A DNA stretch of 63,432 bases, the filler included, from Reticulomyxa filosa (Eukaryota; Protista; Foraminifera), in the NCBI GenBank assembly GCA_000512085.1. It is 24 parts of 24 records of this genome, joined end to end, with 100 filler letters (N's around TTAATTAATTAA, not from the genome) between each part and the next. Parts side by side here need not be neighbours in the genome. Positions count along the whole stretch, not along the records: positions 45,042 to 48,255 come from ASPP01015508.1; 23 more parts are not named here. One strand, given 5' to 3'. Below the pieces are notes generated by a model. That model saw only the letters and a program-made list of their open reading frames with translations, was not told the DNA's origin and ran no database searches. Shown in pieces: positions 1-63,432 of the stretch. The position numbers were made by a program, and so were the translations under genes. Every line of letters starts with the position of its first letter. Position 1 is the first letter of the stretch.

Positions 1-61
1 CACACACACACACGTAACACTCTTTTGTCATACGATATAGCACACAGAAGCAGGGCTTAAC

Positions 62-819
62 TGTATACGTTTGATAAAAGATTGGATACAGCCCAGTGTC
101 TTTGTAGGCGTCACTGAGCATTCGCAGTAGCATCAATGCTTTGTCGATCGTCTGTGCTCTTACGTGCTCCTTGTTGATTACTGTCTCCTTTTTGAGTGTT
201 AATCTGCAATGGAAAACATAAGTTCATTTTTGTCAACATTTATTTTCCAAAAAAACAAAAAAAAAAACAACCTTTTTCGAAATTAAAAAAAACTCGGTAT
301 TTGTATGTATTTATTTATTTATTTATTTTTTTTTTTTGCACACAACTCACTTTTTCGCGGCTCCTTTCCAAAATCCATCTTTTCTCTGATCCAAAGCTAC
401 TTTCACCAAATAGCGCATAAATGCTGGCTGTGCAATGGCACCATGCGAAGAGGGACAGTTTTTTATCACGCCCTCGACTAATGTCAGCGCCAGAATTTCA
501 ATTTCTGGGTTCTTTGTTTTTAGCATTTTTCGAAGCTCTTCAATGACAAATCCAGATAAATACGGCTCACTGTTATATGTTTGGTTTGTGGTATATTGCG
601 TACATACCCTGCATATTTCATCATTCCCCTTTCTCCTTTCTGAAGTGTGCGTTTCAAAAGCCCACATAACCGATTTAGTTCATCAATAACCTCAATGTTC
701 TTGTCCCAATCTGGGCCGCTTAGAAACTCGCTACAAGCCTCTTTGATAGTTTTGGTCAACTTTGTTTTCTTCAACTCAAAGTAGGTGCCAGGAGGGCCAG
801 CAACTTCATTTGGCAACAT
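62..819 (-). CDS. VHS-domain protein (TOM1/GGA/Hrs-like), multi-exon, 3' part runs off the window
   Basis: Spliced reading ACSEFLSGPDWDKNIEVIDELN..EELRKMLKTKNPEIEILALTLVEGVIKNC..IDKALMLLRMLSDAY matches the VHS pattern (PDW, KNP..LALTL.E...KNC). GT-AG introns at ~671-570 and ~350-204. Confidence 0.85.
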
Positions 820-1298
820 TATTATATCCGGCTTTGAATCAATATGCACGAAAAATAAAACCTATTCGAGACCACTTAACGCTCGAAACAATTTTATTGG
901 GTCTGGCAACCGTAATTGATTTACGAAAAAGCTTGAAATGCTTTCAAAATAGCAAATACAAAAATACTTTCATAAATCAATCACACGCCCGTTTAAAGCT
1001 ATTTGATGCTAGCTAGACGAATGTGAAATAGAAAAATAGTGTAATACGATAGAAATATCATAAACGTAGTTTATATAGAACACTTAGATCACGTGCAACT
1101 TTTTTTCGCAAAATGCTACCAGTTTATCTCAACACACCGGAAGAAACTTAAAAAGCCAAAGATCTAAAATCTTGGAAAGACAAAATTTTTTTTCATCAAA
1201 GGCAAAGAGCATAAGAAGTTTCTTTGTTGTCATATTTTTGTTCCATGTCAAAGTTGTTAAAAATTAACGTTTGCATTCGTAACACTTATTCACACACT

Positions 1299-3301
1299 CT
1301 AAAGCATGGATTTTTTTTTTGCTGCTTTTTCCAGCAAGTCAACATATCTATGAGGTACATGAGGTGATCTTCCCAAATTAGATAAGTCGGTTTCTGTGTT
1401 TCCCTCATTGTCAAAGAATATGACAATTACAGTCACTATAACATGCACACATAAAACCTCATCCGAAAAGAATATTGAAGGATATGTTTTGGAGTGACAA
1501 ACTACATACCATCATCGTGAACCCTTCTTTTGCTTTCTATCGGAAGATTCATGATTGCAGACAATCGTTTCTCTTCGGGCACTAGTGACGATAATGGCAT
1601 AGCTTGTTCACATGCCGCCAATAATGCATGTTTGATTAAATGTGTGGATGGGTTTGCTATCCATTGAGTATCCAAACAAGCGAACAGAGCCGTTTTTATG
1701 TTGATTTTTTTTTTTTTAAGTTGCAATCGCAGAATATATTGTGAGTGAAAAAACTTAGTGGCTGAGTGTCTAAAAGTTGGCCGACAATCTCAACGACATC
1801 AACATTATTCAAATCCTGGAAAAGTCCGTCCGTGGCGATGATCATGAACTTGTCCTCATCTTGGATTTGATAGTAAGAAATATCTGGCTCTTTATTTATG
1901 TATTGCCACGAAACAAAAAAAAAGCAAGACTGGTCCCGAGAAAGTGTCACACCAAATAAAAAAAGTTCAACTTGCGGTTACGTAAGGTGGTGTCCACACG
2001 TTGTAGTATTTGGACCCCGACCACCGTTTGAAATATTCAGTGTCTTTGTAGTGTGCGTCTCCAAAGACTCGAGTCGGTTGTAATCTGCCTTTGACCCGAT
2101 CTTTATTCAACACAAAGCATAGCAAATTTTTATTTTTTTATTTTTATTTTTAAAAAAAGTGTATTATTTGAATGAAGAAATGGAGAATTAATTTAAAACG
2201 AAACTACGCCGTATGACGTCGTCTTCTCCAGGATGTTCTCCAAGTAGTCGATTTTTTTCTTTTTCATTGATGTCAATCTATGAACATATAAAAAGGGGGA
2301 GGGGGGGGATTATCAAAATTTTGTCCCTTGGAGAAGAGAGACGAGAGGAGGGGGGGGGGGGGGAGGGACAAGGAAGGGAAAAAAACAAAAAAAAAACAAG
2401 ACACAAATATAGTAAGAAAAATAACTTGATGGTCATTTGTCAAAGGTACACATTCCCATCTGTGACTCGGCACTCCATCCAATCCGTACTGCGGGACCTT
2501 CCTCCCCACGACGGCACGACAGTCGCCCACCCAGGCCGTGGTGACCAAGTCCTCCTTCACGTGACACACCACGGCACACGACCCGTTCAATGCGGGGTTG
2601 CCACTCTCCTCTTTCGAGTGTTGCGTTATCAAGTTGCTTTTCAGCCAAACTGCGTCGGCCAATTGAAAGGCTTCTGTGAAGGGGAAGATACTATATTTCA
2701 ATGTGTCACGCGGAAGGCTCAACAGTGTTTGCTCGGTGCGTGCCGTGATAAATGTAAACTCTTCTTTTTTGTCGTTGAATGGGTCAAATCTATTCAGCAA
2801 ATCTTCTTTTGTGGCTACGTACTCGATGAAGTCAAACTGTCATTTGTTTTGTCACTTTGCCACTTTTTTTTTTTACGGCAATACGCAAAAAAAAAAAAAA
2901 AAAAAAACCTGTGCTTATAAAAATAAATAAATAAATAAACGTGCAAATTAACACAAAACTAATTCGTTTTTGCAAAATTCTGATGTAAATTTTCCACTGT
3001 GCCCGTCAAATATTCCAAATAACATGCCTTTCAATGGGTGCGTGTGCAGTATTGGACGGACTGCATGTGTGTCTTCGATTGGATTATTTGCTTGGTACCA
3101 ATTGAGTGTGTAACCCGCCACTCGACCTCTGTTGATAATGTGTCGTTGTGCGCTCTTTGACAAATTCTCCCACAACAAATTTGGTCCTTTATGTTTTGTC
3201 AAATTTGGGATTTCATCGTTTGCTTTTACTCCCTTGTAGGAAAACACGTTGGTGGACACTGTGATTAACATTTGCAGGGAGTTCTGGCCTGGCTTGAACA
3301 T
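1299..3301 (-). CDS. PP2C/PPM phosphatase, pyruvate-dehydrogenase-phosphatase-like, multi-exon (start uncertain)
   Basis: Motifs ANNPIED, GMLFGIFDGHSG, GSCAVV..AWVGDCRAVVG, PLTNDH, RVKGRLQPTRVFGD, TPPYVTA, FMIIATDGL and HDD(V)TVIVI occur in the correct order across exons. Confidence 0.9.
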
Positions 3302-3655
3302 GTGAAAATTAACAAATAGAAAAAAAAAAGATAAACTTAACGAGAAAATGCTGCCAATGATGGAATGAAAACTTTCATGCTATATTGACAAGGATCTGTC
3401 AAGTTCAATATTAAAACAGGAGTACGTTATTTTGAACAGAAAAAGAAAACAGATCATGCCTTATGGGTGTTATCTTTATTTTCTGCTGATTGATTTTAAA
3501 AGTGTGTCACATCGCTCTAACACAATGTAACACCACTGTCTTTCCTCTTTAATACAATGTTATACTGCATCATAGAAAATGTGTTTTTTTTGTACTCATA
3601 GTACAAAGTTTGGATGGGCAATCATCAACGTTGCCAGAACGATCTACGTTTCAAA

Positions 3656-5816
3656 TGAGAATAATTTTGTTCTTGTGCTGGGTTACATATAGTTTTGGCA
3701 CAACGAAGCCAGACAAAACCAAAAAATAAGTATATTCGAATGGTGGAATTCAAAAAATCTCCAACTGCACATCGATCAAGGACGAAAGCAGCTTGAAGTT
3801 TTGTTGTGACCCATTCTGTAACTATCTAGAATTTACAAATTACAAAACAATAATAAAAAAATACATTTCAACAGCCTTTAGTGAGTGGCACAGAAGAATC
3901 CTGTTGGCAGTCTGCCATAGTACAGTTGTTAAACAACGAATGTATGCAAGCGCAGCTGAGTTATTACAACAAGGCCATCATTGCCTACCGACTAACTCAT
4001 TGTCACTTGCTTCAGTCTGGGATTAAAATTAACCCTTGCAAAAATCAAAAGAACCATGAAAACTTGGAGGTAGATATGTTTCATTTTTTCAAGTGTCAAG
4101 TATATTTAAAATTGTTTGCTTTGGTTAAATGCAGCGTTTGTTTTCATTTAAACACAGTGTCACAAAAAACTTGTTCAAGATTTTCGAGCATTTTCTACGT
4201 ATAACAATTTCTTTACTTACGTTGATGACATCTGTTTACACCACGTTCTACATACCAATCACGACATGATCGGCAAGACCATACAACAGCTACACTCTGC
4301 AACTACGGACATCAGTAAATATTTAGAAAAAATTGAAGATCAATACCTTCAATTACGCGGACAATTTGGTTCACAACATAAAGAGTGGGTGGAACTGTGT
4401 CAGCGACATTTGAAAGAACTCCAAGTCTTACATGCTTTATCAGGTTTTGTTATCAATTGATATCTCGCTTTTTGAATGCAGCCATTCATATTTTTTTTAA
4501 TCATTACTTTTATGGCTTTGTGAAATAAAAAGAACAACACATTAAGAAACAAAATGCGGTATTGGGAAATCAACTCAATCTTATTGGTCAGAACAAACAC
4601 GCAAACTACGTAGCAAGCCAATTTCGTAGATGGCAAAATAATTTGATTTGGTCTCACTTAAATATGACTATTTCAATCGAGACCATTCTCAAAGTTTCTG
4701 CCCATACTTTGAGAGATCTTTTATCATTAAAACTGCTGGACTTACAATTACTTTTTTGTTTAAGCCCTTTTCCGCCTAAAAAACTCAAAAGGAACAAACT
4801 GCCGCACACGAAAGTATGGGCAATCTTATCAAGTTACAACAACAATCTCATCAAACAGGAAAAAAGATTTTGAATCAACAAATGGAAACGTTAACAAACA
4901 TCGAAAAAAACCAACAAACAATAAAGTCAAATTTTGAAGAAACACAACAAAATCAGCTCCATTTGTTGGAGAAACAACAAAAAACTGTAGATGAAATGAA
5001 CAAAATTTATAAAAAGGCAGATACGTTGAAAAAAATGAATGAGAAAATGCATGACGATTTTGATCAAATATCTGAAACGCAACTCCACAGTTTAAAGCAA
5101 ATCAACGTATTCATTGAAAAAATATACCACATAAGCAAAGAGTCATATCACTCTGTGATGACAAAAACAAAAGAAATTCTAAGTGTTGTCAATAGTATTT
5201 ATGAATTAGATATTTACGCATTCCAACAAAATATTAGTCTGAATTGCACTCTTTTCTATCTCATTTGTATTGTAAGTACTCCATTAAATATATTTAAAAC
5301 TTGTTCTTGTTATTTCTTTGCATTGTTTGAATAGGTCGTAGTCTTCATTGGGACAAATATCATCCAAGTACAAAATGCACGTGCGTGTGTTTTTGGAATT
5401 TTTTTTGTGGGCTTTATTTTAGAAAACTGGTTTCTGCCTAACTTACTTCGTTGGTCAAATTATTCAACATTCAGTATCACATTATCTGACAAAGTTGAGT
5501 GACCTGATTTTCTTTTTTGTTTAGTTTTTTTGCAACTTCAACATTTGCTTGACAGATCACCAACACATTGCGTTGCGTTACCATTATTACTAGCGTCATT
5601 GTTGGCATTTATTTGCTACTAAATAATGAAAATACTGAAAACAAAAAGCTAAAAATGCTACAAAAAATTACAACGTCGTTACAAAAGCGCCCAGCAACAA
5701 GTGGTAACTTGCATTTGTTCGGATTGCAATTACAATCTAGAGAAGGTAAGCTTCGCCGTTTGTCTGGTAACTTTAGCTACAAAAAAAGGTATAATTATAA
5801 AACGGCTTGTCAATAG
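3656..5816 (+). CDS. GEX1: GEX1/KAR5/Brambleberry-family nuclear-envelope fusion protein, multi-exon
   Basis: Hydrophobic N-terminus (MRIILFLCW), then a Cys-rich domain CWQSAIVQLLNNEC..KAIIAYRLTHCHLLQSG..PC..|CHKKL..AFSTYNNFFTYVDDIC, a long Q/E/K coiled coil (4790-5230) and three C-terminal hydrophobic segments (5240-5620). The first intron boundary is uncertain. Confidence 0.8.
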
Positions 5817-6865
5817 TTATTTTTTGAACAAACGAATCATTGAAATAACTTTTAAAAATCAATGACATAACGAAAATTTTACCGTTATCAGTATATTTTT
5901 TTTTTTAGTGTGATATCAACTATAAATGCAATATTGTATACATACTTATCTTCTTGTAATGGATATTGTGATAATAGAGTTAATGTAACAATAATTTACT
6001 GATAATTTATCAATTGCAATTTCAAATTCATTTGTAATATATGAAAAAAATATTATAATTGCTGTTTAAGTTTGAAATTGCTTTACACACTAACTGAGTG
6101 TGCAGATAGTCCGATGAAACTATGGTATCGCTATTTGAGAATAATTTTTTTATCTTTATCACGGCAATGTAAAAACCATATACTATCTTCCACGATAATA
6201 CAGTAGTTTGCAAAAAATATGAACAAGCAGTTAATCATAATTTTTTTAAAAATCTACCAATATTGAGGTTGTTTTGGCTTTTTATACTTTTTCATTTTTT
6301 TTCAAATTTTTGTAATAGTTGTTGTGATGTTCTTATTTCGTCATCTTTGTAAAGTTTTGCTTTTATTGTCGCCCAAAGATCATGCGAATTTGTAGATAAC
6401 TCAATTACGTTCATTTTGTTTTGTTCAAGCACTTATTTACTGAGCAAAATATCTTGACACTACAAATCACTTGTAGAAAAGATTATGTCGACTTTGTCCT
6501 GAATATATTGAATAAAATTGGATATTCACTTCAATTTTTCCACGACGAATTCAATCTTCTTTTGAATATAAGTAGCAAAAAAGGAAAATCAGGAAGAGTC
6601 TAATTGAACAAACAAAAGTGTCAGCATGGTTCTTTTTTTCCAGCTCTCCCCTTTTCCATTTAAAAGGAGTCATCCAACGCATTCTAATCTCTATTCTACA
6701 CTGTTGCGTCAGTTTTGATTGTAGAAACGAAAAAATAAGAATTGTTTCCACAAGTTGGTATAAAGTATACGCAGCTTCTGTTTGTTAAAAAAAAGAACCT
6801 CTTTAGACTTTTGATCCTTTTTTTTTTGGAACGTTGGTTACGAAACCAAAAATGAGCGTGACGAC

Positions 6866-6965
6866 NNNNNNNNNNNNNNNNNNNNNNNNNNNNNNNNNNN
6901 NNNNNNNNNTTAATTAATTAANNNNNNNNNNNNNNNNNNNNNNNNNNNNNNNNNNNNNNNNNNNN
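6866..6965. other. Artificial contig spacer N44-TTAATTAATTAA-N44 (first of 23)
   Basis: Identical 100-bp spacers start at 6866, 14107, 18208, 20958, 22660, 26492, 28145, 29245, 33260, 35117, 37791, 38958, 43702, 44942, 48256, 49409, 51981, 53229, 54365, 56278, 57378, 58560 and 62333. The core is a palindromic six-frame stop linker. Confidence 0.99.
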
Positions 6966-9900
6966 ACCACGACCACGACCACGGCCACCTCGACCTCGAC
7001 CTTCACCTCGGCGGCCAATGTCTGAACCAGAAGTGGAGCTTCTCTTCTGCTGCTTTAGTTTGCGTTTGGTGTGTGGAGTCATGAGTTGCTCCTTGTGTGA
7101 CAGCACTCGTTCCCAGCAGTGATCCCAATCTGCAAATCTCTTTTTCTGATTGAGCAATTTCATCAATTCGATCATGTTGTTGATTATGGCATTTGTGACG
7201 GGGATACGCGATAAATGCTCGGCAAAATTGTCTGTAACGTCACTTTCAATCTTTCCAATGGATAGCATCTGCAATGCTAGCTTCGACATTTCCGCCAAAA
7301 TGTCTTCCCACGACATGGCTGATGTTGGCTCTTCTTCATTGTCGTATTTATCAATCAACTCCTCGTTCACTTTCGACACTGTCTCAAATACGTACTGGAA
7401 CAACGCAGCCGATTGCTTTTCCAACTCTTTCAATGCTTCGGTATTCGCGGCGATAATTACGTCCGAAGAAGACGATGCCGAGGATTGAACAAGTCTCTTT
7501 CTTCTCTCTTCCAATAGTCGCAGCGCTTGTATGGACAAACGAGACCATGATTGGCGAATGGAATCGTCCTCGTAGATATTTTCAATGTTGAACAGATTGG
7601 GAGTCAATTCCGTCACGATTTTGCTAATCAAGGCAGGACTACACTCCACGACGGGTAAAATCGAAGCAACGCGCTCCAACAGCTGGAGGTCTTTGGATGC
7701 AAACACGCTTTCCAAGGCGTTACGTCCACTTCGCGCTTCATTCAAAATGCGGTGCATTTCAACGGCGTGGGCATGTGTAATATGATCAAATATGACTTGA
7801 CCACATTTTGTATCTTGCAAAGTGGCAATGGTCACTGCTGTTGATTCTGACTCGCTGGCATTTGCAGGGATTGCATATACACTTACTAATTTCATCCATT
7901 GTTTGACACATTGCTTGACCTGCCAAACTTGGTTGGGTTCTGGAATCGTCATTTTTTTGAATCCACGCAACACTCGTTCCGATTTCTTCTGCCATACAAT
8001 TTCTTTGATTCTTTGTTCCTTTTCTTCCAGTGTTTTGTGTTTGTGTTTGTGGGGTGCTTCTTGATCCCCACTACTTGTTTCAGATTGTTGCTGTTGCTGT
8101 TTGGCCATCTCTTCAATCTCTTTTTTCCTGTTTTCTTCCATTTTCAAGGAATGCTCTTGCGCCTTTTCGGTAATCTGTTGGACGTGTTCTTTGATGAGTT
8201 GGAACATTTGATTGTATTCGTCAAAGGCGTCATCCCAGCCTTGATGTGAGTATGTGCACAAATGTTGTTGCCACTGTTCATACGCGAATGCGATCAGCTC
8301 TTCCGTCGCAACCAAGTCTTCTTCCAACACTTTTCGATCGATTTGAGACAGTTTTTCAAACTCTTTGACATTGGCTCTTTCTGTAATGCATTTGGTTCGG
8401 AACCGACATAACTGTTTTAGCATATCTCCATAAATTTCGCTCACTTCTTGATGCCACGTTTCCAAGGCCTCTCCTTCAATCTTTTGGCTTGTGTTGTCTT
8501 GTTCTCCTTTCGTTTTTTTCCATAGCAACTTTTGCGGCAATGAGAAAAAGTATTTCAATATTTCCAATCCTTTGGACGTGGGAATGATGGTGTTGTCGTC
8601 AATTTTTCGACCATAGATAACTTTCATTGTAAAGCGTGACAATGCCACCGCCAATGTTCCTCTGCCAATTCCACTGACTTGGAATTTCAATAATTTCAAG
8701 GCTTCGACAATGCGAGTGGTCGTGTTGCCCTCAAGCAATTGGATGCTTTCGAAATACTCGTCTAATGTCTTTTTAACCAATGCAAAGCCATTTTCGGTTT
8801 CCAATTTGTCCAAATCCGTGTTATTTTCCAATACTCGTCGAACGAGTGAATGCCAAAAATAAAACCACTGTTGTTCCAGAATTGCATATAAATTCTTTTT
8901 CAAACTCGTTGTGGCCCAATTTCTTTGGTACATTTCGTTTGAGATGGTCAAAAGCAAAGCTCAGCAATCCCTGCGAAGACAGATCGTCACATTTCTTCAA
9001 TACCCTTGTGGAGAGCAAATGAGTCCATCGTTCCAAGTTGATATGACTGTTTAGTTCATATCTCATCAATGCCTCAACTTTAACACGGAGATCGCGTAAT
9101 TCATGAAGCAATGGGAATGTATGTAGCCATTTTTCTTCTTTTTCCGATTTTTTCTTTTCTTCTTCTTCTTCTTCTTCTTCGTTTTTATTCTTGTCCTCTT
9201 TTTCTTTTTTCTTTAATGTTTCCACCAAGTTTGCAAAGGCCGTTTCAAACTCTTTCCATTTCGTGGTCGCCTTTTCGACATACAATCCGTCTTTGCACAG
9301 TTGGGGCAACTTGTGCGAGTCTGGCACTGATTTTCCTGAAAATCCCAACAGATTTTCGATTCTCACTGAGGATATGAGCGACACCAAATCTTCTGTGTCT
9401 GATGACGAAGATGTAGTGGAAAGATTTTCTTCGTTTTCTTTTTTCTTTTCTTCCTCTTCATCATCTTCATCGGCTTCATCTTCATTCTTTTTGGGCTTCT
9501 CCTCCTCCTCCTCTTCCTTCTCCTTCTTTTTCTTGGCAGGCTTTGCTTCCTTTTCCACCTTTTTGCTGCTCTTGCTCTTCAGCTTGGAGGCCAATGCTGC
9601 GCTCATGGCCTCGATCGGGTCGGTCCATGTCAAGTCTTCATTGGTAATGGTCCACAGTATTTGACTAATCACTTCTTCTTCGTTTGTTGCCACGTCGTTG
9701 ATGTGTTCTTTTTGGTATTTGACCCATTCTTCTTCCGCCTTCACCAGTCGACTGAACAGTTCGTTGATTTTCTCCAGTCGTTGTTTGTGTGCGCTTTGCC
9801 ATGTTATGTGATGGCAGCTCTCGAGCAGTTTCAAAAACGAAGACAAGCAAAGCTTCAGCAAGTCGGCGTGGGGTCCGACAATGTCATTGGACTTGCGCTT

Positions 9901-12724
9901 TTCTCCAACAAAGTGTGATCTTCGATATTTTTTCACTTGGGAATTGGCATAGTAAAGCCATCGATGAACAAAGAAGTCCAACATCTACATTAAATAAATA
10001 TAGTTGTGACATATAATACACTTCAAATAAAAAGACCAATAGAAAAAAAAAAAATAAAAAAATAAAATGCTTCATACCAGCGTCCATTCAATTCTGCGAC
10101 AGAAGCTTTGGAAAGTATCGCCCGATGGCTTGACACTTTCGAACCATTGGATGACTTTGTCAACAAGTTGAGTCACTTCTTTGATATTTAGAAACGCCGT
10201 CACAAACTGTGGTTTCGCGATTTCCAACACAAATTGAAAAGTGACACCACGTTGGGAAAAAGTTCTCCAAAATTGATTGACATTGAGATAGCGGTGCGAA
10301 CGATCCAAGGCGCCGCCACGTTCGTTTCAGGGCTCGTCCCCACCATATCGTTCTCCTCTGTCACCTCGATCACCCCAACTACCTCGACTACCTCGACCAC
10401 CACCTCGACCACCACGACTACCTCGACCACCACGACACCTCCTCGACCACCTCCTCGAGCACCTCCTCGAGCACCTCCTCGACCACCTCCTCGACCACCT
10501 CCTCGACCACCTCCTCGACCACCACGAGCACCACCACTTTCAACAGCTGTCCGTGGTTTCGCTGCTTTTGCTTGTTGGACACCACCTCTTGAAGCGCGGA
10601 AGACGGGTTGTGAGTATTCCCCCAACTGGGCATTGGGATTGAGTGCGCACGAGTCCCATGGTTGATGAGGGAGTCAATGTTATAGTAACGAGACGCAAAG
10701 TAGGTCGAAAACTGAATAAAGTCTGAGTTGACAAGGAACTTGACGGGGTATTGGTTCATATTTTCCGGGAACACAATGTCCTGTTTGGACAAAGAGAACA
10801 TGATATCGACCATATCTAAAAAGGACTTTTTCATCAAAGGTTGTGAATTCTTGGTCACAGACAATTGTTTCTGCAACACGTCGCTGTCATTGATTTTCCA
10901 CGTCAGTAGTCCATAGCGATTAAAGTTGAGCGCAGCACTGACAAGTTTGAACATCAATTCGGGATGTCTGTTCCAAAACAAGTTTTGCGAGTCCCAAATG
11001 AGCCGAGGAATGGACAGGAAATAGCCAGGTTTGAGGACGTCACGTGAGCCTTTGGCGTCGCGAAATTTCCTGGCCATCGAATGTGATGATTCGTACCATG
11101 ATCGTTCGCTGGCAATGGGTTCCGAGTGTTCCGTGGTAATGGTTGGATATTCGATAATCAGCTCCAGCAATCTCTGCGTTATTTCACTTGGATGCTGTAA
11201 CAGTTCAATCCACCCCGACTTGCCAAGGCGTTCGTGGCGGGTTACCTTACCATTCTTATGTGTGCTTATCACTGGGGTGCGTCGATCACGGCTTTGCTCG
11301 CTCAAAAAATGATAGCTTGCCCAATTCGTCGTGTTGTCATACTCGGTAAATTCCTGATGCAATTTCTCGTCCAGCAGACGCAGTATCAAATGCGGTTGAA
11401 ACTTGCACATTCGACGCCAGTCCACCAATTTCGATTTCAGCACTTGTTCGTTTTGTATCGTCGCTGTTTCAACTTTGCCGCGACTGCACACATACACGCA
11501 CACAAAAAAAAAAAAAAAAAACCAATCATTTTTAAATTATCGCGATAAAACAAACAAAAGTTGGAACTTCACTTTTCCTCTCCAACCCCCTTTTTTTTTA
11601 AAAAAAAAAAAGTAAAAAAAGACGAATGACACATCATCAAAGCACACACACACACGTAGAAAATACCTGCAAGCATGAAGAAAGGAGGCAACCAAATCCG
11701 GTCCAAATTTTTTCAAACAAGGGTCAACCAATGCGTCCAACTCTTGGACACGACGGGTGGCCATTAAGCATTTGATTGTTGTTTTTTGAATAAAAGGCAC
11801 CGATTTGGTCACCAAATCGACTAATTTCTCCGTACTTTATTTATGTATACATATACATACATATTTTATGTGTATATACATACACATGACACCAAAATGT
11901 AAAACACAGCAAACAACAATGTTTGGGATTATTATATGTGTTATTGCTATGTAAAACAATTACAAAGCGTAAATGTATCCGTGTTAACTCTTGCTGTCGC
12001 TTGACATAATTGATAACAATAAACTGCTTCATAAAAGTCGACGACGATCTCATCTCTTTGAATAAAATGTCTTGGCAACAATCGCTAACGACGGCCGCCA
12101 AAATGGCTACTTGGTAAATGTGATAGTGCTTCGAGACATTGCTTGTCGAGGCTGGCAACACTTGGACCAATATATCTCCTTTTGCAGAACTTGTTTCTTG
12201 CTCCATCTCTTTGTCCAAATCCATCGCTTCTTCGCTCACGTGCGCAAAACTTTCACTGTCTTCTCTGTCAACACGTTTCTACCGCCCTCAATTTGCTCGA
12301 AACTCAGCGACATGCTTTCCTCTTTTTCTGCTATTTGCTCCACTTCCTTTGTCTTTTTTTCTTCCGTTGCTTTCTTGTCGCCTTCTTGTGATATCGTTGT
12401 CATCGCTTGGGCCACTTGAGTTCCTTCAAACTTTTTTGTATTTTTTATCCACATTTCCTTTTTTTAAAGGGAGGGTTAGGCAAAAAGAGGGGGGGAGGAC
12501 ATTTTGTCCCGTCCGAAAGAACGCATGTTTTCGACACATTAAAAAAAATAATACAGAAAAACATTCGAAACTTTGGTCAAGTCTTTCACCAACTGATTAA
12601 ATTTGTCCGGCGTTTTTCTTCCTACTGTTCCGAGAGCAATTGCATATTTCTTTCTATCGTAGTACTTTGGTGACTGCGACACTTTTTCTCTCACTTCTTC
12701 CGCTGTCGGGAGTTGAGAGAGCAT
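6966..12724 (-). CDS. Large (>1500 aa) helical protein of unknown function with two RGG boxes and acidic tracts; 3' truncated; several frameshifts
   Basis: Consecutive long minus-strand ORFs (12724-12539, 12454-11841, 11815-11537, 11503-10072, 9984-6966) join via GT-AG introns and single-base shifts at ~12275, ~10640, ~10435 and ~8897. RGG repeats at 10380-10535 and 6966-7015. Confidence 0.7.
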
Positions 12725-13218
12725 TTCTTTATTATCACTGTTTGCAATTCCTGCTCAACGGTTTCAATATCTACAAAAGAAAAACTAAACAAATTGTTTC
12801 TTCAAAATCAAAAAGCCTCGAAAAGATAAAAAGGACGTGTTTTGATTTTGTCTGTCTTGTCAGAAAGAGCCAGCCCTTTCGTACGAGTAAACAGTTGGAG
12901 TTGAAAAAACAGATGCACTATCGTTTCAAAAATGCATAATACAAGAAAGTTAGTTGGATTGAGTTGGTTAAAATTTTTTACGTATTGCGTCTGTTTGCAT
13001 AAGATTGAGGAAAAGTTGTACAACTGATAACATATACACATTGAATGAAAAGGATGGAGTCAAAGCCCCTGGTTTTTTTTTTAAATACGTATTTATTGTT
13101 CTTTTGAAGATGAATTTTTGTATCTGTGATTTGGTACTTAGAAAAAATAAATTGGAAAATAAGTCATAGCATATTGAAGATTTTCGACATTTATGGTAGT
13201 GACAAAAAAGAATGAAAA

Positions 13219-14036
13219 TTAAGACGTTTGTTGTTTAGATTTTTTTTTTGGAGAAAGATGTTTTTTGGTATAAGTGAGAATGACATCAACACAGCGCTGC
13301 ATCCAACTATCCAAGTCTTGTTTAGTATATTTGCTTGGAGTAGTGTCCATTTCCAAGCGGTCCAAATAGACAACGCATAACATGGCGCACGGGATCGAGT
13401 TGTGAGTGCACATTCCGGAGAGCACATCGCCCTTTATTTACAAATAAAACAAAGCAAAAAAAAAGGTTGGACCAAATATCAAATCAAATAAAAGTGCAGA
13501 GTAAAAAAAAAAAAGGGGGGGAGGGGGGACAGAGGAAGAAGGAAAAGAGAGACACAACTTCCATCTCAAAATTTCGGACCCCTTGTTTATATAGTTTGGT
13601 GAGCCATTCAAGTTTGGCTTCTTGATTATACGTGCAAAGTGCTCCGTCCAGCCTAGCTTGTCCTTCGTAATAGGTTTCCGTGCTCATCGTCTTGCCAAGA
13701 CACACAGGAATTTGCTATTTTTCGCGATGAAATACAATTGTTCGGAGATGTTGGCATCAAATACACACGGTTGAGTGACGCAATTCCCACACGAATGATA
13801 GGTCCATTCCGACTTCAAAGAGATGGGATTTGCGATATGAGAAGTGACCACAATGCTGCCCGCTTCAACGCCTATCCCTCCCGCACTTCCTATTCTTATC
13901 ATTTGCACTTGCTTTATAGCTTCGCTTATTTTCAATATTCTTATCAACTCATCCAAAAATACACTTATCGACGATGCACCCATTCCTGACTACAAGACAA
14001 TACGTGGGAGCCGATTTGATATATCGAATAAAAATC
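13219..14036 (-). CDS. UPP: Uridine phosphorylase, eukaryotic UPP1/2 type, 5' truncated, two frameshifts
   Basis: YQIGSHVLSCS/GMGASSISVFLDELI, IRIGSAGGIG, GKTMSTETYYEGQARLDGALC, GVRNFEME and LCVVYLDRLE match UPP1 motifs. Frameshifts at ~13986 and ~13712; intron ~13558-13432. Confidence 0.9.
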
Positions 14037-14279
14037 TTTTTTTTTTTTTTACAACATGAAGGCAAATATTTCTAGAAATTTTTAGCTTTTTTTTTTTTTT
14101 TTTTTTNNNNNNNNNNNNNNNNNNNNNNNNNNNNNNNNNNNNNNNNNNNNTTAATTAATTAANNNNNNNNNNNNNNNNNNNNNNNNNNNNNNNNNNNNNN
14201 NNNNNNCACATACACATACTTATGGAATATATATACATACATATATATACGTATATATATATATATATATATAATATAA

Positions 14280-14667
<388 letters not shown>

Positions 14668-15787
14668 TAATGATAAATCTTTGTATTGCAATCATCCACT
14701 TGTCAATCTATCATTTAACTAGTTTCTTTTATTTACTTGATATTCCAACAATTTTTACAATGAACAACTATTATACAAGCTTAGAATAACATTTTGTATT
14801 AAAAATTCAACTAATTTAATATATTCATAACAAATTTTGTCATGAAAAACATGTTATCACAAAACTAAAAATCGATTATTTTGACAGATTAAATGAATAA
14901 AGTATTTTGTAAAATTTGTAGGGCAACAGTGTAAAGGAAATTTCCTGATTAACTCAGGAAACTACTTTTTTACAACGACTTACTTACCTTTTTCTTCCAA
15001 CTTCTATTATTATCTTGTTGTTATTGTCGTTATTGTTTTATATTCTTTTTTTATTTAAACTAATTTTGTTTTTAAAAAATTACTTAAAGAGTATATATTC
15101 GTATTAAACTTGATATTTCAGTATATACAAGATATTTAACTTAATACTAATTTCAAAAAAAAAGTGTGATTTATGTAAAATAAAATAGTGTATATGTATA
15201 ATCTTTTTTACACTCAGTCTATTGATATGAATTTTTAAAAAATAATATATATATACATGAAACGCAATTGATTTGGGCAACAATTGTGCATATTTTCACA
15301 TAATGTGCTAAATTTTAGAAATTAATTATGCATTATTGTTACATCACATGCAAAACATTTTTTATAATTTTCTTCTAAAAAAATGCATTATTATATTTGC
15401 AGTTGATTTTTTCAAACTTATCATTAAAAAATTATATGAACAACAATTATTAATTTTATTGTCGAGTAGAACAGAAAAAATTGATCTTTTTGTTTAGTAC
15501 ATCAATTACAACATAAAGAAAAGATTACCACTAGCCAACTTAGTAAAAAATTAGTTATTGTCGATAAAATTTTTCGTATTATGAATTGTACAAATTTCGT
15601 TTAAAGCCATTATACAATCATATTTCAACCATTTTTACAGAGATTGACTAAATCATTTTAGATTTCTTGACAATTGAAAAATTGCAAAATATCATAACGC
15701 TGTTATGTCTGTAAGTGAAAGACCAAGCCTTTGAGTATAAGCATCAAATACACTTGTGAATGAAGAGGAGAAGAGGAGTTTGAAAAA

Positions 15788-16109
15788 ATGCTTCTCCATG
15801 CCAATAGTGAAAGGCATATGAGTAGAAATTATTCAATGCGTCCAACATTGGAGAATATTCAATCTCCAAATCTGAGCAATGGGGAAGCGTTATTGAAGCC
15901 AAATACGGGTTCAAGTGAAAGACTGAGGATGGCAAACAGCAACAACAGCAACACAACAAATTCGTCGTCAGCATATTCAACGAACAGCAACACGACGTTG
16001 GAATATGTGGACATGAGTGAGGTGAGCAGAAGTGAAAGAGTGGCGAGTGAAGACGATAAAGATGCGAATGAAGAAATGGAGAAAGAGCAGTTATCGGAAA
16101 GAGAAGACA

Positions 16110-16143
<34 letters not shown>

Positions 16144-17268
16144 AGAAGAAGAGGAAAAGGAAGAAGAAGAAGAAACAGAAAGAGTACATGCAAAAGCAGT
16201 GCCAACATTGTCATTATGCAATTCAAAGACAACACCAAACTATAAAAAAGTGCTATACATTCACGACAACGACGACGAGAAGCCGTCGTGTTCGTCATCG
16301 AGAAGCAACTACATAAAGACGAGTGAAGCGATAATAAAATCGATAAGCAGCGGATCGAACTGTCGAATAATCCAATGCAAAGTGAGCGAAGTGGAAAAGA
16401 GCAAAGGACGAGTGTTTAAAAACTACCATGTGGTGATCATCATGTTGCGATCGAGTTACGCCAGCGCAGTGCTGAAGCAAGTGGCGCGGTACTGCGAGCG
16501 GCAATGTCTAATCATCGTCATCCACGGAGGTGCCACGCACGGGAGCAAGCATCGAAACAACTTTATCCGCTTGGGCGCCAATGTGGTTACCAACGACGAG
16601 CAAGCACTTGTTAAGATCCTGCAGGCTGTGTCTAGTCAAGGACAGAGTTTTGTGGATAGTCAAAAGGTGGATCATGACAATGTCAATGTCAATACAAATG
16701 TTAATGTCAATGCCAATACCAATACCAATACCAATACCAATACAAATGTTAATGTCAATACCAATACTAATGTCAATGTCAATGTCAATGTCAATGTCAA
16801 TGTCAAAGGCAATGGACCAGTAGTGTCCGCAGCAGCTGCTGTGAATGCAACCAAGTATTATACGTGTGAATACTGCGGGATGGAACACTTGAGCGACAAA
16901 GAACTGTTTGTACACTTGCCATTGTACCACAGCAACCAAGGACACATTTCCAATGGCGACAATTGCAACAGTGCGGAGTCGTTTCCTCTTCACTCTCATC
17001 TTCCTCGTTCCAATGACAATACAATAGCAATAGCAATGGCAATGGTGGTAATCGATCCACCAAGTCACGCTCTTCTGCTAATGCACACAGTCGTGGCATT
17101 CGAGCACATCGCTGTCCAATGTGTCAAGGCGAGTTCATTAGCAAAAAGAAATTGTTCTGGCATATGAGGTATCAATATATGCTATATATAATACATATAT
17201 CATATATTATATATATATATATATACATACATATATGTATATGTGCATATACATAGGATATATTTTTT

Positions 17269-17306
<38 letters not shown>

Positions 17307-18207
17307 TCGAAACGAAGGACGGCGTTCATGAAAAAAAACCGCGAAAAATAAACGCGAGAACAATGGACATACAGACGTGCCGGAGGGCGAGCATGCAGAT
17401 ATTCCCACGCGCGGCCATGTACACGTGGTCGTGCAGGACCCAGGAGGATGCAGGTTTCTGCTGGTCCAGGTCGTCAGTGACAAGTGCATTCACGAATACG
17501 ACCTCCCCAACGCGCGCGTGCAAATCGGAGAGACGTTGGTCGAAGCCGCCCAAAAGTGCGTGGCCAAGCAAGCCGGTATTGACATTGACATCAAAGGAAT
17601 AATCGAAATTCGACACATTGTCAATCAATTTGGAAAGCATCATTGAGAAATGATTTTCATGAAATGCACTTTTACTTTTATGCCGAATATACCAAATCCG
17701 TTTGTTTTTTTTTTTTTTTTTTAGATAATAATAATATATACATATATACATATATACATGTATGTACATATTATTATTATTATTATTATTATTATTGTTA
17801 TTATTTATTTAAAAAAAAATGTAAAGAAATTAGTAAAGTCATTTCCAACGTATGACTCAGCAGGCGCGTCATGGTTTCCAATTGAGGAATTGGAAAAAGT
17901 GGATTTGAAGGACGAACATACGGTGCAGTTTTTGAGCCGCACGACAAAAAAGAAGCGCATTGCGTCGGTGGACATATTGAAATGTTGGAAGTCGGATCGA
18001 TGTTTGCTGAGCCAGCAGAGCTACAACGAGCGCCAAGGCCGCATTCCCACGGGCGGGTCTTTGCCGTCGGTTCTGGTCCCTGCCGCCAAGTCCAAGATCA
18101 CGTTGCATCCAGCGCACATGCACAGCGGGGAGTCTGAAGATGATATCTTGGCCACTTTGAGTTCTTCCCATTTGCAGGCGCCCACACAAATGTTTAGTCT
18201 TATGTTG
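15788..18207 (+). CDS. Multidomain protein: acidic tract, receiver-like domain, (Asn-Val)n, two C2H2-like zinc fingers, degenerate Nudix domain; 3' truncated
   Basis: KKVLYIHDND..YHVVII..LIIVIHG..FIRLGAN..ALVKIL; YTCEYCGMEHLSDKELFVHLPLYH; HRCPMCQGEFISKKKLFWHM; YDLPNARVQIGETLVEAAQKCVAKQAGI..SAGASWFPIEEL. Single-base shifts at ~17020, ~17335 and ~17630; introns 17169-17304 and 17700-17826. Confidence 0.7.
16678..16805 (+). repeat. Coding hexamer microsatellite (AATGTC/AATACC)n encoding NV/NT repeats
   Basis: Directly visible tandem hexamers. Confidence 0.95.
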
Positions 18208-18339
18208 NNNNNNNNNNNNNNNNNNNNNNNNNNNNNNNNNNNNNNNNNNNNTTAATTAATTAANNNNNNNNNNNNNNNNNNNNNNNNNNNNNNNNNNNNN
18301 NNNNNNNTATATGTATATAAGTATAAGTATAAGTATACG

Positions 18340-18995
18340 TGTTTATGTATATAAAAGTCGCAATAACATTGATATGAGGTAAAGAGTTGATAAAATAAGT
18401 TAGTTGCTTTGCAAAGGACTCAGCGTATACATGGAGCGACTCGATAAAAACATTGGCATTATAAGACGAGAATTGTAAAGGGAAATCAGAGGCGGAATGA
18501 AAGCCACAAAAAAAAGAGACCTTTTCTAAATTGGTGCAATATTGTTGCGGATACCTTCGCATGATGTCATTCATAACCAATAGCATCTTGCAATACTCGG
18601 CCATCTTTTCGTCGATTGTAAGACTTTTCAATTGAGCCATTTTCAGCTGATTCGCCCGACTTTTGTTATTATACGTCGCCTTTGCCGTCGTGGAGGTGCT
18701 GTCGTGATCTAAAGCCCAGACCAAGTCCCGTCCATCACTCTTTTCTTTCTCTTGTTCTTTTTGCTGCTTTTCTTCCTCATTGGTTATTCCAAAGATCAGC
18801 TGCCAATCAAAGATTCCCTTTGATAACGTGTGGTTCCTTATCTGCAGATACTTTAGCTCCATGCTCTGCGCAATCCAACGTTGTTGAAACTTTTCCCAAA
18901 TTTGCGATTGCACGCGAGTCATCGGTTTACTTATGTTACATCCCTCAATCGTTACATTTAATTCTTTTAATGATGTTCGATTGTTGCGACCTCTG

Positions 18996-19027
<32 letters not shown>

Positions 19028-19700
19028 GTTATTGTTATTATATCAGTGTTGTAATGTATTCCTTTCCAAACAATCACATACGTACAGCATTCGACGTATA
19101 CAAAAAAAAAAAAAACAACCTTGAATTGGCATCAACCAAGTTGAAATCGGGAATGAATTGCGATACATGAAATGTGTTCGACGTCAAGCCATCGACGAAA
19201 AAGTCCAAATTGACATCGAGACTTTGCAAGAAAGGCATAAAGGCAATCGATATAGGCAAAGGCTGAGTGAAATGATTGCATTTCAGTTGAAACGATTTCA
19301 ACTTGGATAAAATTCGAGTGATCACATTGGTGCTATTTGCATTGCCATCGTCGTCGTCGTCGTTGTCGTCACTTCCATCGTCGTTATTTTGTTCTTTTCT
19401 TTCATCTTCTCCTCTTCCTCTTCCTCTTCCTCCTCCTCCTCCTTCTCCTCTTTCTTCTTCTTTTTCGTTTTCATCTTCAAATGGGTTCATATGGTTCGAA
19501 TTGAATCCTTGTGGAAAGCTCAGCTTTTCCAAGTTCTTCATACTTTCCAAGAACGGTCGCCACAATTCGTTGCGCTCCGGGATGTAATGCACTGACACAC
19601 TCCGAACGGCTGTTCCGTACTGGCTCCAAACCGAGCTAAACTTTGTGAAGATTGAATGTCCACGGCTACGTATATTCATGTATATACACGCATATATTGC

Positions 19701-19735
<35 letters not shown>

Positions 19736-20524
19736 TTGTTTGTATACGTTAAAGCATGTGCGATGACACAAAAAGAGAAAGAAACATGTAATGCGATTTG
19801 AGAACAAGGGAATGAATGCCCTTATTGGATGGATGTCGAAATAAGTAATGCAAAAGCACTTCAAAGTTGGCGACTTCGCGTTCGACCAAAGCATATTGCG
19901 AGTGATAGCGATGAATATCGCAGTTGAAAACAAGCTCTCGAAATCCGTGCAACTTCCACAAACGTATCGCGCCTTGATTAAATGCACGTCGAAACTTTTC
20001 GTCAATAGTCAGCTGATATTTGCTTAGTGGCAACATGGTCGTCCGATGAAACTGGTCGCAAACCACAGATAACTGGCTCATTTGCTGGAATGACAAGTAT
20101 GACATTATGTTGCTCCACAAGTCATCTGACAGTGATATACTAAACTCACTTTTTATTGTTGTTGCTACTTCTGCTGTTGTTACTGTTGTTGTTGTTGCTG
20201 TCGTCGCTGCGGCCAATCGGCGAACAGGAGGCACATAAAAGTGTCGTAGATAATATTTAACAAGGTATCTTCACGGGTTGCTTGCCAATCTGAACACAAT
20301 GTACTTGCTGATATCGGTGGATCATTGTTGCCAGACTCTTCACTCCCTTGCTTCTTCTCTCGCTTTCGGAATGATTCCACATACATTTCCAGTAATTGAC
20401 CCATCAGCTTCGCTGTCAACACGTTCAAACAAAAATTCTTCAAGTCCACCAACGAAGCATTTTTCACGCAACCACTCAAACGCAATAAAGAAAGTTCGTC
20501 AAATGTCATGCTAGAATGTGTCAT
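18340..20524 (-). CDS. F-box protein with LRR-like C-terminal segments, multi-exon, 3' truncated
   Basis: F-box-like LSDDLWSNIMSYLSFQQMSQLSVVCDQFH; LRR-like MKNLEKLSF, LSKLKSFQL, MPFLQSLDV and TNLEKVSF; frameshift in the T-run at ~20237. Confidence 0.7.
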
Positions 20525-21431
20525 TATTTTAATATTTGATTAACAAAACCAAAAATAACAAAATCTCCTTTTTTTCCTCCAATAATCTTTACTATTTTTG
20601 TGTTTGTGGTCATCGTTGTTAAGCACCACTCTATGGAAATATCTCAAAAGAATTTCTCATTCAATACTTTTTCTCAATTGAATAAAAATAGTTTTGTTTT
20701 GTCGTATATAAGTATTGAAAAATTGCGATACAAAAAAAAAGCTCCGAAATTTCAATTCCAAGTTACAAAGAAATTTCTTTTTAATCAAAAAAGTAGATAT
20801 TTCTTTTATTTTCTATTATTCTTGTAATCTATTTCTTTTTAGTGAAATAAAAAAGACTCTGATTTTTTTTCACCAGTCAAAATGAATGATTTTTTTACTT
20901 GCTTGTAACAGTCCAACTGTGTAAAATAAATTGTCTAGTTGTTTAATTAAAAAAATCNNNNNNNNNNNNNNNNNNNNNNNNNNNNNNNNNNNNNNNNNNN
21001 NTTAATTAATTAANNNNNNNNNNNNNNNNNNNNNNNNNNNNNNNNNNNNNNNNNNNNAAAAAGAAAAGTTTGTCTTAAGTAACATTTTGACAGTGACAAT
21101 TTTACAGATCCTGAATGTCCATTTGAAGAATTAAATTTTTTTTTCCTTTGCAATGAAGACAATGATTAAAAAAATTCTATTTACATATATTGAATAATTT
21201 GAACCTTTTTCTTGTCTTTTCATTTGAATATTTTATTGCAAGTGAAGAAATCAATAATTATTCAAACAAAAAATCTGTTTTCAATGTTGCAACAATAATT
21301 TTTTAAAATACAAAAAAATAAAAAATGAAAATATGAAAAGGGTTTTTTTAAAAAAACTTGGAGTAGAGCTAAAATTTTTTTCAAGTTTTTTTTGTTTCAT
21401 AATAACTATTAAAGTAACGTGTTGCATAAAA

Positions 21432-22659
21432 ATGTCCTCTTACAAGGCTTTTGTTTACTTTGGAGGGAAAGCGCATGAAATAATAGTTACTTCTCTGAAC
21501 TTAAAAAGCTTGAAAGAAGAAGTGGTAAAGATTGTTAACAAGAATGATTATTTTAGAATTGTTGATAATAATGAACAAGAAATTATCAATGATCAACAAT
21601 TAAAAATTTCATTTGAAATTCAACCTGCTCTCTTTTTTGTTTATTGCATTAATAGTTTTGCTTCTCTTTTTTTTTTGTTGATTTATTTATTTGCTTTTTT
21701 TTTAATTAAAGAAATAACAATTGATTAATACAATAGATAATGACAATGACGAAAAGAAATATCCAGAAGACAAAAATAAAAAAGAAGATAATGAATGCTA
21801 CAAGATTGTGAACCCATTAGTGTTATTAACTGGAGCTTCAAAGTATAACAATTTAGATTATTTGCCTGAAGTGAAAGCAGATTTAATTATGATTCGAAAT
21901 TTATTTGAAGAAATATATGGATATGATGTTTATTCTACTTATGATCAAAATAAACCTGAAACTGAATTATTAACATTAAATCAATTGGAAATTTTTTTAA
22001 TGAAACACTATATAAATAATAATTATGATTCATTAATATTTGTATGGTGTGGCCATGGTAATACAATATCAGAAGAAGGAGATATATTAATAACATCAGA
22101 TGATGATAATGAATATAAATTATTTAAAAAAGTGCAAGAATTATTTACAAATATATTTTTAAATAAACCAAAAATATTTATTAAAAATATATATGTAAAA
22201 GAAGAACAATATCAACAACAACAACAACAACAACAACAATGGTATAACAATGAATCAAATACTTTTATAATATTTTCAACAACTTCTAGAAAATTAATAT
22301 CTGAAAAAGGAAGTTATTTTGCAGAATGCTTTTGTGATATTATGTCACAAAATATTAACTTGCCAAAACCATTAGATAGCAATTTGATGTCAATTTCAAA
22401 ATTAATTGAACAAAAAGTATTGACTGAACAAATTGTCCAAGTTATTACAACATGTGATCGACATATCTTTCTTTATAATAAAGATTATTCAAATATAAAT
22501 ATTGAAATTGATCAAGATCTTTTTTGGAATGAAGCAAATAAAAAAGCACATGAAATTGTGAATGAAATGATTAATAAAAGAAATCAAGGAATTATTGTCG
22601 TTGCAAAGAATAATGATCAATTACTAAAATCAAATGAACAACTATCTCCACGAAATATG
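21432..22659 (+). CDS. PB1-like N-terminus plus caspase-like (peptidase C14 fold) domain protein, 3' truncated
   Basis: MSSYKAFVYF..YFRIVDNNEQEIINDQQL (PB1-like); intron 21655-21736; NPLVLLTGASKY..LPEVKADL..IRNLF..YGYDV..YDSLIFVWCGHG..KPKIFIK..TFIIFST..KGSYFAECFC is a caspase-fold signature. Confidence 0.75.
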
Positions 22660-22816
22660 NNNNNNNNNNNNNNNNNNNNNNNNNNNNNNNNNNNNNNNNN
22701 NNNTTAATTAATTAANNNNNNNNNNNNNNNNNNNNNNNNNNNNNNNNNNNNNNNNNNNNAAATTTTGAAAAAAAAAAAAAAGTGCCAAAAAAAAAAAAAA
22801 AAAATCTTCAACAATA

Positions 22817-23136
22817 CCTAAATGGTGTGGCATTGTCGTCAATGAAACTACTACTCGAAAGTTTGGGTTAAATGACGACGGAATTGGTGGAATAACTGCA
22901 TCGAATGCGCTTGTGCGCATTTGCACAAACGGCGGCAAAAATGTTCCGTGATTCAACACTACATTGAAACATACCACAAGCATTAATATTAGCGACAGCA
23001 CGTATGTTGCACGTTGTAACGCTTTTTTGTTATGTTGGTACCAATGAGATTTGGGAAAATGCTTGAGCAATACTATGCCCTCTGTTATCCATAGTGTTAA
23101 CGTTTGAGCAGATGACTCTCTTGAAGAATACATCAT
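22817..23136 (-). CDS. Type II membrane glycosyltransferase-like protein, 5' exon only
   Basis: One TM segment (YVLSLILMLVVCFNVVL) followed by FRVVVSLTTMP, a beta1 motif of GT-A fold proteins. Confidence 0.5.
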
Positions 23137-24995
23137 CAAATGACTGCTAGACCTTAAGTTTTTTTACTAAAAAAAAAACTTTACTTTACCAACAACTTGT
23201 CAAACCAAATCTAAAGCAATTCTATAACGATGCTGGTAAAACGTATTGTATTTCTCAGTCTGTCCAGTCTTTTGTTTAAAGTACGAACTAAAGGCTATGC
23301 AATTTCCTGATCGGTCTAAATCTTAATGAATCCCGAGTTCATTGAGGGATCCGTCCCAAACACTGTGTCTACTTTTCGCTAAAGGGATTATAGTGATAGT
23401 TTTTCGTTTATGTAGTTTTCGACAGATTTTGACGTAATTTTTTTTCAGCAAAAAAAGAGTATGAAAATACAACAAAGAAAAGTTATAATCTATTTTGTAA
23501 TATGTGTTGATCACTTTTCAAAAAAAATATTTGCATTATGCACTGTAGGGCAAGCCCTTATTACACATGGCTGAACGCTTATGGAACTGAAGAGCTCCCT
23601 TTGGGTTAAACCTCCTCAACAAACTACCTCTTACTTGTTTTCTCTCTTACTTCTTTTGTCTTTGATTTATTCTTTAATTTACTTTTATTTACTGAAAGTC
23701 ACTCTCATTGAGAGTAACACTATTTCGTATTACATTTAGTGAAGCTCTTCACTGTAGACTTCCTACAGCACCTTATTTCTTTGCCTATAAAAATTTTTAT
23801 ATTTTTCAAAACAAAACTGTTTTTTAAAGAGAACAAGGGCTAATAAAGGGGTAAGCAAAAAAAAAATGCTAATGTTAACCCCTCCTGGTGAATCCTTGCA
23901 AATAAAACTGTTTTTTCTGTATAGAAATGTATTATTTTTGTATGCAGACAAGCTCTCTACGTGGGCCACAGCACCACACAGTCACAAAAAATGTTTCGAG
24001 GACTTTCACCCACTGACAGTAATGAAGGGTCAGAGCATACCAATAATCTTATTCGTGGTCCTACTGGAAAAAAAAAGACGCTTGCGGGAGACAAACAAAA
24101 ACTCAAAAAATTGGGCAAAGTCTGAGTCAATTCATTTTGTACTTCTTCTTATTTTTGACTGCTTGGTGTCTTAAGCTTCCATCTTCGACTGTTTGAAGAT
24201 ATCATAAATTTATTTCATTCATGTAGCTTCTCATTAATATTTAAAAACAAAATTTTGCAACACAATACTACACACTTTTGGATAATAATAATGTTGCAAT
24301 ATAAAAAATGTTTAACAATAAATATTTACTTAAAATTAAATAATCTTTATAAATATGTTCAAATTAACTTCAAAAAATGATGTAATATGTATATTTTATA
24401 AAAATTAATATATAATACATAAACCATTTTATATTAGTTAGTAAATTTTGCAGTGTTCATCTTTCCAAAACGCCGCTTGGTTGGGTTGTATGATGTTTAG
24501 TATTGTATTACTGTAATAAATAATGAATCAAGATATAAGGATTTATAAAAAAGATGAAAATGGGTTAAAAAATTCGAAACAATCAAATAATTTGTGATGA
24601 TAGATAATTGAGTTGTAAACACATTGTTGATATTTTGTTGAGATGTTTTGATGATTTGCCTGTTTGTTGATGTTTTCTTTTTGTTTTTTTTATTTTATTT
24701 CAGTAATACGAATACAATTGAATGTTCAACACTTTGTTCAACGCAGCAAAAGTGAAAATGCCTACTTCAAATCGTTAATCAATCTTATGTTAACAACGAT
24801 TACTTATTATTCCAACTTTTGAACCTTGGGATTTTCATAATTATCTTCACTTTGCTTTTTAAAAAAGCAAAAAATTTGGAGGTAATGTTTTGGAAATTAC
24901 TGGCACTCAATAACATAAAATATCTTGAAACACGTGTAATCATTATTTGTTTTCACTTGCCGATATCTACAAAAAAGGAAAGCATCCACGCGATC

Positions 24996-25300
24996 ATGTT
25001 TATTTCGCTTCTTATTATTGGATACGCAGCAGCAACAGAGACAATCACAATTGTCGATCACTCGTCAAGAGGATACTAAGAAAACGTTTTTGGATGTGTT
25101 GAAATTGATGTCACAATTTCATACGAAGATATGACTGACTGCAGAAGCAAGTCGAAGATGCAAGCGAATGTTTGGAAATAATGATGCAATTGTGGTGCTG
25201 TTGAAAATATTGAAAATGTAAAGTACGAGCGAGAAGCAAGAAAATGATATCGCAAACTTGGCAGCTTGTCCATTGTTTACATCTAAGTCCGGCTCTTCTG
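24996..25300 (+). pseudogene. Possible relic of a small secreted Cys-containing protein
   Basis: Signal-peptide-like MFISLLIIGYAAA followed by a protein-like frame with several in-frame stops. Confidence 0.3.
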
Positions 25301-28300
25301 AAAGTTGTACTCATCATTGCTGTCATTTGATTTTTTTATTATCAATTCAAAACTTGAACTTTAAGTTTTGTTGAACTCACTTTTAAACGTTACTTATGGA
25401 AGGAATTTGTTAAAGTGATTTTCCAAAGATAATCTTAAATTATTATAAATGTACGAATTATTTGACAATGATTGATTAGTAATGTTTTAGAAGAAAGTTT
25501 GAGATTATTTTCTGTTGATCTTAATAGTTGGCAGAAATGCATACTTAAAGAAAATATGTCCAAAAAAAAAACAATGGAGAGTGTGCATTTTTTTCTTTTG
25601 TGTTTGAAAAAATTTAAGACGACTGATTTTTTACGTTGAAATCCAAGACTGCAAGATATTACAGATCGAAAGGTAGTTTTTGTTACAATAATACTTTGGT
25701 TGATATCCATTATAGGGAATTACTGTTTTTTTTATGATTGAGGAAGAAAAAAAAGAGGGTACTCTTTTACTTACGTACAATCAAATCAAGGCACACGGAT
25801 CACTTGTCCATGTTTTTTTCAATGAAAAAATCTCTTCACTTTTTTTTTCTTGAACTTGTCGTCTTTAAGCATGTATTTGTTACAAAGCAATCAATTGCCA
25901 TTATGTTAGCAATTAGAATTAAAATTCTTTTCAAACTTTTGTTTTTGGTCAATAATGTTGATCGCAGTTTGTTCCAAAAAACCATTATCAAATTTTTTCA
26001 AAAATGCTCACTTATTTGTTACAAACAACGTCAAAAAAATTTTACAAATAATCTTAACCAACATTCAATAAATACCAACTGAGGCATTCAAACTTAAAAC
26101 TCATCATTATCTTTTTTTAATTAAAAGGTTCGCAAGGTTCAAGTGTCGAAATTAGTAAAAAAAAAAATGACAGCAATGATGATTGCAACTCTCAAAAGAA
26201 CTAGCCTTAGACAAGGAGCATTGAACAAAAAACCAATCTGGAACATTATTCCTTGCGTTCTCATTAGACGACTTCGTCAACCCAACACATATCAAGTCAG
26301 ACTGGACGAACAACGCCAAATGACTCAATACAAGAAAAAGCTAAAAGGACAACAAGGCGCATTATCAAAAACTACACCACCCCCTGAATCAAGACATGAA
26401 CGACCATTAATTCAAGAAATGGAATCTGATAAAGAAATTATTCAATGTCTCAAAGAAAGTTCATCTCAAGATACATCTCTCTATGCTGCAGNNNNNNNNN
26501 NNNNNNNNNNNNNNNNNNNNNNNNNNNNNNNNNNNTTAATTAATTAANNNNNNNNNNNNNNNNNNNNNNNNNNNNNNNNNNNNNNNNNNNNTCTTCTCTC
26601 TCTCTCTTTTCTTTTTTTTTTTTCTTTTCCCTTTGTTTATAGATTTTAATAAGTAATACTCGTCAATTATATTTAATCTTCTTAAGTTCACTCCGTTTTT
26701 TTTTTTTTTTTTTATTATTGTTACAGTTTTTTTCCAAGAAGCAGTTAAATAAAAAATTGCGCATTGTGTGTGATCGAAATGGAATTTCGAACATTCCACA
26801 ATTACCAATAATTTTTCCTTTTTTCATTTGGCTGTGTTCTCTTTAAAAAAAAATCCTAATTATTATTAAATTTTTTTTTTTTTAGTGTTTTTGAATTTTT
26901 TTTGTGAACAAACTTTTTAAAAACTTTTCGTGCAACATTATAGCGCTTTTTTTTTTGTTGCAGTGAACAAATTTTTCTAAGTAAATATGACAAAATATTC
27001 TAATACATCGGAATAACAAAATAAACAAAAAATATTGCTTGAATTGATAATCATAAAACAATCAATATTTCCTATAAACTACTCAAAGAAAAAATGTTCT
27101 AAAAGAACTCATTTTATTATTCCGATTTTCAAAATGGACTACTTGCGATTTCATTTTTTCTTGAAGAAAGGATATGATTGACGAGAATTGTTAGTGTGAT
27201 ATTGGACTAACTTTAGCTTTATCTTTTATGTTTTATAATCCACAAGACTAAAAATATTACCGAGTGAAAGATGACTTAATATTAGATATATTGAAGAGTT
27301 TCGATGACAGGCACATATTTCTAATTATAACTTAAGATAATCACTTTTAATCTATGTGAATGATTTGAACATTGAATTACAAGTAATGTCCTTTAATAAT
27401 TTTAATTTTCAAAATAATATTTAGAGCTGCCTTTTAAAAAAAATGATTTGTTTTGTGCTTTTTTTGTGGTGTTAAAAAATCATTCAACAAACAAATTTGC
27501 ATCAATGCAAATGAAAATCTTGTAGGATCAAAATTGTAGCATGTAATATGACGCAATGTAATTGCCTCCTTTGAACATACAATTCATCGAATACGTATTA
27601 AATAAACTCTAATGCAATGTTGATAATTATTTGAATCGCTTTTTCCGCTTTATAATCCTTTGACAAGCATAAAAACCAAAATTTTATTTTTTAATTAGTA
27701 CAGCAACCTTTTTTTTTTTCAACTTGACGGAAAATTTTTTAAAAAACGGGTTGTTGAGCATTACTAGATTCATAAACAACCCTGAAAATTACAAAAGCTT
27801 TATACGTAGCCTCTTAACTTGTATCATTTCAGAAACGTCATTGACAGTTGCAGCATTAAAAAAAAGAAATATTTTTTATTCACAATTGTTGTTATGTCTT
27901 ATTTATTGAAGTGGAAAAAGCCCACCAAAATTTTTTTGTGATAAAAAAACCTAGTTTTGAATTTTTGTGTACGTTTTTTCAAATTGTTGAAGCATTACTT
28001 TGTTGCTTTTCTTTTGGAGTGATGTTAAAATTATAAAATTAAAAGTAGCATTGCGAGGCAGCGGGAAATGGACAATTTAATATGCCAGAGTCAATCATTC
28101 ATTTTATACGTATGTTTATTAGTTTGTAATGTACAACCAATGCANNNNNNNNNNNNNNNNNNNNNNNNNNNNNNNNNNNNNNNNNNNNTTAATTAATTAA
28201 NNNNNNNNNNNNNNNNNNNNNNNNNNNNNNNNNNNNNNNNNNNNAAAAAAACCAAATTTAAGTAAGTCCCTTTTGAACAAAATTTGAACAATTGAAAAAG

Positions 28301-28716
28301 AAGTTTGATGCATGAAAAATTATTTCAGGTATACTGGCAAGGCATTAATCATATTTTGTACTACATCATGGCAGTATCAAAATAATCTTGTTTATGCCTT
28401 ACATGGTCAATGTCGACTGCTGGGGTCACGGGTGGGCGGCCTGGGAAGACAACCAGTTTTAGTCAGATAAGATTTTTTTTGTGCTTAAATAAAATGCATA
28501 AAGATTGACTGAAATTTGCATTTTTTTTTAAAAATACAAAAATTGAATTGATAATAATGAAAAATACATGCGAGAAAAATAGCAAATAACTTCTTATTAC
28601 AAAAATTCAAAATAATACAAATTTTGTGCGTATTGTCATTGAGTTAAAAAGAGAAGATAATTTCACCCAAATAAATCAACATGACATTTAACACAACATT
28701 TTAAATAATGATTATT

Positions 28717-29244
28717 TCAATACCAGATAATATTGACGTTAGTTGTTGTTTCGTCGTCTATTATATCTGGCAAAACGGAGCTACCAATGGGCTTGCAATC
28801 TGAAATTTTTGTTTCTTTCCAAACATCAGAATTTTTTGCTTGTTCTTCATCCAAGCTTTGTTGTTGAGTGATTAATTCTTGCAGCTTTTCTTCCTCTTCA
28901 TTTCTGGCAGATATCAACTCTATGTTTATATTCAATAAAAAAGGAGTTTTAAGGAGCGGCACGCAGCACCTTTGCAAATGTAAAAAAAGGGTATTATTTC
29001 TTTGAGGTTGTCAAAACTGGGGAGTTCTGTATTAGATTTTTCGTCACGAATCATCGGATTCAAATATTGTCTCACTTTTTGAAGATAAAGGACTTTTTTC
29101 ATACTTGGATCATTTGTATAATTTTCCAATTTCCGACATTTGTCAAAAACGGCTTGCAAAAATTGTGTGACCCATGGATTATCCCAATCACACAACGCAT
29201 TAACAAGTTCGATATACATGTACTTGAGTTCAATCTCTGAAAAT
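28717..29244 (-). CDS. C-terminal fragment of a hypothetical protein (5' truncated, frameshift in T7 run)
   Basis: Two overlapping ORFs (IELVNALCDWDNPW..EIIPF / HLQRCCVPLLKTPFLLNINIELISARNEEEEK..) join by one base at ~28985; ends in TGA. Confidence 0.55.
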
Positions 29245-29373
29245 NNNNNNNNNNNNNNNNNNNNNNNNNNNNNNNNNNNNNNNNNNNNTTAATTAATTAA
29301 NNNNNNNNNNNNNNNNNNNNNNNNNNNNNNNNNNNNNNNNNNNNAAAAAAAAAAAAAAAAATGAAGACGCAAC

Positions 29374-30599
29374 TTCTTTGATTGCTTTGAGAGTCCAGTC
29401 GTACTGGCCATCATCAACAAATTGTTGTTTCTGAAATAGTTTGCGAAACAGGTTACGTAAGTAGTGATAATCGGGCTTTTCATCAAATTCCAACTTTCTG
29501 CAGTACGACAAGTACTGAGCAAATTCTTGTGGTAAGCCTTCACACAACACCTCAATCGACGTCTTTTGCTTTACTGAAGCAATGCGAGAATATTTTGCTT
29601 GCTTCGTTTTCGCCTGTTATTGTCATTATCATTCATCATTAATTATAAACTGAGAGAATACGTAGTGTGTATAGTACTTAAAGTTTTTTTTTTTAAAAAA
29701 TTACATGTTAGATAAAGAAATACTTTTTTTTGTGTGGAGGTTTGGTTGATATACGTAGTGTACGTACTTTTAAACCTTGCCATGGCAATTTCCCTTGTTT
29801 GATGAAGTACAACAAGACATAGCCCAACGTCTCCAAATCGTCTCTTCGTGATTGTTCATAGCCCAAATGGGTGTTCGCACTAGCATACCGTGCTGTTCCA
29901 GTTAGCGACTTTCCTCGGACAAAAGGAATGTGCTCTTGCGTTTCGGGAACAATGTAATGTTTTGCCAAACCAAAGTCAATCACATGAACCTTTTTTTTTT
30001 TTTTTTTGTTATTGCAGAGAGGGAAAAAAAAAGGTATGTCAACAATTATCTTTTATAGACAATTAACAATGTTGAAGCTTTCGTTTAGCCCAATTAAAAA
30101 ATTGTCGGGTTTGATGTCTCGATGGATGTAATTGTGTGAATGCACTTTTTCAATTCGGTCTAACTATTATCATTATTATTTTTAATCTTTAAAAGTTCGA
30201 TTTTTTTTTTTTTTTTTTGTAAAAATTATACATCGATGAATGTTGTGTACGTACCATTTGCTCCGCTAAAAGACACACAGTCTTCAATGAAAATTGTCTT
30301 CCACAATAGTTAAACAGCTCTTCCAGACTCGGTCCTAACATTTGCATTACCAAAATATTGAACTCTTCTTCTGTTCCGAACCATTTCACAAGTGGTACCC
30401 CTACAGTTCCTTTCATATTTTTGTAGATTTTATATTCGTAGTGTAGCTGCGGACACTGCGTTTTTGTATTTTCCAATTTCACTGCGACAACTTCTCCTGT
30501 CAACGCGTGCTTGGCTTCATAAATCACCCCAAAACTTCCACTTCCTACTTTTCTACCCAGCAAGTATTGGTTGCGTGCAACTCGAATTTCAAAATCCAT
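29374..30599 (-). CDS. CK1: Casein kinase 1, four exons visible, 3' truncated
   Basis: [81 protein letters not shown]. Exons 30599-30255, 30163-30068, 29989-29768, 29613-29374. Confidence 0.97.
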
Positions 30600-31032
30600 T
30601 ATAAAGGTGCCAAGATATTATCAGAGCTAATATGATGTCGTCTCAGGTTTTTTTTGTGGAATTTAACTGTCTTTTTTAAAGTTTGGTAATACATTTCATG
30701 AAACTAAATCAAATTCTTAAGACGATCACATAATAAAGTACAGTTGAAATAATATTGTATGGTTTTTTGAAGAGAAAGTTACAAATTTTAGAAATGTTTT
30801 AAATCTTCTGTGAAATACCCGCTTTAAATAAAACGAATCAACAAATAAAGATATAAAAAATTGGTCATGGCAAAAACAACACGCCATTAAATCGTATCCT
30901 GACACAAAAGTACAACCCGAAATAAACGTAACGATTGCGGTTTGAAGAGTAAGAGAAAAGGGCCAGAGAGGAGAGGGAAAAAGGCAGCGTTAATTTCCAA
31001 CAAATGTGTACTTTTGACCGTAATATTTTTAG

Positions 31033-33221
31033 TTTTTCTCTGTTGAAATTTTTACTAAAAAATAACCTAACTCAAACCCGACGACATAAATGCAATGCCT
31101 GTTTGGGAATCTGTAGCTGCTTCGTGGTGGTGATAGTAGCAGCACTATCGTACACATTAATCGACAGTGCACCGGCGGTATTTCTGAAGCGAGCAGAAGA
31201 CCAATATGGGCAGTACGACTGTATGGGAACGCCAGAGGTATCCTCGATGTTGAACTACACATTGATAAGGGAGTTATTGGCAATTGAAGGGAATAGCGAA
31301 TATGCATACCACAGTCCGCGGATACTGTTTAACGACACGTACACATACATTTATTCGAGCGATTGTTACAACCTGCTTCAGAGCACATTACAGTGCAAAA
31401 CGCCATACAATACATTTGACAACTGCACGTTGCTGTCCGATTTCGTGACATCCCCATACTACACAACCGTTAAGGGTGCTAACGACAGTAAGCAATGTCA
31501 GCAAAACTTTAAAGAGCACGCCCAGATATGGCTCATCGATTTCAACAAAGAATCTAACATGGATTTTGGTCGATCATTTGATTCAAAGGCTGTGCCAGGT
31601 CAACATTTTGTTCTTTACAATACTTACATATATATATACATGTATACATATATATATATGTATATGTATATGCGTATGTTATATATCCTTGTTCAAACCT
31701 TCCTTTTTTTAAGGATTCATAAGTCTTATGGTTGTACCAGTCACATGTCTCTCCTTTTTTTTTTTTTATTAATAAAAAAAAAAAAAAAAGGTGTTGGTGA
31801 AGCAATCTTGTCCTCTGCGACAGTGGAAGACATGGACATGCCCGTGAACGTCGGTGACATATTGTTGATCGAAGTGCCTTTGAATCTGCTCAGCTTCTCA
31901 CTGTTGCAAAACATGGTAGTGGACATGGAACTCTCTGCCAAGTATGGTAGCGGCAACTATGACAAATTCCAGACCTATGACAAGACGAGCAGCGACTATG
32001 TCTACGACAACGCCACGCTGTCCTTTATCGATTTGATCGGCTTCAGCTGCTCTCAGATCATCATCCCTGTCAAGATCAAGAGTATTCAAAACAAGCAATT
32101 GGGTGGCAAAGTTCATTTTTTTTTTTTTAATAAAAAAAGGGGGGGAGGGTCCCTTTTTTTTTTTAATTCACATTTAAATTTATTTGGTGTACCACTCTTT
32201 TTTTTTTTTTTTTTTGTTTATCACATCATTATCATCATCATTAAGTTCCCGCAATCGTCGCAAGACTATGATATCATTTTGTCATTACCAGACTTTGTGC
32301 AATCGTTTGTATCTTGTCTACCACCAAAGGTATTGGAGCGCATGGACGAGTTAAATGTCCTCAGTGTGCCAGCAAGTGACATTGCGTATCCAATGTCATG
32401 GGATACTTACTCCTATCAGTCTTCTATGTACAGTTCTGTTTTTTGCAAACATCTTTTTTTTTATTATTATTAAAAAAAAAAAAAAAAAAATGGACCTCAT
32501 CAAATGTGCAATAAGAATCAACCACAAATAAAATAAAATAGACTCAATGTGGACGTATTGGTCCACAAGAGTATATGATTACGTGAATTATGTATATTTT
32601 AACGTGGGGACGACGCGCAAGCGATTGGAGACATATTTGAATACCGACTATCAAACCATTCAAAAAGCGCTGGTCGAATACAGCTCCACGTTGCTCTATC
32701 GCATTGGCTTTACTGAGAGTATTTTTTTTGTTACAATTGAAAGATAGGAAGGGAGGAGGGGGGGGGGGGAAAAAAAAAAATTATCATTAAAAAAAAAAAA
32801 AAAATAGTGCATCTATCGATGGACGTATTGTCGGAATTAGAAACATCACAAAACACAATGCTGTCGCTGGGTATTGTGCTGGACATAATATTGTTTGTGC
32901 TGATGATATTGTCCGTGATGCTGTTGCACGCACTGCTGGTGATATCGGTGGACACGAGAACATTCGAATTGGGTGTATATCGCATGATCGGCATGTCTCG
33001 TCGCAATCTGGTACAACTGTTAGTGTCACAAGCACTGAGCTACTCCATCCCCGCCTACGTCGTGGGTCTCATCGTCGCTCAAATCGGGGCCATCTTCGCT
33101 TTGCAGTGGATGGGGTCCAGTGGCAATTACAACTTGGATAAAAAGCTCACTGTTTATGCCATTGCCATGGCCACTGTCGTTGGCATTGGTTGTTCATTGC
33201 TCGCTGCAATTCTACCTATCT

Positions 33222-33222
<1 letters not shown>
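31033..33222 (+). CDS. FtsX/MacB-like (DUF214) permease, multi-exon, 3' truncated (start uncertain)
   Basis: N-terminal TM (RRHK..LGICSCFVVVIVAALSYTLIDSAPAVFLK), a large lumenal loop, then the FtsX domain ILFVLMILSVMLLHALLVISVDTRTFELGVYRMIGMSRRNLVQLLVSQAL..LLAAILPI. Confidence 0.85.
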
Positions 33223-33259
<37 letters not shown>

Positions 33260-33359
33260 NNNNNNNNNNNNNNNNNNNNNNNNNNNNNNNNNNNNNNNNN
33301 NNNTTAATTAATTAANNNNNNNNNNNNNNNNNNNNNNNNNNNNNNNNNNNNNNNNNNNN

Positions 33360-33465
33360 ATTTAAGCAAAATTTTGAAAAGTTTTTTTTAAATAAATTTT
33401 ATTGTAATTTTTTGTGTCAGTTCATTTTGGGGTTTTTTTTTTGCATGTTAATAAATGATTATGAT
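33360..33465 (+). repeat. Dispersed AT-rich repeat A, copy 1 (copy 2 at ~35344-35445)
   Basis: Both copies share aaattttgaaaagtttttttaaataaattt.attgtaattttttg.gtcagtt.atttt.gggg...tgttaataaa.gat.atg. Confidence 0.85.
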
Positions 33466-34969
33466 TATTTCAACGAACACATAAAAAAGAGTTGATATGA
33501 TACTGTCCTGCAACTTATTTAGAGCTATACACTCTCAACCGAATTCAAATGGAACACAAGTTTTCTGAATAAAAAACTTCTTGTTTTTGGTCCTTTTTTA
33601 ACTAGTAACATTATGACTACTACTTTGATAATATTTATAACAAATAATTCAAAATGCGACATATCATTTTGTTATTTTTTGAAAGATACTACCATATAAT
33701 AATGAAAATATTCTGTATTATTGTTTACAAAGTTTGAATACAACAAAAATTTTATAATATCATATGAATACATGTACATGTTTTTGAGAACAAGTAAATG
33801 CAGTAACCAAAACGATCTTTATGTTTTTATATTTTTGTTTCATTAGTTGAAGCACCAAAACTTTATACATCATGATACATGAACTTATTGAATGGAAAAT
33901 GTAAATCTATTAGTTTTTGCTTCAGTGAGCATAGGATATTGTGATGCAATATTGTTTTTTTCTAGATAACTTCCTACTTATTTCTGCATTTGATGCATTA
34001 AAGTATAACATGTTTGGAAGTTTATACAAACACGTCGTCAAAGAAATACTCTCAGCAATATCGTGTAATATATAGTGAAACTAAATATATTAAAATCTTT
34101 GTCACTGAAAGACGAGTCGAATAAAGAGTGTCAAATCTCTTTATGAGACGTCCTCAAAAAAATTAACGGTAAAGTAGCACACTTTGTTTGTTACGAGAAG
34201 GACAAGATCTTTTTTACAGATTTTTTCAAGACAGCACCAACAGAGTTAGAAATTGGTCTGCTGTTCATTTTCCAAAACTAGTGAAGACGACAAAAAAAAA
34301 ATGGAACTACTCCCTTTTTAAACATCTTTTCGGTTATATTATTTTAACTTTACATTTTTCTGCAAAATGTTAGTTTTTCATGTATTGATTGTTTTTTCTT
34401 TCTTCAAACAAATTAAAATAATCTCAGACGAAAGGAATTCAAAGGGTTTTAGTCCCATTTTTTTCCTCTGTAATGTCTTTAATTTATCAAAAAGTTTAAA
34501 AAAGTATAAGTTCAATTGTCACATTTAATTTAATGCTTTTGTCTTCCCTTAGTGGAAATTCTTGACTGGAGTTACTTTTTTCTTTTATCTTAATTGTAAT
34601 TGTACTACCAAAGAAGATCAAAGAGATACAGCAACAAAAATGTATGAATAAGAAAATCCAATCATTGACAATTTGTTTTTCATAGTTTTATAAAAAATTA
34701 TTTTGTAATGTTTAAACTCAATGATGTTTGAAATCAGCCAGTAAACTAGTAAATCAGTATGCAAAGTCGGTATCAAAGATATTCTTTTATATTCAAATCT
34801 CCAATGAAATCTTGAAGCATTTCAGTGTTGAAAAAAGCTTTCCTTCCTATTACCTTCAAATAAATTATATTACTATGTTATTTATGTAACAGACATTAAG
34901 ATTTGTTGAAATTCCAATATTCGGTCTGAAAAAACATTTATTTAATCATTGCATTTTGAATTTTCTTTT

Positions 34970-35075
34970 AATGATGTTTGAATCATTTAATTTATCATCT
35001 AGATTATTCAATATATTTATTGGACATAGTAATATTGTACGGAGTATTGATTATTTAGCATTTGGTAATTGGACA
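34970..35075 (+). pseudogene. Degenerate WD40-family relic
   Basis: MFESFNLSSRLFNIFIGHSNIVRSIDYLAFGN is the GH..V.SIDY start of a WD40 blade; the surrounding frame is broken. Confidence 0.55.
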
Positions 35076-35799
35076 ACGAAGAGCAATTGATTAATTTGAT
35101 AAGTATCTTATATACANNNNNNNNNNNNNNNNNNNNNNNNNNNNNNNNNNNNNNNNNNNNTTAATTAATTAANNNNNNNNNNNNNNNNNNNNNNNNNNNN
35201 NNNNNNNNNNNNNNNNTACAATTAGAAAAAAATACACTTTTTTTTTAAGAAAAAATAAAATAAAAAGTGCATTTTTTTCCAATTGTGTATACTTTTATTA
35301 AAAATAAAATACATTTTTGGAATCACCATGGTGTATATACTTCATTTAAACAAATTTTGAAAAGTTTTTTTTAAATAAATTTAATTGTAATTTTTTGCGT
35401 CAGTTTATTTTAGGGGATTTTTTTTTGTGTTAATAAAAGATCATGTCAATTAATTACTTTTAAATTATTGTATTATAATATTACATTGGAAGTTGATGGA
35501 AGTGTAAGTATATTACTTTCTTGTACTATACGTTTAATAATTTTCAATTAACTGTAAAAATACTTTGACAGAACTTATTTATTACGATATTTAAAGAATT
35601 ATTACTGATAAATGAAATTATGTAAGTAATCACTTACCAATTGCCGCAGTGTCATTGTAACCCAGTAAAAATGGACACAAAAAAACTCAAATCAAACAAA
35701 GGCAAAACTAAAAGAAAACTTTTAACATCATCAATTCAATGTGTGGTATTTTATGCTTGAGTTTTTTTTCCAACTTACTGTAGCACGCATTCCAAACAC

Positions 35800-36010
35800 A
35801 ATAAAGTTTCATTTACACTCCAGACAGCTTCAGTTTGTATTGGGTGTTCGATTGGCGAAGCAGTCCAAACAACTTGAGCTTGTGTTGGGTGTTCTGTTGG
35901 AGAAGCTGTCCATACTACCTGAGCTTGATTTGGATGCTCAATAGAGCGAAGCGTTCTAAACCACTCATACTTGTGCAAGATGTTCCAAACAACTTGCACT
36001 TGAGTCAGAT
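35800..36010 (-). repeat. 45-bp tandem repeat encoding EHP(T/N)QAQVVWTASP(T/I), about 3-4 diverged units
   Basis: ORF 35775-35999 reads EHPNQAQVVWTASPT-EHPTQAQVVWTASPI-EHPIQTEAVWS, with a partial unit upstream (HLTQVQVVW). Confidence 0.75.
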
Positions 36011-37904
36011 GTGCAGTTGGAAATGCATACAGAATGTGGTTTAGAGGAAGGTAGGAGTTGGACCAACTTCAATTTTTTTCTTTCTTTGTGCATGGCAGTG
36101 GCATATTTAATGCAATGTAATTATGTATTCTCCCTCCATTTAAAGCATCTACAATTCGCACGTATTTTTCAAATTATCTTGATAACATGACCAATTCCAA
36201 ATGCTTTTTAAACAAATGCAAATCAATTCATATCATAAAAATACATCACAAGAAAAAAATAAAAATGCATTTTTTTAAAAAAAAAACGGCAATCCAAGTA
36301 TGGACAAATAGCATGTTTGGAAAAGGGGAGCAATAAAATAAAAAAAAGAGCCTTTTTGAATACGTATTTACTTTTGCAAAAAGAAAAATTTGCGCACTCT
36401 TGCAGTCCCAATTGTCGATAGCAGAGAAAATGATGGACAGCAAAGTTCCCGTGTTTAGGTCCAATCTACTGCAGTCTGCTTTATTTTATCCCATTATCCC
36501 AAAGCGTGAATAAACAACAACGTTAACTCAAAAGAATGATTCGAGACAAAAGTAAAACGTTTGATAACTACAACAACAAAAAAGAATCACTCCTCCAGAA
36601 CGCTTCCCTTTGAGTAAAAAACTTGTTTTCTTTTGTGTCAACAAATACACCTATTTTCAGCTTTTTAAATTTTTTTTGTAAACTCTTATAAAAATTTACT
36701 TCTTTTTTCATGAATCGTAAAAAAGAAATGTTAAAGTATGAAAGTTGTTTGTTTGACCTTTTTAATTTGTTTACAAAATCTTTGAATAATATACATTTTG
36801 AACATTGACAATTCGGTGTGTTAAATTTATTTACATCAAGTATTTCCAATAAATTTCAAATACCAGTGCATATCGAAGTTACAAATGAGTCTTGTCTAAG
36901 TTGAGGGGTTGGCTAAAAAAGCTTACTGCATTGATTGAGATAAATAGATTTGGTTGTTGTAGGAAGCATTAGCTGCATGATTTTTTTATTGTTTCAAATC
37001 TGGTGATCCACTCACTTTTTTTGTTTTTTTTGTTTTACTTCACCTCAGAGCTATTTCGTGTACAAATATTCTTGCTCAACTAAATTTCAAGTTTTGGGAA
37101 CGTAGTGTGAGAGTTGTGAAATAGACAATATATATTTACGATAATCAAATCATAGCTTTATATTTTAATGATAAATCACTGCCATGAAAAATGATATTTT
37201 TTTAACAAAGTAAAATTTACAGCAAAAGCAAAGCAAACGTTTGGTAATTCAGTTGTAATTGGATTCTATTCTTCAAACAAAGTATAACATTTAAAAGTGT
37301 TGTTTTTAGATTAATGTTATATAGATTTTTTCATTTAGAATTTGGAGTGGTTTTTTTTTTGGAATTAGAGCTTTAAGAAATCTAAAAGGTAATAAAGAGA
37401 TTTAATTTGCACAATTTGAACTGCTTTTGAATTAATTTACTTAATCAACATTTGATGGATACAATTGACATCAATCTAAATGCAACTTGTACTTTAAAAA
37501 ACATATCACACCTAGGAGGTAAATACACACATACTCAAATCTTGTTATAAATAAAACAAAATGTAGTGGTATTCCTCAAAACACATCAATAAAAAAAATA
37601 CTATCTCCAAATACGAATATAATTTACTAAACATAACATAAAATAGATTTTTTGAAAACTAAAATAAAGTTTACCAATTTTGAAACTTGTCTTTCATTTT
37701 TAAGCAGATTGTCAACTCGTATCCAAAGATTCGTTCTAAAAAAAAAGGGTTGTCAGAACACTTCAAAAAAAAAGCACCTCTGACATGTCTNNNNNNNNNN
37801 NNNNNNNNNNNNNNNNNNNNNNNNNNNNNNNNNNTTAATTAATTAANNNNNNNNNNNNNNNNNNNNNNNNNNNNNNNNNNNNNNNNNNNNCTCAATCCAT
37901 TGAT

Positions 37905-38204
37905 TTGACCAGGGCTTATTTGAAATGCCGCCATTGCAATGCTTGCATTATCATTTGTGATGAGTCCTTTTTTGCTATGAACAATGTCAAGAAACAAACA
38001 CATGTGTTCCCCAAGTTGCCTCGTCTCGTTCAAGACCAACATATTTTCTTCATTGTCATCTCACATCATGTTGATGAGTTCTTCCCTTTCATAGATCATG
38101 TCCTACTTTTGGAAAAGGGTCATGTTGTTGACTCGGGTACTCATCAAATAACAAAATCTCCTTCCGCTTTGTATCAAAGGCATTATATATGTATATGGAA
38201 TTAA
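37905..38204 (+). CDS. ABC transporter nucleotide-binding domain C-terminus (fragment, possibly pseudogene)
   Basis: LTRAYLK..IIICDE (Walker B), IVISHH (H-loop), DHVLLLEKGHVVDSGTH..LY. The D-loop is degenerate. Confidence 0.75.
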   Translation: MTRAYLKCRHCNACIIICDESFFAMNNVKKQTHVFPKLPRLVQDQHIFFIVISHHVDEFFPFIDHVLLLEKGHVVDSGTHQITKSPSALYQRHYICIWN

Positions 38205-39099
38205 CCATTTTTTTAAAATGTTTCAACTAAAACGAAAAAGAATTACTGTCGTCCCATTGATTAAAAAAAATTTATGTTATCTAATTGTTCTTCATTTTGA
38301 AACTTAATAAAAATTCTTCACTGTATAACCACGTTGCAATCACTATATTTTAATTTGATAAAATAACTCAATAATCATAAATTAAACGAATAAATAAATA
38401 AAAACATAATTTTGAATTGAAAAATAATTATGAGTTGAATACTTCCTTAAAAAGGGTCTAGTTCCAGATTTTTTATTTTTTTATGTTACATCATTTGTTT
38501 CGATCCTTGTTTTCAAAATTTTCAAGGCTAAAATTTTTATTCCCGGATTGCCGAAGAAATTCCATGTATGAAAGTGGTTCAAAGAGTTCAAAGAGTTCAA
38601 AGAGACTGTCTTAACTTTTTTTTTATCATTAAAAGATATTCTCGATATCTATGACCAAATTGACATCGTCATATATATTCAAATAATGAATAAAAAAAAT
38701 TACAAGCTGTTGTTTATCCACATAATCACACGACATCTTATAACAATAGAATTGTGTTTTGTAATTTGAAATAAAGCGGAAAAACGAATGAACAAACAAT
38801 TGACATTTGATTAATATTTTTGTGGCCTAGCTTGAGCACAATCAAGGAATTCTTTGATGAGAAGATATTTCCATCAAAGAAGGATTCCAATATTTGGAAA
38901 ACAAAAGATTGCAAATGATAGTTTGTGCGTCAACGTATTCACTTAATGGCCTTTGGTNNNNNNNNNNNNNNNNNNNNNNNNNNNNNNNNNNNNNNNNNNN
39001 NTTAATTAATTAANNNNNNNNNNNNNNNNNNNNNNNNNNNNNNNNNNNNNNNNNNNNAGAAATTTTACCAAATCAAATGAAAGATTAAAATTTTTGAAA

Positions 39100-39250
39100 A
39101 AATTAGAAAGACTTAATAAAAAACCAAAATGATATTTAAAAACTACACGATTCGTAGATATTTTTAAAAAAATTTTGGTTAAATGTTGTTTTTTCATTTA
39201 GAAACACAATAATCTCTATAAGGTGGTATTTTAGGTGTCAGCTTTTTTTT
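39100..39250 (+). repeat. Dispersed repeat B, copy 1 (others at ~52715-52868 and ~55498-55605)
   Basis: Shared caaaatgatatttaaaaactacacgatt.gta.atatttttaaaaaa...atgttgttttttcat..agaaa...ttaggt..gtcag. Confidence 0.85.
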
Positions 39251-39939
39251 TATCATACTGTAAGTATTTTATTTTTGTTTAATACATAGCTGTATAAGTT
39301 CAATTCATTAAGCTAGTTAACATTTTAACAACATTTGATATTTCTTACATTATGATTTACTTAGGAATTGCTAATAATATGTTTTATATATAATCAAATT
39401 CATTTTTGATTTCTGAAATATCTTTTTTTATTTACATAAACTGTCGCTACATAATGTTTTTTTGACTTTCCACAAGATCAGTTGTTGTATCTAGCTTTAA
39501 ACACACAGTCTATTAACATACATTGTATATATTATGATCAAGCAACGTATGTTAATTTACATTAAAATATAATCAAATGATAATTTATTTAGTGATTTTA
39601 CTAGCAGTTGTAGTTATTGATCAAATACTTATATTAAAGTGATTACACTTAATATTTCGATAGAAACTGCAAATGTGCATAGAATCTTATACTAAGTGCT
39701 TTTAGACACTATACAAGCATACTGTTACTAAGTTATTATTTTTTTCAATTCATTTTTATGTAAGTATTTGACTATCAATTAATGCATATAATATGTCTTT
39801 ATTTGAAAAGTCAAAGAAATTCATTTCATCATTACATATTTTTTGAATTTAAATGATATTTCAATAAAATTGATTTTGAAAATGCTGTTCAATATGTGAA
39901 AAGTTTGATCGGTGTTTGTTATAGTAAAGAGATTAATTC

Positions 39940-42900
39940 AGAAATTTACAAACACGATTTTTGCTTGTAGTAGTTTGTCGACTTATGATACGAAGATGCT
40001 AGAATACATTTTTTAACTTCTTTTCAATCTCAATAGCTGCTTTTGCTACTATTGCTTTGTCATGATGGTGATATACACCGATATGTTTTTTTTGGAAATG
40101 CCAATTTGTATTTCATATTTTAGGGCGATCATCTTGGCAATTCTTGATGCACGAGAGAAATCCACATTACGTGGAATGTCAACGAATCTGGAGTTTTTCA
40201 TAATTTGATCAACTTGTGATACAAATTTTTTTCTTAATTCAGCATCTTCTGTATAGATGTGCAAACAGTTATAAGGCTCTTCAGTAAACCAAATAAAACA
40301 TTTTCCATCGTCCCTTGCTTGTTTCGTCATGTTCATTAGTATATCCAGGTTAGAGCGTATTCGCATTACAGTGATGTAATACTGTTTGATGGAAACAGAG
40401 CTGACGTGCAGAGACAATTCCTTCAATTTATTTTGAAGTTCTTCTAAAATTTGGGGTAATGGTGAATAATAACACTTATTATAATAGTACCCTGCAGTAT
40501 CATCGTTAAATAATGAGAGATGTTTCAACAAAGATGACATAGTTCCAACGAAAACTCTACATTTCTGTTTTTTTATTTTTTGACAATTGGGGGAAAGAGT
40601 GGATAAAAAATGTAAGTTAAACGTCGATAAAGGAAAAAATAAAGAAGAGAGAAACACCTCTGATTGCTTGACAATTTCTTGTTCAATTAATTTGACATTA
40701 TCAATTGTGTTAGAAGATTGTAATATTAGGCAATATTCAATGTTTGTCTCTTTGGTTTGTGTGGCACTAACAAAGTCCAATAGCCCATACTTTTTATGCC
40801 ATTCCAATAATTTTTCTTTCATCTCCAGTGGTTGATACAAGTATTGAAGTATCGCAGGCACTTTAATGTATGTTTCTGTCATCTATGTATAGAAAAGTAT
40901 TTTTCAAAAGAGCCGGTTCACACACATACACATACACATACAAAACAATACAAACAAACCTGACTTAAAAGAGATATAAGTGTATCACGAGTTGACAAGT
41001 CCGAGGCACAAATGACGACATTATCTTTCCATTCGTTTTCGTCAATGTCTATGACAGCCTTGTAATGGTCTTGCAAAAATGTTTTCACTTGCGCAGAGAC
41101 AGTACTTTGTTTCTCTTTAATTTCATCCCGTGTCAAGGTATTATATGATTGCAAATAGGATTTAACCGGAGGAGAGAGAGTCAGTACTTTGGTATTTTGG
41201 AATAAGTCGACCACATAATCCTTCGACTTTGAAAAGGTGACAGATTGCGAGGTTTTCGAAAATGTATCGAAATCAAAGTTATTCGGAGTGAACAGCGGCG
41301 ATATTTCTAAGTATTTTTCCTCTTCATTTAGTGAACACGAAAACATCAATTGCATGAATTTTGTCTTTTCAAATTGTTGCAATAAACGATAAATGAACTG
41401 CAACTTTATCCAAGTGTTTTGAGTTGTGCTTCTTATTTTTTTCGTATTCATCTTTTTTTTTTTTTGTATGTATTGAATAAGTTTGGCGAAGGAAGTAACA
41501 CAAAACAAATAAAAAAGAATACCTCAAACAATTGCAGTATTTTGGCTGATATCTCTGTCCTTTTTGTTGGATCTGATTCATACATCATAATCACATTTTT
41601 GAGATTTGGCCGATCTGAATCCAATAATGGCATTGAATTCGTGTCAATTACAAACCGAGGAACATGATATGTTGTGCATTGCAATCGAAGAAAGGAAATC
41701 AGTTGTTTCATCTTTTCCTTTGTTTTCTTCGCTTCTGGAATTTCAATTGCGATAATGTCCTATTGTTGTAATTATTTGTTGAATCACGTGTGTTCTAAGA
41801 ATATACAATGACGAACACATTTTGCGTGCATAGTAAAGTGTGTTGAACACATACGCAACACGGTTGCACTGTTGCAAAAAACTTGCAAATTGGTCTAAGC
41901 GATGGCTCACATCCAATGTCTGAGCAGAATCCATTGACGTGGATAAATATTGCTTTGACAAAGACACATTGGCAATGTCGGACGTTGATTCATTGGGCAA
42001 GACAGAGCCGGCAACGGTGGCCAAGTCTTTCAAAATGCCGTCGGACACGTCATCCTTTGCGTCTACGCACCACAGACTGGCTGTTTTCGCATTTGCAAAT
42101 ACTCTGAGTTGATACTTGCTCATTGCGATTTCGTTGATAAATGTAACAGTCGACTGTCCGGAGTTTGGAGTAGTTCATTGAATAAGGCGTTGAGTGGATA
42201 AACACGACTTTGTTGTTTAATGTTTGTGAAAAAACCTTGCAGCAATCGGACAATATCCACAGTCGTTGACTCTGTTCCTGCCTTTGGCGACAATGGCTTT
42301 TGATAGATCCACAATGTCGGACGTGTGTGCTTCGAGATATTGTCAATTTCGGATTCACTTGTTGCAAACCAAAACGTCCCATTTCCCATGCTTTCGATTG
42401 CTTTTCGAACGCTCAGTAACATTGCCATCAGATATTCGGCCACGTTTTTCGTGTTAAATGGATATTCCAATGGCACATTCTATACATTCATTTCGTTTTA
42501 TTTTTTTATTTTTATTATTACTGTCATCATTGAATTGTCTTTTTTTTTTTTTTTGCTCAAACACAGGTCTTTTTCAAAAAAATTCAATCCTTTCTTTCGA
42601 TAAGAAAATCAAAATTTGAAGGATTGCCTGGAAGAGAGAGAGGGAGAGTGAGAAAAGGAAAAAAAAAAAATTTCCTGAAATTTCTTGACAGATAATGCAA
42701 TGAAATTGTTGTTCAGTCATCTTTCACCTTTTCTGTTGTGTATCCCAATTTCCAAAAAAAAAAAAAAAATCCACGTCTGTGATTTTTGTATCTCTCATTA
42801 AAGCAAAACTTTGATAGAGTTTCTTATTTGGTCTTGGAGTTGAGACGAAGGGACGTGGAAATCGGATTGAGTCGGAACACTTGAGAAAGTACAAAGTGGA

Positions 42901-43700
42901 AATATGCGCAACAAATATGGATGGTCCATCTGGACAAAACATTGAAAATCAGTCGCAATGCTGTTGACAACTTCGTCTGGAATTGGCGTTTGCAGAGTCA
43001 AAGAGACGGAGAATTTGGAATAGAAAATATAGTACTGCATCGCATTTTTAATCGCAGTCGCGATGCCAGTCATCTCAATGTCATAGTAAACTCTGTTATC
43101 GTGATTTGGCACACGATTTTGTCGGATAGTCACGCCACATGTGCCTTCAATTGTTTTTGCCAACAGTGGTGGTAACGAAAAGGGTTGCTTATCTAAGGTT
43201 AATGTTCGAGGCTGCCACGATCCGCTGCTCAATGTGGATAATGAGATTGGAATTGGCTTTATTTCTGAGGCACCCGATTTTGTTGTTATGTTGGTCTTCT
43301 TTGATTTGTCACTTGTTGCTTTTGATGTGGTCGAAATTACACTGAATTGATGATATCTCGAAGTGCATGGGACCAAGTGCTCATTCACTTTCTGTTGTTT
43401 CGTTCGGTTGCTCGTCGTTTGTTCGCAAAATAAAACACACGCATAGAATTTACCCTAATTGATATTTGTCCAAGTTGACACCTCCGATACATTCGCCAGT
43501 TTTGGTTATCTCTATATCTTATGGAAAGAAAGTCAATTGGATTTTTTTTTAAGCTATATTCTAATATTTGGGAAACAACGCTTTCCGAGTTACGCACCGG
43601 CACAATTCACTCCTTTACAATCCGATGGTGGCCATTCTTTTGTGAAGAAATCATACGGTCTATGTTTAGCGATAGAGTACTCATTTGTATGAGTGTAATT
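39940..43700 (-). CDS. Large multi-exon hypothetical protein, 5' truncated
   Basis: Chain of co-oriented minus-strand ORFs (43603-43385, 43388-42798, 42476-41743, 41711-41448, 41430-40960, 40882-40049) separated by GT-AG introns or frameshifts. No family recognised. Confidence 0.6.
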
Positions 43701-45094
43701 ANNNNNNNNNNNNNNNNNNNNNNNNNNNNNNNNNNNNNNNNNNNNTTAATTAATTAANNNNNNNNNNNNNNNNNNNNNNNNNNNNNNNNNNNNNNNNNNN
43801 NGTGAAGATCCCAGTGCATTTGAATTACACACACAATCGACTTCGCTACTGTGCTTGTATTGCCGATTGGATCAATATCTCTATCTTACGCTGGAGTCAC
43901 GGAAAAATAATAGCGATGTCATTTATCACGGTGTGTACGATGCGGAATAGTAGAACAAGCCACTTTCTTGACAGAACGCTATACACAGTAGGGTAAACCC
44001 TTTCAGGGTTGGAGCGATGCTAGAAAATTGATCATTGTTGAGGCAATACCTTCAAAAGTATTGGTGAGTGAACTGAACCTTGCATTTGGAGATCCTAAAT
44101 TTCATAAATATTTTAAAAAAAAAAAGTGACGAAAAAAATATGTACAACCCATGCCACCACAAACATCTGAGCTACAACTACAAAAATAATGTCGATAACT
44201 TTAAATCTTCTAATGTTTTTCTTTCATTGCTTTATTAACCTTTTCAACTGTCATTGCTGCAATGTAAGCTCTTTTCTTTTTCTTTCTCGTAATTGTCTTT
44301 ATCATCTCCATTTTATTCATATTTTTCTTTTCATCTACATCTACATGACGGCAAGAAGATACTACTCCAAATCTTTTTTTGCCAACAATGACAAGAATCA
44401 ATTCCCATTTCACACAATCTAACGCGCTTTCTTTCAGATTTAAAATATTAAAGTTTAGAAAATTTTTTACGATGAGTATGATTTGATTGTAAAGAAGTCA
44501 AGTGAGCTGGAGGTGAGACATTGCAATTATAATTAAAAAAAAGTACAAAAAAGATAAATTTTTCAACCAAAAAATGTGAGGCAAGCGTTAAATACTTGCA
44601 ATCAAAATTTGGCATTGTTTGTACTTCGCTTCACACAGCAACCACAACAGCTACTTTTCAAGTTCTTGATGTTGCACGTTTACTTTCATGTATGCAGCCA
44701 TCAATATTGGTGTGGTTACTGTTACAATTGCCATCATTGCCGGGAACTCGCTGCAGCACAATGACAATATAAACAGCAAAAACGCGTCCATCCGCATTCC
44801 AAAACTTCGTTAATACACCTTGGAATATCTGTTAAAATATTTTAAGCAACACATTTCATACATAAAATAAATAACCAACACCACGTATAAATATGTAGTG
44901 TTGTTATTAGTTATTGAATATGTACATATATTAAAAAAAAANNNNNNNNNNNNNNNNNNNNNNNNNNNNNNNNNNNNNNNNNNNNTTAATTAATTAANNN
45001 NNNNNNNNNNNNNNNNNNNNNNNNNNNNNNNNNNNNNNNNNAAAAAAAAAAAAACAAAAAAAAAAAAAAAAAAAAAAAAAAGAGTTTGAATAAG

Positions 45095-46796
45095 TAAGAC
45101 AAGTGAGAAAGGAGGGATGATGGAAAAGCAAACTACATAATGTCAATAGTGTTTCTGGGAGCACAACATTTCGGGTCGCGTTGGCATGTCCAGAAACACA
45201 AGACAACAACGAAACAGTTTGGACATCGAAAGGTAAATTGTATGCATATCATACAATACATATGTATAATATTATATATATACATGTACACATATATACG
45301 TATACATACATATATAATATATTTATATTTTTTTTGTATATACGTATTAAAAAAAAAATGATAAATTGATAACTTATTTCAATAAAAATGGCAAACGAAT
45401 AACAGAGCAGAAATACCAAGAAGTGTTGGACGAAAAGTTGAAGAGTCAGTATGGTCCGGAGATGCGAGCAAAGCTGATTCAGAGTTTGTCAAACATCGTT
45501 GGGTGTAGTGTCCAACCTCAGAAAGGATGAAAGAAGGGCGACCAACCTAACAACCATGTCCTCAATGGTGTGGGGGGGGGTTTAAAAAAAAAAAAAAAAA
45601 AAGGGTCCACCGTGTTCATATCGCGTGACAAAAAGCAACAGCGGTAATTACACATTGGAAATCGGACAAACAATCGAAGACATAAGTGTCACTTTAGCTA
45701 AAATTGAATTGTTCAAAAACAAACAAAAAGGAAAAAGTTTGGATTATCTCTTTCAGAAATTGAGCGACACAATTCGCTTTCGCAAAGTTTTTCTTTGTTT
45801 ATTTGTTGGATTGGACGAAAGGGGGGGGGGGGACTATCTTTTTTTTTTTTTGATAGACATTACATAATCCCCCCTTGGCAAAAAAAAAACATAGGAAGAA
45901 AATGAAATGCTGAATACAGAAAAAAAAATGTGTATTAACACAAAGAGATGAAGCTTTGCAACAAATTGACGCCACCACGGCGTTGAAAACTAATGCCGAA
46001 CAGGCTTTGTTAGAAAAAGTTTTGATTTTTTTTTTTTTAACAAAAAATTTTGCTGGCTCAGCAAAATCGTCATTTGTTTTTTTTTTTTTTTGCTGTTGTT
46101 ATTAAAATTATGTCCAATCATATAGTTTGTACTCATTTTAAATGCCAAAAAAGCCAAAATTCGCGAATTAACAGAACAAGGTTTTTTTTTTTGTTTTTGT
46201 TTTGTTTTAAAAGTGAAATGAAGAGATAGTGACATTTGTTTTAAAAAAATGTATGAAAACGTGTGTTAGTGCGTGCATTGGAGACACAATTGAGTGCAAA
46301 GGTTGCGTTCGACTTGGACGAAATGGAACGCAAAGGTATGGCAGTGGATGGCCACGGAAACAAGGAAAACAACAACACATTGTCACTTGGCACAGTGATG
46401 GACAGCGTGGATGCATATAACAATTGCGACACGCATGCACCAATGAAGATCAGTGCGGTTCCAAAAGATAGCAGCAGCAACTCGCAGCTGCGTCGCAATG
46501 ACGTTGCTCAAGACAAAACAGTCAACCGAAAAGACAAAGACCTTGGGGGAAAACAGACCCCAATACCTTCTTCGCCGTCCTCTTCACTTGCCAAATTGAA
46601 CATTTCTGCAAAGAAACGGTTCGCACACATTTTGTCTACAAACAAACACATTCTCATCAATACTGCTCTTGCCATGCCATATCATGATATTTCATGCTCT
46701 TTTTTTTTCTTTTTTTTTTAAAAAAGGAGTCGAAGGGAAACACTGGAAGACGGACGAAGTCAAGTGACACTCGGTGGCAACAACCGAAATTTGCAG
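45095..46796 (+). CDS. XRCC4: XRCC4 (NHEJ ligase IV partner), multi-exon; 5' and 3' ends uncertain
   Basis: Exon 46126-46180 reads FVLILNAKKAKIRELTEQ (XRCC4 F.LVLNEKK.KIR.L motif). It is preceded by the head-domain end LEIGQTIEDISVTLAKIEL..LDYLFQKLSDTI and the coiled coil EENEML..RDEALQQIDATTALKTNAEQALLEK, and followed by a disordered tail. One shift in the A9 run at ~45925. Confidence 0.8.
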
Positions 46797-48121
46797 GTGA
46801 ATAAACATGAAAACAACTTTGGTGAACATTCTTCTCCTGACTATAAAAAACGTAAAAAAATTAGTTTGTCCAAAAAAGAGCTTTGTCATATACTAAGCGA
46901 TGACGATGATATTTGCACATTCAACACAGACATGTTATTGTAGTTTCTTTTACGTTTTCCTCACGTTTTTTTTCTATTTAATTCTTTCTTTTTCTTTCGG
47001 GCTTATTCACATGTGTCCGGCCAATGGTTGCTTTGAACAAAACAACGTTATCCAAACGGATCAATACAAAATATTAGCATTTTGAATGGGACAGGTCCTG
47101 TTTCAGATAATAACGATATAATGAAACTGATAATGTTAACAATCACGATGCTGTTAAGCTAGACTATGTATGTAAAAGACAAATCAAAGATAATATCATT
47201 GACAATGTGAAAGAAGAAAAACCATATCCATTGATTCCAACATGTACAGTTCAAGTGAATCTTGAAAATCCTTTTTTTAAAATTTCTTTAATCAATTTTC
47301 TTTTTTTAAAAAATCTAGAACAAAATCGATTCTACAAATGATGATAAAATTGAAATTCTTTTTAAGGAAAATCATTTTATAGATATACAACAGTTAAAAA
47401 AAGTTTTATGCCAAATCAGAGTTACTTTCAGTGATCTTATGATGTTTATAGAAGAAGACATTGGCCGTATTTATATAGCTGAAAACATTGACTGGAAGAT
47501 CAATCATGTAATAATTTTGACATTGATAAACATTCTGGGATCATATATTCATATCAAATTATTGCTTATGGTAAAGTTACGCTTTCATTTGAAAATGAAA
47601 AGCAATATCATTTAATTGAAGAAATAAAAGATATTACAAATATAATCTAAAAACTACGATCAAAAATTATTAATTTGGAAAGTAATTGTAATGATTTAAA
47701 GAAAAATTTATCAACAAGTATAGGTATTTTAATTAAAAAATTCAAGATTATTATAAGATATTATTAAATAAAATTGACGTATATATAGATAAAAAAAAAG
47801 AAACTAGTTAATTATTATAGCATATTAATCATATTGATGATGTATTAAAAAAAATAATATTATACAATTGATTAACGATAACAAAAAAACTCAAAGTGAA
47901 AAGGATAAAGTTATAGAAGTAGTAATAGAAAATGAATGCATTGATCTAGATTTTTTAAAATCAAATTTAATTAACTTAAATTTTAATAATTTCATTTATA
48001 TCCAATTTACAAGAGATGATACACAAATAAATAAATTAGTGAAACAAGTAGCTAATTTAGTTGATCGACATATTGTTATTATCGAACATGTGTCAATAAC
48101 TTTAACGATAAAAAAAAAGTA

Positions 48122-48186
48122 AGAATTGAACTAGCGACTGATGGTTAATGTTATTATTGTCAGCCATCGGTCGCTAGTTCAATTCT
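48122..48186. repeat. Near-perfect inverted repeat/hairpin (25-bp stem) with a third diverged arm copy at 48230-48255
   Basis: agaattgaactagcgactgatggtt pairs with agccatcggtcgctagttcaattct (2 G:T); the third copy is tagaactcgagaccgatagttggcaa. Confidence 0.9.
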
Positions 48187-48355
48187 CAAATTTGTATTTT
48201 TTTTTATATTAGATAAACTCACGTAAGACTAGAACTCGAGACCGATAGTTGGCAANNNNNNNNNNNNNNNNNNNNNNNNNNNNNNNNNNNNNNNNNNNNT
48301 TAATTAATTAANNNNNNNNNNNNNNNNNNNNNNNNNNNNNNNNNNNNNNNNNNNN

Positions 48356-49408
48356 TGGTTTCTTATCTTGGTTGTCTTCTTTCTTTATCCTGGACACACC
48401 TTTGTCGCCACTCGGAGGTATCTCGTCAGGTCCATTGTCAAGCTCACACGCTCCCCTTTCACACCTGTTCGATTCGTCGATTTCTTTTTAGCTGATCAAT
48501 GGACATCGCTTTTTGCCATTGTTATCGATCTTACTTATTCCATCTGTTTGTTTGTTACGTTGAGTTTCTCTCCATATACATATATGTACATATATATACA
48601 TATATATACATATACATATATGTATACGTATTATTTGTACATATAAATAAATATAAATATATACATACATACTCATGCAAATGTATACGTAGTGGCGATT
48701 TTTTAATCAACCAAAAATCACAATGCAACTCACGTAACAACACATTGTGGATTAACCTTCTTGGCATATCGCCATACCTCGTTCGCTTTTGGCAATGTAT
48801 TCGAAAGTTTGTTGATAATGAAATCACTGCTGCTCCTGCTACTGCTACTGCTGCCGGCAACAAAACAAGATTTTACTGTGGTGCTTTGCTTGGGCGATAT
48901 GCTCAACTAGTCAATGCTGGCAAATATCTGTCGAGTTTTGTATGATGTCGCTCGTTGTTTTGCTTTGGAGTCCCTCCTTTTTTCCCCCTCTCTCCCAAAG
49001 ACAATATATATATACATATAATGTGTACACAAATAATAATCTCCCTTTTCAGCGATAATAACAGTGTTGATATCAGCAGTGCAAGCGTATACGACGAGCT
49101 TTGACTTGCTTGTGTTGCGTGTAATTTGTGGAGTGATCGCGACGCTGTATGCATTGCTGTGGGATATTTACATGGATTGGTGATTACTCCGTTCGAATGA
49201 CAAGCATTTTGGATTGCGACAGGAGTTGCTATTTCAGCCTTGGGTTTATTACGTCGCAATACCTATCAATGCATTGCTGCGCATTTCTTGGGCCATTGCC
49301 TTGTTTCCACGATCCTTTGGCATTACGTATCCTATGTTTTATTTCCAATTGCTGTTTTTATCGTTGGAAGTTGTTCGTCGATGCATTTGGAATGTCTTTC
49401 GTTTGGAA
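48356..49408 (+). CDS. EXS-domain (PHO1/XPR1/SYG1) phosphate exporter fragment with one in-frame TGA
   Basis: PFTPVRFVDFFLADQWTSL, PYLVRFWQCIRK, LVNAGKYLS, YALLWDIYMDW*LL, LRQELLF..VYYVAI..NALLRISW, LEVVRRCIWNVFRLE. TGA at 49181. Confidence 0.9.
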
Positions 49409-50099
49409 NNNNNNNNNNNNNNNNNNNNNNNNNNNNNNNNNNNNNNNNNNNNTTAATTAATTAANNNNNNNNNNNNNNNNNNNNNNNNNNNNNNNNNNNN
49501 NNNNNNNNATCAAAAAAAAAGATTGGAAAGTTTTTATATTTTATATTTTTATATTTTTTATTTGTATTCGATATTAGAGGGATAGGGAAAATTTGTGGGA
49601 AAAAGAAATTAGAGGGGAAAAGATATTAAAAGGGAAAAGAAATTGAAGGGAAAAAATAAAGGGAAAAAATCTATTGAAAAAAGGTTGGGAAAAGAAAATG
49701 AATTAGAAAAGGGGGGAAATGAATGGGAAATGGGAAAATAGTTGGGGAAATTTTATTTAAGAATGGAAAAAAATAAAAAAATGAATGATTAGAAATAAAA
49801 AAGAAATGAAAAATAGTTGAAAAAAGAAAAAGAAAAAGAAAATAAAAAAAAGGATAGAATGTGAAAAAAATAAAAAAAAGATTGAAAAGATATAAAAAGA
49901 AAAAAGAAAAAAAGAAAAAAGATTAAAAAAAAAAAAACTGTGTCAATGGAGGAGCGGAGACTAGTCGCTCATACCGAATGGATTGTGTTTGTGCGCGTTT
50001 TCGCGCTTTTGATTTTATGTTGTGATGGTGCTGGTGGTAGTAAGATTTAGAAAGAGATTGTTGGATCAACGTAGGAGCACAAGTCTTTGCAGAACAACT

Positions 50100-51980
50100 T
50101 TGGCGCGACAAATCACCAAGAAGGCGTCGAACTGCAATCTATAGCGCCAACAAACAAGCGAGACTAATCGTTATTGAAATGGAGCTAACTTCATGACAGC
50201 AGAACAATAATTAAAACTTGTGGTACGCGTGCACACGTTCGCAACTTTAAATTTTGAATCTTGAGATCACAGGTGGCATTGGCGATCGATAAAGATATAG
50301 CTTGCTGCATTTTTTGGCTCAATCGCTGAAATAGTCTTGTAAGTTGTTTTTTTCGAACAATATCCAATTATTTTTGCTTAGTTGTCTACTGGATTGATTA
50401 TTGACTACAGGCGACATGTTGGATGCGACGCAAACTTTGTATTCGTCGTATTGTCCTAGCACTTGGTGAGCAATGGAGTGTGGGTCGCCAATTTGCATTC
50501 GTTTAAGTTGGATTCGAATCGAGAAAATCGTTCAATGTGAAAATGGCCCAGTTCGGTGAAGGAGTTGTGCAAAACCACCGTCAAGACACTAGGAAGCAAG
50601 AAGATTGAGATGATAACGAAGAAAAAAAACTCGGAGCCAGTTTTAAAAAAATGATAAACTAGTCGGCCGGCTTTGTTGAGTTTGGATATGTAATTGTTTT
50701 TCATGACTGGAAACGCGCAAAGTCGCCACTCGCAGGCGCCGACTAACTTCTCATATAGCGTTCCAATTGAAAATTTTAAATGAGTGCTGCAATTTTAAAT
50801 AGTGGCAGCCGAAGCATTGGAAAGAGCATTTATCATCAACACATGCACACAAAATTCTCTGTGAATAATTGTTGGAGCGGCGCATAGCCAAAGAAAGCGC
50901 CGAACTTCGGTCTATCGGTGCCAACGAACAGGAAACAATCGGTGGTTATGAAAATTGCGCTAATTCTGTAAATGCATAGACTGAGCAATGCGCACATTCG
51001 CAACTTAGATTTTGAATCGTGAGCTCGCGAAACTTTGGACATTGTTTATCGGTGAAGAAAGAGATAAAGATAGTTGTATTTTTCGACTCTATCTCTGCAA
51101 CAGTTGTGCGTCTTGTGTTTGTTGAGAAAGAGCATATTATCTTTGTCGAACTGCTTCCGGGAACTATGGACGACGAGTTTGGTGCCAATCAAAAAAAGCA
51201 AGAAAAAACAGGAACGACGAATAAATCTAATAATAGAATAGACAAATGGAACAATCCTTTATTGCAAGTGCTTACGTCCATTCGATCGGGCCAAAGTATG
51301 TTTTTTATCACAACAGCGACGAGAGTATATAAACTTGTAGCTGGAAAACATTGCGATATGTAGTTGGAACAGTTGACCAGATTATCTCAAATCAATCACA
51401 AGCAAGTTAAACCTTGGCGCTTCCAGAATATAAAAGCACACTCGCTAGGAAGAAAAAAAAGAAAACTGTGATGTCGTGCAAAGTAAAAATGATATCAATA
51501 TCATGGTGTAGCAACGGCGGCAGCGACTGGGTTGACGAAGAAGTTGCAAACGATGAAGAAAAAGAAAATAACCGACATTGCAATCGAGCAAACCACACTA
51601 CATCGGATGAATCATCCCATGAAAGAGTGGTTCAATTTAGTTATTCGAAACGCACAAGACACCTGGCAAGCAAGAAGAGAAAGAGTAGTAGGGCGATTAT
51701 TTGTTTAAAAGGATGAGAAAAAAAAAAAACAACCAGTCGGCCGGCTTTATTGACTTTCGTGATGGAATTGCTTTTTAGGTTCGGAAACACGCAAAATCGC
51801 TACTCGCAGGCGTATGCTAACTTCACATAGTGCGCCCCAATGAAAAATGTTAAAAGAATATATCAGTGTCGAAACTGGTCGTGTATGTGTGTATGTGCGT
51901 GCTGATGGGAAAAATCGTAAGCTTGAAGGCGACATGAGCATTGCTAATTCGTGAATAGATAGAGGCTTGTTGCATTTTCC
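50100..51980 (+). pseudogene. Two tandem, heavily decayed Mo25/CAB39-like copies (~50100-50800 and ~50870-51980)
   Basis: Diverged direct repeat visible at DNA level. Remnant peptides L(N/D)FES*, DKDIA..GSI, SAGF(V/I)(E/D)F, RK(V/I)ATRRR, KMLKEYIS and IEACCIF parallel Mo25 LDFE.RKD, EIAL..G, SAEFLE, NYVTKRQ, IMTKYIS and FEAFHVF. Confidence 0.5.
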
Positions 51981-52080
51981 NNNNNNNNNNNNNNNNNNNN
52001 NNNNNNNNNNNNNNNNNNNNNNNNTTAATTAATTAANNNNNNNNNNNNNNNNNNNNNNNNNNNNNNNNNNNNNNNNNNNN

Positions 52081-52501
52081 TGTTCAATTTTCACCTGATG
52101 GTAACAGAATTATATCTGGTTCACGTGATAAAACCATCCGATTGTGGGATGCATCATCTGGAAAACAAATTCAATGTTTAGAAGGTCATTCGAATGATGT
52201 TACTTCTGTTCAATTTTCACCTGATGGTAACAGAATTTTATCTAGTTCAAGTGATAAAACCATTCGATTGCATGATTCGTTTTTCGCTCGCGTTGCAGGC
52301 ATGTTTGATGTTTCGAGTAATTCGATTTTGGTTGCAGGTGACAAAAAATTTGTATCAAATTTGCAAGATAAAAAATCTTTGTGGAAATGCATTTGGCAAT
52401 GTGGTACTTGTTTGTCATTGAGGGGCAGTACTTGGAAAGATGCAAAAGGTGTAACTCTTTTGCAGAGGTCAGTTGTTGGACAATATGGTGGAACTTTTTG
52501 A
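52081..52501 (+). CDS. WD40-repeat protein C-terminus, 5' truncated
   Basis: VQFSPDGNRIISGSRDKTIRLWDASSGKQIQCLEGHSNDVTSVQFSPDGNRILSSSSDKTIRL; 126-bp DNA repeat (52081/52207). Confidence 0.9.
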
Positions 52502-55500
52502 TTTTATTTGTGCCATGTTTTGCAATGGTCATTCCGTTTAATAAAAACAGTTTGATGTAATTCTATTTGAAATAATAAGCATTTAATTAAAATTTTTACA
52601 AGATAAAATGTTTAGATATTTTGATGTTTTTTCGTTTATAAAAAGTGATACTTTTTTCTTTACAATCACAAAATGCTTTGCGCTTAAATTTGCAAAAAGA
52701 TGTTGAGAAAAAAAATTTCGAAAGACTAAAATCAAAATGATATTTAAAAACTACACGATTTGTATATATTTTTAAAAAATAAAAAAAATTTTGATTTGAT
52801 GTTGTTTTTTCATGGAGAAAATCGATTCTCTTCATATAGTGCCATTTAGGTATGTCAGTTTTTTGCAATCTGCTGTACTCTAAACTAGTAACAACATTTT
52901 TATCATCTTTTTTTTCTGGAGTAAACTTTTGTTAGAAAAGGACAAAATTGGAGTGAAAACAGTGCTATCCACTTGCAAAAAATTTTTAGATTAGATACTA
53001 GTTCATTCTTCTGTGTTTGGCTTGAAAGACTTGGAAAAAAAGAAATTTCTATTTTGTGATTTTTTAAATATCAATTTACTTTTCTCTCATGTTAGCAATA
53101 GACAGAATGACACACTACATAATTTTATAAACCAATAATATTTGAATATGCATAATCTATAAAAAAATCCTTATGCGAAGTCATTTTATTTTTTACAAAA
53201 TACAATAAAATAATTTACAATAAATACANNNNNNNNNNNNNNNNNNNNNNNNNNNNNNNNNNNNNNNNNNNNTTAATTAATTAANNNNNNNNNNNNNNNN
53301 NNNNNNNNNNNNNNNNNNNNNNNNNNNNTTGAAGCATTTCAATTCAAAAATGTAAATTTGTGCTTGCCACTCAAAAATGACATTAAACTATGTTATAGTC
53401 TGTCGTGTTTGCAAGTTCAATTTGTCATTATTGATTGGTCAAATAAATCAATAATACAAGTCAATGAATGGATAATATAAATTGACAATCAATAGCACTG
53501 TCCGTATGCTAGCAACTCGTTCGATATTCGCATTCAAGATCTTGTATGCCTTCGTATAGCATTAAGCTTTGTTTTAAACAACGTTCATTTATAGCATTTC
53601 TCCTTTACAATTATTTGCGACATTTGTTCTTCCCAAATGTCGCGTGTACATGCGCAGCCCCAAGTTTGGCACGCAAGTATTTCAAGCTTGAATGAGTAAG
53701 TTAACGTGGTCGACTATGACTCTGCCAATAGTAGTTCAGCACTGACCTTGTTTTATTATAAAGACTATGCAATTCTCCATTCAGAAATACTGTCAAGTTT
53801 TATGGACAGACTCGATTATATCACGATCAAGTCTTCCACCAACTTTGGTATGTGGTAAATATACGTGTGAGTATAAAAACCACTTTGTAATTTGTTTACA
53901 AAATAAATAAAATTGTATGTATCACGTTATAAATGAAATGGAAAAAAAAGGCTATCGACGTGGCGCAATTTAACAACATATTCGAAAACAACAAAGGTAA
54001 GTAGTCGCAAGTATATATCATGTCGTTTGTCAAATTTTTGTAACTCCGCGTTGACGAAGCATGTGTGGTTGATATCTCCACTTTGCAAACATCGTTCGAT
54101 GCAAATTACAATAGCAACCAGTTGCCACCTGATTTGAAACTCGCGCCGCACAACATTAGCGGTATGTTCCAGACAGATGTGAACGTCAAGCAAGACAAAT
54201 ACTCGGCAATCATTAAGTTAATATCAGAATAAATTTTTTCAATGATCGAGTGAATGCTCGAGCATTTGTAAAACAGATACTTTTACAGCAAAATACAAGA
54301 GTTTGTCTGTAGCAGCATCGCATGCAATCACTACCACTATTAATACTAGTAGTAGTACTGCAAGNNNNNNNNNNNNNNNNNNNNNNNNNNNNNNNNNNNN
54401 NNNNNNNNTTAATTAATTAANNNNNNNNNNNNNNNNNNNNNNNNNNNNNNNNNNNNNNNNNNNNCGACCGTCCTGATCGCCTTCACAAGCCTTTTTATCA
54501 GCGAGTTGATTTCGGTTTTGCTCAAGGTTCAGTAGAAGTTACCCGACCTCGGAGTTCTGCCAAAACAAAAGACTGGTATTTACATCGAGATTGCTAATTT
54601 CCCTAGCGTTGAACACCCTTAAGTCTAAGCTAGGATCGATACAATCTCACACAAGCTGCCCGTTGCCAGTAGAGGAGCTACTATATCAATTACCAGGAGT
54701 TTGCAGCTCGGTACACTTAAAGCAACTTAGAATAAGATAATATGTAGAATTTAAAAATCACTTCCATCTCACAGTCACACACTACGCAAAGATGCAGAAT
54801 AGACGACTATACACTACAATCACAATATCACAAAATCCAACTAATTGAGTATGTGTTTTTATTTTTTTTGCATCTACAAGGTCTATTCTCAAAAATTTCA
54901 ACAATAGAGATGGAGTCAGAAGTGCACGTCCTTGTACAGGAGTTATTACTAATGTGGGAGAAAAATTGTCTCCTGGTTTTCCTATTTTGTTGCCAAATGT
55001 TTTCATATGTGGTACTTTTAGTTTATTTGAGTTTGGTGTATTACCATTTATGCTTTCATCATCACTATCTACATGTCTTCTTCTTTTATTTGGTTTTCTT
55101 TGTATATATAGTGATATCACGTTGTTTTGTTTGGATAATGTGCTATTTTGTACGTTTGCTGGTATTATTTTTATGTTGTATTTTCGAATCTGTTTTTCCT
55201 GTGTTTTGCAATAAGGTAGACATATTCCCTATTGTGGTTTTGCTTCTTATTTAAATACAATTTTAGATTTTCCTTTTTCTTTAAATTATTTTTCATTGGT
55301 CGACCAATGACCGATATTTGCTAAAGCGCACGAGCTTGTTTTTTGCAGCTGCGTTAAATACTGATGTTTCAGAAAAACCTTCAATCTTTTAAGAATTCAA
55401 CTAATTGGGCTTACAATTATTAGATATTCACAGAACACTGCCACTTTTTGTCACTTTAGTGTCGTTGATATAGAATAATTTTTTTTTTTTAAGTTATTAT

Positions 55501-56435
55501 AAAACTACAAAATTTTTAAAAATTAAAATTAAATGTTTATTTTTCATGGAGAAAATTGATTCTTTTCATAAGAATGCTACTTAGGTATTGCAGTTTTTCT
55601 GCAATATGCTCCTTTTAATCCACAATATAACTTCATTTCCCTTTCATGGACGTGAAGTATCATAATAGTTTGCCATAAATAAAAATCCAAATAAGACCAT
55701 ATGTAATGTCTAAATTATATTTAATCATAACTGAATTGAACATTACATGATTTACCACAATACAATAAAATTGCACAAACATGCAATAATTGAAGCGATT
55801 ATCCATTTGTTTGTGAATATTACCATGATACAATATCTTCATTTCATTTATTTGAATTTTCGCAGTAATGCATATAAATCAAACATGTATTACTAAGATT
55901 AAATCTTTAAATTTTTTTATTTCTTTTTTGGCAATCTTCAAGTTATGTAAATATTTTTTTAAAATAATTAGCATTTTATTGTTTGTAGTTTTAAAAAAAT
56001 TCCAATTAAAAATTGAGTTTTTGAAATTTTTTGGTGAAATTTAAATTTTAGTTTAAAATTTTATTTGATGTAAGTTTTTAAAAATTTTTATTTATGTTTT
56101 TGAGTTTTGTGAGTGAATTGATATTCTGGAGTCAACTGTTATTTTTGTACCTAATTTCATCATTAAACTTGCAGGCATGCCTAACACCTTTTGAACCAAA
56201 GAAAATCCAAATTGTGATATTGCTTTTATTACACCTAGTGTAGAGAACCTGGAGCGGCAAAACACGTTTTAAGAAAGNNNNNNNNNNNNNNNNNNNNNNN
56301 NNNNNNNNNNNNNNNNNNNNNTTAATTAATTAANNNNNNNNNNNNNNNNNNNNNNNNNNNNNNNNNNNNNNNNNNNNTTTTTTTTTTTTTTTTTTTTAAA
56401 TAAAAAATAAAAATAAAAATGGTACGACACTTAAC

Positions 56436-57311
56436 CTATACATTCGGGTCAACATCCACTTTGCATATTCGAAACTATCTTGTGTGTACTTGGACGCCTT
56501 GGTGACAGTGAGACAGTACTGTGCCATCAAATCCCAATTGCCGAATAAATAATAAAAAGATATCAAATCGCACAACAAATCCAAGTCCGTCGGACACACT
56601 TCCAATGCCCGCTTGTAATACACCGCTGCGTTGCTGTATTGGTTTCCTAACGCACATACCAATGCACCTGCTCGTAATGCCTATCCACAAAAATAAATAC
56701 ACTAATATACATATATACATATATGCATATATATATACATATATACTTATATGTATATACCAAATATATTTTTTGTACACAATTTTTTTTTTTCATTAAA
56801 AAAAAAAATAATAATAATAATAAAATCACAACTCAACTGTCACGTTATATGCATTCAATTGTAACGCCTTTTGACAGATGTCTGCCATGGTTTGCCATTT
56901 GTCTTCTTTGGCATACGCAAGTGAGAGCTGTCCCATCAAATCCACCTTTTCGTTTTTCAATTCATCGTCCGACGGAATATGCTCCAATGCCAATTTCATG
57001 TGGTGGATCACTTCTTCCACTGCAAAGATTTTGTCTAAAATCATCGCCATCAAATAGTGGCACTTCCAATTGTTTGGATGCTTTTCCAAAATTTCTCGCA
57101 ATCGTTGCACCGATTTTGTATAATGACCTTGTCTTACATTCTCTTCAATTCCTGAGATTTCACTTGCTAAGTTTTCGTCGTTGCCACGACCGTTATTAAG
57201 CGAGGATGAACGCGACCCTCCAGCATCATTACTCACATGTGCATCGTCCGAACCTGCATCACGAACGTTGGCTCCAACCGGAGGCTTTTTAAATCGGCTG
57301 AAGAAGTTCAT
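56436..57311 (-). CDS. TPR-containing protein, partial, two exons
   Basis: Helical TPR-like units (LEKHPNNWKCHYLMA..MKLALEHIP; CQKALQLN; AAVYYKRALEVCPTD); intron ~56837-56681. Confidence 0.7.
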
Positions 57312-57519
57312 CTTTCTTCTTTCACTCCATCCCCTGTTTTTCAGAACAAAACCTTTTGCCACTCCTTAGATTGTGCANNNNNNNNNNNNNNNNNNNNNNN
57401 NNNNNNNNNNNNNNNNNNNNNTTAATTAATTAANNNNNNNNNNNNNNNNNNNNNNNNNNNNNNNNNNNNNNNNNNNNATAGTCAGTATGTGACTTTCAAT
57501 GCTAAACTATTGATATCAA

Positions 57520-57800
57520 ACAGTGACTTTTACTCGTACCACGTAGTGAAGGAGGAATATAATAAAAAATAGTAGAATATCCGTAGAATATGAAATTGCA
57601 AGGGCATAGTGTAATTAAATGTGATTTGGAAACTGAAAAAAGCGAAGACAAAAATATAATAACATTACTTTCCTTTGGTGGGAGTCCGTATCACGGACGC
57701 TACACCCTGATGATGAGAAGTATCAAAGTGTATGGAGTAATGAGTCAAGCAAAAAGGTCGAAAACGGATTGTTACCATTGGCAAATGAGGAGATAATCGA
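57520..57800 (+). pseudogene. Kelch-like beta-propeller family relic
   Basis: FYSYHVVKEEY..EYP*NMKLQGHSVIK..ITLLSFGG..YTLMM/KYQSVWS with stops and frameshifts. The family signature is recalled, not searched. Confidence 0.6.
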
Positions 57801-58712
57801 CCTACAATGAGCATGTGTCTTCTCTTTTTCCCGTGTGCTCTTTGGATTACAAAAGGCTACAGTTTGAGGTGGTCACGATCATGCAAGATTTAGAATCATG
57901 TGTTGTGCAAGACACACCTAACAGAATTGATCATGTTGCACCATCTTGGCGGCTATATAAGTGGTTCCTGTTTCTATTTCCTTTGGAAATTATTTTTGTG
58001 TAATCCAAACGCCGCCGTATTTGACCAACAAAAAAAAAAGTTTAATTTTTGAGATTTCTTGCATCAAGGAGGGCAACCTTCAAAATTAAATTTTAACTTG
58101 TGTAAGTAAGTTTTTTAAAAATGGGATAAATTTAATATTTCGATATTTTTTTAACAGTTTGTGGAAAGATCAGCCATTGAAATTATAAAAAGTTGTTGTT
58201 GACACAGATGGATAGTTTTTATTAGCAAAAAACTCAAATAGCTCAATGAAACAAACAGGTGCAGAGTGTTTAAGTCAAAAAAAAAACTTGATTATCACAT
58301 TAAAAACTCAAAAATATTCAATTTCAAAAAATTTTTTTTGCGAAAAATCTAAAGAGATTAGAAACATATCAGATGAGCTGGAGAATTGGAAAATCAAATT
58401 ATCACAAGAAACAGCAATCCACACAAAAAAAACAAACATTTTTTGAATAAAAAATTTTGTTAAATATAAAATACATTGCAATCGAATGATGTCACCAATT
58501 TTGGAGTTACTTGAGCTTCACTTTGCTCTTGCTTGCTGGCACTACAACCACTTTGGAGANNNNNNNNNNNNNNNNNNNNNNNNNNNNNNNNNNNNNNNNN
58601 NNNTTAATTAATTAANNNNNNNNNNNNNNNNNNNNNNNNNNNNNNNNNNNNNNNNNNNNATATATATATATGTATATATATGTATATATCCTTTTAAAAA
58701 CTAAGTGCTATA

Positions 58713-59516
58713 GGTGACTTGGCATCACAAGACGACAAAGAGATAATGGATATAATGACGAAACATAAGTGTGTGCAGACGTTGCTGATGGGCCTACGAC
58801 AATGGAGTGGCAACGACAGAGACAGCATCCCTCGGAAAAGACGAGACGATGACGACATGGACGACACGACTAACGACGATCGACATAACGATGCCATGAC
58901 CATCATCACGGAGGCGATCATATTTGCAATAGGCAACTGCTGTGTGGACTCGCCCCACACTGCCGGCCAAGTGCTGGCAAGCGGTGGACTCGATTACATC
59001 TTGCACTTTATCAAGACGATGCAGCGCAGTATTGCCACATCGAACAAGGACAATGACGACATGAAGACAACTGAATGTAATGACAATGGTAGTGACAAGG
59101 AACAAGTGCATTGGCATGCTTGGCTTCAAACGGGTATTTGGTGCGTTCACAACTTGGTGAGACACTTGTGCGACTCGTGCATGCACACCAACGTGCAGGC
59201 GTTGTTGGGGTCACTACAGTACGACTGTTGCTGTCACGAGCTTGACAAGGCCGCTCCTGTCGTCATCGATATGTTTGTGTATTATACAAATATTTGTCTT
59301 TGTCAAAGCCAACATACAAATTTAACAAATTCAACAAATGCAAATGCAAATGCAAATGCAAGTGAAGTGATGAAACGACATGTAGAAATTGTAAGTGAAT
59401 TGGCTTGGGTATTGGTTTGGATGTCGGAATTGTTCATGTCGATAATGTCTGGGAAATGTGTTAGTCAATTGAATTTTGTGCAATGTTTTGCAAATAGCAA
59501 TAATAATGACAATGAC

Positions 59517-59568
<52 letters not shown>

Positions 59569-60481
59569 GTATATTAGACTTGTTATTGCAATGGCTGGAA
59601 AGTAATGAGAACAGAGTGGACTCAATACTCAAATGCACGATGATTCGTGTAATTGGCAATGTGATGCTGCGTGCACACAAGCACAAGTTTGTGATGGAGT
59701 GGATAGAGCGACGTAACTGGATTGGCCAAATTGCGACAAACGATTGGCTGAGACACTCGAGCGAGCCATTTCAGGTGGAAGTGGCTTGGATCCTTTCCAC
59801 CATTTGCACCCACGTGACCAAAGTCAATGGCAAAAAGGTCGTCTTGGCCTCCGTCGTGTTGAAGCATCAATCCTTAGTTCAACAACTCGTACACTTTGCC
59901 AAATGCGCATCTTCCTTCAAACTCCGTCGGGAGTGTCTCACTTGTCTTGTTCACGCTTCTTTTCATGTCCCCTTTTCTCAATTGCTTCTTTTCCTCACTT
60001 CGTCTTCTTCTTCTTCTTCTTCTTCTTCTTCTTCTTCTTCGTTGCCTCTTCTTGCTCTTCTGTGCACTTTTTTAAATGACTTGCCGTCTCATCCCTTCCA
60101 TCATCTTGACATTGCTTTGGTCTCTTTTTCTCTTTCTTTTTTTTTTTTTTATTAAAAAAGAGTGCTTTAATCAAATTAAATAAACTAATAATAATAATAA
60201 TAATAATATAACAATAATAATAATAATAGGTAATTGAAACGCTAGACTTCATTTTTGCTCAATTGAAGCGACACAAAAAATACAAAACGCTTCGCCAATG
60301 CATGTTGTTCATGGAGGAACAGGGAGTCGAGGACGCCTTGTCACAGCTGGAATTTCACGACAAAATCGACGAACACAGCTGTGATGACATTCGTCTGTTC
60401 CGAACGAAATGGTTGTTGGACGGTGAAAATGACTCTTCTTTTCTTAACTCCAATTCTACCGCTGATTCGATTTTTTTTTAA
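58713..60481 (+). CDS. Armadillo-repeat protein (importin-alpha/TMCO6-like), 5' truncated
   Basis: ARM H3 motifs AIIFAIGNCCVDS, GIWCVHNLVR, SELAWVLVWM, IRVIGNV, VEVAWILSTI, RRECLTCL; terminal exon EEQGVEDALSQLEFH; intron ~60120-60229. Confidence 0.75.
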
Positions 60482-60840
60482 TTTACTCTTTTTTTTTCAA
60501 CTTTGACCTCTTTACTTGGAATGCTATATGCATTGGTTTTTATTTAATTCAAACACAAAACGAGAACATTCATTGGTTTTTTTTTTTTTTTTTTTGGTCT
60601 TGATGCTTGGTTGACGATAAACCGTTGTAATAACAACTGTCCGTTTTAATAAGTTACAAAAGAGTGCATTCTGGTTAAAAAGGTCAAAAAAAATCACAAA
60701 TGGCTAACAAAAAATCCAAATTGCAAAAAATTAGTCATTAATTCCAATAATAATAAAAAAAAAAAAGTTCTTTTAATTGTTACATTTTTGATTAACATTT
60801 AGAATATTTTCAGCAGTTTTAAAAACGTTTAACAACAGAG

Positions 60841-62253
60841 ATGATTAACACAACTTCGAAGATTCAGCAACAACAAAAAAAAAACTCTTTGGTGGAGCGG
60901 CCAGCATCCTCCATTGGTAAAATGGACGCACAGAATACATCAAAAAATGCAGTCTCCACATTTGTACTGCCTCTGCGCTCACCGTCGCTGACAGGTCTAT
61001 CGGACCGGTCCAATCGGAATGTGGAAGAGCAAAAAACGGCAATCCTCACACATAACCCATATTTATATAAAGACGCATTGAAAGTGATGTCCAGCGGTTG
61101 CAAAATGGTTTGGCTATGTGGTGATGCATTTGTTTTAAAAGCAGCATTTTTGTTTTGTCAAAAAACAAAAAACTCAGATCAATCTCAATAAACAAACCAA
61201 CACACAAAAGTGTTGACAAATTTGGATTTGTGTGTGCAAATGTGAATGAAGTGGCAAGTGTCGACATCGCGATGGGTGCGATCTCAAGAGCGAATTTTTC
61301 ATATCTCAGAAGACAACACCACACTGCTATGGTTCGCAACCAAAAAAAAAATCTTTTTTTTTAAAAAAACTTAACTAAAAAAAAATGTAAAAAGAAAGGG
61401 GAGAAGAAAAGTTTTGGGTATTTTTTTTTTTAATGTATGTGAGCATGTTTAATGTTCAAACCAATCAAAATCATTTTGAACCAAAACTTTACCAAGTGTA
61501 ATACGATAAGAGAACAAACCAATCAATCAACCAATCAAAAAAAAAAAGGTTGGATGAGGACGACAGCTCCACGAAAAACGAGAACAACAATGGGAAGATG
61601 AACCAAATCCAGTTGTCCGATCTGATCCGCGTTGACCACCACAACAAAGAATTGTACCGAAATCTGTCGAAATATCTGCCGCGCGAGTATCGACACCGAC
61701 CAGAGGTGATCGCACAGCTGTTCAGCCTCTACTATCGCAACCGTCCGGAAAACTACGGCTACAAACACACGCGACGCGGCCGAGTGAAGATCCACTCCGC
61801 CAAGCCCAGCAAAATCGCCCTGCTTTTCAACCGCAGCAAAAAGGGAAGAGGCAAAGGAGGGGAAGGAAGCAGCTTTCAAGATTCGGAAAACACAACCATC
61901 ATTTATTCGTCCAGAGACAAACGCTTCAAACGTAGTAGCCATACTAATATCAATAACAATAATAATAACAACGGTAATAATAACAATAACAATGGTAATA
62001 ATAACAATAACAATGGTAATAATAACAATAATAATAACAATAATAATAATAATAATGACACGCTTATGCCCAATGGACAGCGTCAAACAACAACAGTGGA
62101 AGTGACAATAATCCTCATGAAAGTCTGCTGTCGGATGACCACCTCCTCAAAGACTTGAACGCCCATCCCAATGTGTTGCATATCTTGGCCTTGGACAGCA
62201 ACACTGCTCATCTGTGGATTTATGGACTTAAGCAGTTGGCCGAATTAATTGAG
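60841..62253 (+). CDS. PH-domain protein (PLC-type PH) with Asn-rich insertion, 3' truncated
   Basis: ALKVMSSGCKM, IQLSDLIRV, LFSLYY and LHILALDSNTAHLWIYGLKQLAE are the PH first helix/strand and C-terminal W-helix; frameshift at ~62085. Confidence 0.6.
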
Positions 62254-62284
62254 TTTCGTTCTCTGTACTGTTGTGCTATATTCT

Positions 62285-62332
62285 ATATTGTATTGTATTG
62301 TATTGTATTGCATTGTATTGTATTGTGTTGTG
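62285..62332 (+). repeat. (TATTG)n intronic microsatellite
   Basis: Directly visible pentamer tandem at the contig end. Confidence 0.9.
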
Positions 62333-62432
62333 NNNNNNNNNNNNNNNNNNNNNNNNNNNNNNNNNNNNNNNNNNNNTTAATTAATTAANNNNNNNNNNNN
62401 NNNNNNNNNNNNNNNNNNNNNNNNNNNNNNNN

Positions 62433-63432
62433 GTTGAGGAGATGATGAGCAATAAAGAGCAAGGATTGATTATTGTGGCGAAAAACAGTGAGCAGCAAGA
62501 AAATAATAATAATTTGAGTAATAGCAATAATGGTATCCCTTTGCCGGTTTCATTGATAGATAAAAAAGTAGAAAAAATTCAGTTTGAGAAATATTGGCTG
62601 TGTGTAATCAAAGATGAATGTATTGTATTAAATGGAATATGTATCGATGGAAATATATATGTTGATTAACTGTAAAATTCAATGCAAAGAGGATGTGAAG
62701 ATTACAACGCAGATTTTTATGACAAGAGATTCGATCATTGATTGGCCATTGAATCAATGTGTTTCATCAATTCAATGGAACACCAAAGTGCATTATGATA
62801 TTCCATTTCAACTCCAAGGTCTCCAAGACAAGGCAAACAATTGCTTGGAAAAGGGATTGTTCACGGATGCAGTTCTCCATGCACAAATGGCAGTGCAAAT
62901 TTCGACTGACACTTTTGGATATGACCATCTTTATGTGGCCGTCTCACACAACAAGCTAGGACTTTCGTATAGCAAGAAAAGGGAATGTGATAAAGCCATC
63001 AAATGCTATGAAAAGGCTTTGAAAATCAATATCCACATTCTGGGAGCTAATCATGCTTGGGTTGGCTCCATTTATAATAATTTGGGAAGTGCTTATAACA
63101 CTAAAGGACAACACGATGTAGCTATCACATATCATGAACAGTCATTGCAAATCAGAATACACATTTTTGGAATCCATCATGTGGATGTGGCCGCCTCTTA
63201 TCACAATCTGGGCACTGCATACAGTAGGAAAGGCGTGTATGATAAGGCAATTGAATACTATGAACAATCACTGCAGATGAAAAAACAACTATTTAAAGGT
63301 ACAAACAGATCCGTTGGTGACGTTAATTGAAACTTAGGAATGACATTTGAAAAATAAGGAGAAAAACAAACAGCATGCAAATATTACGAAGAAGCATGGA
63401 AAATATACAATGTTGTTGTGGGCCAATTCCAT
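62433..63432 (+). pseudogene. 42-aa TPR-repeat (kinesin-light-chain type) protein C-terminal part with frameshift and two stops
   Basis: Four 42-aa units (H..VA.S.NNLG.AY..KG..DKAI.YYE.SL.I...IFG); frameshift at ~62663; TGA at 63328 and TAA at 63355 interrupt an otherwise intact fourth unit. Confidence 0.8.

Follow-up and report, generated by a model that had tools for sequence, protein, structure and literature searches.

A nested hairpin of homopolymer runs in a predicted intron of an XRCC4-like gene of Reticulomyxa filosa, probably a by-product of its run-rich sequence

In the foraminiferan Reticulomyxa filosa, an XRCC4-like gene has a predicted 108-nt intron that can be folded into a nested hairpin of complementary homopolymer runs. 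We read it as an ordinary spliceosomal GT-AG intron whose hairpin is a by-product and not a selected splicing device, with a probability of about 0.7. The hairpin is read as a by-product because it is no more stable than the same runs placed in another order. The features discussed below are collected in Table 1; the window denotes the whole stretch of DNA analysed (63,432 nt, filler included).

Table 1. Features of the XRCC4-like locus, in window coordinates
Feature	Position	Strand	Remark
Contig with XRCC4-like gene	45042..48255	.	one of 24 short contigs, N-spaced, making up the window
Exon 5' of intron	45604..45786	+	putative last part of XRCC4 head domain plus first part of stalk; RFI_19188 match and residue-numbering test
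108-nt phase-0 GT-AG intron (predicted)	45787..45894	+	in-frame stop 45865-67; donor common to public model
Outer helix, 5' arm, U-rich, with donor GU	45787..45799	+	minimum-energy fold and sampling
G12 run	45821..45832	+	pairs with C6 in standard model; two-tier quadruplex if allowed
Apex, 5-bp stem CTATC/GATAG around T13	45834..45856	+	minimum-energy fold
C6 run	45869..45874	+	the window's only + strand C run of at least 6
Outer helix, 3' arm, A-rich (A10 45880-89)	45877..45890	+	ends four bases before intron end
Disputed 25 nt	45895..45919	+	exon in 108-nt model, intron in public model; coding-like score
A9 run, frame change needed by 108-nt model	45920..45928	+	likely a homopolymer miscall
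Exon matching human XRCC4 residues 180-195	46126..46179	+	PDB hits E 0.77-1.9; Pfam XRCC4_CC E 0.045, below cut-off

The identity of the host gene is supported by several weak lines from Pfam, PDB and ESM Atlas, each below its own bar but together consistent with the XRCC4 label given in the first-pass annotation. The public protein RFI_19188, a hypothetical protein of R. filosa, is 100% identical to the exon 5' of the intron over its residues 59-119. Against Pfam XRCC4_CC, this public model, whose introns are mis-called, scored 14.3 bits (E 0.045) and did not reach the curated cut-off of 27, and four single exons searched in the correct frame gave no Pfam match. With the exon at 46126 as the query, all five PDB hits listed were XRCC4 chains, matched at residues 180-195; two further exons and the whole protein gave no XRCC4 match in PDB. 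The best four rows listed by ESM Atlas were XRCC4 clusters both for feature hits (0.86-0.92) and for structure (TM 0.49-0.57, from a poor query model with a pTM of 0.17). Protein searches for orthologues returned only the gene's own protein (P0001) or nothing, and a search of representative sequences returned it plus one weak repetitive match (P0002) that was set aside. A metagenome locus (L001) was rejected as a spurious orthologue, as its contig has 59% GC and the match lies in a stop-broken frame. In a table of PMC13746701, the R. filosa genome is given 50,809 scaffolds, an N50 of 3609, a mean intron of 87 bp and 30.5% repeats.

The intron has its GT at 45787-88 and its AG at 45893-94. RFI_19188 uses the same donor but places the acceptor AG at 45918-19, resulting in an intron of 133 nt and an open frame. 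Acceptor 45919 is the only workable one if the assembly frame is left unchanged, whereas acceptor 45894 requires one A fewer in the A9 run to keep the frame. Removal of 108 nt eliminates the in-frame stop and would restore XRCC4 spacing, at the cost of this one base. We nevertheless favour the 108-nt intron because the disputed 25 nt are coding-like, because the 133-nt version has two late AGs, and because the XRCC4 residue numbering fits. The coding score of the disputed stretch was +6.0, a value reached by one of 32 intron ends in leave-one-out scoring and by none of the 32 in-sample. Two AGs fall within the last 27 nt of the 133-nt version, as against none of the 32 other introns (26 had no AG there and six had one). 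When residues were counted back ungapped from residue 180, which assumes no gaps across 70 residues, the 108-nt model placed Leu at 108 and Val at 106, and the 133-nt model placed Thr and Gly at these positions; in human XRCC4 they are occupied by Leu-108 and Phe-106, which lie on strand 7 (PMC3173232). A gene finder picked 45787-45894 as well, the flanking exons being partly in its training set. The 108-nt version probably beats the public one at the price of one miscalled A, and RFI_19188 is probably wrong at acceptor 45919; the boundaries proposed in the first-pass annotation are the likelier ones by coding score, AG count and XRCC4 spacing.

A second apparent one-base frame shift lies near the gene start, in the A4 at 45124-27. 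For the frame changes at A9 and A4, homopolymer miscalls are likely the simplest cause in an assembly that we take to have been made by pyrosequencing, and because such miscalls are likely, the run lengths within the intron are uncertain too. Another apparent single-base frame change, likely an assembly miscall too, was seen near window position 8896, in an otherwise intact gene. Elsewhere in RFI_19188 (45140-46269), donor 46076 appears mis-called, with T-runs read as protein and 46019 the likelier donor, and two upstream exons appear to be read in another frame. A check of the 108-nt intron for splicing signals found no pyrimidine tract, its place being taken by A10, and branch-like words that were only loose, at 45850 and 45854.

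All sequence blocks described in the first-pass annotation are present at the coordinates it gave. The intron opens with GTTTTTCTTTG at 45787-97; AAA (45818-20) is followed by G12; CTATC (45834-38), T13 (45839-51) and GATAG (45852-56) form the apex; and C6 is followed by TT (45875-76) and by C-A10-C (45879-90). The minimum-energy fold of the isolated intron, at -25.7 kcal/mol, places the 5-bp apex and the G/C helix within an outer helix of 12 pairs (45787-99 with 45877-90), and adds a side hairpin (45802-07 with 45814-19) absent from that annotation. The middle layer, proposed as AAG12 paired with C6TT, held up in that a G/C helix is predicted; C6 offers partners for only six of the 12 G, however, and the AA-UU pairs are disfavoured, the folding model preferring G-U pairs and forming 0.78 of the two AA-UU pairs. 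All three helices occurred together in 90% of 2000 structures sampled for the isolated intron, the apex being counted on four of its five pairs since its window was one base off. Forbidding the outer helix or the apex cost about 4 kcal/mol each, and forbidding G12 cost 14.6 kcal/mol, which indicates that the stability of the fold is that of G/C pairing. The energy was unchanged with G9 and weakened to -22.7 with C5 and -19.9 kcal/mol with C4.

The claim that the hairpin brings donor and acceptor together stands for the excised sequence only. As exon sequence was added on each side (0, 25, 50 and 100 nt), the outer helix was predicted in 94%, 61%, 43% and 13% of samples, respectively (1000 samples for each flanked length), and at 20 C with 50-nt flanks it retained 0.04 pairs. 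A contig-wide search of Rfam 15 gave 17 weak matches (E up to 5), none of which overlapped 45787-45894.

The fold does not exceed chance once dinucleotides or runs are preserved. Mononucleotide shuffles, which break the runs, were as stable in 34 of 1000 cases (z -1.9). With dinucleotide shuffles the count was 20 of 200 and z a non-significant -1.26. When the runs were kept and only their order was shuffled, 539 of 1000 sequences were as stable as the intron (z +0.08); reruns gave z values of +0.02 and +0.23, with 56% of 600 as stable. For scale, a hairpin at 48112-48202 of the same contig gave z -10.6. The earlier view that mirror-ordered blocks made chance less likely thus finds no backing in stability, which is at chance for dinucleotide and run-order shuffles alike. 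Stability beyond repeat-preserving shuffles, which characterizes the class of introns described by Lin et al. (2016), was not found for this intron. Homopolymer-rich genomes yield mirror-ordered complementary blocks by chance, and only a run-preserving null tests them.

The separate layers gave a similar picture. The G12:C6 helix was present in 99% of 600 run-order shuffles. End-to-end pairing of at least 12 pairs was seen in 6% of these shuffles and of at least eight pairs in 16%, so that the end pairing of the focal intron has a p of about 0.06 (one of 25 shuffles in another run), a level that about two of 33 introns are expected to reach by chance. At the apex, a 5-bp stem closing a run of at least 8 was found once among 162 such runs in the window, against 0.2 expected from swapped flanks (P about 0.18). 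The focal intron does have the lowest energy per base (-0.238) of the 28 introns folded.

We compared it with the other introns predicted in the window. Out of 43 anchor pairs, ten were dropped (four without a frame or candidate, six unclear), leaving 32 introns plus the focal one, all predicted; several of these hand-set introns were chosen by eye over the top score, and 12 were graded secure. A rule-picked set held 31 of 53 listed introns, those of 50-250 nt whose flanking exons both scored at least 5. The intron upstream in the same gene was set at 45498-45603, with no frameshift; an earlier 36-nt version (45568-45603) gave the same outcome for polarity, G/C runs and matched ends, and it was this version that stood in the intron set for the energy, shuffle and end-pairing comparisons (run-shuffle, antisense and intergenic).

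Runs of at least 5 G occurred in five of the 33 introns and runs of at least 5 C in five, and both in just one, the focal intron, for an expectation of 0.76 (Fisher p 0.59); the intron that precedes it in the gene carries G9 and no C run. Long T- and A-runs co-occurred in 10 introns against 9.76 expected at a length of at least 8, and in 20 against 18 at a length of at least 6 (p 0.078). In this small sample of 33 window introns, co-occurrence of complementary repeats beyond independence was not detected, and the G- and C-runs were distributed as independence predicts. The outcomes that the first-pass annotation had named as refuting its idea, a z-score near zero or G- and C-runs distributed independently, are largely what this small sample gave.

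Nor did intron ends appear matched to each other. Duplexes between an intron's own ends averaged -3.5 kcal/mol as against -3.7 for swapped ends (p 0.69), and the focal end duplex, at -6.6, ranked fourth of 33 and was equalled or beaten by 153 of 1056 swapped pairs. End pairing lay above the run-shuffle mean in 10 of 27 other introns (p 0.84; five of the 32 were left out by length); at least 7.5 end pairs were predicted in four of the 27, and 10.0 in the focal intron. The other introns folded somewhat more stably than their run shuffles (mean z -0.85, p 4e-4), with no difference between sense and antisense (p 0.64) and a non-significant one from 53 intergenic windows (p 0.09).

The outer helix of the focal intron is one instance of a T/A polarity found throughout the introns of the window. 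The share of T is 53% at intron positions +3 to +12, and in the ten bases that precede the AG the share of A is 52%; the A/T skew climbs along the intron from -0.41 to +0.09. Among the 32 hand-set introns, 24 had a stronger A-skew at the 3' end than at the 5' end (p 2e-4), and so did 10 of the 12 graded secure (p 0.016) and 22 of the 31 that were rule-picked (p 0.0015), as against 101 of 188 intergenic pseudo-introns (p 0.34), which came from 20 stretches chosen by eye. At least six A in the last ten bases were found in 17 of 32 introns versus 33 of 188 pseudo-introns (p 4e-5). A strong pyrimidine tract, taken as at least eight pyrimidines among the ten nucleotides preceding the acceptor, was seen in none of the 32 introns, an absence that by itself is non-significant against pseudo-introns (0 of 32 versus 16 of 188, p 0.14). 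Counted at gaps of up to 10 nt, a T-run preceded an A-run by 11 to 1 within introns and by 28 to 20 between genes (p 0.04); such short gaps were used because the count at a gap of 100 is biased, runs in a long chain having to alternate. Directly adjacent intergenic runs were T-then-A by 17 to 4, a bias at the DNA level. Since the T-then-A order is identical on both DNA strands, RNA pairing is not singled out as the cause of the polarity.

Other AT-rich protists also have A-rich acceptors that lack a tract, and the A-rich, tract-less 3' ends seen here raise the question of how 3' splice sites are recognized in R. filosa. The literature covered, which did not extend to the original genome description and its supplements, gave no account of intron structure or polarity in foraminifera. 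In the portions available, PMC13685798 and PMC3488318 hold nothing on A-rich acceptors, and PMC11347168 mentions R. filosa only for its 2.1% minor-like introns.

Other features of the window were recorded in passing. The hairpin at 48112-48202 is long and near-perfect and lies near the end of the XRCC4 contig, with z -10.6 on the + and -10.5 on the - strand and none of 200 shuffles as stable. Its arm mismatches are G-U pairs on the + strand, it is single-copy in the window, and its matches to microRNA precursors in Rfam are sub-threshold only; it may be a precursor of small RNA or what is left of a mobile element. Long TA/CA-rich self-complementary stretches lie in introns at 45239-45328, 11835-11988, 17170-17260, 31620-31690 and 56700-56770; among such introns, 11835-11988 (z -4.8) and 56681-56843 (z -2.4) exceeded run shuffles. 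An intron at 32116-32164 resembles the focal one on a smaller scale (z -1.7), with a T-run, A7, G7, GGG, CCC and a second T-run arranged in mirror order. About 400 bases at 49555-49940 form degenerate short repeats whose + strand is nearly all A and G. Multi-exon genes lie at 29374-30599 (-) and 1400-3300 (-), and their translations resemble casein kinase 1 and PP2C phosphatase.

Selection for a hairpin that bridges the intron by pairing donor with acceptor, on the pattern of the (AC)m-(GT)n introns of zebrafish or the GGG/CCC introns of human, has a precedent in PMC4691745 and fits the three nested helices of the isolated ensemble, the top stability per base among the 28 introns and the borderline end pairing. 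Its energy is at chance for its runs, however, with no co-occurrence of G and C and no advantage for matched ends, and the outer helix is lost once exon context is added; by burying the donor GU, that helix would also hinder U1 binding. The zebrafish example, moreover, reaches -99.7 kcal/mol over about 170 nt versus -25.7 over 108 nt (PMC4691745), and we consider a bridging function quite unlikely. A looser arrangement general to foraminifera, in which a 5' U-tract zipping with a 3' A-tract stands in for the pyrimidine tract and the focal intron is a clear case, would suit the tract-less, A-rich 3' ends of the 32 introns, the rising A/T skew and the order of T before A at short gaps. Duplexes of 5' with 3' ends are also the strongest on average (-3.7, versus -2.6 for 5' with 5' and -3.0 for 3' with 3'). 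These duplexes are weak all the same, and many introns have no predicted end pairs; end pairing is no better than in run-shuffled controls, the lack of a tract does not by itself separate introns from pseudo-introns, and the polarity is explained just as well by proteins that recognize the tracts or by a cause at the DNA level. Such a zipper is accordingly rated improbable, and we are just as doubtful of its boldest form, a lineage-wide U/A zipper of foraminiferan introns in which the XRCC4 intron with its G12/C6 clamp would be the clearest structure-guided splicing code in Rhizaria.

A different kind of objection is that the hairpin may not be tied to functional splice sites at all, either because the true acceptor is the AG at 45918-19 of RFI_19188 or because the gene is a decayed copy. 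Only acceptor 45919 keeps the frame open with the assembly as it is, the A4 near the gene start is a second apparent frame change, and in the 133-nt version the ends do not pair (0.6 pairs, z -0.78). This is unlikely in view of the coding-like 25 nt, of two late AGs unlike all 32 other introns, and of Thr and Gly where human XRCC4 has Leu-108 and Phe-106; the public model also reads the T-runs of the next intron as protein. Finally, G12 might fold into a two-tier G-quadruplex or bind a G-run protein, in which case the G/C layer would be absent. With quadruplexes allowed in ViennaRNA, G12 folds on itself and the energy reaches -31.0 instead of -25.7 kcal/mol, and four of the 33 introns have G-runs without a C partner. 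Energy estimates for two-tier quadruplexes are rough, though, and C-runs are as frequent as G-runs on the sense strand (5 versus 5), which gives no hint that G is selected for at the RNA level; we hold this alternative to be very improbable.

The reading of an ordinary intron with a by-product hairpin has some observations against it: the lowest energy per base, the 90% three-helix ensemble, the significance under mononucleotide shuffling, the borderline end pairing and the somewhat better folding of the other introns relative to their run shuffles. The comparison behind it is also a small one, with five G-run and five C-run introns, all predicted. Under this preferred reading, slippage, by which homopolymer runs grow, would produce the long intronic runs of this genome, and the T-then-A polarity of the introns would supply the weak outer helix. 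G- and C-runs, which occur one without the other in several neighbouring introns, would share the focal intron by chance, and the 5-bp apex would be a coincidence of flanks. The inner G/C helix may form, perhaps harmlessly, because any G12 and C6 within one short RNA would pair; nothing in the present results shows selection for it. In the full pre-mRNA, the outer helix is predicted to be mostly open, and the major spliceosome would use the GU, a branch A and the first AG past the A-tract.

Low-complexity, repeat-filled introns of Physarum resemble the present case in that noncoding homopolymer runs trouble assembly, and the part of PMC4758236 consulted gives no 5'-T/3'-A polarity for them. 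In Dictyostelium, T-tracts and A-tracts likewise keep a fixed order relative to gene landmarks; unlike the focal case, these poly-T and poly-A tracts delimit genes at their ends and nucleosomes at their borders, and the word intron is absent from PMC3371697. An intron-defining pairing of the two ends has also been proposed for the nonconventional introns of Euglena (PMC12501133). They lack GT-AG, however, and carry CDG/CHG motifs at a set spacing, whereas the focal intron is GT-AG and without the paired motif (PMC12501133). The closest likeness is to the repeat-bridged introns of Lin et al. (2016; PMC4691745), a class in which repeats co-occur more often than independence would give, the fold is more stable than in shuffles that preserve the repeats, and splicing does not depend on U2AF2. 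As in those introns, complementary simple repeats stand in mirror order within a GT-AG intron with no clear pyrimidine tract, and a hairpin joining the ends is predicted. In contrast to the fish introns, which are very stable and have experimental support, co-occurrence and stability are at chance in the focal intron; its G/C runs are internal, and the helix at its ends is a weak A-U helix that includes the donor (PMC4691745).
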